Of a stretch of 64,000 bases of DNA, positions 1 through 64,000 are shown one piece after another. The stretch is taken from NCBI GenBank assembly GCA_965645245.1, contig OZ287071.1, positions 248,001 through 312,000 of the forward strand, given 5' to 3'. Numbering within the stretch: position 1 is the stretch's first letter; each line of letters starts with the position of its first letter. The notes below the pieces were generated by a model, which saw only the letters and a program-made list of their open reading frames with translations, ran no database searches and was not told the DNA's origin. Origin of the DNA: Massalongia carnosa (taxonomy: Eukaryota). Both the position numbers and the translations under genes were made by a program.

Positions 1-1
1 G

Positions 2-871
2 GATAAGGTCGATTTCATTGATTTATATCAACGAGCTCGGAGTGAGACAGCCAAACTCACTACTATTCTCAGTGCTTGGCAGAAAGCACTTCTATTTCCT
101 CTGGATCCAGAGAGTCTTTTGAAGACATTGCCACAGCCGAAAGATGTGATAAAAACTGTTACTCTAAGGCCGTATACGCCACCAGAAGTATTCTTCCGAT
201 CGTCGGATGGCGTCACTATATCCGCTCCTATCAAGACTCCAAGAAATGCAGCTGAATTCGATGAAATCGTCCACAAAGCTATTGATGGGAAGGCTACCCA
301 GCAAGAGATTATGAAGCTAGGCAAGGCTGGATCAAAAACGTACGTCGAGAAGGTGTTACTAGAGACTACAAATACTGAATTGTTGGAGAATCAACAGTGT
401 AAAAAGGAGAAGGCCAAACGTTCAAATCAACAGCTCGGTAAAGGACGTATAATGAATCATGACGTCCTCGAAGAACGGGAGATGAAGAAGCACACAGAGG
501 AGCAGAAGAAGCGTGCAGATAAACAAGAGAAGGAGTTCTGGGAGGCCTGGAAATCTGTGTGGAGTCTCATTGCAGAGCCCAAACCTCAAAGTCTGAAAAA
601 ACAAGACAAATAAGAAGGCACAGGCTATCCAGCCAATTTCCATCGATTTAGACCCTTCAACGCTTGCTCCGCCAGAGCCTTGCTTAGAGAATGAGGATCC
701 GGAGTTCGCTATACAGACTGAGGTACAGGATGTTAGGGATAAATGGATGAGAGGTAAAAGAGGCAGGAAGTCAGTCAAGGCCCGAAGTGAGGGAATACAT
801 GACGCTGTGACGGTATTGCCTGTATATACGGCCTCTGGGAGGATAGTGAGACCTCCTAGAAGGCGAGATTG
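2..871 (+). pseudogene. Fot1/pogo-type (Tc1/mariner) transposase, C-terminal part; 5' portion lies outside the window; frameshift near 605-613
   Basis: Open frame from base 2 reads DKVDFIDLYQRARSETAKLTTILSAWQKALLFPLDPESLL, the segment that follows the DDE_1 domain in fungal pogo transposases. It continues through a TPRN motif and a coiled-coil, then in another frame ends ...YTASGRIVRPPRRRD*. Confidence 0.75.
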
Positions 872-1650
872 ACTGCTTTATATATTACATCATGTATAAT
901 ATAGCACTGAGCTGGCCTAGCGGGCGGGGCCTAAGCACCAAAGCTTTCTATAGCTTCAGTTGTTTAAACCATTAATTCGGCCGTTGCTGGCAATTAATTA
1001 GTGCTCTGAAGATACTGCAGCCAAATTCGATAAGGAAGACTGGCAATGCTAATCAGAAGATTATCGGTCAAACTTCGGGTAAACCCCTACTAGTGCTGTT
1101 GCATATCTAGGTTTGTTGCATATCCCAGTCATCTCGAGTACCGCGAGACAACAGCGCGCGTGCGAAAGGAGACGAAAAGATGTATCTCGCTGAAGTCGTG
1201 GACGCACCTCATACTTCTTTCCATCATCGTCGATAAGGGATGCGCTTCCATTCCGAAAGTGGTTTAGCACGATTAGGGTAATTATTAGTAGCAATAAACA
1301 CGTCATACGATTTAGTTGAGCCGGTGTTCCGAATACAGGTGAATTACGTTAAACCGAAACGAGTTTAGTGTGTTGTTGGCAGTTGCATTACTAGCTTGTA
1401 CGTACCCTAGATGAGCAGTAAAATGGTTATTTACTAGCAAAGATTTACACAAGGGGGGGACGGTCGGGGGACTGTCCCTAAGCATCCCGTTAAGCCTAGG
1501 CTTGACGTATTCAGCCTTATATGGATATCATTCAGCCGCGCAACAATACAGCTTGACTGATGCTTTCTGTACCACTCATTTCCACAGCCAGCCTCTGCAC
1601 ATTGCTACCAAGCTAGTTGTATAAGTAGAAGAAAGCTAGGACCTTCTATC

Positions 1651-4600
1651 ATGCCAGATAAAGATTTATGCCTATTATCTCTTGATGGCGGTGGAGTGCG
1701 AGGGCTATCGTCACTCGCAATCCTCAAGCGACTGATGGAGATCATCAATCCGGAAACGCCGCCGAAGCCATGCGAGTATTTCGACATGATCGGAGGGACA
1801 AGTACCGGTGGATTGATTGCTATCATGCTAGGTCGACTTGAGATGAATATCGACGAATGTATTGATGCCTATGTCGCATTGTTCGATCAAGTGTTTAAAA
1901 AAAAGCGGCATCGTGTCACAATAAACGGACACGTGCAGGGGAGATTCGACACGGAAGAGCTGGAACGGTCGATTCGAGAAATCGTAAAGCGGAAGGAGAA
2001 GGCAGGGGAAAATGCTCTCCTCAAAGGACCAGAGAATCAGCAATGCAAGGTGTTAGCGCTTCGGAAGTTGCATTTACACGTATAATTCTAGTGATACTAA
2101 TGAAAGCTAGATTTGTATGCGCTCTGAGCAAAGAGACTGCCGACATAGTCCTATTCACATCGTATCCTTCTCGAGGACCATCAGATATGTACCATAAGAC
2201 ACGAATTTGGGAGGCAACTCGAGCCACATCTGCCGCATCATCCTTCTTTGATCCAGTTAAAATTGGCCAGTTTGAAGAAGAATTTGTCGATGGGGCTGTG
2301 GGGGCTAACAATCCTGTCGCACATCTTTGGAACGAGGCCAAAAGTGTGTGGTCAGACGAAGCGCTTGAGGGAAACATTAAATGCCTGATATCTATCGGTA
2401 CTGGTGTTTCATCCTTGGATTCTTATGGCTCAAGCCTCTTCGAGATTGCAAAAAAGTTGAAAGACATTGCAACAGAGACAGAAAAAACAGCGGAGTCTTT
2501 TCATCGAGCGCATTCAGATCTCGACAATGGGAATCGCTACTTTCGTTTCAATGTTTCTCATGGGCTTGAGAATATTGGACTCGAAGATGCAGCACAGAAG
2601 AACAAGATCATGGCCACCACAACCCGCTATGTGGCTTTGGAAAGCGTGATGAAACAAATGAAGCTGTGTGCAAATAATTTTTCAACACGAGAATGTGCGT
2701 CAATGTTTGCTTGATAATTTTTGAGTTACTAAATCCTTGAATAGACACTGGTTCATATAAAGTGCCATTCAGTTTGAAAGGCTTACCCCGTGTACCCAAA
2801 TTCATAGCTCGTGATCAAGAAATGAATGACCTTAAGGAAAACCTTTTTCCTAAGCCAACTCGTGAGACTCACCGGTAGGTGTTCGTTTTGCACGGACTGG
2901 GCGGCTCCGGCAAGACTCAGCTAGCAATCGAGTTCGCTCAAAGATCACAGAAGATTTTTAGTTCTATTTTTTGGCTAAACGGCGATAGCAAGGAAAGTGT
3001 ACGTCAAAGTCTTGCACAGATTGCTCGGCAATTGCCCAGAGATCAGATTCCGGATTCATGTAGAAAATTCTCTAAAATATCCCCTGAAGAGCTAGATGAA
3101 ATTATTCACAATGTTCTTATTTGGTTCAATCAACATGAAAACAATCAATGGCTTCTCATTTTCGATAATGTCGATCGTGATAATTCCCCTGAGGTGAATG
3201 ATCCTCAATCATATGATGTGGAAGATTTTTTCCCGGAAGCCGATCACGGCTCTATTTTAATCACAAGCCGATTACGACAGCTTCGACAACACGGGCAGGA
3301 CCGGCAACTTGGAAGGATGAGCGATATACAAGGAGCAGAAGTATTACGATGCAGGATAGGACGATCAGTTGAAGGTAATGAAATTCAAGCAACAGTCTTA
3401 ATCCAATTTACTAAGCATTATATAGGCCTTGATAGGATCGTCGAGAAAGTGGGTGGTCTCCCACTTGCACTTGCTCATGCAGGCTCCTATATCCACGGAA
3501 CGACTACAAGTGTGAACGACTATATTCGATACTATGAAGAGACTTGGGAGAAGCTTCACAACAACAAAACGACTCGATTAAAAGATTATCCTCGTAGCAT
3601 TTTATCTACGTATACCATTTCCTATGAATATGTGCAACGCAATGACGCGAGCGCTGCAAAATTGCTTAATCTGTTTGCATATCTCGATCATTCAGATTTA
3701 TGGTATTCTTTATTCACACCTGTACTTGACGAAAGCATTATCTCAAAAGAGACATTACCTATCTGGTATTCATGTAGCATGAAGACGGAATTTGATTTTA
3801 CACAGAAGATTCAAATACTGCTGGATTACTCCTTGATAGAAACACGATATGAGATCTCCTCTTATGCGATTCATCCAATTATACATGACTGGTGTTTTCA
3901 CTTGAATCTAACCTCCAACGACGAGATAGCTCTTTTAGCAGTTTCTGTAATCGGTTTCGCATGTCATTCCACTGGCAGTTCAGCAAACTGGCTACATCGA
4001 AAACGACTGGCTGGTCATTGTAGTTATGTTCACTTCTGGATTGGAAAAAAACCTCAAAACCTTGAAAGGAATATGAGATGGGAACAGGTATTATATTTTT
4101 CGTATTATGCTATTGGCTATTTTTCAAAAAAACAAGGCAAGCTGAACGAGGCCGAAGAGATGTATCTGCGGGCATTGAGAGGATACGAAAAGGCCAGGGG
4201 TCCTGATCACACATCAACGCTCGCCACAGTCAACAATCTAGGAATTCTGTATGCAGATCAAGGCAAGATGAACGAAGCCGAAGAGATGTATCTGCGGGCA
4301 TTGACAGGATACGAAAAGGCCTGGGGTCCTGATCACGCATCAACGCTCGAAACAGTCAACAATCTAGGAAATTTGTATGCAGTTCAAGGCAAGATGAACG
4401 AGGCCGAAGAGATGTATCTGCGGACATTGACAGGAAAGGAAAAGGCCTGGGGTCCTGATCACACATCAACGCTCAACACAGTCAACAATCTAGGAAGTCT
4501 GTATAAAAATCAAGGCAAGATGAACGAGGCCGAAGAGATGTTTCTGCGGGCATTGAGAGGATACGAAAAGGCCTGGGGTCCTGATCACACATCAACGCTC

Positions 4601-5665
4601 GACACAGTCAACAATCTAGGAAGTCTGTATAAAAATCAAGGCAAGATGAACGAGGCCGAAGAGATGTATCTGCGGGCATTGACAGGATACGAAAAGGCCT
4701 GGGGTCCTGATCACACATTAACGCTCACCATAGTCAACAATCTAGGGCTTTTGTATGCAGATCAAGGCAAGATGAACGAGGCCGAAGAGATGTATCTGCA
4801 GGCATTGACAGGAAAGGAAAAGGCCTGGGGTGCTGATCACACATCAACGCTCGACACAGTCAACAATCTAGGAAATTTGTATAAAAATCAAGGCAAGATA
4901 AACGAGGCCGAAGAGATGTATCTGCGGGCATTGACAGGAAAGGAAAAGGCCTGGGGTCCTGATCACGCATCAACGCTCGAAACAGTCAACAATCTAGGAA
5001 ATTTGTATGCAGTTCAAGGCAAGATGAACGAGGCCGAAGAGATGTATCTGCGGACATTGACAGGAAAGGAAAAGGCCTGGGGTCCTGATCACACATCAAC
5101 GCTCGCCACAGTCAACAATCTAGGATGTCTGTATAAAAATCAAGGCAAGATGAACGAGGCCGAAGAGATGTATCTGCGGGCATTGACAGGATACGAAAAG
5201 GCCAGGGGTCCTGATCACACATCCACGCTCGCCATAGTCAACAATCTAGGTCTTTTGTATGCAGATCAAGGCAAGATGAACGAGGCCGAAGAGATGTATC
5301 TGCGGGCATTGACAGGAAAGGAAAAGGCCTGGGGTCCTGATCACACATCAACGCTCGACACAGTCAACAATCTAGGAAATTTGTATGCAGATCAAGGCAA
5401 GATGAACGAGGCCGAAGAGATGTTTCTGCGGGCATTGAGAGGATACGAAAAGGCCTGGGGTCCTGATCACACATCAACGCTCGACACAGTCAACAATCTA
5501 GGAAGTCTGTATAAAAATCAAGGCAAGATGAACAAGGCCGAAGAGATGTATCTGCGGGGCTCAAGCGGCTCACCTGTGCCAGGTATGACAATTCTAGGCA
5601 GGACAAGGCTGGATGACATATTCAAACGTCAAAATGAAATCAAATCAATACCGTCTGAAAGCTAG
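1651..5665 (+). CDS. Fungal NLR: patatin-like phospholipase + NB-ARC + TPR array; introns 2052-2110, 2695-2744, 3375-3425; premature in-frame TAG at 2876-2878 (possible pseudogene or truncated allele)
   Basis: Patatin motifs DGGGVRG, GTSTG and DGA; P-loop GLGGSGKT; Walker B WLLIFDNVD; GLPLAL; 42-aa TPR units. The introns have GT donors, CTAA branch points and AG acceptors, and splicing them restores the reading frame. Confidence 0.92.
4133..5557 (+). repeat. 11 complete + 1 partial tandem 126-bp repeats encoding TPR units
   Basis: CAAGGCAAG(C/A)T(G/A)AAC recurs every 126 bp from 4133 to 5519. Confidence 0.97.
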
Positions 5666-6915
5666 TTGAATCTTGCTGGCAATGGTGGAATTGATATTCT
5701 ATCGTTCCGTTGAGAGGGAACTTGAAGGTAAGGGGCACAGGGGCGCAAGGCGTACGGGAGAATTTTCGAATTTCTTGGCATCTTGTCTCGCTGTGCCAAA
5801 TCGGATCAAATAGGAATTGAAAGAGAGTAGGGATTAAAAGGGAGTAGTGATTGAAAAGGGATAGGGACTAAAAGGCCCCAGTCATTTTAAAGCCTTGGGC
5901 ATTTTTCTAGCTGAAGATATCATGTTTCACAGGAGTTTAATATCCTTTCTAATATTGCTACTATTGTACATACATAACGGTCTAGATAGTGGCCCCAAGG
6001 ATAAAACCATTATCTTTGACTTCATGTGTGTTGCGCCGAGATGCTCTCCATCTATAACGCGGTACATGTATGATTTAGGCAGCCATGTTAGATGAATATT
6101 AGATGGAGGCAGCTATCCTCCGTAAGAATACAGTGATTGATAGGTAAGGTCAGCATACCCACGATTGCCCCCGAAGTGAGCGACCCAAGTCTGACCTGTC
6201 CATGGCCGATGATCTGGTCCGTGATGATGAGTCTTTAGACAGAAGGGACATTGTACGTATACTCCTAGGGCTATTCCATTCGGTCGCTGTTGCAAATGGT
6301 ACGGTAGCCATGATGAAATTGGGAGCTAGAGCGATACGAGAGTTGATGCTGATGATGACGTAGTAGTCATAGGCTACAAGGAGCGAAGAACCCATAAGAA
6401 CCCGAGATTTACCATTCGACGCATCGAAAACAGCAGAAGGGTATGGAATTAGTCAAGTGTTAAATGGTGAGGCTACCATCAATATAGGCATCCATCGTGA
6501 GTCCCACGGGTGCCTGCCAGGCATCTATAAGAGGTGCCTAATAGGCAGATATGGAGGTGCCTAACAGGCAGCTATGGGAGGCCTACAGCATTACTGTTAT
6601 GTGACTGCTATAAAAGCAGGTAGAAAGCCCACATAGATAATTACCTTCAATGACAATCATGCTATTATACCTACACGTGAATTTTACTATTCATCATCAA
6701 GCTCGATGCCGAACCGAAGCTTTTCTACGGGGAGGCAACCTATTATGACCGCTCGTAAGGTGGTGACCTCAAAAGGAATTTATATTGTTGAAGTTTGATT
6801 GTTGATCACTATAGTGCATGTACGAATATTTAGAAGGAATAGTTTTGATTAATTCTATCGTGGGTGCTTTTGAGCACCCACATCGGCTAAACTACCCTAG
6901 GCCCATTCCGGCCAA

Positions 6916-7246
6916 GCAGTCACCAACTGCCTGACACTTGTCCGTTAGGCTAATGTTTAGCGTAACATCAACATATAACCAATCTGCACGCAAAGGCCGA
7001 ATGACAGTCAAGTGGGCGTCTTGTGTACCAACTCCGCATGGTTCTGCAAGTGCATTGTGCTTGTCAAAACATCTTGACACCTTGGATGAGGGCATGCGAT
7101 CGGATGACCGTCTTGGTGATGACGAAGGTTTTAAAAATTTTTCAGATCGTAGCGGCTGTGGAAAGACTTCAGACATGTCTGTTGATGTTAGCCTGTGTTA
7201 GCCTGTGTTAGCCTAACTAGGTTGTGGTCAGGCAGTTGGTGACTGC
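6916..7246. mobile_element. MITE-like non-autonomous DNA element (~330 bp)
   Basis: Perfect 20-bp inverted repeats GCAGTCACCAACTGCCTGAC (6916-6935) / GTCAGGCAGTTGGTGACTGC (7227-7246). Subterminal GTTAGCCT repeats. No TSD recognisable. Confidence 0.65.
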
Positions 7247-8760
7247 GATTACCCAATTAGGCTAGCTTGCATTTTAGGAGTTCAGGTAAAATATTCGTAT
7301 CATGCACCAAGGTGATCAATTCTCCTCCAATAGTATGATACAGTGTCTGCCACCAGCATGCGGACAATCAGATACATGAGGTGGAAGAAGCCAATGTTCA
7401 TCTTCTCCAGATCCTAGGTAACCTGCGGGTCTATGAGCAGACCGTGGCCAGTTTGGACAGTACAAAAGGCTCCCGGTTACGTCATTCTCCACAGATGCCT
7501 GATTATGCCCAATCATCTTCAACTCTACATGTCATTTCACCAGATAGATCATGATATCTCCGCGGCGCCGCAGCTCCTTTTATTCATCGATTGAGCTTTC
7601 GAGGCAAGCAACAGACTTGTTACGGTACATGATGCATAGTTCATCCTGCATTGGGCAAGGCGCATGACGCATGGCGCATGGTGCATGCCACATAATGTAT
7701 CTCACACTACTATTATGTAGCTATTCTCGGTCGATGGGAAAGGAGCCTTGATCGAGCACTTCCAAAAGGTTCGAAATAAATGCAGGGCAAGGGGAACTAC
7801 TATGGTAGGGAGTGGGTGAGTGCTGCAATCACGACATCCGCCGAGTGTTCGTCGTGCTGCTCTGGAGGCCGAGTTTCTGGGTCTTTGTCCCGTGCAGATT
7901 TAGTTACGTACAATGCAATACATACTTACAATAGCTGCCTTCCCTGTAGATTAGCGACCATCGAGTCCCCCCACATTCCCGGGAGGCTCTCCGCGTGGCT
8001 TTCCGCCCATCTAATCAGCAGCACCCTTTGGCTGCAACCCAATTGACGGAGTTAGAGGCCAACGCGTGAGGATGAAAAAGAGTCGGTCTAGTCATTGTTG
8101 ATTCAATGACTCGGGCCATCAGCTGGACACCCGAATAAGCCACCGATGCTACCGCAGACAAATGGTGCATGCTCCCCGAAAGTTTCACCCGTTTGAGCGC
8201 GAGACTCGACAAACGCGTACATGTCAAGTAAATGTATGCAAGGACTGTCGTTTATTTCATATGCCGATTTTGCTCAACGGTTCGGCAAACTTCAATTGAG
8301 CAACAACCATGCAAAGTACGAAGATGGTTTTATTCGGCATTGTTTTTGCAGAGCATTGTTACTTACGATGTCATCGTCACGTGTTCCAAGTCTATACCAG
8401 AACGCCACGTCTGGCTGGATTCCTCTGCACGGAGTACACCCAGGCCAATACACCCCTGCATGCCTGCATGCAGGCATGTAGGCACCGGCACTATGTTGTA
8501 AACTACCTATGATAAGTCGATCCGAGAGATGAGGCCGAACGAGATGGGAAAGTGGGAAAGTGCAGTAGGGATAATATTCGAAAGTGATGGTCATTGTCGG
8601 TCAGCGTAGCGTCCCTGTCAAACACGATCACACCATACGGGAGTAATCCTCGTTCAACATAACTTGTATACGAGAGAAATCTGCGTGCACTCGGACACCT
8701 TTTTCCTCAGAATTGGCTGCTTGATTCGTCTCATCGAAGCTGTGTGCTTGAATGTGAGCG

Positions 8761-11050
8761 ATGGATGTTGATGAGAATTGCCCGTTACTACTACCGCAGT
8801 CTGAGGTGTACGAGCCGTACCCTCGAAGTGATGACAGCAGAAAGATAAGCTCCTCACCTTCCATAGGACTGAGCATTGCTGTGGCCTTGTTTGGTAAGTA
8901 AGTTGAACTGCCCGAGGACGAGGACCAAGACTGATTAATCACCATTCGAGGGGTTTTCCTTGTGAGCGTCGATGAGCAGCTCGTGATAGCAACATATGGA
9001 GCGATCGCGTCAGAATTTCAAAATCTTTCGGATGGCCCGTGGTTATTGACAAGCTATAACCTAGGATATTGTATTGCATTGCCAATGGTGGGTCATACCT
9101 TTGGATTGCCTCCACCCGTATTGAATCGATACGGGACTGGCCAGGACCCCACCAATCGTTGACGGAACGTGTTGACAGTACGGAAGATTAAGCGATACAT
9201 ATGGCTGTAAGAAGCCGCTACTCGCAGCCTACTGCCTGTTTGGTCTTGGATGCATCATAACGTAGGTTCACGATCTCGGGCCATATCAAGCCGTCCCGAA
9301 AAGCAGGCATTCCACACAATAGCCAACTGATTCTTGAGCAAGTGGTACTGCCCTCTCCATTTGGCAAGCGATAGCTGGGAGGGTCATATCGGGTATTGGT
9401 GGATCTGGAATGATCGCATTGATCTCGGTGATAATTATAGGTTTGGAACATAACCTTCAGTCATGGATACTTTGACTGATTCATTTACATTGTCTAAATA
9501 GACATTGCACCTTTAGATCAGGTGGCCCTCTTAAGAAGCTATGTGAATGTGGCAGCTATAGCTGGACGAAGTTTTGGGGGCCCGCTTGGTGGACTGTTAG
9601 CAGACACAGTCGGCTGGAGATGGTAGGACTGCTGCATATTTTGATTTTCGTGAAGGGTTAATAAACCAAACATCGCAAAGGTCGTTTCTCGGTCAGGCTC
9701 CGATAACCCTGATCTGTTCTTTCCTAGCTGGACGGCGGCTGCCTTTGGAGTCCTTTAGTAAGACGCAAATTGAATCTCATTCCGACAATAGTAACCACAC
9801 ATCCGCAGGCTCCGGAAAGTTATATCATGAAGATTTTCTAGGGGGGATTATGTTCTCCATCACAATGACGATCTTCCTTCTCATTCTAGGCTTGGGAGGG
9901 CAGAGACTATCTTGGAACGACCCTATTATCATCTCCTTGACAGCCATTTTTGTGGTATCCAGCACGGCTTTCGGCATGAGGGAGGGTTTTTGGGCTAAGA
10001 AGCCACTGATACCCATGTGGCTGATGAGGAAGAATGGCGTTGGCCTATTCTGTGTGGTACAGATACTTCTTTTTGGTGCTCGTTCGGCGGTAAGCAAGTT
10101 GACTTTCTGCCGATGTTCGGTAGTTGAATATAGCCGAGCAGCTCCTTTCCAACATAGCGCCTTACTTCGTGCGTACGGAAGACGCAAACAACACCGTTGC
10201 TGCGGCCTACATAGTCCCTTCGAGCTTAGGCAACGCCATCGGGGCACTTCTCGCTGGTTATATCATCAGCAGGTAGATGAAACACTCTCATGGGAGATCT
10301 CTGGTTAAGGGCATCGCTAATAGGAGCGATGATTTCTATTTCCAGGACATATCGCTACAAGACCTTGTCCCTTGTATCTCTAGCGATCTGCTCTCTCAGC
10401 TATGTACTAATCGGTTTGAGGTGGCGGCATGGAACTAATTTCTGGGAATCACTATACACTTTCCCAGCAGGTTTGGGTTTTGGAATGATACTCTCGACGC
10501 AATTCATAGGTCTCTCAGTTAGTGTGCCAGAGCGCCAGACAGCCACGGCAGTGAGCACGTACTATTTGTGTCAGCAAGTTGGGATACTGGTAGGCGTTGG
10601 AGCTTCGGCAGCGATACTCCGTATAAATTTCCAAAGGACTCTTCTACGCCAACTAGAGAACTACTCCGACAGAGACCGGGTCAGTGATCCACTATAACAC
10701 ACTCCATTAGTTCGTCGTCGCATAGATAGAGTGCACAGCCTCTTGTTTAGTACATATTTGTAGGACTTATGCTGACTGATGGCGGTTACGCATCCTAAAT
10801 CACAGATCATCAAAGGCGTACTTAGCGACTCCCGGTTCACTACCAGCCTGCCCGGGATGGTGCGATCGATTGTGCGCTCAAGTTACCTCCATAGTTTTCA
10901 ATCCGTCTTAAGTAAGCTGTGTGGGAGGCACGTACCTGTTCTCATGTGGCCAATTCTAACAATAGACCAGTCTTGGCAACCTGCAGCTCCATTTTGGCGT
11001 TACCGCTGATCATGTGGATACGGGAACAGTCGTTAAAGAGAAAGGGATAG
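8761..11050 (+). CDS. MFS transporter, vacuolar basic amino acid/drug:H+ antiporter-like, multi-exon
   Basis: Spliced exons give MDVDENCPLL (acidic dileucine motif)...GVFLVSVDEQLVIATYGAIASEF...YGRLSDTYGCK...GRVISGIGGSG...GGPLGGLLADTVGWRW...KKPLIPMWL...REQSLKRKG*. The first intron acceptor is an atypical GAG. Confidence 0.85.
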
Positions 11051-13329
11051 ATTGCCACCAGCAACTGCAAATATCATAAGGTACCCACCCACATCGGTAG
11101 ACGGGTTTCGCGCGAGCATTTGAGAATATCACTTCTGATGCGGCGCTTCTTTCACGTTTTCAATATTCCGTATCTAAAAAGTTGATTTTGGAAACCTTGA
11201 TGAGCACATCTGAATAGTGGCTAGATTGGATAGATGCCGAACGAAAATGCTCTGAGTATCGTATCCATATAGACCAAGCTTACCTCGTGTCCTTTAAAAC
11301 CTTGAAGGTCATCTTCTCTGCCAAAACCACCGGCAGCATCTAGTGCTTCTCCGAATTCTCTGCCTAGGCAATATGCATTCACTTGCTTCAGAGTCATCTT
11401 ATCACTGAAAGCCATAATAACAAGTGCTCTTTCAAAGGGACCATTGTGATTCTCGTCACACTCTCCGCTGTCTTGACTCCAATCTTCGTTCTCCATACCT
11501 GTGGCGACGAATTTGATATCCCCTAGCTCATGTACCATGCATACTAGGTTACCAAGGAATGGTGTCCACAACCCTTCCGTTCGCCATAGCTTCCTTACAG
11601 CCAAATATCAACTTAGCAAAAAGACTGTGAGAATTAAGAGATTGCTGTTGAAAGAAAGCCAGATATTTTTGTTGGAATGCTCGCTTAGCTCCAGCTTAGC
11701 CCTGCAGGCTGTCATGACTGCTATACTTTCTCTGTAGACAGTCACCTTCATAGTAGTTTCAACATCATGTCGTCAACTGTTCATGTAACATTTTTCGCTG
11801 ACCCTAGGATGTGACATGATATCGTACGTGCGTCGTTCGTGCATCGTTCGTGCATAGGTACAGGGTCAAATCGGAAACACGATTTATAGTGACTATGGAT
11901 GAGGAAGAGTTTTCACTTCCTTGCTACCGTGCGGCCCTATTTCGCTCACTCGTCGGAAGCTGGCCGTCATGGTGATGAGTTTACTAATCCTCAGCAAGCT
12001 GGTGCGTTGATTTCAATTAATTTACCTAAAGTGTTATCCTCAAAACTCTTGAATGTGTGTCATACGATCAACGCATGTGTTGATTCGATTTTTGATTGGA
12101 TTTTCTTCTATCATCAAACAATCTCTTATTAGTCTTAATATTAGGAAAGCGATCAAATATGTTTCATATTATATTCTGTGTTACAGTAAGCACTTATGCA
12201 TTATGTTGTACCTATCACGTTGTCACATTATAGAGCATTCTGAATTGGTTAAGATTCGTTACGACGCTACGGAGTCTTTGTGTTGACATCTTGCACTTGT
12301 GCCAGGTACTTTAATTGACCACATCACTTGAAGATTAAGCCTCATTATCGTCTACGTCATACAGGTCCAGCCAGACTCAGCTCTTCTCCAGGCCGCTACT
12401 TTTAGAAAGATAATGCGGTAAAATTTGAAGGGATGAACTTGCAGGTGTGCAAGATTCTTGTCTTGAAGATAGATTACAAGACGTTGAATGTGTATTTATT
12501 TGGCATATAACAGCGATTGGTTTTCCCACTTTTTAGCGGCGTCACTTTCGCCGTTGATGTGGCTGAGTTGAGGCATCCTACAAACTCGGAACTTTAACTT
12601 TGAGCACACGTAGGTGCTGAGGTTGCGAGCCTCTCGAAACACGAAACGGTAGAGCTGATTTCTTCCTATTATCAGCCCTACTGGGCCCCATGGTCTCGTT
12701 ATTTCCTAGGGTTTACTATGGTGCTATTTAATACACGTCTGGTTCCATGAATAAGCTTGTAAGTTTACAAAATTGAGTCTATACGATGATAACAACTTGA
12801 AGCTCTGAACCTAAAAAATCTTCCGGTCCTAATCCTTTCAGTTCTTCATTTAGTTCCTCTATGTGCTCCTACCATGAAGCGTAAGAATTTCTTATGTGTC
12901 TTGTCTATATCTCCTAACATAAAACGAAGAATTACTCTTGTGTATTTGCAGAGCTCATTATCTTCTGTGACCATGTATGTGTATCTTTGAACGACAGTTT
13001 TTCGACATCACGTTGAATATCTCTTAATAGGCTACTATTAAAGGTCGATTCATCTTCCGTTTCGTGGTTGTCTGACCAGCCAATCTTCTTAAGATTTATC
13101 TATACTCTAGAACCTCTTTGTCCATTTCATCAGTATCGAGATTTTTTACCACATCTTGATGTAAGCGATAACTAAGAGGACACCTATTCTAAACCATCTT
13201 GTCCTGAACCAATTGGATGCCGAATCTAGATAACTTTTCAGCAACTTCGACTAGAAACATAAAATCTCAACAAATGCATTCAAACCGGATTCGCGCTTCT
13301 TGGCCTTCATCACCTTCTCAACATATGAA

Positions 13330-14437
13330 ATAAGGCCTTACGCTATCCGCGCTCGAGAAAGAGCAGTACTGAACCGGGAGATGGTTCCTCTGTGCTCTAA
13401 AAGATGGACAATAATAAATCGGTAGTTCGGACATGTTGGGATCAGCGGCTACTGGTCTCTCCTATTTCTCATGATATAACGACGCTTTCTAGCTGTGATG
13501 AACCATTCCAGTTATCTTCAGAACCTTCAAGCTATTGGTTATGGAAGATCTTAAGCGTTTTGGTATTGTGCATTCTCAGTCATCAACCTTTATTACTCGT
13601 ATTCACCCCTTTTTGCACTACACCCCCTTTTGCAAAACGCCGCCGCCAAATTAGCTTCATGATTTAATAATCACAAAATCAAAAATCTGCTTTGACAATC
13701 ATTATGATAGCGAAGAAAACTTTTCATTTTCAAGATAGCACGTAATTAAAATTTTAATTATACGCATTGAAAGTCTGAGACAATTTATACAAAGATTTGC
13801 TTTTTTCGCTCTTTATAGTTTTAGCGCTGGTGCAAAAAGGGGGTGAACACGAGTCCAGCCCGTCTACGCGTAAATATTACGTCTCCTCATTGCCGCTTAC
13901 CTCACACGCGGAATAGAGAACAAAGACTTCCATCTGAAGGATTATATTATCGCTCGAACCATGATGATGATGGTTCCCAGCCAAAGCGCTCACATGGACC
14001 CGTGCGACTGGAACACAAGAGATTGCTCTCACCCTGAGGAACAGTTTTGGGCCGATATATTTCCGACCGTTTCAGCAAAGACGAAAGCCGCTTCTGTGGA
14101 AAGGAAAGACACATCGAAGGACACAATCGAAAATTCGATAAATCCGATATTTCCACTTAACGACCCCAAAAGGGCATAAATAATACTAATTAGCGGCGGC
14201 ATCCATCAATGTCCTGATCGGCGTTGAATGAGGTTATGGATCCTATTGAGCTTCGTGACGATGTGTGCGAGATTCGATATCAAGCTTGCCGACGAAATGG
14301 TCGAGATAGAGCCAGATATGATCAAGCACGGCCTTGGTGCTCTGCGATCTAAATTTTTAGGCATCTGTTCAGATCAGACGGAATCGAGCGACGGCTTGAC
14401 GATGAATTGCAAGATTGAAACCTCAAGTCAATACTAG
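13330..14437 (+). pseudogene. Cytochrome P450 pseudogene (C-terminal half recognisable; 5' limit approximate)
   Basis: K-helix QPLL|QPVYA*ILRL (ExxR Glu changed to stop), meander AHMDPCDWN...FWADIF, and degenerate heme motif SGGIHQCPDR (~14192-14221), all with in-frame stops. Confidence 0.75.
13596..13853. mobile_element. Tc1/mariner-type MITE inserted in the P450 pseudogene
   Basis: ~24-bp imperfect TIRs CTCGTATTCACCCCTTTTTGCAC / GTGCAAAAAGGGGGTGAACACGAG. TA on the left flank and TC (mutated TA) on the right. Removing it rejoins the P450 K-helix. AT-rich interior. Confidence 0.8.
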
Positions 14438-15051
14438 GCTGAAATTGGTTGAAATTGCCATAACATTTTCTATTTCATCGTGTTTTCGTGGTAGCAAATG
14501 AGCTGCACTCTGGTATTTTCAAATGAATCTCTCCGGACTCATCCCCCCCGTTTACCAACAGCTAGGGTACATAATGCATGGATTCCGCCATTCTGATGGG
14601 GTTGTGATAACGAAGAGAGCTTTGTCCATACGAATCGTGTGCGAGGGGTTTTTCAGGAGTGATGCAAAAAGAAAGAAGGTCTCGAGGAGGAGAATAGGTA
14701 GGAATGAAGGACGGGGAGGAGCTGGATTTGGAAATGGTATGATTGTGGCTGGTTGGGAGATGCTGGGGTTGTCGCTGGGTGGTTGTTGTAACTCATGAAA
14801 TAAGATTTGTGTTCTCTTTCGTTATGTTGTTACATATTCCTTACTCAAAGGAAAACCCGAAACCATAACTTTTTTAAATAAAACCTTTCGAGCTTCCAAC
14901 CTCGACGTTTCACAAAAACCTTTCATTCACATTTTTATTCTTCCTTTTGGCAAAATATGAGAAGAACATCATCAGCTATGAGATGTAGCGACACCAAAAC
15001 TCTTTGTATATGGTCTTTCTCAGTTGTCATCCTCGTCCTCACTCTCGACGT

Positions 15052-16155
15052 TCAACGCCTCCACACTAGCCAGCATCTCCTGCGTCTCGTTTGGTAGATC
15101 GTGCTGGCCTGCTCCAGCATCTTGCCGGGATTAAGAGTCGGCCAGTCATGACCAATGCCTTCAATGAAAGCACGGATCATTTTCTCCCGCAAATATCTCC
15201 CTCCTGAAGCCCACACTCGTGTCAATGCTGGACTCGTCACCTCGGTCATTGAGCTGAGAAATCCGGCTCGCTCAATCGCCGAGCTTCTTGCAATATTCCA
15301 ACATAGCAAGTATGTAGTGAAAGTAAAAGTAGTGTGCTCGAGGACGAAAGCCGTGATTTGGCTGAAACTTGAGTTTGGAGCGATGTAACTCGGCGAAGGT
15401 CGTCTCGCCTGAGCCTAGTTTGGCGTTCCACAGCCCTCCTCTATCGAGAACAAGGAACATCCACTCTCGCGGTTGAATTTTATCCTTTGCGGGCACAATG
15501 ACAACCTGATGATTTTCAAAGACTTCTTCAATTACTCCCTGCACAAACAGCCCGTTTTGTGCTTTATTTATCACATGTTCCGCTCCAGGCCCGAATATAT
15601 ATGTCATCGAGCTTTGGCCAAGTGACAAAGGGAAAATATGAGCAGCTTCGATGTTTGCTTTGGGCAATAACTCTCCAGTTGCTGCAGAATACACATATTG
15701 AACGGATCCGATTTTTTGGACCCGTACATTTCCATGAGGTTTTGTTTGAATGCCGATTGATTAGAACAGCTGGTCTTGATGAGAAGGGAGAGCATTAACT
15801 CGAGATATAACGCACGCGTTGACTCGGGATTTGTTGTCGAGATGGTGAATGTAAGACGGACTTGGGTTAGATAGCACCGAATCTTACGGGTAGCCGAGTC
15901 GGTTTTTTCCTGCAGCTCTCCCTTCTTTTGAAGATATTGTCTTTCTTGTTGATGTCTTTCTGAGTCGCTCATATCATCAAATCCCTTCCGCAAAGCTGCC
16001 CATTCCACTTCGACGATCTCTAATTCAGCTTCTCCTTCATCTTTTCTGAAGGACCAATACTCCGCGCTATTCCAACTTTTAAGACTGTTTATGCTCTTTC
16101 GAGCCAGCTTGCGTTTTCGAGAGGCTTCTTTGATTCTGAGACATGCTGATACCAA
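15052..16155 (-). pseudogene. Coiled-coil + fungal HNH-endonuclease (HNH_2-like) protein, two frameshifts
   Basis: Motifs EAAHIFPLS, NGLF and FRPRAHYFYFHY are spread over three overlapping ORFs (15604-16155, 15272-15694, 15052-15309). Confidence 0.7.
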
Positions 16156-17659
16156 ATCTTAACAGAAATGTATTTAGAAGTAACAAATGTACAAGAAGAA
16201 ACTAATAGAATCAAAGCACTCTTATAAGACAACGAACCCTCCCAATCCGATGCCGGAAGGACGCCAATTGATTGCTTACCATAAGACCTGAACGAAAAGT
16301 GTTATTCAGGATTGATGCTTTGACATCGATGAACTGGAAGGCCCACAATGACATTGTCAGTGTGCCACCTCCGCTGTCACCGCCCCCATGAAAGCCATAT
16401 TTTGTTTTTTTATTCACTTCGTTTTCAGCCTCCGCCAGAGCACCTTCCGCTATCAGCACTGTCGCCACCGGCCAATCAACCATCGCCTACTGTCAAAGGT
16501 CTATGTGTTCGCCGTCTAGTCAACTGCATGCAATGCAGTCATCCACCACCGATGCGGCGAGAACACTATCACCGATCGAGCTTAGTTGTCACTGATTTAA
16601 CAGGCCGTGCCTGTCAAATAAAGTGGAAGAACGTGTTGCCGCTGACCGAGGACTAGCCAGGAGTGTTTTTTTTGTCTGTACATCGTTTGGGATGTTTTAC
16701 TCATTGTTTCTGCTGTTTTTGCCTGTTGTTTCGGGAGTTTTGTCCACTGTTTCGGAGGTCCACTAGAGGCCACCTGTCCATTCCCTACCTAGCATTTTAG
16801 AAGTCCAGTTTATCTATTTCTTATTTATTTTTTATGTTGACTACGCGGGGCCACAGCGAGCACGATTGCTGTTGACCACGGAGACCTGATGAACTGAACC
16901 GAAGGCCTGCTGATTGGATGACCTGCCTAGGTGAGCTAGGGCTAGAGTTGATGCCAGGGAACGGCATCAATCGGGGTCTGTTGAGATTTGATAAGATGAT
17001 GTGAACTACCTTCAAATGATTGGTCAAGGAGCTGTTTTCAGTGTCTCTGCGCGGGCCGAGCACTTCTGAGTCATGTGAAACTCCTAGGCACGGTCGTTCA
17101 TCTGTCGACGATTCACCTGCTGTCTGCAATCTTCTATTCATCTGCTACACATCTGTTCATCATCTTCTGCTTCTTCTAGTCCTTCGCTTCTAGTCAGTCC
17201 GTCGGTCAGCTAGTCAGCAGTCGTCGACCACCTAGCTGACATGATGTGACTATCTTTTGCTTCGTGTCATTATTTTGTTCTCACCATCACTATTCCAGTC
17301 CTATCCTAGCAACAGCTCCATTGGTCCATCACGATCAGCACTCCTACCTATTACCCCTCTTCAACATGATCAGACGTAGAAATTTGGATTGTGGAGACGG
17401 TAGTCTATATAGTCAATATGGTCAATGGTCAAAGGTAGATAGATCGACGATGGTGAGGATAGTCCACCTGGCTGTGAACCCCGAATGCTCTTCACTCGAT
17501 GTGCAGCATAATCTTCAGATCGCCTCTCAGATCAACTTTCAGACCGCCTGTCAGATCAACTGTTAGACCGCCTTTCATGTCGTCTCTCAGCAGAGTCTCT
17601 TCGTCCTCAAATTATCTGATGTACCTATTAATAGTGGTAACCAAGTCCGGCAGGTGATA

Positions 17660-17900
17660 GAGTAGTTGGTCGAGTAAGTGGTTGAGTAGGTAGTTGAGTA
17701 AGTAGTTGAGTAGGTAGTTGAGTAGGTGGTTGAGTAGGTGGTTGAGTAGATGGTTGAGTAGGTGGTTGAGTAGGTGGTTGAGTAGGTGGTTGAGTAGGTG
17801 GTCGAGTAGGTGGTTGAGTAGGTGGTCGAGTAGGTGGTTGAGTAGGTGGTCGAGTAGGTGGTTGAGTAGGTGGTCGAGTAGGTGGTTGAGTAGGTGGTCA
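17660..17900. repeat. 12-bp minisatellite (GAGTAGGTGGTT/C), about 20 copies
   Basis: Directly visible. Gives TTYS/HLLN/SRWL runs in the ORF track. Confidence 0.95.
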
Positions 17901-20188
17901 AGGAGGTGATACAGCAGATAATGCCCAAATCTGGGCGGAGTAGACCAGTAAACACCGACATAAAAAATCCTGACTTGCATGTCTGACCTGCGGACGCCAC
18001 ATGCATGACATAGGAGCTGTTGCCTTCTTGCATGAGCCCCTGACGTTGCCTGATTGCCTTGCTTATTAAATCGTTCAAAGGGAGATTTATCAAAATAGAA
18101 ATTGACTTTGATGATCATGTCATTAATTCCTGTCTTAGTAATATCATGTCGTCTCAAGTCTAAGCGAAAGAATAATGTGTTATAAAATGTCGGGGTTCGA
18201 ACAAGAAAGAGTAACATTCGAAAAGTCTCAACGACACACCTCTCAGCCAAGGTTTAAACTCAAGAAATCAGCCTCGTCTAACAGAAGTAGAGCGTTTTAT
18301 ATAATTAGTCTAACATGAAAGGTTAATATCCAATCAAAACCAAGAACGGGGATCGTCCCTTTTCATATGAACCAGCGCTTCAAGGATTCACTGCATCTGC
18401 TTCAGCCAGAGGAGAGCTATTTCTTTTTGTCAAGCCCTCGAAGTGCCTCTCAAGTGGATGCACGTTACCTGAGAAAGGAAGACAAGGAAATCCATTGCCG
18501 CTCCTAAGGGAGTATCCAGCACGAAAGGTCCCATGAAGCAATGCGTCTGCATCGAAAGCGAGGCTGGCTTTGTTGCTAGTTATTTTTTTGATATATTGGA
18601 TCGACTGGGAGCGAGCGGATATATAGATCATGATGTTATCTCATCAAATGTGTTCTCCAGTCTCAAGCATCAAAAACTATTTCAAAGACACAACCATCTG
18701 CCCCTATCTTCGACTGAGCAATTTGTATTATATCTCCTTTCATCGGTGATCAGACTATACCATTAAAACAGGGAAAGCCCAATGTCTCGTCAAAGGCAAA
18801 CAGCTCCGGCATCCAACAGGTTTCAATTCCCTTCTCACTGATTCCCTCAACGATTTCTCTTCCTCAACTTTAACAACGGTTTATTGACTTCTTGAATCTT
18901 TAGCCTCCACGATGGCTATGAGGTCCGACGCTTCCAAATACTGCTTGATCGGATCAACAAATTTGATTCAAATGGCACCACATCAACTAAGGCCAGCTAC
19001 ACCGGCAATACCCATCAAGGTCAATCCTTGAATAGCGCTAGATCAGGGCAAGGGCCTTTGTCATCCACTCCTGCTCCAAAATCAAGCCAAGGCCAACATC
19101 CTTCATGCTCTTATCATGGCCCATATCTTCAACTACTTCCGGGTCATCACAGCCAAGGATACGGGCTAGCTCCAATGGGTCGTCTTCTCGCTGAAGGCCC
19201 ATCCGATCAACACGCTCTGTTCATCCGGGCCGACACGGGCAAGTTGTCAACGTCCCGCGAATGCACCTGTCGTGAACCATCTTTGGAAGGAGAGGCTCCC
19301 ACGCACGATTGAGAACGCCTGAGGCTGATGCGTCCATGGCCCAGGATATGCGGTATGAGCAGAGATCCGCTGGGGAAGATCATTGAGCTTCTTGGATTCG
19401 GTGCACCAACATTTTCCGAAGCCTCTATCCTTAATTTATGCTTCGTACCGTTTTGAGTGAGGGGGGAAATGTACAACAGTCATTTTTGTAATCTTAACTT
19501 CTTAACTGTCCTTCTTGTCATCCATGTTGAAATCTTCATGCGCCGTGTTGATTCATCCAACAAAAACGCCGAAATCATGACGCTCGTGAAGACATTGACA
19601 TGAATTCAACAAAGCTGCTTCTGTGCTCTCAACGCTAAGCAAATGGACGAGCTACACGTTATCAATCTTTTTTGCGCACGGCCTTGACTGCAATCCCTAC
19701 TTAACCTTTTAGCAAACATTGACATATCAAACACCTCCCCAACAACAAAGTGGTAATGAAGTCATATTCAGAAACCATACCTCATCCCATCTTCTCATCT
19801 CCCAAAACCCACATCTCCGTTCCTCATCCAATTCCACGCTTAACACCGCAGAAGCAACAGACAAACCACTCACCTGATCCTTATTCCAACGTCCTAGCCA
19901 CTCCACCAAGCCTGATCAGCATCCCCTCTCCGCTCTCCCCTACTCTCTTTTATATCTGTCCGTACTTCGATCGTCATAATCAAAACGTCTTTTTAAACCT
20001 GCACGATTGATCAGTCGATCTGCTCGGTCCATGGGCCAACTAAGGAAAACTTCGTTGTCGGGGTTATGACTTGCTTCATCCCCGGCTTTAGTATCACGAT
20101 CGCCGTCAGCCGATGATTCAGCAAGACACTTATCCTAAGTGTGACTCGAATGCAAAACTAGGTTGTATTCTATACTCGTGAGGCCCAG

Positions 20189-20277
20189 GAGTGTGTCTGT
20201 TTCCTATCAGGTTAGTATTCCCCGCTACCACATCTGATTTTGAGTGATGCTAACCTGAATAGGAAACAGATACACTC
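20189..20277 (+). repeat. ~30-bp inverted repeat forming an 89-nt hairpin
   Basis: GAGTGTGTCTGTTTCCTATCAGGTTAGTAT versus ATGCTAACCTGAATAGGAAACAGATACACTC. Confidence 0.85.
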
Positions 20278-21166
20278 ACAGGTAACACAGCAGAACCCAC
20301 TGGCCGTGTTCGTCGATGATCATCGGAACCGGGTGGGCCCAGACGGGAACGTTAGAAGCGGGCCAACAGATTAACTTTATCATGCACAACAGATCCAATC
20401 GTGACTTTCAGCCACAGCTGAAGGCGTTTCAGTTCCGTGAAGGGATCAAGCACATCGAGAAAGGTACTCTGGTATAGATAGTTGAGAGCTGCTGGTTGAG
20501 GTTATATCCTCAACGTGCCCCCCATTATCTCGTTTCAATTGGTTGCGACTAAGGTTCGTGCAAGGACTGTGCCCTTCTGATCAGAGAACGGCTGATAACT
20601 TCATTTTCTTTGTCCAATCGTGAGATATATACCTAGGTGCTTAAAATAAAGAGTTACTTTCAAGTCTCAAAGTCACATTGGACATACTTAGCGCATATTT
20701 TTGCATGAACTGCAGTTCTCCAGCAGATTTTGTGAACCTTAATAGCTAAGAGGATCTTAACTTGCGCTTGACAACATGCCCTCGACTTCTCATGCATCGG
20801 TGCAAGTCGTCATGCGGTGTCGCGATTTTTCGGTGCCGATTTCATCACATCGGTATATTCTGCTCCGGCAGTCCAATGCTTTCGCTATCCGGGCTCTTTC
20901 TCGACGGTGTAACTTTAATGGAGCATGTTGCCGGTGCAGTCAATGGGATTCAAACAACGAGGCAAACTGCGGCCTAGTCTGAAGATCCACTTTGGAGGCA
21001 ATTGACCATCGAGATTTCCCGCTTTAGATGCCCTGAAGTCGCTGAGCGTTGAGATTTGTAGTGGGCTTCCAGGCCTGATTTCAGCTAATAAGGAGCGGCG
21101 CAGGAAGGCACGTTGATTGCAGTGGTTATACCGTTTTAATTTGCAACTGAAGTACGAGTTCCTGTC

Positions 21167-21238
21167 GGCCTGCTGGGTCAGAAACCTCTACGTGGTGCAG
21201 GCTATCAACACCTCCTCGGAGGTGGCCAATATCTGATC
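21167..21238 (+). ncRNA. HDV-like self-cleaving ribozyme (predicted)
   Basis: P1 GGCCUGC/GCAGGCU with a G1.U wobble; P2 GGUCAGA(A)/(U)aUCUGAUC; P3 ACC/GGU; L3 UCUACGU; single U-A P1.1 pair; P4 CACCUC/GAGGUG; J4/2 GCCAA containing the putative catalytic C (21226). Confidence 0.85.
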
Positions 21239-21804
21239 ATCGCCAACGCGGAAGTCCACCTCGGTGGCCATTTGAACGATCAACGTCTCTACTGATCATT
21301 CGTCACCTCGAAGGCACACATACAAAGCCCATTCATTCGGAATGGCCACACCCTTCAGGCGGAAGCCTTTCACCTCATCTCGAAAGCCCATTCATTCGGA
21401 ATGGCCACACCCCTCAGGCGGAAGCCTTTCACCACATCGAAAAAGCCAATTCATCTAGAATGGCCACACTTACACACCTTCATTTATACGACACCACGAT
21501 CTGCCCTCGATCACGGCCAGTCTTTCCTCCATTGAATCAAAACGTTTAAAGAGAGAGAAAGTTCGTCGAACGTGTGGAAATACACTGTCTAGTTCATCGA
21601 GTCTATAGGATTCCTAACGCTTGACGATCTGGGTGTATGCACCGCGTGGTAGAAGGACGGTCTCGTTGCGTTCAACATGGAACAAGGGAGTGGTTTTACC
21701 CTGGGGCCAGGTTTCCACTTCCTGAATGTTGTTTATGTACATAAATAGCAGTCACAGCGTCATATCCTTAGGATACATACGCTTAATGAATTAATAAAAA
21801 AAAA
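21167..21804 (+). mobile_element. Non-autonomous A-tailed retroposon (SINE-like), copy 1
   Basis: 13-bp TSD ACGAGTTCCTGTC (21154-21166 and 21805-21817), AATAAA/poly(A) 3' end, no long ORF, and a second copy at 54796-55318. Confidence 0.93.
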
Positions 21805-23839
21805 ACGAGTTCCTGTCTGGCTCGAGCTAAGCAAATGATTCCGTAAGAGTCACTTCCGCAAGAGAAACCACGATAAGGTGTACAGCTACGTTTCGTCCAA
21901 GAATGGGAGATAATCGAGGTACTAAATTCAATATTGGGCATTATTTCTAAGTGATGGTCCTATGCTTCTATTAAAACCTCTTACACCATCTTCACAGAAG
22001 AATCACCCGAGAAAAATGCAGCGGATTCGTCAGAAATTATCAGGTACCTCGTACGATATCATTAAGCTATTCATTCCAATTTCTTCTTTCTCAAGCTTTG
22101 CGATTTCGCATTCTCCTTGTACATCCTCCGCAAATTCGCTCACGAACCCGTCTAATGAACCCGCCGATCTTTCTTCCAATTTTTTTTTTCAAGAAATATG
22201 TCGCTTGCGTTACGTATATCACTTGAATTTCTCTACCGCAGGACCAACCATTGAGCATAGTAAAGCGATGAGGGAGAGAAGGGAGAGTGGAGCAAAAGGT
22301 GGTGCTTTCGCGCGTCGGAGAAGGCAAGATACTGTAGTATTGTAGGCTAAGGGGGTGAAGGGAGGAGAGGAGCGAGAGGAACAATGCGGTGAGGATAATG
22401 GACAGGTAGATGAAGCGGGAGGAGAAAGAAAGGAAGAGAGAGGGACAAGAGTATGTAGATAGTAAGGATTCTGGAGAGATTGAGAGTGAAAATAGGAAGA
22501 GGAGAAGGATATGAAGGTTGGAGGTGGGAATGGGAATATCTATGTGATTCAGAGCTTTTGAACGGCATCGTGCATCCTTTAAACTCACGGGATTTTTTGT
22601 ACCGAATAAAAAGTTGATGACATAATGTTGAAAGTACTACGGAGGTGACTGCTTGACGAAGTATTGCAACAGTGACTCGTGAAACGCAGCCATCTTGCGC
22701 ATGTTGCTATTCTAGTGTTTGCACGTGTGACATGATATCGTTCGTGCACCACGAAAGAAGTGAATGATCTTTCCCTTCTCTGTTAGCGTTCGGTCTTATC
22801 TTATTCACACATTGGATGCCGGCATGACTACTTCGCTAGCTCTTAGTAAGCTGATGCGTTTCTTGTTAGATTCAAAGTTCATACATGACAGATTTTCGAT
22901 AGCCGACGAACAGTGTGATTGCTCTCTAAACAAGTCGCAGGAAACAAAACCAGAGAAACATGATCATCCCACCATTGGGCCAGCGCTAACAGAATCGAAC
23001 CTACATATTACGATAGTAAAGGTCTTCACTGTTATCGCACTTTACTCGTAGTCACCATCTAAGGCTTGAAGACGCCGGCTGGCTCTGTCCGGGCATTAAA
23101 CAGTCGGTCAGAGAAATGATTCTTATACGAACCACTTGAGCAGATTTTCTACCTTTGCATGAGAAGTCAACCACAATTTCTGTTCTCGCAAACCACGCTA
23201 TCACTATTTCTGCTACTACTCCGATAGTTACACGACCATAGACTGGTGAGAAACGGCCTGCCAGCTAGCCAGCCAGCCAGCCAATTGAGGCATAACGATA
23301 GCAGAGGAAAGGAATATAAGCTCATATCAATCACCTAGCGCTGACACGACTCAACCAGCTGCTATGGTTTCCATTGGGCATACCAGCCGATCTGATGTCT
23401 ATCTCACCATGAACAAAGGAATCAGGCACCAGCGTCAACTGATCGTCTAGCGTCGCATCTTCTGCGAGAACAAGCCTCCGTGCATGTCAGAGTTGATGGC
23501 TGCGCTGTCAGCTGAACCTGAAGACTGCCGCGGCAACATGAAAAGATCTACGCCGCTAAACTCCTCCGTCGCAATGTAGTGGTTTTCGGCATCGAGGTTC
23601 ATAGTTGAGCCTTTCAGCAGAAAGACAGCGCGAGATGCGGAGCGTTAGAATCATTGTGTGTCGGGTTTTGAGACACCGTTGAAGGTATTTCCATGCTTTA
23701 GATATCAGAAACCCGACTAGCCCTAACCCTATATTTCCTTGAACATTTATTGTCTCTTCTAACCCTAAGATCTGTGCACAGCACATATAAGACAAGACGG
23801 AGCCTTACCCTCAAAGCGGTAGTGGAGTTATATACCACA

Positions 23840-24916
23840 ATGACCACCGACACGAAAGCCGAGGATACAGGAGCGGAATCGTTACAAGCACAAGGAGAAC
23901 AGCAAGCCACGGTGAGAGTAGTCTCCATCCTCCAAGAGCTCTTGATTATCACCAGAGAGTAAGCACGATTCAAACCCACGGAAACTGATCCATCAACAGG
24001 CCCCGAATGAAACCCCCTACACCCTCTCCTACGCCCTCCGCACCTCTGGCTTCTTGCCTACTCCAACCTCGACACGTTCTGTCTTCCGCAAACCTTCTTC
24101 GGAATCTTCGGCGCCCTCTCAGGCCCCATCCTAACGAGCAACGCGACCCCGAGTTTCCTCGTGATCTTCTCCCGCCTCCCGCAAGCCTTCCTCTGGGTGC
24201 TCCTAAATCACCATAGTCTTGGAGCTGGCGAACCAGCGCCTCCCCGAATCCGTCAAGGAAGACTCCATCAACAAGCCCTGGCGTCCTCTCCCCGCAGGCC
24301 GGCTTACCACCCGCTCCGCCACCCCGCTCACATTCCTGGCAACACGGCTCTACCTAGGCGGTAGCGAAGAAACCGCTCTGCTCTTCATGTTCGACTGGAT
24401 GTACAACGACCTCGGCGGCTCGGATGATAGCGCGGCCGTTCGTAACTTGCTCATCGCGGGCGCGTACGTGCTGTACAGCTCCGGAGCCATGCGCGTGGCG
24501 TGCGGCGTTCAGGAATGCACTCTCAACCCCGTCGCCTATCAATGGCTTGGGATCCTCGCAGCCGTGATATTCACCACCATGCACGTCCAGAATCTCAAAG
24601 ATCAAGAAGGCGATCGTGCACGAGGCCGCCAGACGTTGCCCACCGTGGTCGGTCATGTAGGCGCACAATGGGTGATCGCCCTGCTCGTGCTGGTGTGGTC
24701 CGGTGCGAGTCCTCGATTCTGGAACGTGGGGATCTGGGGGTATGTGTCGCCGGGTGCGCTGGGGGGCTGGGTGGCGTATCGGGCGCTGATCCTGCGGGGT
24801 GCGAAGCGGATCGACGAGCATGGAAGGGGTGGAGTTTGTGGCTTATGAGCCTGTACGTTTTGCCGCTGGTTAGGGGTCATTCGGTTTTCGGGAGGGCGGT
24901 GGAGGGGTGGGGTTAA
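23840..24916 (+). pseudogene. UbiA-superfamily prenyltransferase / membrane terpene-cyclase-like gene with at least 3 frameshifts
   Basis: Motifs ANQRLPESVKEDSINKPWRPLPAGR, MYNDLGG and HVQNLKDQEGDRARGRQTLP. Intron ~23912-23999. Frame switches near 24045, 24210 and 24800. Confidence 0.8.
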
Positions 24917-27900
24917 TTGTTGCATGTTCGCATGCTTTCAAGAGGTATTTATCGCGGAAGCGATTACGACCGAGATATCCCTTATTGCTTTCAAACTGCT
25001 GCTTCATAGGGAAAAAACCAAGAATATTAATTGCAATAACGATTTATGCATTTAGACCAACTGAAGACTTAACGACCCCTTCCTGCTCTTAACATTCCTA
25101 TATGCTCGCTCACACCTAATTATTCCATTTTTGTTCAAGCGAAGCATCCATTTCCAAAACCCACGGAACTAGAAATCCTCCCACTAAATAATCCTGAACA
25201 ATGGCGTTTCGATCAGTCCTCCAAGACACGTAAAAAAGACGCAGAATAACCAAAACGAAAAAAAAAACCTGGCAAAACTCTACTCACTTCCTATATATAT
25301 TTTTACAGAATCTTACTCCCAACACTCCTTTCTTTCGTGTATTTTCTCAAGGGGAAGGGTCGTGGATTCGGCGCTCGGGCATGGGGGTTTTGTTGTTGTT
25401 GCCTAGGAAGGAGGATGGATTTCATGCTCAAGACTTTGTTTCGGGAAGGGACTGATTGTTTGCCCGTTCCCAAGTGTTTGAGGAGGATGGATTCGGTGGG
25501 GGGGGGGGGGGATGTGAGAGAGGCGGGAGGGTTTCTTTGATGATGCTGAGGAATAGACTGGCGAGAATCTATCTGAACCTGATTGTGGATCTTTATGGAA
25601 CGCTGAGGAGGATGGATAACTTTGTTGCGAATGTCAACGGAGGAGTCGTAATGGCAAATGTGATACATACGTCGGGGGGTTTTTGTTGATGAAGAGCTAG
25701 AGTTTGATGGTATGCGGATCAAGTTAAATCCTGTGCGTAGATTACGTTTATGCATGGATTCTTCTCATGAATGAAAAAGACAGGCGATGTGGTTGAAGCT
25801 TAGTAGGATAAATGATTGAAAATCAAACACGAGAATTGAATGTGAGACATGCTTAGGAGTATAGCTTATTGTACGAAAATGGGAGCTGGCAGGTTTGAAT
25901 TAATTGCGCTGCTAACCATAGAAAGTTTCCCGATACGGGGAAGGTATTCGCATCAAACACTGGAGAAACAGCATACATAACATTGATCTGCAGAGATAAG
26001 AAATCATAGCCTGTGTAACAATCTCCTGCCTCCAATGGATCAAGAAGCGTCATGCGAGAATTTATGATTGTTTTCGGCCACTTATCCATCACAAACCAAA
26101 ACCCATATAAAGCAGTACGTTATTGACATTGAAAGACTCGTTTAGATTAAAATCGTCGACGCAGCGATTTCCTTGCGAGACTGATCTGAGTTGCGCTTGT
26201 GGTCAGCATAAGTAAGGGCTATCGGCATTCTTCCTAAGCTATTAACCTCTCGATTAATTTTAGTTATATCACAAAGGAGGCGAGCTGTTCAACGTACTGA
26301 CCATCACTACTTTGCGTCCACCGCCGTAGCAATTCCATCAGCGAAGCTAAAAAATAGGTAGACAAGAAAAAATGTGGAAAAATCACTGTTATGCCCCTCA
26401 GGCAGGCTACAAATAAATTGTAGATTCTCGTCGAGGTACTTGCGAATGCCTCCGATTTTTCGATACAACACTACACAAAAAAAACAAGACCAAGATGATT
26501 TGGGATCCGAATATCGACTGCGAATGTGAGTATGAGCGTTAATATTATGAGGTGGGATTCTTTACGCCAACGATGGGCTTCCCTCAATCCTTTGATACCT
26601 TGAGGATAAAATCCTTTGTTGGGGTTGTGTTGGGCTGCTAGCTTGGGCCTGCATAGGCGGGCTGCACCAGTGGACTTATATAAGGGGATCGCACGGGAGA
26701 ACTCCAACGGCAGGGTAGCATGAGTGAAACAGGTAGGGGTGACGGACTTGGTTGCGGTGCTACGTTATCAATGGTGCTCCTCCGGCTATAGACGCCATTC
26801 TTGCTAGGCTTCAGTGAACTGAATAATGAAAGATCGCTCATCAAGTCCATAGGATCATGACTCGAACAGAACCAATCTACCGGATGAAATGAGCATTTGC
26901 TAACGTAACCTAGTCATTGAAACAATGCGGAAAGCAGCCAGATGAAGAACTTCAAAGTAACGTACAAGTGAAGCCCTCTATCTTTGTCAGCTCGCGCGTA
27001 TTGGTCTGACCTCTTTTTCTGGAGGCTTTGGATGATCGCCTCGTCGAGAGTTTTCTGGACGTCTGCGAGGGGGAAATCCGACACCTACTGGATTTTCGAT
27101 GTCGTATCCTCCGGGGCTCCTCAATTGTCTGCTGATGACAGTTGGCCATTGATAAGCCTATGAAGGATTTGTCCGCCTAGACTTTGTATCACTCAGCCCC
27201 ATCCGCAAAAAAAAACAAATCAGAATTGTTTATTTTATCATCACAAAACTATGCCTGAACCAATTTGAAATTGTGCGAAGATAGGATGAAGAAAACACAG
27301 CATACGCTACCTCACACACGTCATGATTGAACAAGTCGCCTTTTCTTGATTCATTTAAGGTTCAGTTTTCAACAACACAGGTTTCTTCTCTGGGTGCCAA
27401 CACCACCGGTAGGAGCATCTACATGTGTACTAAGCAGAAATTGCTCAAAGAACTTCAGGAAGCGAAAATGGAGCGAACATGAAAAGTCCAGGAAGCGGCG
27501 GGCTTCTATCGAGAGTTGGGGAGGGGGGGAGAGTGAGAGCGAGAGAGAGTGAGGGCGAGAGAGTGTGAGAGCGAGAGAGGGAATGATCGTTAAGTCCTCA
27601 TACCAAGGGGAATGCAATGTAAGGAATCGGGAAGCAGGTTTCTATCACTCGAAATTTCTTTACCCCGAGTCTCGTGGTAGATGAAAATAAACCTATGGCT
27701 CTAAACTACCAGAACCCTTACGAAAGACTTCCAGTGGAATGAACGAAGGTAGGGAATGGCTCGTTGATTTGAATCGGGCAAGGATGGAGAAATGAAGTCT
27801 TTCGCTGGGGTATCGACGACTTTCTGCATGGAATATTATTATGCTTGTACTGCTTTTGAGAAGAACTATTACAAAGGGGGGGTGGATTTGCTCTAGTATA

Positions 27901-27918
27901 TCGAGAGCTTCGAGAACT

Positions 27919-29388
27919 TCATACCGCCAGCGACTCTGTAGTATCCCGGTTCGGGTTGATGCTCGAAGGATTCGTTGAAGGCCGCCGGAAACTTGGGATC
28001 GATGTATCTTGCACGCCAATATTCTGGTCTACCCTCGGTAGGTCCATCGGGTCTAGCTCATCCGTTGGTGCGATTCTGCCTCTCCCTCTCTCGAAACTCC
28101 ATTTTGTAGCACCGTTGGCCACCCCGGAGGAGGCCAGGGTATCCACGTTGCTTTGCCACTTTTCGTCTGGCTGTATATAGGCCAGGGTGTTGGGATTCCT
28201 AAAGTTGAAATTGGGCTTGACGAAAAGAGGATACATAGCGGGAATGGACGATGTCATCAAGGCGATGTAAACCTCCAGAGCGGAGAGAAAAGGGACGACC
28301 GGCAGGTCCCAAGGGGGGTCGTCGGGATCTTGGAAGGTGTTCAGGGCCTGTAATCGGAGCCCTGCGCAGATAATGGAGAACCCGCTGGTGGCTAGGACCG
28401 CATAGACTCCCACTGCCGTTACCGATATCAGTGGTCACATCTCTTTACCCTTAGAACAAAACCAACCTTTTTTCGCTCCAGAGACTTTCAACCCACATAT
28501 GACAGGAATGGGTAGCAGTACGATGACCACATCCCAGAATAGAGTCCAGGAAGATTTGAAGATACTGAAGCTCAAGCGATTTATACAGCTTGTTGGACCT
28601 TTGAGATACTCTTCTTCGTCCCAGTATATGGAGACCGGCGAGCATCGAAGAATGTTTCCCTAAGATCGTTAGATCATGACTGACTATGTTTGTGGGGGGC
28701 TTTGTCTAGTACAAGAAAAGCGGCGACGACTTGTGCGGTCAACAGAGCCACGATTCCGTGTATGATCCACCGGTGGAGTGGCAAAGGTGTCAGCCTTAGG
28801 TAAAGGAAGAGAATGCTCATCTTCAAAGCTCTAGTACTGGAATAAGCTCATGGCTCAGGATACTTTTTAATCAAATCGCCACATACCCCAAACCAAATGT
28901 TATGAATATTGTGAACGCAAAAATAACCTAGCTTTGTCAATCAAAGCAGCTCTCCATGTCAAAACGCCGACCGCAAACCTTTAGCTGGGCTTCAAGGTCA
29001 GGCTTCACCTGCTCCTGAATGTGTTTGCCCATCCCGTATTTTACGCCCACGGTAAACGCCGCGGTGCTTGCTCCAGCAAGAATCTATTCCCATTAGAAGC
29101 CTATGCTAGCGAGGGAGTTCTAAGCGCTATATATGATGTTACCCACAAGTGCAACAATCCCAAAGTACTCATCGGCTCCAATCCCTTTTGCTATTAATCC
29201 TTCACGTTTGGTTTTCAGCCGAGCATATAGCCTGAAATATATTAGCACAACATGCACGGCACCTCTCATAACATCGTGCACCTGAAGGCGAAAACCAGAC
29301 ATGTGATAGAAAACAGAACAATGGAGACTGCTTCAAACACTGGACCTCTGTCTTCAAGAGCGGGATTTGGTGTTTTGGTAAAGTACAT
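27919..29388 (-). CDS. Pth11-like / fungal rhodopsin-domain integral membrane protein, multi-exon
   Basis: Exons read MYFTKTPNPALEDRGPVFEAVSIVLFSITCLVFAFR|LYARL...GIGADEY..., then TALKMSILFLYLRL, and finally ...LEVYIALMTSSIPAMYPLF. Confidence 0.8.
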
Positions 29389-32280
29389 TACAGAGGAGGC
29401 CGCGGTGCATGGAAATGATGGAGAGATTAAAAATATTTGCGTTCCATGAGCTGTATTTTAGCAGTGTTTAATTTTTCTAGCAGGACATACAGTTTGTACT
29501 CTTTTGTACCCAATTGCAGCAAGATAATCGCCACCTGAGCTCTGCGGCGTAGACCTCGCTATAGTATGGAAGGTTTTGGTGGGTCTCCTTACCGGATAGG
29601 CCAGCATCACTCATTGATCATGCTGACGTATACCTCCATTATGAAATCAAATACTATGACGGCTGACTGTTCTAGGGATCTGAGAAAAATCGAAAAGGAT
29701 AAAAGCAGCCAAAATATGGGTACGGCTTACGCCACGACAAAGACCAGCTCGTTGAAAGCTTGGAATACCCAAAACGTCAAGCTACCAGGTCGGAAGAGAG
29801 CCATGTGAACGTGGAATGGTCCCCCGGCCCGTTTCATGGAGGATGCCGTTGACGATTTTACAATCTCACGAGGCTCCGAGAGTTGGGTCGTATACTGAAA
29901 CGTAACATTGCACTGATTGTGACCAGTTTTAAATTTGATGGGCAGCAAGCTTTTCGTCAAGTTATAACAAACCGCAATCTTAAGGTCCCTCAAGTCGTCA
30001 GTAACTCTGGCCCTGCAGTTCGAGCTAGCTAGAATCAAAACCTTGAGTGTTTGCGAGTTTCTCGTGTGGAAAGCCAACGTCATCGTAAAAGCCCGTTAAG
30101 CCACACTTCGTAACAGTGAGAGATGAAGGGAAATTCATTTTCTTCCCGAATTTGGTTGACGCTCTCTTAATTCTCTTGAAAGTTTTAAGAAGCTAACAGC
30201 GTTCCAATCAAGTATAATCAATCAGGCGCTCGTAGGATAGATAATTATGCCACAAAGGGCTTAAGACTCTCATTCTTTTCTTGCAAAGATTTTTCGGCAA
30301 TTCCCCAAGGCAAGTTCTCGATAAAGCGTCAATAGTAGCTCCAAATGCGCAAAAGACTGAGTTAGGCTTGCGCCGCTTGAAGTCAAACGAATCGAAAGGG
30401 GACCCTTACCAAAGTCAGATTTGAGTTATTTTCAAAAACATAAAGCCCCAAAGTGACTTCATCACAATCCGAGAACCGAACATGATAAACCACAGGTGAG
30501 TTCTTTGAATCGACAGCCCAGGCGCGTGGTTTCATCACGTTGTTTCAGCTCAAGGACTGAGTCCGACCCACCGAACCTGCCGGCATTCCGACTGGCTTAC
30601 GTCAAAGGGTGGCTTGCCATTGCGTGGACAAGCGGTGGAAGGCTTAATGATGATGTCAATTGGTTCGTCTCAGTAGATTCAACTAGGCACCTGGAGGATT
30701 GTTTCATCGATAATTCTCTGTATCATATGTCGCTGTTGACGTTTTGGAGTGGTAGTGGCTGCACGTTTGCCACGCGAGGTCCTTTCGGCATCACCCGAAC
30801 CCGAACAGCCGGTAGTTACAGTTACTGTAGTTTAGGGGCGGCTATCTGGGCTTTGCTTACACATCGTTATCAGCATTATAAGCAGTGGTGACGCTGTTGG
30901 TAGCCCAGGCGGCCTTGGCTAGAGCTCGGGCGATGAGAGCGGATTTCATGATGAGGAAGTGAGATTCTGGTTCCAAACGAAGGCCTGCTTACGCCTGAGG
31001 ATGTGTTTCTCTATGCGTTTCTCTTCTCCGATGGGTTAAAAGGCAATTGTTGTGTGTTGCTGAACGACCTTTTGAGCAATTATATAGTATATCCAGCCAA
31101 GACAAGACTGGATCATCATGGCCGACTCAGGACAAAGATTCTTGGATCTTGCGGAGTGCATCGTTCAACTTTGGGATCTCAGCTGGTGCTCATGTTCCGC
31201 GAAGTCCGCTTCCATGTGCTACATGATTACTTGACGAGAACGAACACCGTGATGAGATCCACTTCGGTGGGAGTGTTGGATGTGTACAGAGTAATTACGA
31301 GCGTCACGTTTCAGTGTTTTCGGCAAGATGGCAGCGAAGCCCTAAGTAAGGGCTATGGCCCTACTGTGTACATTCTCCCAATGAATGGCAACCGAGCCTG
31401 ATTAAGGGTTTTCCATCGATTAATCGCGAACGGAGTACCTCCCCCATCTGATGTATCTCCAAGGACGATAGAAGGACGATAGAGGAACGTGACGAAGCCG
31501 CAACGCTTCTCATCAGAAAAATGCCAGCATAGGGATAAGTTGTGGCAGTCTTGCTTTTTCCTCGCAGATTCTCATTCACATAGATTAGTATTCAAAAGCT
31601 AGCCACTGTGAGAACGCCTCCGACGGTTTCGGGAGTTTTCTAAGTATGTTCAAAAGCCGGGAGTATGGGAGGCGACTCTTTACATCTGGGTACTACGCTC
31701 CGAAGGTTGATAGCAACGGTGCTCTTACAGCAGTTCATCGGCATTTTGTGTCGGACGACCAAGGCCCGTCCTCGATTGATACCTGCTAAAGTATTCAAAG
31801 AATCCACGAGGTTGATCGTCGAGTTAGCAGAGTAAAAGGGTCTCCTTTTCGCCTTACGTATGCATCTTCTTTGTCCTTCATCGTGGCTATTGACTCTGCT
31901 GATCTTTTCATTCATTCATATATGCCCTTTCTGGCTTTATGTTTTCTTTCACAAAGGACTCCTTGTTCCTGCTTACTGAGTCGACAATGCTTCGGAGTGC
32001 CTTTCTTGAGTGTGAGAGATTCTTCGTATCACTAGCCACATAGCTATTGACAGGAACATTATGAAAGAACTTGATGACAAGGAAATCTCCAACAATATCG
32101 ATACAAGCCTTCTTCGATTGTTGCCAATTGAAATTATAAAAATCAGCCTACCTAGATGATTTATGAAACCCCCTCCCCGATATCCAGACAACCCATCCTT
32201 TACTCCTTAGCGCAAGCTTTACACAATCTGCGCCTTCATCATCTTGAGGCATCCGAACTCGAATTCACGGAACTTCAATA

Positions 32281-33693
32281 ATGCCACCTGCTTACTATAA
32301 CTCAATCACTAGTGACGACGAACGGAGCGAAGGAGAGGGCTATGCCTTTCGGTCGCATGATGCACGAAGACGGCGCGATGGCTCGGCCTATCCCGGTCAT
32401 GATTCCTCTCAACGGACGCGCCGAGACTCTTTCGAGTCGTGCTATCGTCACTCTCTGTCTCCAAGAAATTCACGAGGGAGAGAAAAACCGAACTATGCCT
32501 CAGACAGCGACTCGCGCTATTTCTCCGACGAACCGTCCAGAAGAAGCTGGCGTCAAGAGACCTCCGGAGACTCGAAGAACCATTCCACAGGTGAGTCCTT
32601 CAATTATGGACGACAAAGGTCGCCAGGTTCCAAGTATCACTCCTCCGAGCCAAGCGCAAAAGAGCGCGGAAGTAGGCCCTTCGAATACGGACGGCAAAGG
32701 TCGCCAGGTTCCACATATCGCTTTTCAGAACAACGCCCAAAAGAACAGTCGAGTAACTCCTTCGGTTATGGACGACAAAGGTCGCCAGGCTCGAAGTACC
32801 GCTCTTCAGGCCCAAGCCCAAGAAAGCCAACAGAGAAGTACTTCGATTATGGACGACAAAGGTCGCCAGATTCCAAGTATCGTTTCCAAGGATCACGCCA
32901 AGAACAACGGGAACCTGCGTATTTTTGCTGGCAATGTCAACAATCGTTCACGAATTCCGAGAGCCGTTCAAAGCATCTAAAGTCCTCGCTGATGCACGTT
33001 ATGTGCACGGTATGCGACGACGACCACGATTTCAAAACATCCCGGAAGCTCCACAGCCACTGCAGATCGATGCATTATTCCGTTTGGTGCGAAATCTGCT
33101 GCGAGACTTTTGCGTGCAATGCCGACAAAAAGGCGCATTTTGAAGCCATGCACTTTCTCTGCAAGCCGTGTAAACGGTGGTTTCCCACATCGCTCGAGCG
33201 CGGGGAACATTATGAAATATCGGACAAACACGTAAAAGACTACTGCAACATTTGCGAGACAATCTTTCCCGATCTCCGAGCGCACACTGCTGACCATCTT
33301 GCAAGGAGGAAGCCAAGGGGCTATACAGAAAAGTCCCGCACCTACAGCTACCGGTCCAACACCAGGCGTGATTATCGATCACAAGACGATCCACATACTC
33401 CCCCCCGCGAAACGCCATCCCGGTCCATTCCCCGGCCTCCCAGCGGCGGCATCCACTACACCACCCTAGGGATCGATTCCAGCGCCAGCCACGAACAAGT
33501 GGTACAGGCCGCGAAGAAACGCCGCATCGAGACCCATCCCGATCGGCTGAAGAGACGGCTGGGCCTGACGACGAGAGAATTGGAACGAATCGACGAGGAG
33601 GCAGGAACGGTCGGGAATGCGGCGGATATTCTGTCGAGCCCCGCGCTGCGGGCGGAATACGACAAAGCGGTGGGGTCGGGCGCCCAAAGGTAG
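32281..33693 (+). CDS. C2H2-type zinc-finger array + C-terminal J-domain (DnaJ) protein with an Arg/Ser-rich repeated N-terminus
   Basis: Five CxxC...H..H/C units and HYTTLGI...ETHPDR...RAEYD (J-domain with HPD). Single 470-aa ORF. Confidence 0.8.
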   Translation: MPPAYYNSITSDDERSEGEGYAFRSHDARRRRDGSAYPGHDSSQRTRRDSFESCYRHSLSPRNSRGREKPNYASDSDSRYFSDEPSRRSWRQETSGDSKNHSTGESFNYGRQRSPGSKYHSSEPSAKERGSRPFEYGRQRSPGSTYRFSEQRPKEQSSNSFGYGRQRSPGSKYRSSGPSPRKPTEKYFDYGRQRSPDSKYRFQGSRQEQREPAYFCWQCQQSFTNSESRSKHLKSSLMHVMCTVCDDDHDFKTSRKLHSHCRSMHYSVWCEICCETFACNADKKAHFEAMHFLCKPCKRWFPTSLERGEHYEISDKHVKDYCNICETIFPDLRAHTADHLARRKPRGYTEKSRTYSYRSNTRRDYRSQDDPHTPPRETPSRSIPRPPSGGIHYTTLGIDSSASHEQVVQAAKKRRIETHPDRLKRRLGLTTRELERIDEEAGTVGNAADILSSPALRAEYDKAVGSGAQR

Positions 33694-35453
33694 AGTGGAG
33701 TGTCTGCATGTGAGTCTTGTTTTTGTTCCTCAACTCGACGTTTCTCGCGTTCACGAACAGGCCCCATTCACCCCAAAGGTAGGTGGGTTGCTTCTGGATT
33801 CACAGAACGGTTTTTGGTAGGCGTTGAGGTTAGATCGGTCTTACTCAGTCAGTATGAAAATTGGGAAAGTTACTTGTAAATTAATCTGCGTCTCTTTCCA
33901 CATTCCGTACCAACAACTCAACAGTCCGCAATGAAAACGTGAGGCATAATTTTTAGGGGAGTTTTCACATGTCTACTTACCCCAATTACACTATTCATTA
34001 GCAATTAACCACGCTACCCCTGCGTTCTAACCCGTATATTCAACCTCTTTATCCCCCCTATCTTCCAGCCCAGCAGTCACATACATACCTCTATCAGTCG
34101 TCCTTCCTATTTTTATCAGACCTATCTCAAGCATTTATGGAGCACTTTATGGGCTCAGATATAGACAGTATTGGTTAGGTGCACTACTTACCCACCTGCC
34201 GAGGTTTATGGGGGGGGAGGGTGGGGCCCAAGGACGAGTGCAAGCAAGCGCCATGTCTGACAGGATAAGCATAAAAGAAGACACGGGATTGGGTTATCGT
34301 GATCCAGGCTCGTTCGTGGTGAGTATGATGTTACATAGGTTATAGGAGGTTCGTTCGATCAAAGTTGCCAAATGTCGACTGTTGGTTGTAGCCCCAGCCA
34401 TATGCCCAGTAGAGTAACCCCGTGTTTTGCCCTGCGCTAAACTTCCCCATCACCAGCGTAACCACTAAACCCCCCTTGTTCACGCAAATGCATTCCAGCG
34501 CGGTGTTCTTCGGCTAAAGGATGAGAGTCTTAGATAGATACCTAGGCCCAAGTCTGGGGTTGCTTTTGGTGGAGGCTCAGACCATTTTGGGACTTGGAGA
34601 GCGTTGCCTAGGGATTATGCAGGCAGCATTGAAGACTGCTCGTTATGGAATTTCAGGATTCCGTGAATGTCTACGCCTTCTCGTTACTGGGAACTTTCGA
34701 GTTGTAGGTAGTACATGGGTCGAGGTTGAACTGCAGTTGTTCGATGTTGGAAAAAGGAACCTAGAGCGTTACGAGCCCATGTGCTACGTCTGGTGCTAGT
34801 TTATCGTCAACTGAATCTAGCAAAAGGAACAGATATCAGAGTTTTATGTCAGAGCGGCTGTTAGGTAGAGATGGTTTGGAAATCCAGAATAGCGACGAAG
34901 GAAGCGTGTAGACATGGGCTGGTGGACCAGTGGCTTCTGAAATTCGCTCCACTCTAGGTCTTTGGGATGCACCATGTACGATATTTAGTAGCAGACATGA
35001 CAGCAAACGAAAATCCGATGGGTTGAGAGATAGAGATACACTCAAGCCTGGCAAGACAGGAAGGAATCAAGATTGAGATGACCTTAACACGGCCTGCTTA
35101 CTAGGAAAAGTTACATTCGTTCACTTAAATAAGGGTAACTTTCAAACATCACGAAAAGTCTCGAGTCAACCTGTACATTATCACTTTAAATTTCAATTAA
35201 GAATTCAATACATTTCTATCGGATGAAACGATGAGAAATGATATAATGCATGAGAAGGATTTTCAGCTATCGAACCATCCCGCTAGAGCCAGATAGTTTA
35301 GCTTAAATAGTACTATTCTACTCCAAAGGTTTGGGATGCACTTGCCTACCAAAGAAGTCTGACGAAATGAAGGGGCTGCTTCGTCACAAGTTTTGCACGC
35401 CTAAATTTTCGGCCGTGGTGTCTCGTCATTTAGGACGAGGGCTTTTCCAACCC

Positions 35454-35908
35454 TCATCTATTTTCCACCTCTGCAATTGGCTCCCCCTGTTCCTCTCTCT
35501 CTCTTGCAAGCTGCCTTTGCTCCTCCTCTAGAGTATGCGTTCGAAGCTGAAGTGCATGTATTCCTCCAGCCCTTTCTAGTTCTTCCTTCAGAAGCGCATA
35601 CACCATTCGGTGCCTAGCAGGTTGCAATTTCGACTGGAAGGCTTCAGAGGTGATAACTAATCGGAAGTGGGTCTCCTTGGAGACGCTGCCCTCCATAGCT
35701 TTGTGGTGGGCGTGTTTACTCGAGTCGTTATATATTTCAAGCTTTGTAGGTTGAAGGGCCGCGGTAATCTGTTGACATGTTAGCTTGGTTCTCCCAAAGC
35801 TAGCCTTGATATTCAGTGTAAGACCTTGATGCGCATAGAGTCTTCAACTGGCGTGAGGGACATGCTGGACATCTGCCGGGCAACGTTTCGAAAACCGCCG
35901 CGAAGCAT
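35454..35908 (-). CDS. BOL1: BolA-like protein (BolA1 type), one intron ~35770-35824
   Basis: MLRGGFRNVARQMS...TPVEDSMRIK|ITAALQPTKLEIYNDSSKHAHH...ETHFRLVITSEAF...RHRMVY...GIHALQL. Confidence 0.88.
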
Positions 35909-36504
35909 TAAGTGAGTGATGCTGTTGATAAAAGCCTCGCTCTCCCGCCTCAATGTACGATTGCTCGTAGCAAGCGTGCAAGCGTAGTCAGCTAGGCCTC
36001 GCTAACCCGAAGGAGCCTAAACTGAGTCTACTTAGGATGAGACATGAACAAAGCAAGAGTGGACGATCGATCAACCTTGCAGTTATCTTTATCTGATCTT
36101 GAGATCTTGGATGGTATATAGAATGGTTGCGACGGACTATGCTCATTGTCCCGAATAAGAAGTCTAGAAAAATAATCATCAATCTTGGGAACACTCCTCA
36201 AATCTCTAGTTCAAGCGTGGGCTTAATCGGGCCTTGCGATATCCACAGAGCCTCTCTTTGGATCAGCCCTATTGTTCTGATAGCCTCTCCATGACCTTCA
36301 AGATATGGCGCATCATCGGCTAAAACATTTACGTGATCCCAACCCCGTTTGTCGATTGAGGAGTGAAATGATTCGTGCAGATCAAGGTTTTCTCTGGCTA
36401 CAAAATGTATCATTAACACCTCGATAACGGAACCGATAGGCTTGCTCGGGAGAGTGATCTGTGGAGAAAGTAAGTCGGTTGAGCAACCTCTTCACCGAGT
36501 CTTA

Positions 36505-36748
36505 TTGCAAAGCCTGGGAAGCATGAGCTTTGCTTGGAATACTCCAAGGGGCCAGAAAATTCCAATCGTTCAGTTTAGAATCAAAGCGATGCTTTCCTTG
36601 GTAATTTCGGCAAACTATTCGAAGCGACGGCCGATTCGGAGTCGTGCTCTTTGCGGGAAATATTACTGATATGATCATTGACGGATAGTTCAGAAAGCTG
36701 GCCCCCTTGAAGTATTCTAAGTAAGCTCTTACTTCCCAGGCTTTGCAA
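36505..36748. mobile_element. Degenerate fold-back / MITE (~245 bp) with ~50-bp TIRs
   Basis: TTGCAAAGCCTGGGAAGCATGAGCTTTGCTTGGAATACTCCAAGGGGCCAG (36505-36555) is the imperfect reverse complement of 36698-36748. Flanks are TA and CA. Confidence 0.7.
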
Positions 36749-38284
36749 CAACGACACTTTTTCCATAGCCAACAGCTATCTCACTGGCAGATATAGCACC
36801 ACCAATGTATGCCTGCTTGAACCCATGGATAGAGATGCCACTCATTGTCTGCATCTCACTGCCGGCCTTCCAGAAAGCTAACGGGAAACATTTTTATTAA
36901 AGGCAACGAGTTTATTTCTGTGCACGAATTCAAACGTATTATGGATTACGGGTTGCGCAAGCCCTTAGAGAACTTGCATTTATTTGTCAACCAATATTTA
37001 AGAGGCAACCTACATCGAAATACCTATATCTATCCCAGTTTGGGAAGAATGACCGTAAATCGCATCGCCAGCTAAAAAGATCATATAACCAATACCAAAT
37101 TTATCTACACAATACTCGTAACTTTTCTGATATGGATGCATCAGTTTCTTTACTGTTCCCAGAATTGATTGCGGTGGAATTTGGCGAAGCCGAGATTTGA
37201 ATGGGAAGTGTTTTAATCACGCCTAGAACTGTAACTACTCGTTGAATGGTGGGCTATAAACTTTTCGGCCGCACGAGTATAAGTTCCTGTTCTAGCAGTC
37301 GTAACCTTCTTAATTCACTGGCCAATGATAATTCATTACCCCGTAGTTAGGCTCAATATATGACCTAAGAAGTATCCTCATCGGGTTATGTAGATCTTGA
37401 ACGCGACTTCTGACACTCAACCGTATACTCACAACTGCTAGCCTACCTACTCTACTGGACTATCTATCCACAACCTGGTATGAGATCTAGTGCTCCGTAT
37501 GGAAGGCGAAGAGAAGTGATATGAGATTCGTTTTAAATACTCTGCTCTGCTGAATCTACCTATTGTCGAATAGTTTCTTGCCGAGTGGATTATTTCACGT
37601 GATTTTCCAAATGACAATTTAGCGTTTTTCTAGTTAACTAGCCTAGGAGTCGACTGATTTTTAATTTTTCCCATCCGTTGTGTTTACACGTCATCCAGGA
37701 AAATCTCTTTTCTGTAGTTCAAAGAGTTTCCTCTTCTTAGACAGGACTCTCTGGGCATCGTCCGACGAGGTATCTGTATAGGGTATAGAGCATAGACTAC
37801 TAGGTCCTATAACGACAATTCAAACGTCACGGTTGCAAACCGCAGCTCAATCAAAAAGTCAACTGATGCATCCGTTCACATCAATTGTGTTTTTATCGGC
37901 TTCGAATTCATCCTTATGAGATCAAAGGCTGATTGGAAAAAATCCTATTACTAGGTTTGCTGGCGAGTTCCCCTGTAATTCGCCACTGCTTGATATAAAT
38001 CTGCTCGCGTGTTTTTCGGGAAACAACGGTCTAACAGGTACCCTCGTCGGGCCGAGTGCTTCTAGCTTTCTAGCATGATGGTGAAGTCAATTACTGGGAA
38101 GTGTGTATTCTCAGCAGGGCGGTGTGGCTTGTCGCGACGCACTCATTTTGGGATGAATGACCCTTCGAAGATTCCAAAACAACCGAACTCCGCTCGTTAT
38201 CCTGATCCATCTTTCAGTTCTTCATCAAGCGAGGCCTTTGTCTCATAGGGACTGCTTATTGGAGGTCACAGCGAATCTTGCATT

Positions 38285-41023
38285 ATGGGCAGCATGGACG
38301 GTGCTAGCCCTCCCAGGGTTCTTTTCATCGATGCCTTTGACTCTTTCTCCAACAACATTATATCTCTCTTGCAAACGGATTTGAATGTTGATGTGACTGT
38401 GATTAAGATAAATGAGCCGATCGATAACTTTGCTTCATTCTTGAAATCATTTTCTGCCGTCGTTGCAGGTCCTGGTCCTGGCCATCCCACAAACCATGAA
38501 GACGTGGGCTGGTTCAATGAGTTATGGAAACTAGAAAATCAGGATCTGGTCCCTGTACTGGGAATATGCTTGGGTTTCCAGAGCCTTGTTCTGGCGTTTG
38601 GAGGGAAAGTGGAACCACTTTCAGAACCACGACACGGCATTGTGAGAAGCATTCGATCCAATGGACAATCCTTGTTCGGGGGCCTAAAGAACATCAAATC
38701 TGTGCAGTATCATTCTCTGCACGCTTCTATCGGAAGTATTTCCGAGGATGATATGCTAGCCGATGTTGATTTAGCTCATATATTCAGCTCGACCAATATG
38801 TGCCCCGATCTCCGACCCTTAGCGTGGGATCTAGAGGCAGACAATGATCTGTTGGACGGTATTCTGGAAAACGGTAATCCTCGAGCTATTTTGATGGCAG
38901 TTGTTCATGCAAGCAAACCTTTCTATGGTGTGCAATTTCATCCCGAATCCGTCTGTTCCAATCTCAATGCCCGGAAGGTCATTTCGGGCTGGTGGTCGAC
39001 TGCGCAAGTGTGGAATCGTAGGAACAGGAATCCGAAGGTATTATCAGATTCAGTCTCTCCGCGCACCGAACCTGGAATAGCGATACTTTCGTCCCCTTTG
39101 GATCATAAGTTTTCGTTCAAGGCTCGAGGCCTCTCAAATGGGACGTCAACGAGTTCTTACTCAACTGGAAACGGCGTGGCTTCTTCCAAGAACGGAGACT
39201 CAATTGCATCCATTGCAGATGAAAATCTGCTTGGGCGATCCCTCCTGACACCAAGTACTACTAATGGTCTGAAGAATAGCAGGGTAATATCTCGGAGCCT
39301 GGATTCATCAACGCTCGTCGTTCCGGATATTTGCGAGAGGTTAAAGCTTCAATACGGGGACCTTGTGCTTTTGGATTCGGAGCTTCATCAGCGATCCGAA
39401 ATAGGCACATGCAGCATTATCGGCATAGTCACTACTTCCTCTTTAAAACTAGAGTATAACACTGGAACGTTACGAGTCCGGCACGTAAAAAACGGGAAAG
39501 TCACTTCCGTTGACCTTCGACCACACGGTGGAACGATCTTCTCGTATCTCAAGAGCTTCATGAAAAACCATAAAGTAGAGAATGGGAGCAGTGAAATACC
39601 ATTTTGGGGCGGTCTTATGGGGTATATCTCGTATGAGGCCTGCTTAGAGACCATTGACATTCATGCAAGCCTTGATCAGGATAGCGTGAACCTCCCAAAC
39701 CCGGATATAAGCTTCATATATGTGGAGCGAAGCATTGTCATTGATCATTCACAGCAACAGCTGCACGTTCAAAGCATCAAGGCGAATGATCTGGACTGGG
39801 TCGATGAAACCATAGACCTCCTGAACGAACTCAAGGTTCCCGCAAACGAATGGCAATCCAACAGCTTGAGCCCTAACACGGACTCCTTTGCATCTCAAAT
39901 ATCCATTCCAAAAAAGCATGTCTACGGCGCGAAAATCCATGATTGCCAGACCTACATCCATAAAGGAGATTCTTACGAACTATGCCTTACCACAGAGTCC
40001 ACTATACGCACACCAAAAAAAGTTACAGCATGGTCTATATATCAACGCCTCCGGAAGTATAACTCGGCTCCTTTCTCTGCTTACCTCCGAGTCGGGCGTC
40101 TCACCCTCCTCTCCAGCTCTCCAGAAAGATTTCTTTGCTGGTCGCGTCCAGCGTTGCCAAACTACCATGTGGGAACTTCTTTAATGAATGGCACTGGCAA
40201 AAATAATAACAAAAAGATTTCAATCTGTGAATTCCGTCCAATCAAAGGGACAGTGAACCGAGAACCCAAAAACTCCACTTCTCAACCCATTACCTTTGAA
40301 CAAGCAAACGCAATTCTGTCAACACCCAAGGAACGTGCAGAAAACCTTATGATTGTCGATCTCATCCGGCATGACCTCCATGGTGTTGCTGGCGCCGGCA
40401 ATGTACAGGTTAAAAAACTGATGTCTGTTGAAGCCTACGCTACTCTCTACCAGCTTGTCACAGTCATCCAAGGCAAACTGTACATCGGCGACGAGGAGAA
40501 ATGTATCTTGCCTAGCACGAAAGTCCCCGAAGAAGGTGCGAAGTATCCCGGGGAACAGCTTACTCGACAGAAGCCAAGCGATGAAAAGGCATTCAATCAG
40601 ACAGGCATTGACGTCTTGGCCGCAAGCCTTCCTCCCGGCAGCATGACTGGCGCTCCAAAACGCCGGTCTTGTCAGCTTCTTCGGACAATTGAAGGCCGTG
40701 ATCGGGGCGTTTACTCGGGCGTGGTCGGCTACTTTGATGCGGGTGGCGGAGGCGACTTTTCCGTTGTTATCCGCAGTGCTTTCCGGTGGGATTCTACAGC
40801 CAGGCCTGATTTAAACGGCTCAACCGTGAATGGAAACAATCGGGGTGAGAGGAGAAATGGCTATCATGCAGATGCTGAATCAGGTGATTCGTGGACTATT
40901 GGGGCTGGAGGCGCAGTGACATGCCTCAGCACCGAGAACGGTGAGTGGGAGGAGATGAAAATGAAAATGATGAGCACAATGGGGGTGTTTGGCGTGACCG
41001 CGGCGGACTGGGAGCGGGACTAG
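38285..41023 (+). CDS. ABZ1: Aminodeoxychorismate (PABA) synthase, fused GATase + chorismate-binding domains
   Basis: IDAFDSFSNN, GPGPGHP, GICLGFQ, QFHPES, SSPERFL, RPIKGT, KERAENLMIVDLIRHDL, PPGSMTGAPK. Intronless 912-aa ORF. Confidence 0.96.
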   Translation: MGSMDGASPPRVLFIDAFDSFSNNIISLLQTDLNVDVTVIKINEPIDNFASFLKSFSAVVAGPGPGHPTNHEDVGWFNELWKLENQDLVPVLGICLGFQSLVLAFGGKVEPLSEPRHGIVRSIRSNGQSLFGGLKNIKSVQYHSLHASIGSISEDDMLADVDLAHIFSSTNMCPDLRPLAWDLEADNDLLDGILENGNPRAILMAVVHASKPFYGVQFHPESVCSNLNARKVISGWWSTAQVWNRRNRNPKVLSDSVSPRTEPGIAILSSPLDHKFSFKARGLSNGTSTSSYSTGNGVASSKNGDSIASIADENLLGRSLLTPSTTNGLKNSRVISRSLDSSTLVVPDICERLKLQYGDLVLLDSELHQRSEIGTCSIIGIVTTSSLKLEYNTGTLRVRHVKNGKVTSVDLRPHGGTIFSYLKSFMKNHKVENGSSEIPFWGGLMGYISYEACLETIDIHASLDQDSVNLPNPDISFIYVERSIVIDHSQQQLHVQSIKANDLDWVDETIDLLNELKVPANEWQSNSLSPNTDSFASQISIPKKHVYGAKIHDCQTYIHKGDSYELCLTTESTIRTPKKVTAWSIYQRLRKYNSAPFSAYLRVGRLTLLSSSPERFLCWSRPALPNYHVGTSLMNGTGKNNNKKISICEFRPIKGTVNREPKNSTSQPITFEQANAILSTPKERAENLMIVDLIRHDLHGVAGAGNVQVKKLMSVEAYATLYQLVTVIQGKLYIGDEEKCILPSTKVPEEGAKYPGEQLTRQKPSDEKAFNQTGIDVLAASLPPGSMTGAPKRRSCQLLRTIEGRDRGVYSGVVGYFDAGGGGDFSVVIRSAFRWDSTARPDLNGSTVNGNNRGERRNGYHADAESGDSWTIGAGGAVTCLSTENGEWEEMKMKMMSTMGVFGVTAADWERD

Positions 41024-41878
41024 GGCGAATCCCATTGGAGCTGGCATGAATTCGGGGTTGTTGTGTAGAGCATGACGAGAAAGACGATCGATCAATCGAC
41101 TGAATGGACGACAATATGTAGATAAAGGGGAGACCCGATGTACATAAACCTTCAAGGCGGGTAGTGTTTGGGTAAGATTCGCATCGCTTTTTATGGTTAT
41201 GAGGCCGAGTTTTTACAGTCCCAAAACACTTAGGAGCTTGGTGTCAGACTCTAGACGCAACAATCTTCATATCCCAGATTTCCCTGTGCTGTTTTCATTC
41301 CCTCCGTTGTAAAGGTTTTCCTAACCCACCGGGACTCCATAATTATCATATATATGAAGCCATCCCGTGGACAGGTTGCTCAGAAACTGCAAGGTTGTTT
41401 GTTTCCTTAAGCCGCCAGTGGAGCTATTTTGAGGGCGAAGGGGAGAGAAATGGTATTTAGGCATTAACAGAGCCGCGTCTCCGATCACTACAAAAACTAT
41501 GAGTGCGATGCGATATGAAAGTCAGAATTACAATCATAAGAATCTCACGATGCCCGAGATCAAGGTGCTATATAGCGACGTGATTTTCCTCGGAGAGAGT
41601 TCAGGAATATGAGGAAGCGATAGTGTCGAGGGGAAGAATCAGGCTAGCTATGAGTTCAGAAGTGGCGGAAGCACGGAGTAGTTAGAAGCGGAAATCAAAT
41701 TCGGATTTTCGGCTTGAAATGCACTAGTCAAATGTGCAGCCTCTGCGTGGCATAAAAGACATTTAAAGGGGTAGTTAACAGGATCGCAATCACGTGTGTC
41801 ATGGTAGTACCGAGCAATGTTAAGCATGGATCCTGTTACCGTGCGATATTCTTCTAATAGACATTCATTCCCCCTGTC

Positions 41879-43875
41879 ATGCTTCGACAGCTCGCTCGCG
41901 CAACGAAGCTGAACCAACTCAGCCGGGTCTTTTCAAGCAGCTCGCCAAAGTCTGGCATGGCGTTAACGTTGCCCATGCTGCCCGTGTTCGAAGCCATTTC
42001 CAGCCATGACCCTCAAAGTATTGCTGTTATACATTCAAAATCTGGCCGGCGCTTCGCCTACGGGCAACTCCTTAGAGATGTTGCAGACGCAAGTAGCAAG
42101 CTACGTCAAGCAGTTGGGGGAGCTGGATTAGATGGGAAGAGGATAGCTTTCTTAGTAGAAAACAGCTATGAATACGTGGGTATGTGCTTGAACTCGTTGG
42201 CTTCTACAGCGCTAATAACGGTAAGTCACTCTACTTTCCATTCTTGGAAGCAAGGGCATCGCCGTCCCCCTTTCATCAAGCTTTCCCGTAAGTGAGCTTA
42301 GGTATATTATAGACAACAGTGAAGCCTCTCTCCTTCTATCATCTGCTAGGTTTCGAGAAAAGGCGGACGAAGTTGTTAAAGAGGGATTGGGAACTCCACC
42401 CTCTTCGGTAGGGATCGAGAATAGGGTTGTTCAGGAACAATCCACGGAGGATGTGTTGCTTGAACCCGTAGAAGAATCTGCAGCAGGATTGATGCTATAT
42501 ACCTCGGGAACGACTAGTCGCCCAGTAAGTTTCCTACCTAAGTACTATTTCACTTGGCTCGCAGCTAAAAAGTCACAGAAAGGTGTGCTCCTTCCTATGT
42601 CGGCCCTCACAGCTCAAGCACGGTCTCTTATCGAAGCTTGGAATTACACATCAAATGATCATCTTCTACACGTCCTTCCACTATATCATATCCACGGCAT
42701 CATCAATGCGCTTTTAACCCCGCTTATCGCAGGCTCCACGGTCGAATTCTTATTTCCCTTCAATGTCAATGCAGTCTGGGAGCGCCTTGCTTTGCCTTAT
42801 CTCCCCAAGGATCAACAACAGGGGGAACCCCGTGAGAAAATAACCTTTTTAACCGTTGTACCCACAATATACAATCGGCTCCTCTCGTCCCACGGCGATA
42901 TTCCTTCGCCAATGTCGCTTGCGGCTAATGAGGCTTTGGTACCCGAAAACCTACGGCTCAACATATCTGGGTCGGCAGCACTCCCGACACCGACAAAGGC
43001 AGCATGGACAAAGCTCAGTGGTGGGAACGTCCTCTTAGAGCGATATGGCATGACTGAGGCTGGGATGGCTCTCAGTTGTGGGCTTGATTTTAAGGATCGA
43101 GTGGATGGAAGCGTTGGATGGCCACTTCCCTTTGTCGAAGCTCGCCTGGTGGAACCGGAAACGAACGAGATCATAGAACCGGGTAAGGAGATTGGGGATG
43201 ACGGCAAGGAAAGAGGAGGCGAAATTCAGCTCAGGGGGCCTACAATCTTTCAAGAGTACTGGCGGAACCCGAAAGCCACCTCGGAAGAGTTCGTGGATGG
43301 GAACGATGGAAAGGGGCCATGGTTTAAAACCGGTGATATTGCCGTAAGGAGGGTAGTCGAGGGGGCGGGACAAACCGATCAATGCTGGGCGAAAGGCGCC
43401 ATGTATTTCATCCAGGGTCGGAAGAATGTTGACATACTTAAGAGTGGAGGAGAAAAGATCAGCGCGTTAGAGGTTGAACGAGAGCTTTTGTCCTTGTCAG
43501 TATTGCCGTGTATAATTTCGCAGCCGATCAACTGCTAACGGTTGACAATAGACCGCAGATAGTGGAAGCGGCAGTGGTTGGTCTTCCCTCGGAACAGTGG
43601 GGTCAAAAGGTTGCAGCGGTCATAGTTTTAAATCCTGCTCTTGCGAACACGGGAAGAGGGGGCAAGACCTGGGGAGTGATGGATATGCGCAGGGCATTGA
43701 AGGATAGGTTGGTGAACTATAAGATACCCCAAGAGATGAAGGTATTAGAAGAAATACCCAAAAATGCTATGGGCAAAAGCACGTTTTCCGAACCCGCTGC
43801 TAATAAGAAAAAGCTAACCGTTCTGCAGTTAACAAGAAGACGTTGCTCACCAGTGTTTTTCCCGATGTACTGTAA
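41879..43875 (+). CDS. AMP-binding acyl-CoA synthetase (malonyl-CoA synthetase/ACSF3-like), 4 introns, the last GC-AG
   Basis: YTSGTTSRP|KGV, ERYGMTE, WFKTGD, KSGGEKISALEVE, PKNAMGK|INKK. Mitochondrial-like N-terminus. Confidence 0.9.
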
Positions 43876-44291
43876 TTGGGGATCCAAGAGCGTAAATGAG
43901 AAGTTAATCTCCAGTCAGTCCTTCACTTTTAGATTTGAGCTTTCAAAATTTTGAAGCATGATTGGTGCCTTGGCATTTACCCTGAAGGGATTTACTCTTT
44001 TTGCTTGAGCGACAGATGGCATGCAGATGCCTCGACCAATATAATTAAACGTAACTGTCAATATCAGGTGTAATATTATATTGCTCATATCTAACATTCG
44101 ATCAAAAGAACACTAGGTCCTTGAATGGGACATCGAAGCCCGTAGACTTTGTCACGAGCATAGCAGCAGGCCTTGTTCTTCATATGGTGTATAATGATAA
44201 TCTTTGTGCCTAGAAGGTCTGAAAACTACAGTTCTCGTTAGCTCTAAAGGTATATTCAATTAGTCACGAATGCAATTGCCACTCTAATGCC

Positions 44292-44313
44292 TTAGGGTTT
44301 GAGGCTTAGGGTT
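44292..44313 (+). promoter_or_regulatory. Paired TTAGGGTT motifs upstream of the ribosomal protein gene (Tbf1/telobox-like)
   Basis: CTTAGGGTTTGAGGCTTAGGGTT lies ~180 bp upstream of the RPS2 ATG. Confidence 0.45.
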
Positions 44314-44486
44314 ATGAGAATCGGTAAATTTCTCCGCGAAAGCCCTCGCTTAGGTTCCGCTTAGCGTAATTCCTCCCCCACTAAAAAGCATACCAAATAA
44401 ATCAAGATCCATCCATATAACCAACCAAACCCGAATTCCTCGAAAACCCCTTATCAACACACACCTTCAACGCAACAAATAACCCC

Positions 44487-45558
44487 ATGGCTGACGCACC
44501 CCGAGGCGGAGCAGCAGGAGGAGGGGCCGGCGGCGCTCGCGGCGGCGGCGGTGGCTTCGGCTCGCGTGGGGATCGAGGCGGAGGCGATCGCGGACGCGGG
44601 CGTGGCGGACGACGAGGACCCCGCCGTGGGGCAAACAAAAACGAGGAGAAGGAGTGGCAACCTGTGACGAAGTTGGGCCGGCTGGTGAAAGCTGGGAAGA
44701 TCAAGAGCATGGAGGAGATATATCTGCATTCGCTGCCGATCAAAGAGTACCAGATTGTGGATTGGTTTCTGCCAAAACTCAAGGATGAAGTAATGAAGGT
44801 TAGTCAATCGGAGGGGTTCTTTGCGCCGAGGGGTTGGTTGGCTGGCTGGCTGGCTGGCTAGCTGCTTAGGTCTAGAGTTGATGGACTCCTTGGGGCATCG
44901 AGAGCTGACACCCAAGCTTTAATTGCAGATCAAACCGGTACAAAAGCAAACGCGCGCTGGTCAACGCACGCGGTTCAAGGCCATTGTCGTGATTGGGGAC
45001 TCGGAAGGACACGTAGGGTTAGGGATCAAGACGTCCAAAGAAGTGGCGACAGCCATCCGTGCTGCCATCATCATCGCCAAGTTGAGCGTGCTGCCTATCC
45101 GTCGGGGCTACTGGGGAACTTCGCTTGGAGATCCGCACTCGCTGCCAACGAAGGAAAGCGGGAAATGTGGCTCGGTGACCGTGCGGGTATGACCTCCCTT
45201 GAAAAGTCCAAGGCTTTTCCTTGTCGCCGGGTTTCTCTTCCTTGCAGCAGGGATAAGCACGTTTCTCGCTGAAATGAACGGAGGCTAAAACATCACATAG
45301 CTCATCCCCGCTCCCCGCGGTACCGGCCTCGTGGCCTCCCCCGCGGTCAAGCGCCTGCTACAGCTCGCGGGCGTGCAGGACGTCTACACCTCCTCAGCCG
45401 GCTCGACCAAGACTCTCGAGAACACGCTCAAAGCGACCTTCGTCGCCGTCGGCAACACCTACGGCTTCCTGACGCCAAACTTGTGGAAGGAAAACAAGCT
45501 AAACCGCAGCCCGCTCGAGGAGTTTGGCGACGTTTTGAGGGAGGGGAAGAGGTATTAA
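44487..45558 (+). CDS. RPS2: 40S ribosomal protein S2 (uS5); introns ~44799-44928 and ~45187-45300
   Basis: RGG-rich N-terminus, [46 protein letters not shown]. Confidence 0.98.
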
Positions 45559-46123
45559 CGGGGGTTGGAGATGATGATGAGCAGTGAATTAAGAGATATG
45601 GGTGCTTGTGGCTTGGGTTTCGGCTCAGGGTGCCGAGAGATGCGTGGAGGGAACGACTCGTAGCACGGGTGGCGGAATTGACTGGTTACTTAGGCTAAGC
45701 TTTGCTGTGGCGATTCTCAAAGCTTCACAAAAGCGGTTGCTACTACCGTGAGATTGTCGCCATGGGCCACAATATCAATGACATTTTCTCTGACAACGAA
45801 AGATGTATTTGACATTATGATTCAGCATCCGAAACCCTCCCAACTCCACCCGTGATAGGAATACCATCCTACAAAGGGCCCCCATGCTTGTCAAAATTCA
45901 GATCCGAGAAGACGCTTTGGCTGAATGTTCCCAAAACCCCATTGTTCCCGAACCTTTCCAATCCCCGATTACCTTCGCCCCCCCCCCGGGCAAACTTAAC
46001 ATCCAGGTTCCACCCGCGCTTTCGGAATGATAAGACAATACAAATGCCTCATGCACCAAACTCAAGGGACGGGATATCGAGGCCAGCAGCGTATTTGCAC
46101 GAGGGCTTTCTTCTCTCAGGACT

Positions 46124-48159
46124 CTAGCTTGAACGGGAATGGCTAGGAGAGAGCCACCGGACGGTTTTCTTGCGTTTCGGCTTGGCAGCCGATTTGACTA
46201 GCGCTACGGCGATGCGCCCACTGTTTGCAACAGGAGCCCCTGGGATTAGGGGGCGAACGTCCTCGAGCATGCCAAGGGTAGGGTTGAAGGGAACTGGCAG
46301 GCGGAGGGAGGGATATGCTGTCAGTTCAGTGTGCATGGGTGGTTATGGGAAGGGTTGGACTGACAGGCTTGCTCTATGATGTGCTCGTCCAACGGGGGCA
46401 GCCGAAGCCGCACTTCCGGGAAAACAAGTAGTTTGGGGAGGACCACAGGCCCTGTTCGTTTCTCGAAGTTTGGAGCACCTAGAGGGAACCTTGACGTTAG
46501 CGTCATTAGCTCCTGGGGGGCGGGGAGGTCGTCGAGAGGAAAGAAGCAGGTGGCATTACCGGTAATAAGATCCTGCTCGATGCGATTGCTAATCAGAGCC
46601 CCCAAAAAGGGCGTTTCGCCAAACATGAACGGCATGTCGCCGGAGAAATGCTTCTCCGCCGGATCTGGCGCGTTCTCCAGCAACTGTCTGTCGCGCTTGT
46701 GGTCGAAACCGCGGATCTCGGGCGGCATCCGCTTGCCATTGCCTATTTCGGGGGCGTGGTTACGCTCAGGGGTAGGGTTACGCACGGCTTCGCGCAGCTA
46801 GGTGAAGCCCAGCTGCTCCGGGGGGAGACGGCGGGAGGGAGGATCGTTCGGGTCGCCTAGAGGCGCGTAGAGAACGGCGGAGTGGGCGCGTTTCGCCACC
46901 GGCTCGGAGGTTGGGGCTTTGGCGGCTGGCCGCTTCGCTGGGCTAGAAGGCGTTTCGGCTGGGGGTGGTTTCCATCGTCCAGGCGGGAAGTAATCCACAG
47001 GCAGATCCGGTTGTTCCTGGGATAGTTCGTTCAAGACTGCGTCTTCCACCAGGCGTAAGGCTTGAGCATGGGTTGTCACTAACTCACCTCCATTCAACGG
47101 TCGAACGAAGTTCTGCAACGACAATGCTCCGGCATCAGTATTTCCTGCTTGTTTTTGTCGCTCTTGGAATACGTTATATCTCACTATCCATGAGAACCGA
47201 GGCCGACTTTGTTCCTCTCTACCGGTAATTTTCGTGCCGATCGAAAGCACAGACTTTGGACGCCTTGGCTGTGGTTTGGGAGGTAGGCGAACAAAGTTAT
47301 ATTGCCATCCACCCACGTAATTCTGCTCATGATTCGACGCAAAGGAGCGTAACGCAAGCTCAATAGCAGCACGTTGCCGTCCCCGCTTTCTTGCCCTGAC
47401 GTTGAATATGTCTTCTTGGTTTGGGAGGCCGTTTTCATCTAATGCATCCTTAATGGTCGTTAGATTCGTCAACACTTCCGAGTGGCCTTGACTCTCAATC
47501 TTTTGGAGTTCTTCTCCTCGAGATGTGCGGCCGTGTAGTTGGTCGAGGAAGAGGCTTTGATCTATTGGTCGCTCGATCGTGAATGGCGGACGATCTTCCC
47601 GTAAAGGTACTCCTAAGATGCTGGCCCTGCTAGCATCCAAAGCCAAGCGCCGGCTAAATGGAGCAATAGGGACGATTCTAGCATTTATACAAGACTGATA
47701 GTGCTGGCTGTCCATGCGCGATTGATGCACCTGGAGCATTTCTCGCACTCTATTGTAGAGCATGACATCACATTCCACCTTATCATCAAGAATTTTGCGT
47801 AGGAACTTTTCGACTGCCTTGTGGTGCTTCTCGAAATCACGATCCTGATTTATGTCTTCATCAGAGAGAAATACCCTCATTTGATTTAGTTTTTCATTCA
47901 CAGTTGCCGCCGGCGGTTCCCAACGATGGAGCGCTACAGCTTCTCCTTCCTTCCTTTGTTGCTCTGCCAGGTTTTTGCTTGTACGATTTCTAGCAGGGCC
48001 CGATTGAACCGACATGTTAATAGCTGCAAGGATCTGTGTTGATTTCTTTTGAAGTGGGCCTGTTGCAGTAAAGGGTCTTCCTAGGAGTTGAGAGCTCATC
48101 TTTGTATGAGCCGCCGTGAGCCGTGGAAACTCAGGGTTTTTTTTTAGTGAGCGGCCCAC
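46124..48159 (-). CDS. Hypothetical protein; frame continues across an in-frame TAG (46798-46800); one intron ~46318-46365; start uncertain
   Basis: The 453-aa ORF is followed in the same frame by 46321-46797. A GTCAGT...CTGACAG intron then links to the last exon ending 46124. Confidence 0.55.
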
Positions 48160-49882
48160 AGGATACCAACGATAAAACGAAGAGTCTCAGACTAGAAGAG
48201 TTTCCAATAGATGATATATGACCAAGAGGTACGGATCTAGTTCGCGCCTCATCCGCCACAGGTGAATGCTTTTCTGATGGAGGGGCTCACTTCCTGATGA
48301 GTCCAAGTAGCTTTCACGATCGGTGAGGGCTTTTGGAGACCTGAGGACAAGCTTTCCTACCTACTCGGCCGGCTGATCGTAAGTAAGGAGCGCCAGGAAT
48401 GGGTTGACCAATGAGCCGTACTAGGATGCTTTAAGATACTTATTATAGAGGATGTGGTGCTGCAAACCACTCATATCGTAGCAGACCGCAATTAAAGGTT
48501 AACTGGAAAAGTTTTCTCGTCGCATCATGATGTGAATATCGTATTTTTAGTCATTGAATCCTCAAAGGACAGGCTGTAAGCTATAAGTGTCATCAATAAA
48601 GACCGGATGAAAAAATTCGCTAATACTTTGTGAACAAAGGCGCAATAGGAATCTATCGACTATCAAATTGAAGTCGTATTAATAATGAAAAGATATTTAC
48701 GCCGCATCAGGAAGTACTTGCACATTCCAACCCTCCGTTAGAGACTAATCCCAAACCAGTCGAAAGTACGAAGTTCGAAAGCGCAAACGGGAAGGTTTTG
48801 GTTTACCCAGCACATCTCGTGCGTTGATGATTGTGAAACTAACTGTACTTGTAGATAGACTAATAAAAACCTTCACGAGTGAAAAGTAGAAGTCCCATGC
48901 CATACTGTTTCGAACAAGCTATTTATGTTGAAAGCTTGGATCCCGCAATTTCGTTCGACTTGGCTAAACCTCGCATTCTGATAGGTGTAACTTCTGTGAT
49001 CAGAGAGAGAATTGCATCGTTAGATGAAACGGCCACGACAGCAAGTCTCCATGATAGCTCAGCAGCCAGTGTCAAGACAGAAAAAAAACAGACCAGCATA
49101 AGAGGAAAAGAAGTCCGCAGGGAGCAGCTGACGGACAAAAGACAAGAAATGAAGAATGAGAAGGTTCTTGGCCCATTTGACCTAAGCGTTAAAACCCTTC
49201 CAACCTATGATCTCATATATGTGTAGTAATGGGTAGAGCAGACTATCAGATATGGCAATGGGAAAGCTTTCTCAAAACACACCAAAACAAAACAAAAAAC
49301 GCTCCTGGCCTGATATCAATGCAATCAATGCCGGTTATCCTCCGACCGAGAGTAAGCTCATATACATGATTTCCTGTAGAATGCAGTGTTTGATCTCTTT
49401 TAAGGTAACACGTGCGTTTCAGTACAACATATATCTTTACATGGATTTCTGCCATGTAATATCACGCGTCCATGTAGAAATAGGTACCAACTGGTAGATG
49501 AAAGATTCTCAATTGTGGGTATGGTCATCGTATCAAATGCTCGCAGGTAGACTATTGGCAATCAAGTTCGCGATTCGGTTTGACCGCTGCCAGCGAGGCT
49601 CCCCCAAAGATTCCCAAGGACGGGATTGTAATACTAATGGTACGTCAGTAGAAGACTGTGGTTTCTGTTTTAACGTTCATCCATCATTGAATAAAAGATT
49701 GTCTCTCTGTGTTGCTGTGGCCCAGGTGGAGGTCATCATGAGGCTGAATGGGTAAATTCATAACTAATTCCAATCACGTGACTTGACCAACCTCCAAGGT
49801 AACTATTAATCGAACCAGTCGCAAGGTGCCTCCCCGAACAACATCTTTGCTGCAAATATTTGATCCTCCCCCGACGAATCAC

Positions 49883-50191
49883 ATGCGGCCTTTTCGACTT
49901 CGCGGTATATTTACCCATCCGCCCCAGAGCCCCCCTTACTCCCTCCGAGGCTTCCTTCTCCGCGCGCAAGCTCTCTCGCTTTACCGCTCTATCCAGCGCA
50001 CGCTGCGCCACCTACCCAAGTCCGACCCCACGCGGCTGGAAGTTTCTTCGTTTGCGAGGATGGAGTTTGAGCGGAACAGAGACATACAGGCGCTGGGGCG
50101 AGTGAGCTTTTTGCTTGGCCAGGGGCATAAGGAGTTGAGGGAGTTGAAAAGGACGTGGGAAGGTGCGGCTGGCAATAGTGGGCGCGTGTGA
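49883..50191 (+). CDS. Mitochondrial LYR-motif protein (LYRM2-like)
   Basis: ALSLYRSIQRTLR (LYR motif) and FARMEFERNR; basic N-terminus. Confidence 0.82.
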   Translation: MRPFRLRGIFTHPPQSPPYSLRGFLLRAQALSLYRSIQRTLRHLPKSDPTRLEVSSFARMEFERNRDIQALGRVSFLLGQGHKELRELKRTWEGAAGNSGRV

Positions 50192-51773
50192 TGGTATTGC
50201 ACTGAGCAGATGGTCGAGAAGTTAAGGGGAAGACTTACAAACTGCATATAGGTGTTAGGCCTTTGGAGACCTAGAAACTACGGATGATTGCACTCGGTGG
50301 AACCAACTGGCCTGAATCTTGTTGCATTGGATTCAGATGGGACGCATATCGATTCTACGATGGGAGGTCATGTCTACAGTGTGATTCCTATTGCACGGCT
50401 ACGCATTCCTTGAGTGGGGAATCAACGATGCTCGCTGACTGTCGGGAGCCTTTACCGCCTCGAATCTGCCAGGTCACCTGGAACATTTTCTGTGGGAACG
50501 GCAATCAAGCTCTGTATTGAACCAAGTTTTTCGTGCAATTAGACTCGACTTGTCAGGCCCACATATCGATTATGATCGTACTGAAGAGAATATCGCCGGT
50601 AGAAATTCAAGTGCCGGCTTTATGTCAATCAACCCGATTTCGATACTCTTTGACAAATGGCCCTACGGATAATAGCCTTGTATAAAATTCATAGTATTCA
50701 TCAGCAAAAGCGCCACACTCAATTCATGGACGCCCAAAGGTGCTTCTGTCGGGTTTGTATATGCGTGGGCTCCAAATACACTCTCCTCCTTGGATCTGAC
50801 CACCAGACGTCATTCTCCTTACGCGCCTTAAACCACCGCCAGCTTGGCAGCACTGGCAGAACAAGACTGCTCCCTGCACCAGGCCTGCACCTGGAGCCAA
50901 ACTCGTCCAGAATACTGTGACAAAGTTCTCGGGTTCGATTTAAAGACTGTCTGGGTCTAGAGGCCGGCTTGGTAGGGAGCTTAGTTATTGAGTGGTCCAT
51001 CGCACGCTTTCAGTATCAGCTGAATTCGTATTGAACATGTCAAGGAAGATTGATTAAGAAAGTGACATTGGTTACCCGAATCTGCAGCAATGGCTCGTGA
51101 CTAGAATATTCACATATAGATATAATAACTTTTATGATGAACAGTTGATGCAAATGGGGCTAAGCGAGTATTCCCACAATAACGGAGGCAAAGACTTTTA
51201 TGCCATACATGTGGCGTGCGCTAGTCTGACATGTCATACCGGGACTTTCATGTTATTATTTATCGGCTTCACTATGATGTAAACAAAGCTTTTCATCTCG
51301 TCTTCGCCATCTCATTCTCGCCTCCTCGTTCATCTACAATGACTTTTTATACATTCATCACATGAATCATACTCATCTCTCGAAATCAGCAAGTCTTGAT
51401 ATTATGATATTTCTTTCCACAGCCCCGAACAACCCTGCACTGTACTCGTCATGAGAATCGAGTTGTAATATCTTTCTGCTTTTCTTCGTTTCTTCCGCAC
51501 AAGTTCTTTTGGTATGAAATGCTGAAGAAACAAAATGTCTGCAAAATCGAACGCATAAACTGATGATACATCGATTTTATGACTCAATTGCATCAACGAT
51601 CATGTATTTTCCGTCTTGATGTCGATCTTCGCAACTTTCATTACGACGCATGCAGGGCCTTCAGAATCGCCGTTGGTCATGAACAAATCTTTTCCCCTTT
51701 TGGCACCAGCAGCGAGCAGATCTTGAATGATCATTGGTATCGCAAAATACTTGTCACCTAATGTGATTATTAA

Positions 51774-54466
51774 TCAAGGATGATTTGTGATCGGAAGGTG
51801 AGAGAAGGGAAAACGAACGTTCCGAGTACTGTATTCCGCCAATCGTGGTAGATCCTTAAGTATTACTCCTTGGTAAGCCACTTTCCGGCTGTCAGCACTA
51901 GCCCATAAATGAAGCGGGAGACGTCTACTCCAGATTTCCACAGTTTGTGCATTCGCGCCAGCTTCGAGAAGAACAATGATAGAATCCGCATCTTCCGAAA
52001 AAACAGCATCAATTAATGCTGTGTTTCTGGCCGTCAATAGCTCTCTACAACCCTCCAAAGTACCACCAGCCTCCAAGAGAGCGAAAACAGCCGAACCCAC
52101 CTCATCCAAGTGGTTTTTCATCGATCCATGGTAAACCCATCATTGAATACCTTTGGGTAACGGGAATAGGCGATTCTGGTACCAATAATCGAGAGCCAGC
52201 ATATGAAACGGGTTGCGACCCTTGCCATCAGTCTTTTGAGGATCGGCACCTTTTATCAACAGGTATCGTACAACAGTGCTATCTGCTCGATATATTGCTG
52301 TTCTAAGCGCGGTCTGCGCTTGACCATCGCCGTCGGAATCAAGATCGTCAATGTCTGCACCCAAGTTGAGTAGGACTTCCCTTGCTTCGAAGGGTCTGGT
52401 GAAGCTTGCCCAATAAAATGGAGTCTCAAGCGGCCAGTAGAAAGGGAAATGCTCAAACGGAATGTGCATCCTTTGTTTCGTGTTCATGATAACAGCAGTC
52501 CGGGCCTTCAAAAGAGCACCCTTCGAAAGAGAAGCCTCGCCACTGATTCAAAGCCTTATATAATGGCGTTTCTCCAGCATCATTCAGCAAATCCACAAAC
52601 GCGCCCTTGACTTCAACCAGATGGCGGAAGAACTCAATCCTCCCAAGTATTGCTGCAATGTGCATTGTTTTGTTTCCAGAAAAGTCGACAGCAGATTCAA
52701 CTCCGGTCACCTCCCAGAAATCTCGAATGTCCATGTTCTGCAGTGCCATCAATGAGCCAAAAAGCGCCTTGTTATAGCCACCATTCGTTCTAAATTCTTT
52801 TGCATGCGGGCAGATTCGATCTTAGCTAGGTCCTCAGCTGCAATCAGGGATCCCGATGCCGCGACGTTGAAAAGCCATTCCTCTATCTCAGAAGTTCTAA
52901 TAGTTATAGCAGACGATTGACCACAGGCTTCAACCAGTCTTTTCGCGATGCCTTGAGCAGCAAGTGATCCTGTTTTTGCTGCGGGAACCACGTAGTTGAA
53001 GCATTTATGCTGATATCCCGGGAGCTTCAAGAAAGCTTAACGCATTGCCGTTCCTAACAAGGTTTGGCCCGTATAATTTGCGTCAATTCCAGCTTCTACT
53101 GACGTTTCATGCTGCTCGTCGAGTTGCAAAACAATTTCCACATCTAGTTATGACCAATATGAGTATCTTATCTGCTGCGAATTTGCTAGGTCTAACTCTA
53201 TCACCAATGCGGACTTTAGTAAGCAGCCTGGATGGTAAATGGGTTTTTTAACACCAAAGAACCTATACAAGGACCGATATGAAGGGATCATACCAACTGG
53301 TGTAGGTTTGGCTACCATCTATCAAAAGCTGAGAGTTGATATTAGGACGTTCCTGAGGCCTCACTTTGAAGACATCGCAGCAGAGCTGCATCAGTCGCGG
53401 TTTTAGTGGTTGAGAAATGATAATCTTCTCCTTGAATCAACTCAAGAGCTTTCTCAGATGGCTCCTCGCAGCCGCCAAGCTGCGAACTATTGAATGGCAA
53501 GTGTCCCTTAGTGATCAGGGTCGATAACTCTAACAGGTCATATGAAAAACTGTCACATTTATACAAAAGCTCGGGGAAAAAGTTTCCATGAATTTCTGGT
53601 CGATAGTGAATAGTTTCGGGTGGTTTCCAGCCCCGTGGGCCCATACAAGATTGGAAACCCAAGTTTTAAGGTGCTTCCATTTCTATGCAAAGCCCAAAAT
53701 CACTTAATTTACCGATAAATGGTACCTTAGGTTCGTCTTCCATGAAGATAAGTATATTTTGAGCCTTCACATCTCTATGCATTATGCCACAGCTGTTCAC
53801 ACAGCTGAAGCCTTCTGCAACGTCAAGGCATATATGAAGTTTGAAGTCTGCTGATAGGTAACCATGAGAAAAGCCTTTGTTTCCATGGAGGAAATCATAT
53901 AATGAACACATAGCTTTCTCCATGATTAATACCGGAAGCCTCATTGATAGATCAGCAGCGGGATAATCATATCCCCAAGAAACAAGATCTACAATATTTC
54001 GATGCCGTTGTATTCTTGTGTGGCAGAGCGAGATAATCTCAACCTGGAGTGTCCGGAGATGCGAACGGAGCTTGTCATCTTTTGTTACAGTCGTCATATC
54101 CTAATCCATTGGTTCACAACGAACTCGTTTTATAACCACGTTACTCATGCTCCCCATGTTATCTGCAAACACTTCGAGTTGGAGACCAGAACCCAGGCAT
54201 AGGCCTCGAATGTCGAGGTTCGGTCCTGTCAGATGAATTGGGCCATTCAAACCCAACTTTTGGAGAAGAGAACCAAACTGCTCGAGGGTGGTCAGAAGTT
54301 GATAAGTTCGGCCGTTTTTGATCCCCAGCGAAATTTGATCGAAGTAGTCAAAGTCGTTGGAAAGTTCAGACTGGGAAAATTGTGATCATGATAAGCATTG
54401 TAACAAGATAATAATAAAATGTCTCTTACAGTCCAAGATTTTAAAAACCCCTTCTCCATTTTCCAT
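51774..54466 (-). pseudogene. Protein kinase + Sel1-like + ankyrin-repeat gene, disrupted
   Basis: LGSG loop, HRNIVDL, IMHRDVKAQNILIF, KLSDFG, PRGWKPPE. Ankyrin units NKTMHIAA, GETPLYKA, QTALRTA, GRNPFHMLA, RLPLHLWA. Multiple stops and frameshifts. Confidence 0.85.
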
Positions 54467-54795
54467 GATAAAAACTATTGTTCCGTATTTGTAAGATCAA
54501 TAATTTGAAGTAACTGAAGTCGATTTGTCTCGGATCTTTAAAATATAATTACTGAAATTAATTATCACTTCGAAGAAAAAAAAGCTGCTCCTTTATATGC
54601 TTGCTTATCATATATGAAACTGCGAGCGACTGAATCTCGAAAACATACCCGATCAGGTTAACTTGAAGAGAAGTTTAACTTCTATTCTTTTTCTTCTATT
54701 ATTTTTTCTTCAAACTTGGATAGAAAATCGATAGGAGTACTTCGTATCCTATTAAGAGTACTTGAGTAAGAACATGTCTACATAATATGAGCAGC

Positions 54796-55318
54796 GGCCT
54801 GCTAGGTCAGAAACCTCTACGTGGTGCAGGCTATCAACACCTCCTCGGAGGTGGCCAGTATCTAATCATCGCCAACGCGGAAGCCCACCTTGATGGCCGT
54901 TTGAATGATCAACGTCTTTACTGATCATTCACCACTTCGAAGGCATACAAAGCCCATTCATTCGGAACGACCACACTTCCACACCTTCATTTATACGACA
55001 CCACGATCTGCCCTCGATCACGGCCAGTCTTTCCTTCTCTGAGTCAAAACGGTTAAAGAGAGAGAACGTTCGTCGAACGTGTAGAGATACACTGTCTATT
55101 TCATCGAGTCTACAGGATTCCTAGCGCTTGAAGATCCGAGTGTATGCACCGCGTGGTAGAAGAACGATTTCGTTGCGTTCACTATGTTGTAAGGGAGTGA
55201 TTTTACCCTGGGGCCAGGTTTCCACTTCCTGACTTGTTGTTTATGTACATAAATAGCAGTCACAGCGTCATATCCTTAGGATGCATACGCTTAATGAATT
55301 AATAAAAATAAAAATAAA
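54796..55318 (+). mobile_element. Non-autonomous A-tailed retroposon (SINE-like), copy 2, with a mutated HDV-like ribozyme at 54796-54867
   Basis: 12-bp TSD AATATGAGCAGC (54784-54795 and 55319-55330), (TAAAAA)n tail, colinear with 21167-21804. Confidence 0.93.
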
Positions 55319-55511
55319 AATATGAGCAGCGCTAAACAGCGTTTAACTAAGTACATAAGATGCGCACATCGACGCGCTGTGCCCTAGCAAACCATCAGTC
55401 ATGGTTTTCGCTTACTAAAAGAGTCACTGGGGTGAACTATTCTCCCTTTCCTATAAGTGAACTTTACCAGGCTATGCACCATGCAGTCCTGTCCTTTTCA
55501 TCACTTCTCCG

Positions 55512-56463
55512 ATGTTTGAAATCCCTCCGATTATTTTGAATCTCATTCGCTACCCGTTGCTCCTATGCCTAGGTTATTGCGCCACGCCTCGGCGTCGGCG
55601 CACCATCGCCCAGCAACAGATTGAGAGGCGATGCCGTCGGCGCCGTGAATATGCCCCCGTCCCGCTCTCCACCTCGCGAAAGCGCGCTCTTACATTACAA
55701 CTGCCATCGCCGAAAAGTAACGGCGCGCTAAAGCAACGAACCCGTGACCAATCCCAGTCCATATTTTTCGCTCGATTGCCCTTGGATGTTCGGCTCATGA
55801 TATATAAGGATGCGATCGGTGGCCACGACATTCACATCATCAGGCTGAATCGAAGATTGGGGCATGTGATTTGTTGGCAGCCGGATCGGAAGAACCCGTG
55901 GAAACATAAATGTCTAGGGCGCACCCATGATGACGGATTTTATATTGAACCTTTGGAAGGCAGCCCTGCACCCCCGAAAATAATCTCGCTGATCAAAGCG
56001 TGTCGACAAATGTATGAAGGATATTCCTCCTTGTTCTTTGTTGGTAAGAGGTAACGTCTATAGATACACCGAAGCGATCCATATGCTTTACGCCCATAAC
56101 ACATTTCTCGTAGACCACCTTGATACTGTTGTTAATCTTAGCTGCACTATCTTCCCTCAACGGTTAGCCTCCATCCGCTCGTTGCAGCTGACTTGGACGT
56201 TTCACCACTTGTGCCTTGAATCGAGGTTCCAACTTCTTCCGCCGGATGACGGCGCGACGTGGGAGCAAGCCTGCCAGATTATAGCTAGCATGAAGGGACT
56301 ACGTAGCTTCCGGCTAACAATGGACGAAGCATCAGTGTATCTGGCCGCCGTGCTCCTCGAGCCGCTGAAAAGCGTTCGGGAGAGAGACATGCTGGACCTC
56401 AGGTCTGTGCATTCTGGGAAAACCGAATGGCTGAGCAATCGCCTTGAAATCTCAAGGCCGTGA
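55512..56463 (+). CDS. Fungal hypothetical protein with an F-box-like 'QS.FF.RLP.DVR.MIY' domain; intron ~56011-56063
   Basis: DQSQSIFFARLPLDVRLMIYKDAIGG...SLIKACRQ|IYTEAIHMLYAHNTF...IRSLQL. Confidence 0.72.
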
Positions 56464-56877
56464 GCCCCGCCGTTTCTGGGGTGTCGTCGTACGAACTTTA
56501 ACAAGATAACACCCTTGCCGTGGAGCAAGCTTCCAACATCGGCAATGCCGAGCAAAGCTCCCTTGCGTCATGATTTAGAATAGCCCTTGCCTCTACTCAT
56601 ATGCCAAAACGTCGTTTGACGAGATATTGCGGAGGAAGGGAGTTTAGGCTCAACACATAGCACATGATGAGCGCTGAACAACTCTAGAAATATACCTAGC
56701 TAATACAGGCAGCGGTTGGTTTGAAATTTATAAATTTATAATGGTGAGACCGAGAATTGGTTGAATAGGGACCGTGACTGGTCCTAAGCATGAGTTCCCA
56801 AAGTTGTAAGCATCCCGGTGTAAAAGCATCCCAAAATTCAAAGAAGCCATCCACGCCGCAGCATATCCCATTACGTC

Positions 56878-58224
56878 CTACAAATACCGTGCTGTCATCC
56901 CCCCCTCCAATTCTGGCATGTCATCCCACTGGCTTGTAACCTCCTCGCCTTTAACCAAATTCCCTGCGTTCAGCCTAACGCTATGCACAATACTATGCGC
57001 CTCTCCCTTCTCGCGAACCTGCACCTCGGTACCCTCGTCGACAGTCTGGATATCGCTGTCCCGATCTTTAGGGCCCGCGTCGCGATGGCTGCCCCACAGC
57101 GTGGGAAACACAGCGACGCACTTGAAGCCAAAGGGCTGATCGCGACAGAGTTCGTGGATGCCGAGGTCGATGGGTGCGAAGGACGATGTCTGTACAGCGC
57201 CGTAGTAGTGGAGGATGCGGCGGGCACCGCGTAGGGAGAGCGCATAGGCTTGGGTGCAGAGGCCGCCCCCGGCGGTGTACACCACGCGGGTACTGTCAGG
57301 GTCGTAGCCTGCAGCGGCGAGATCTGGGGTTGTTTGCTTAGGGCGGTGGTGGGCTGGGGGGACCGTTGGGTCGTTTTCCATAAGGTAATGCGGGGTGTCG
57401 TCGCGAAAGGAGGAACCACAGTGACCAAGCCAGAGCAGATCCCAGTCATTTCCGTAAGGGGAGCTGAAGCCTCGGGTGCGGAATGACGGGTCCGAGATGT
57501 AGCGACTGCCTGTGGCGAAGTGATTGAGCTGGTCTTTGAGGTACACAGACCAGTCGGCATCATCTTCCATGACAAGAGCGCTGAGCAGATTCTCAGATAC
57601 AACGCTGAGCGAAATAACAGAGCTTAGCAGAAGTACGATTTCTTTTGAAAGGGAGTAAAAAATACCGCTGAGCAAAATTCACATGGGACCGCCAGCATCC
57701 TGCTACATTGTCAAACCTATCTTTATGCCAGTCTTCTTTCTACAGTCGGAGTCAGTCAGAGTTGGACAAGAACGGAAGGAAGGAGACAAAAACCTTTGGC
57801 ACGCCATGCATTGGCAACACTCTAAGTGAGATCTCCTTTCCAATAACTCCTTCAATCACATCTACATGGAACCCTGTAAGCGACGCTGCCAGTATTATTG
57901 CATCTAATTTATCCGTGCGCTCCCTCATGTTAATGACAAAGACTTTCCCAAACTATACACGCTTCTGCATCAGTCTGGCTCTTCTTAAACATGTATTTGG
58001 GACAAGTAAAAGGCACCTACACCGAGCGTGGCGTTTCTCACGTCATTGAAGATGCTTGTGGAGTTCGATGCCGCACGGACAAGAACGTCGGGGATGTCAC
58101 TAGGATTCTCTAAGAAAGTGATTTGAGATTGCTGCGACATGAGCCATAAGGAGACGCAATAGAAGATGGTGAAGGCCGTGAAGGTGACGCGAGAGGACCT
58201 GAGGCCTCTGCGGAAGTCAATCAT
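56878..58224 (-). CDS. Glycosyltransferase family 25 protein, multi-exon (alternative start 58332)
   Basis: N-terminal TM, RNATLG|FGKVFVINMRERTDKLD, GCWRSHVN, ALVMEDDADW, PYGNDWDLLWLGHC. Confidence 0.85.
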
Positions 58225-58947
58225 ACCTCTAATGGTGGTTATGAGTGCGCATTCGGAGACAGTTGAAGAAGCAGGATCAGACTTCTCAAGATTGAGAAAA
58301 GTCGGATGACGAGGAAATAATCGTACAGCCATTTCTAGTTCTCAATCTTATGTTTTGCACATGTTAAAAAGAAAGACATGTGTCGAACATGGCGCAGTAT
58401 TTCACATGTCAATTCTTTTAAAGCGACAATAGCGCAATGATAATAAATATATGTTACAGAATCCAAGCCATAAGAAAACACCTTGACGTTTTAGAAAGGA
58501 CAAGTGGTTAGATAAAGTCGATATCGAAAGCAATTTTGACGTAGGGGGGAAATTTTGTGTGAAGACTCGAAAGCACTCGATACCACCGAACTGAAGACGA
58601 CTTCCAACAAATAAAAGGAGCCATCTCTTGCAAGGGATGGCAGTTTATTGAATGAGAATTTATCAAATCCTAATGTTCTAACAGCATATACTCCTTACTT
58701 GTAGAGCGAAGTTCTCGGCGTACAGGCCTCCACTTCGTATCGCCCTGGGTCCATTAAGAGCTCAGACTACAAATTCGGAACTTGCAGCGCTTGTGCTAAG
58801 ATGTAGACGACTCACACCGGATGTTTGAATCCGTGTCAGGACTTACTATCCCTCTCGCTGTCATTCTAGCACCCCCCTCCCAAGCTAATCTATATTGGAC
58901 TAGCTTCCGCACCGATGAGTCATCAGAACATTAGTTTTCTCTAGAGT

Positions 58948-59628
58948 TTGCCTCAGTACCTCAGACGTGCGTGGCTCTAGGAGCCGTCTAAGCCCCTCCG
59001 GGTTAGCCTATTTAGCTAAGCTCCTTCGGATTAGCGTCCCAGCTGACTAACGTGGCTGCGATAGCACGTCTGAGCGCAAAACTAAATATTACGGTCAGAT
59101 ATTCGTAATAAATCGTGTATTATTGCGATTTTTCGACATTTTGACGTCTTGCTTTTTCGTTTGACACGGGCTATTTCTTCGAAAGACTTCAAGCAGAATT
59201 TGTATAGAAATTTTTCTGAAATTCCTGTTCGTTGTAAAGTTCATGTGGGGCAATCTGATTGCACTTCGCATAGAAATCGAGAATCGACTTAACGAAAATA
59301 ACAAGATGTATGTAAAATTGCTCTGCACGTTATAAACATAAATAAAGATTGAAATTTATAACGAAAAAATCAAAAATACATTGATCATGATCATATCAAG
59401 CGACGACGACGTTACAAACATGAAAACAATGAAGTTGTGACGTTGTACTATAAGGTCGAAATCGTTCTTGTCATGATCGTTAAGCCATATCTGACCGTAA
59501 TCTTGAGTTTTGGGCTCAGACTTGCTACAGATGTGCTGCGTAGTCAGCCTGTTAACCCGAAGGGGCTTAACGTTCTGTAAGGCTAACCCGAAGGGGCTTA
59601 GCCGGGCACGTCTGAGGTACTGAGGCAA
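58948..59628. mobile_element. Nested non-autonomous TIR element (681 bp, 8-bp TSD; hAT-like by TSD length)
   Basis: Perfect 23-bp TIRs TTGCCTCAGTACCTCAGACGTGC (58948-58970 / 59606-59628). TSD TCTAGAGT (58940-58947 and 59629-59636). Subterminal TAACCCGAAGGGGCTTA repeats. Confidence 0.9.
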
Positions 59629-59738
59629 TCTAGAGTGTTTGCGCGTTTGTTTACTTTCAAAGAATACTATTCGGTCATTCAATCAAAATAAATCACATAA
59701 ATTACTATTCTTCTAGCTTCGGAATTGATATTATAAGT

Positions 59739-61571
59739 ATGACGCTCAATGAAGAAGAAATCCCGAGTGTATCAGACAAATCTCCCATTTCAGCGAAGCA
59801 ACATAAAATAAATCGCAAAAGAAGTGTTCGGGATATTTTAATCGACCTTCCCCCTATTTCCTCAAAATATACCCCCATTCGGGTTGAAAACAGGCCTTTT
59901 GTTCCGCTCGTTGAAAACGATTCTCGAAATCCTTTGGGATTATTTCGGTTATTTATAACAAGGCAGCATTGTCGTATCATCGCAAATCATACCAATATCA
60001 AGGCAAATAACTACATGGAAAAGGAGAAGGAAAACAATCATCGGGTTTGGACTGACACTACTGACTCGGAAATTGAGGTTTTTTTGGGCATATTAATTCT
60101 TATAGGACTCGATCATCTACCTGCTACAGAGGATTATTGGAATCAACGTCCTGACAAACCAGTTATCATGCCTATTCTGTCCGCGATGTCGCTTGGTCGA
60201 TTTCAACAAATCAAACGATTTTTGAAAATCAATAATGGACAGACTGAGCCTATCGGACTTGGTCAAGGACCTGATTGGTGGAAGAAACTGGAACCGTTGG
60301 CTACTGATTTCCGAAAGACTTCATTGAAACATTGCAGACCAGGAAGTATGATATCTATAGATGAACAGCTGGTGTTATTCAAGGGCCGTTCTCGACATAC
60401 CTTGCAGATTACTACAAAAAGTGCCCATAAAGGATTTAAAATCTACAGTCTCTGTCAGGATAATTATCTGTTGTCATTTATGTTTGCCTCGAAGAGTAGC
60501 AGAATAAGTGAATTGAAAACAGTCAGACAATTGGGATTTTTGCCAAAAGATAAACTAACTCCTAGTGCTTTGCTAGTGATTCAGTTATGTAAAGAACTTC
60601 CATCCTCACTGAATTATCATCTTTTCTGTGATAATTTCTTTACTAGTACGAAATTATTCAAGGCACTTCGATCAATCGGAATAGCTGCCAGTGGAACTGC
60701 TAAAAAGGGCTCGGGCTTTCCAGAAGAATTGTTGGCCATACGGGACGTCACTTCAAAAGGAAAAGACTGGGGTCTTCAGGCCCATATGGTGGTCGACGAT
60801 AAGGTGCTTTGTATGGGCTGGGTGGATAATAATGGTGTGCAGTACATGACCACCGGTCATTCTCCTCAGGACTTGTACGAAATGCACTATATAAATCCGC
60901 ACAAGAGATATGGAATTCCCGAGACCTCTCTTCAACCTATTGTATCGTATTTCCCATCAACTCTGGCTCACTCCATTCCCTTGCTCAATCAAGAGGTTCA
61001 ACGGCCCTTAGGATTACCGATACCAGCCCCAATCAAAGAATATAATCTTCATATGGGGGGATCGGATGGAAACGCTCAGCAACGAGCGATTTACTCATAC
61101 AATCGTCGAACGGATCGTTACTGGTGGCCTTTGTTCATTTTTATTTTAGATGCAGCCGGATTGAATGCCTATAAACTTTACTCGCTGAACTCTTTCGATT
61201 CCGAGGAGATAAAATTTACTCGTTCTGAATTTCTTCGTCGGATTGCTCTTGAACTGATATCAAATCAAGCGGGCATCAGGCCCGGCTCATCAAAGATAAG
61301 CATCAATACCACGATTGATGCTTTAGTACCATCTCCCATTCATCATTACGTTCGTCTTGAAGGCAGAAAAAGATGTGTGCAATGTAACGCCGAGAAAAAA
61401 CGACCTTCAAAGCGGAAGGGAGAGCCACTGGCTGAAATAAGTGTCGATGGGCGTAAAAGAAGGCGAAGGGGTGCTCAGACTATATGGGCTTGTGGAGGAT
61501 GTAATCCAATCAGGCCCTGCTGTAAGAAAGCCAGCTGTTGGGAAGCTATTCATATGATAGGGGACGAGTAA
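59739..61571 (+). CDS. piggyBac (PGBD/DDE_Tnp_1_7) transposase, 610 aa, intact
   Basis: SIDEQ, CDNFFTS, YNLHMGGSD (DDD triad), YWWPLF, and a C-terminal Cys-rich domain (CVQC...CGGC...C...CWEAIH). Confidence 0.93.
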   Translation: MTLNEEEIPSVSDKSPISAKQHKINRKRSVRDILIDLPPISSKYTPIRVENRPFVPLVENDSRNPLGLFRLFITRQHCRIIANHTNIKANNYMEKEKENNHRVWTDTTDSEIEVFLGILILIGLDHLPATEDYWNQRPDKPVIMPILSAMSLGRFQQIKRFLKINNGQTEPIGLGQGPDWWKKLEPLATDFRKTSLKHCRPGSMISIDEQLVLFKGRSRHTLQITTKSAHKGFKIYSLCQDNYLLSFMFASKSSRISELKTVRQLGFLPKDKLTPSALLVIQLCKELPSSLNYHLFCDNFFTSTKLFKALRSIGIAASGTAKKGSGFPEELLAIRDVTSKGKDWGLQAHMVVDDKVLCMGWVDNNGVQYMTTGHSPQDLYEMHYINPHKRYGIPETSLQPIVSYFPSTLAHSIPLLNQEVQRPLGLPIPAPIKEYNLHMGGSDGNAQQRAIYSYNRRTDRYWWPLFIFILDAAGLNAYKLYSLNSFDSEEIKFTRSEFLRRIALELISNQAGIRPGSSKISINTTIDALVPSPIHHYVRLEGRKRCVQCNAEKKRPSKRKGEPLAEISVDGRKRRRRGAQTIWACGGCNPIRPCCKKASCWEAIHMIGDE

Positions 61572-62037
61572 ATAGGTATCTGATACTCCGTACAACTTCT
61601 TGTGAATAGGAATAACATTGATTGGTCAAAAGTTTAAGGTTTAGCGCTTTCTAACCAACAATGGTTTAGCTTGGGGGGGGGTGCTAGAATGACAGCGAGA
61701 GGGATAGTCTTAGCTCTGAGCACAACCAAGCTCCATCATTGTATCCTCTGGTGGTAACTTTAGGAGGTATCTCCTGTGCCTTTACAGCAACCCCATGACT
61801 TGGCTGGGTTAGGACAGGTGAAATGGTGAGGGTCGCTTCAAACCCTAGTTCACCATTGGCACTGATGACGATTTGAGAATGACGGAGTTAAATAAACATC
61901 CAAACCCCGCAAGACTGATGCGATTAAACAGCCACGCGAAATTTCGGTATCTAGAGCATTCGATGCATCTTGCATGTCTTACACACGGATGAACGCAGCC
62001 ACAGCTTTGTTCCGATGTCAACCATTCGATAAATAAA

Positions 62038-62673
62038 ATGACCCCTGTCGTCGAGGCCGCCAACGCGCTCTCGCTTGCAGCCTTCCGCACCAGGTTCCTC
62101 CCCAATATTCGGGCTCTCCCCCCTCTGCCCACAAATCCAACGCTTCAACTTGCCTTAACGCTCGAGAGTGGGTCACAACTCTCCGCCACGGACTTTCAAT
62201 CCTGCTACACCTTGGTCCGCTTGACCAGTTCCACCGCTTATCAGTCTTCTGGCGTTGGATGGCAGCCAGCGAAGAAGCGGAAGGAGATGCGGCTGGATGA
62301 CATGCGGTATTTGCTTGTCAAGAGTCATCCCGGGGGTTCCGAAATCGACCAGGAGGAACTTCAGGGGTTTCTCTCGTTCCTGTTGACGTACGAGGATGGG
62401 TACGAGGTTGTTTACTGCTACGAGCTCCATCTTGCGCCGACCTTGCGGGGACACGGAGTAGGGAAACAACTTATGATGATGATGGAGAACGTGGGGAGGA
62501 ACGTTGGGGTGGCAAAGGCAATGTTGACTGTGTTTGTAGAGAACGAGGCGGCGCTAAAGTTTTACGAGAGGCTAGGGTACGAGGAGGATGAGTACTCGCC
62601 GCAGCCGAGGAAACTGCGGAATGGGGTCGTGAAGGATCCAACCTATGTGATTCTGTCCAAGAGTCTTGCTTGA
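62038..62673 (+). CDS. NAA40: GNAT N-alpha-acetyltransferase 40 (NatD)-like
   Basis: YQSSGVGW...KRKEM...MRYLL, VVYCYELHL...RGHGVGKQLM, KAMLTVF..NEAALKFYERLGY..DEYSP, YVILSK. Confidence 0.85.
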   Translation: MTPVVEAANALSLAAFRTRFLPNIRALPPLPTNPTLQLALTLESGSQLSATDFQSCYTLVRLTSSTAYQSSGVGWQPAKKRKEMRLDDMRYLLVKSHPGGSEIDQEELQGFLSFLLTYEDGYEVVYCYELHLAPTLRGHGVGKQLMMMMENVGRNVGVAKAMLTVFVENEAALKFYERLGYEEDEYSPQPRKLRNGVVKDPTYVILSKSLA

Positions 62674-62722
62674 TTGGAGGACAACGGAGCGGATCTTCAA
62701 TTCGTTTTTGGTTAAAGTCTAA

Positions 62723-64000
62723 TTAGATCCGTCGAACTTCTTTGCCCTTCATCTCCGGCCTTTCCACTTCCCATTCATCTCTTAGCACGGCAAACAACAA
62801 ATCCGCCACAACTACCGAGAGCCCCAGGCTCCACACCAGGGTTATGGCGTAGAAAAAGTTAGCATTCCCTGAACCGGCGTAGATCCAGAGGTAGTAGAAG
62901 GCAGGGCCCAGCAAAGTGGCGTAGAGGATGGTAGATATGACAAAGAAATTATATCGCATTACTAACGACTATCAGCCCGGTATAGGCTTGATGGATCTGG
63001 AAGAACTTACGTGGGAAAACATGCCTATACATAGGCACAAGAGCAAAGTACAGCGACGTGTCGGAGATACTCGGATAGGGTTTAAATACAGCAAATATCC
63101 CCAGGAGGCTCGTGATGACGAACAGCGGCTGATTACGCACACGGATGCAGAAACCACCAACATAACCTGTCAGGTGCAGCCAAAACACTCCAAGGAAGAA
63201 CTCCCGGAACGAATCGAACATTTCAATAAAGAAATACCACCAGAGCCCCACATTCGGCGTCAAATCGGGCAAGAGAAGATGAACGCCGTAGGTCGACAAA
63301 AGAAACTCCCAGGATCCGCCCGTGAGGAGATAGGAAATGTACAGGAACCATGCTATGCTTGCAGAGAATAATAAAAGGTACTTGAGAATGAATATAGAAG
63401 GAGTTGAGACCTGTATCCCTCTTCGCCTTGATTGATCATAGCAGAGGATGAGAAGAGGGGGGAAGAGAAGAACAGGGTACAGGGAGAGATACGCGGCTAC
63501 GGCTAGGGCAAGCATTGAGCTCAACGGTCTGCCATTTACCGCTTTGGCCGTCGCGTACAGTATAGCGTAGCTAGTAAAGACACTTGTGGGCCTGCCAAGG
63601 CAAGTTGCTATCGTGAAAGGGTTGAAGAGGTATCTAGAATGAATATTAATACTTGAAAAAATACGCCACTTGATAGATCTTACGCTGCTCCAATGGCTGC
63701 ATCATCCCATTTTATACATTTTCTGGAAGAAGTGAACAGTCGTGATGAGACTGACTCGCCAGACCCTGCGATTTGTACAAGGGCATCGGCGCAGAGGAGA
63801 TCAAGAAAGACGTAAAGGAGGCTGGTAAACAGAGAGAATGCCGAGGAAGGTATGAGCGCAAACAATGGTAGCAGGAGCGGCGCCTATATAAGTCGTCTTA
63901 GCAATTCATTCACGGAACTCTTACAGCCATCTCGAGTAGGACCCTTGTACCTGGTAGAAGACGCCCCCATCGTAGGGGGAGAGGCCGTGCGTGTATAGAA
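62723..64000 (-). CDS. GAB1: GPI transamidase subunit PIG-U/Gab1, 5' end outside the window, multi-exon
   Basis: SPYDGGVFYQ|APLLL, YLFNPFTIATCLGR, DLTPNVGLWWYFFIEMFDSFR, FKPYPS, YLWIYAGSGNANFFYAITL. Confidence 0.95.

Follow-up and report, generated by a model that had tools for sequence, protein, structure and literature searches.

A non-autonomous non-LTR retroposon, very abundant and recently active, is present at positions 21167-21804 of the window, i.e., of the whole 64,000-nucleotide stretch of DNA that was analysed. Its first 72 nt (21167-21238) constitute a predicted HDV-like self-cleaving ribozyme, which was recognized by a match to the Rfam model RF02682 and by a check of its helices; like all other features described here, it lies on the plus strand. 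The predicted cut would be made 5' of G21167, the first base of the element. We consider it probable, at roughly 70%, that this head cuts the RNA of the element from longer transcripts and that a LINE copies the RNA in trans, where the self-cleavage, the source of the transcripts and the LINE partner are what we infer. Retroposons headed by an HDV-like ribozyme are already known, i.e., NARTc/RIME/SIDER and the R2 SIDEs, and, as far as the literature shows, it is the fungal host that is apparently new.

The earlier note described a non-coding retroposon of 638 bp with a poly(A) end and a 13-bp target-site duplication (TSD), and this description was borne out. The left copy of the TSD (21154-21166; ACGAGTTCCTGTC) is perfectly matched by the right copy (21805-21817), and since T21818, the base after the right copy, differs from G21167, the 5' boundary of the element is unambiguous. 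At the 3' end, an AATAAA motif (21793-21798) overlaps a tail of nine A residues (21796-21804), as read from the sequence. The interior contains 59-bp direct repeats, with two full units and a partial third one (21324-21469). The number of units differs among copies, and many deletion joints in contig pieces from sequencing runs fall within 21320-21490. The 3' body (21490-21795) is shared by every copy, with 88.8% identity to the second copy in the window, and long contig pieces from the sequencing runs span 21490-21791; it is a candidate site of recognition by the reverse transcriptase. A coding capacity of the element was considered and rejected, as its sole long frame, of 132 aa (21151-21546), is without a Pfam match and does not stay open in the second copy. 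Thus, by the Pfam scan of this frame, the element itself encodes neither a reverse transcriptase nor an endonuclease. Such domains were also found in none of the 78 ORFs of at least 110 aa in the window, the size class taken for the Pfam scan, beside which the window has 184 ORFs of 70-109 aa.

That the element lacks a Pol III head, as had been proposed, agrees with the detection of zero tRNA genes and with the lack of any tRNA, 5S or 7SL match in Rfam at E ≤10, and the element is therefore SINE-like, in its size, rather than a SINE in the strict sense. Classical fungal SINEs, such as Mg-SINE and Foxy, are likewise short, non-coding and dependent on a LINE, and they have an A-rich tail and TSDs, but their heads are tRNA-derived and transcribed by Pol III. 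In contrast, the head of the element in the window is a predicted ribozyme with no similarity to tRNA, 5S or 7SL RNA. Without a Pol III head and without an ORF, this abundant repeat would remain unclassified under standard SINE and LINE classifiers, whilst recognition of the head offers a simple rule for finding the family. The suggestion of a fungal host is consistent with an NLR-type gene, a Fung_rhodopsin domain and a sequencing run labeled 'lichen metagenome'; the host is probably a lichen-associated ascomycete.

Fold of the predicted ribozyme

A scan with HDV-like models, which the earlier note had recommended as a check, aligned RF02682 with 21167-21238 over its full length (model positions 1-74 of 74), starting from the first base after the TSD. 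The score in cmscan was 29.9 bits, with an E value of 0.011 in 5 kb and of 0.14 in 64 kb, the latter value referring to a search of 64 kb against 4227 families. The RF00094 model scored 25.1 bits (E 1.6). Both scores are below the Rfam gathering thresholds, which are 44 and 50 bits for RF02682 and RF00094, respectively. Within the match, a stretch of 14 nt covering P3, L3 and P1' is identical to the RF02682 consensus.

The elements of the HDV double pseudoknot had been predicted to be present in the canonical order, and P1, P3, L3, P4 and J4/2 were all confirmed, whereas P2 consists of seven contiguous pairs rather than the eight originally assigned. The layout agrees with that of ribozymes from metagenomes that Rfam models confirm. 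P1 (21167-73/21197-203) has 7/7 pairs and opens with the G.U wobble G21167.U21203 at its base, where position 1 of the model is aligned to 21167; it is also present in the MFE fold. P3 (21184-86/21194-96) has 3/3 pairs and is closed by L3 (21187-93), which reads UCUACGU in a base-by-base check. The 5' strand of P2, GGUCAGA (21176-21182), pairs as a pseudoknot in 7/7 positions, including one G.U pair, with its 3' strand UCUGAUC (21232-21238), which was also checked base by base and ends with the final base of the ribozyme module. An eighth pair, A21183-U21230, is possible only if A21231 is bulged. The J1/4 strand is AU, followed by CAA (21204-21208), and A21204 is able to pair with U21189. P1.1, a mini-helix between L3 and J1/4 that usually has two pairs, is here, as claimed, a single U-A pair: it consists of U21189-A21204, and the adjacent C and U are unpaired. 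P4 is a hairpin (21209-21224) of 6/6 pairs (21209-14/21219-24) with a 4-nt loop, and it is followed by J4/2, GCCAA (21225-21229), as placed by the alignments to RF02682 and RF00094. In these alignments, C21226 in GGCCAA coincides with the catalytic C of both models (GGCUAA).

P2 receives no score from the covariance model, and the chance of obtaining a 7-bp P2 was estimated as 0.03-0.05 with shuffled or random 3' segments. The nested part of the fold, when compared with shuffled sequences, has a z-score of -1.73, with 9/200 shuffles folding equally well or better. In other HDV-like ribozymes, such as CPEB3, a P1.1 of one pair accompanies slow cleavage, and a natural HDV-like core with such a P1.1 would be material for mechanistic study.

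Copies of the element and their shared 5' end

A second copy of the element is located at 54796-55319, its identity to the first being 90.3% along a stretch of 185 nt and 88.8% along one of 385 nt. It is flanked by a perfect 11-bp TSD, the left copy of which (54785-54795) reads ATATGAGCAGC and the right copy of which is at 55320-55330; because the right TSD is followed by a G, the boundary of this copy is ambiguous by 1 nt. It contains one unit of the 59-bp repeat and has an A-rich tail with AAAAAT repeats. It opens with the same GGCCUGC as the first copy, and its head (54796-54867) matches RF02682 with 26.4 bits in cmscan. The predicted scissile bond was claimed to coincide with the junction between TSD and element, and in both copies the model match indeed begins directly after the TSD. 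Three differences were found in the head of the second copy, one in J1/2, one in J4/2 and one that breaks a pair of P2 by a C-A mismatch. In view of the broken P2 pair and the change in J4/2, cleavage is not expected of every copy. Between the two copies, differences amount to 3/72 in the head and 43/435 in the body, which is not significant (Fisher P 0.18).

Six further copies were found in the protein database in the form of read-through ORFs that start the element at the same GGCCUGC. Including the one in the window (P0001; the others, P0002, P0004 and P0011-14, come from contigs that have six different lengths), 7/7 ORFs that run through the head change at one and the same NGG codon from unrelated sequence to PAGSETSTW.... 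In the two window copies and the six database copies, the flanks are unrelated to each other and are not rRNA. Heterogeneous 5' ends among other copies had been named beforehand as an outcome that would speak against the idea; the ends proved homogeneous in all seven ORFs and in most of the contig junctions listed. Thus, among the loose ends of the 'before' type that are listed, those at 21165-21167 make up 19/28 contigs in run X1, 24/25 in X3, 22/23 in X4 and 8/10 in X5, counts that cover the listed entries, beside which 246 further ones exist. The consensus of the flanks at these listed ends is low (0.40-0.57). In run X5, four contigs depart from the element exactly behind 21238, which might point to distinct families that share the head.

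Mobility is documented by an empty site in a related strain, as record 15 of run X4, a lichen metagenome, joins 21153 to 21805 and retains one TSD. In run X1, the summed depth on the element, a ratio that is not to be read as a copy number, was 244-1267 times the depth of the flank, with 1950 contig pieces. Given the perfect TSDs, the near-identical copies in the database and an insertion that is polymorphic between strains, the family is young. Family-specific 20-mers had 0 matches in metagenome_contigs, genome_contigs and viral_contigs, and a comparison of the translated head with the protein database showed no fused or LINE-linked form among shorter or longer proteins.

The head varies less than the body. 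None of the 37 variants listed inside the element falls within 21167-21249, where 4.8 would be expected (P 0.006; the test rests on the variants listed, besides which there are 16 more). Across the eight copies, six substitutions were found in the head, three of them deduced from amino-acid changes; five are located in joining strands and one in P2 (P 0.006), leaving 0 of 6 in P1, P3, L3 and P4. Compensatory changes in the helices were not seen within the family, the helices being invariant apart from the P2 mismatch in the second copy.

These data bear on a different explanation for the uniform 5' ends, in which they are set by transcription initiation and not by cleavage. As in the Pr77 sequence of trypanosomes, the head would then be dual, acting mainly as an internal promoter at +1, with the ribozyme fold as a safeguard or a relic. 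There is a precedent, since the first 77 nt of L1Tc and NARTc are described as an internal promoter as well as an HDV-like ribozyme in PMC3185411 and PMC3383444. Moreover, an element without a promoter should rarely attain hundreds of copies, and this family is very abundant, whilst the weak P1.1 would fit a fold of secondary importance. However, the complete double pseudoknot has been retained together with the catalytic C, and the substitutions avoid P1, P3, L3 and P4, as selection on the fold would give. We therefore regard a head that serves mainly as a promoter as unlikely. Promoter and ribozyme functions are mutually compatible.

The same core in metagenomes

Ribozymes of the RF02682 type (that of F. 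prausnitzii) and the theta ribozymes of phages have several features in common with the head of the element, i.e., P3 with L3 (CCUCUACGUGG), CAAC, GGCCAA/GGCUAA, a 7-bp P1 and a P2 pseudoknot. They differ in J1/4, where the bacterial type has AGG and the element AU, and in their setting, as the accounts given of them in PMC6765202 and PMC10879173 place them in the leaders of bacterial mRNAs or after the tRNAs of phages and not at the heads of eukaryotic retroposons.

A degenerate pattern of this core was found in metagenomes at no fewer than 120 loci with at least 122 matches, most of them without pairing of P1 and P2. Among the 122 matches listed, 10 combine 7/7 pairs in P1 with at least six pairs in P2; six of these 10 score in cmscan at E ≤1, unlike the remaining four, which are GC-rich and lie within an ORF. 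In total, cmscan was run on 14 of the at least 120 loci. Four of them (L052, L065, L100 and L062) have the same core, 7/7 pairs in P1 and scores of 32.2-36.9 bits, and three bacterial loci with the same core score 51-71 bits. Scores in the 30-bit range can thus belong to what, judged by sequence, would be genuine ribozymes. The GC-rich loci L042, L079, L096, L112 and L089, which are inside long ORFs and have no cmscan match, were rejected as chance matches. No LINE bearing this head was present among the pattern matches listed.

The AU variant of J1/4 (AU-CAAC) recurs in 4/7 loci, i.e., L052, L062, L065 and L100, which come from no fewer than two unrelated settings, some following tRNA genes and others lying in AT-rich contigs of eukaryote-like appearance. 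Between the lineages that share the core, the sequences of P1 and P2 are wholly different and yet pair in each of them, and P3 alternates between ACC/GGU and GCC/GGC; both comparisons are to be read with the preselection of the loci for pairing in mind. The helices were compared by parsing each sequence separately, as a MAFFT alignment of nine ribozymes placed them inconsistently.

Another conceivable explanation is that the head is a true descendant of an HDV-like ribozyme that has lost its activity through erosion of P1.1. It might then have been kept for binding of the reverse transcriptase or for stabilization of the 5' end, the position of which would be set in some other way. The single-pair P1.1 and the score below the gathering threshold would agree with such a loss, and the R2 protein is reported to bind the ribozyme region of the R2 5' UTR (PMC6765202). 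However, the core with AU in J1/4 recurs in the four other loci with P1 and P2 fully paired by different sequences, and this speaks for a functional variant. Furthermore, an inactive relic would leave unexplained why the predicted cut coincides with the first base of the element, and we consider it quite improbable. A mere chance resemblance of an ordinary retroposon 5' end to an HDV ribozyme is very improbable indeed: the scores under the Rfam thresholds, a whole-window E value that is not compelling alone and the modest fold z-score would allow for it, but it needs three independent coincidences, i.e., a full-length model match, a 7-bp P2 and a start on the first base, and it is at odds with the 14-nt identity to the RF02682 consensus and with the cmscan scores of six of the 10 fully pairing metagenome matches among those listed.

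Proposed cycle and known relatives

Under the preferred reading, self-cleavage followed by copying in trans, a copy of the element would be transcribed within a longer RNA, either by read-through from the host, from an upstream tandem copy or from a promoter of its own located a few bases upstream. The ribozyme would fold co-transcriptionally and cut 5' of G21167, so that every element RNA would have the same first base, with a 5'-OH. The RNA would be polyadenylated at the AATAAA motif, after which the endonuclease and reverse transcriptase of a LINE, acting in trans, would start target-primed reverse transcription from the A-tail. The outcome would be full-length insertions with duplications of 11-13 bp. 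As the ribozyme would be carried in each new copy, each copy would in turn be releasable from any transcript running through it.

Such a cycle has precedents. HDV-like ribozymes release R2, RTE, baggins and L1Tc/ingi elements and short derivatives of these, according to the accounts in PMC6765202, PMC3185411, PMC4035085 and PMC3414825. The closest likeness is to NARTc, RIME and SIDER, which are non-autonomous members of the L1Tc/ingi clade of trypanosomatids and have Pr77 as their hallmark. They are described as short, non-coding, poly(A)-tailed and flanked by TSDs, like the element in the window, and as mobilized in trans by a LINE, with cleavage at +1 by an HDV-like ribozyme that makes up the first ~77 nt (PMC3185411, PMC4035085). 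The host belongs to a different kingdom, however. The R2 SIDEs of Drosophila are also non-autonomous and keep the 5' HDV-like ribozyme together with the 3' end required for target-primed reverse transcription, as stated in PMC3414825. They are site-specific in 28S rDNA and released from a Pol I co-transcript, whereas the family in the window is inserted in unrelated, unique flanks and ends in an AATAAA motif and a poly(A) tail.

For fungi, no described case of a ribozyme-headed retroposon was found in the literature, where earlier taxon lists or supplements could name some. The authors of the Pr77 work state, solely as unpublished 'laboratory data', that Pr77-like sequences of Penicillium chrysogenum have a compatible fold. 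If the proposal is true, the association of HDV-like ribozymes with non-LTR retroposons, known from animals and trypanosomatids, would come to include fungi. Each sense insertion within a gene would cut the RNA of that gene if the ribozyme is active. Rather doubtful, but conceivable, is the further idea that the 72-nt head is a portable start module, free of a promoter, that is common to distinct retroposon families of related lichen-associated fungi. In that case, any RNA that gains the head and a tail recognized by a LINE would turn mobile, and hundreds of sense-oriented copies would spread active RNA-cutting sites over the transcription units of the host. Retroposons headed by a ribozyme would then have been described for the first time as a system in fungi, one that directly affects how intact the mRNAs of the host remain. 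On a more practical level, the youth of the family and the insertion polymorphism between strains make it usable as a strain marker.

Anatomy of the element and of its second copy

The retroposon lies at positions 21167-21804 on the forward strand, and its description in the earlier note as a non-coding element of 638 bp with a poly(A) end and a 13-bp target-site duplication (TSD) was borne out by sequence inspection. At its 3' end, an AATAAA motif (21793-21798) runs into nine A's. The TSD is a perfect direct repeat, ACGAGTTCCTGTC, at 21154-21166 and 21805-21817. The right repeat is followed by a T (T21818), unlike the left one (G21167), which fixes the first base of the element without ambiguity. 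A BLAST search of the element against the window revealed one further copy at 54796-55319 (+), with identities of 90.3% (185 nt) and 88.8% (385 nt). This copy 2 has an A-rich tail and an 11-bp TSD, ATATGAGCAGC, with a boundary that is ambiguous by one base, and it contains one internal 59-bp repeat unit vs. nearly three in copy 1. Both copies start with GGCCUGC. Copy 1 is adjoined by ORFs without family matches, and copy 2 lies ~140 bp upstream of a DUF7730 frame.

The element's coding capacity is unconvincing. A 132-codon open frame at 21151-21546 gave no Pfam match and is not kept in copy 2. In the sequencing runs compared, contigs that account for 46-76% of the summed depth at C21277, depending on the run, have a T instead; copy 2 has a T at the matching position, and a T there completes an ATG. 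The database ORFs P0003 and P0005-P0010 (128-148 aa) begin with MINVSTDHS and are read from the 59-bp repeats. This frame is probably not a gene, since the number of repeat units varies between copies and the window's own frame there is without a Pfam match.

Abundance, mobility and a uniform 5' end

The region was found in eight sequencing runs, none of which is recorded as RNA, with word coverages of 88-94% in three runs of organism A, 41% in a lichen metagenome and 32% in organism B. Contigs of runs X1, X3, X4 (the lichen metagenome) and X5 (organism B) were aligned to the window at a likeness of at least 80%. The element family is clearly very abundant. In X1, 1950 pieces aligned, and the summed depth on the element was 244-1267 times that on the flanks, a ratio that is not a copy number. 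A contig of 4472 nt in X4 (record 15) joins 21153 directly to 21805 with one TSD copy; the flanks of this strain differ at a few bases. Because this contig represents an empty site, the insertion of copy 1 is polymorphic and recent.

The loose contig ends preceding the element fall at 21165-21167 in 19 of 28 contigs of X1, 24/25 of X3, 22/23 of X4 and 8/10 of X5, among those listed, and the flank consensus agreement of these ends is only 0.40-0.57. The 3' ends of contig pieces cluster at 21803-21805. The window's ORF through the head, P0001, matches nine called ORFs on megabase-size ENA contigs, possibly from the very assembly that contains the window. Six ORFs (including cluster members), on six contigs of distinct sizes, run from the flank into the head. 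In 7/7 frames, i.e., these six and the window's own, the switch from unrelated sequence to PAGSETSTWCRL... occurs at the same NGG codon, which encodes R in five and G in two. The earlier note had the ribozyme define the exact 5' end, and the 5' ends of other copies are indeed homogeneous, in the read-through ORFs as well as in most listed contig ends.

In X1 as well as in X3, one contig joins 21795 to 21167, tail to head, which represents either two copies in tandem or an insertion into the A-tail of another copy. Transcripts from the upstream copy could thereby run into the ribozyme of the next one. In X5, the ribozyme's last base, 21238, is also the last that four contigs have in common with the element.

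Ribozyme-type fold of the head

Model matching and pairing analysis confirmed an HDV-like, ribozyme-type fold for the head (21167-21238). When 19000-24000 was scanned against Rfam with permissive cut-offs, RF02682 (HDV ribozyme, F. prausnitzii type) matched at exactly 21167-21238, over model positions 1-74 of 74 (29.9 bits, E 0.011), and RF00094 (HDV ribozyme) at 21165-21240 (25.1 bits, E 1.6). A separate scan of the whole window yielded only three matches up to E 10, i.e., the heads of copy 1 (29.9 bits, E 0.14) and copy 2 (26.4 bits, E 0.91) and an unrelated short one. The scan proposed in the earlier note thus gave a full-length match, albeit outside strict Rfam membership, because the curated gathering scores, 44 for RF02682 and 50 for RF00094, are not reached. 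Position 1 of the RF02682 model is 21167, the first base after the TSD, which agrees with the cut predicted earlier.

Base-by-base checking of the nested double pseudoknot reproduced P1 (7/7 pairs, opening G.U), P3 (3/3), L3 UCUACGU, P4 (6/6), J4/2 GCCAA and the single U-A pair of P1.1, all as proposed before; C21226 in J4/2 aligns to the catalytic cytosine. The P2 pseudoknot, which the covariance model does not score, has seven contiguous pairs (21176-21182/21232-21238); the eighth pair originally proposed requires a bulge.

A family-specific 20-mer found no match in metagenome, prokaryote-genome or viral collections. A degenerate pattern of the ribozyme core matched at least 120 metagenome loci, and 10 of the 122 matches listed have 7/7 P1 pairs and at least six P2 pairs. 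Fourteen of the loci were submitted to cmscan. Three (L026, L048 and L068) are of the bacterial type, with RF02682 scores of 70.7, 70.5 and 51.1 bits. L052:267-338 (-) and L065:5993-6063 (-), which have a P4 stem and lie directly behind tRNA genes, scored 32.2 and 33.5 bits, and L062:463-541 (-) and L100:283-361 (+), on AT-rich (GC 0.25-0.29), eukaryote-like contigs, 36.9 and 33.6 bits. Judging from these last four, structurally complete HDV-like ribozymes often score in the low 30s, like the window's head. GC-rich loci inside ORFs were chance matches and gave no cmscan match.

In a per-sequence parse, the window's head shares L3 UCUACGU, J1/4 AU, CAAC and GCCAA with L052, L062, L065 and L100. 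P1 and P2 pair in each lineage despite entirely different sequences, and P3 is either ACC/GGU or GCC/GGC. As these loci were selected for pairing, the comparison speaks for the class and for the AU variant and is no independent proof of the window's head. By their position behind tRNA genes, L052 and L065 resemble the tRNA-associated theta ribozymes of phages; the L065 ribozyme sits within an array of ~30 tRNA genes. In L062 and L100, a ribozyme that shares the core of the window's head follows immediately on 11 consecutive A's. Of its P1 pairs, the first is U-A in one of these loci and C-G in the other, a change of both bases, and the last, U.G vs. C-G, differs in one base only. Their upstream sequence is common to both, and a retroposon junction is therefore not established.

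Proposed mechanism, relatives and surroundings

In the best-supported reading, with a probability of roughly 0.7, the head would self-cleave co-transcriptionally 5' of G21167, the RNA would be polyadenylated at AATAAA, and a LINE enzyme would copy it in trans by target-primed reverse transcription. Since the ribozyme is copied along, every insertion would be releasable again from any transcript running through it. The observation in the earlier note is confirmed and its interpretation supported as far as computation reaches; we infer the cleavage, the place of transcription start and the partner LINE. Among the 78 window ORFs of at least 110 aa searched with Pfam (7 + 71), none has a reverse transcriptase or endonuclease domain, apart from the HNH_2 endonuclease domain (PF13391, E 1.8e-08) of a 162-codon frame at 15275-15760 (-).

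The uniform 5' end might also be set by transcription initiation, if the head were a dual promoter and ribozyme like Pr77, the first ~77 nt of trypanosomatid L1Tc/ingi-clade elements; this is rather unlikely. Somewhat less likely still, the head could have lost its activity and persist as a relic that binds protein. Among the variants listed inside the element, 0/37 fall in 21167-21249 vs. 4.8 expected (P 0.006). Relative to copy 1, the database heads show changes in three residues, which by single-base inference from the amino acids correspond to 21205, 21206 and 21227, and the head of copy 2 differs at 21175, 21229 and 21235. Five of these six substitutions are in joining strands, one is in P2 and none is in P1, P3, L3 or P4 (P 0.006; small sample). 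A comparison restricted to copies 1 and 2 shows no significant excess of conservation in the head over the body (3/72 vs. 43/435 differences, P 0.18). Taken by itself, the nested part has a stability only modestly above that of shuffled sequences (z -1.73), and shuffled or random 3' segments yield a 7-bp P2 in 3-5% of cases. Chance resemblance is very improbable because the full-length model match and P2 come together with a model that starts on the very first base of the 638-bp element.

Ribozymes of the HDV-like class form the heads of R2, RTE, baggins and L1Tc/ingi elements, as well as of the non-autonomous derivatives NARTc, RIME, SIDER and R2 SIDEs (PMC6765202, PMC3185411, PMC4035085, PMC3414825). 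With its predicted ribozyme cleavage, the window element would work like NARTc and RIME. It is no R2 SIDE, because rDNA is not its target, and strictly speaking no SINE either, given the lack of a Pol III head. The absence of a tRNA/5S head, already stated in the earlier note, holds: the window contains no tRNA genes, and the Rfam scans gave no tRNA, 5S or 7SL match up to E 10. HDV-ribozyme-headed retroposons are a known kind, of which this element would be a new member in a new kingdom. A literature search found no description of one in fungi or lichens, although tables of key ribozyme papers may still list one. The sole fungal hint found, in the text seen of PMC3185411, is one sentence on a compatible fold in Penicillium chrysogenum, given as unpublished 'laboratory data'.

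By its Pfam gene content, the window looks fungal. Its genes include a PABA-synthase-like gene, one with a Fung_rhodopsin domain and PIG-U. Patatin-like, NB-ARC and TPR_10/TPR_12 domains in consecutive frames at 1561-5665 (+) correspond to a fungal NLR-type gene architecture. A 645-codon frame at 59634-61571 (+) has a piggyBac-type transposase domain (PF13843, DDE_Tnp_1_7, E 8.4e-52); it could represent either a DNA transposon that is still intact or a domesticated gene.
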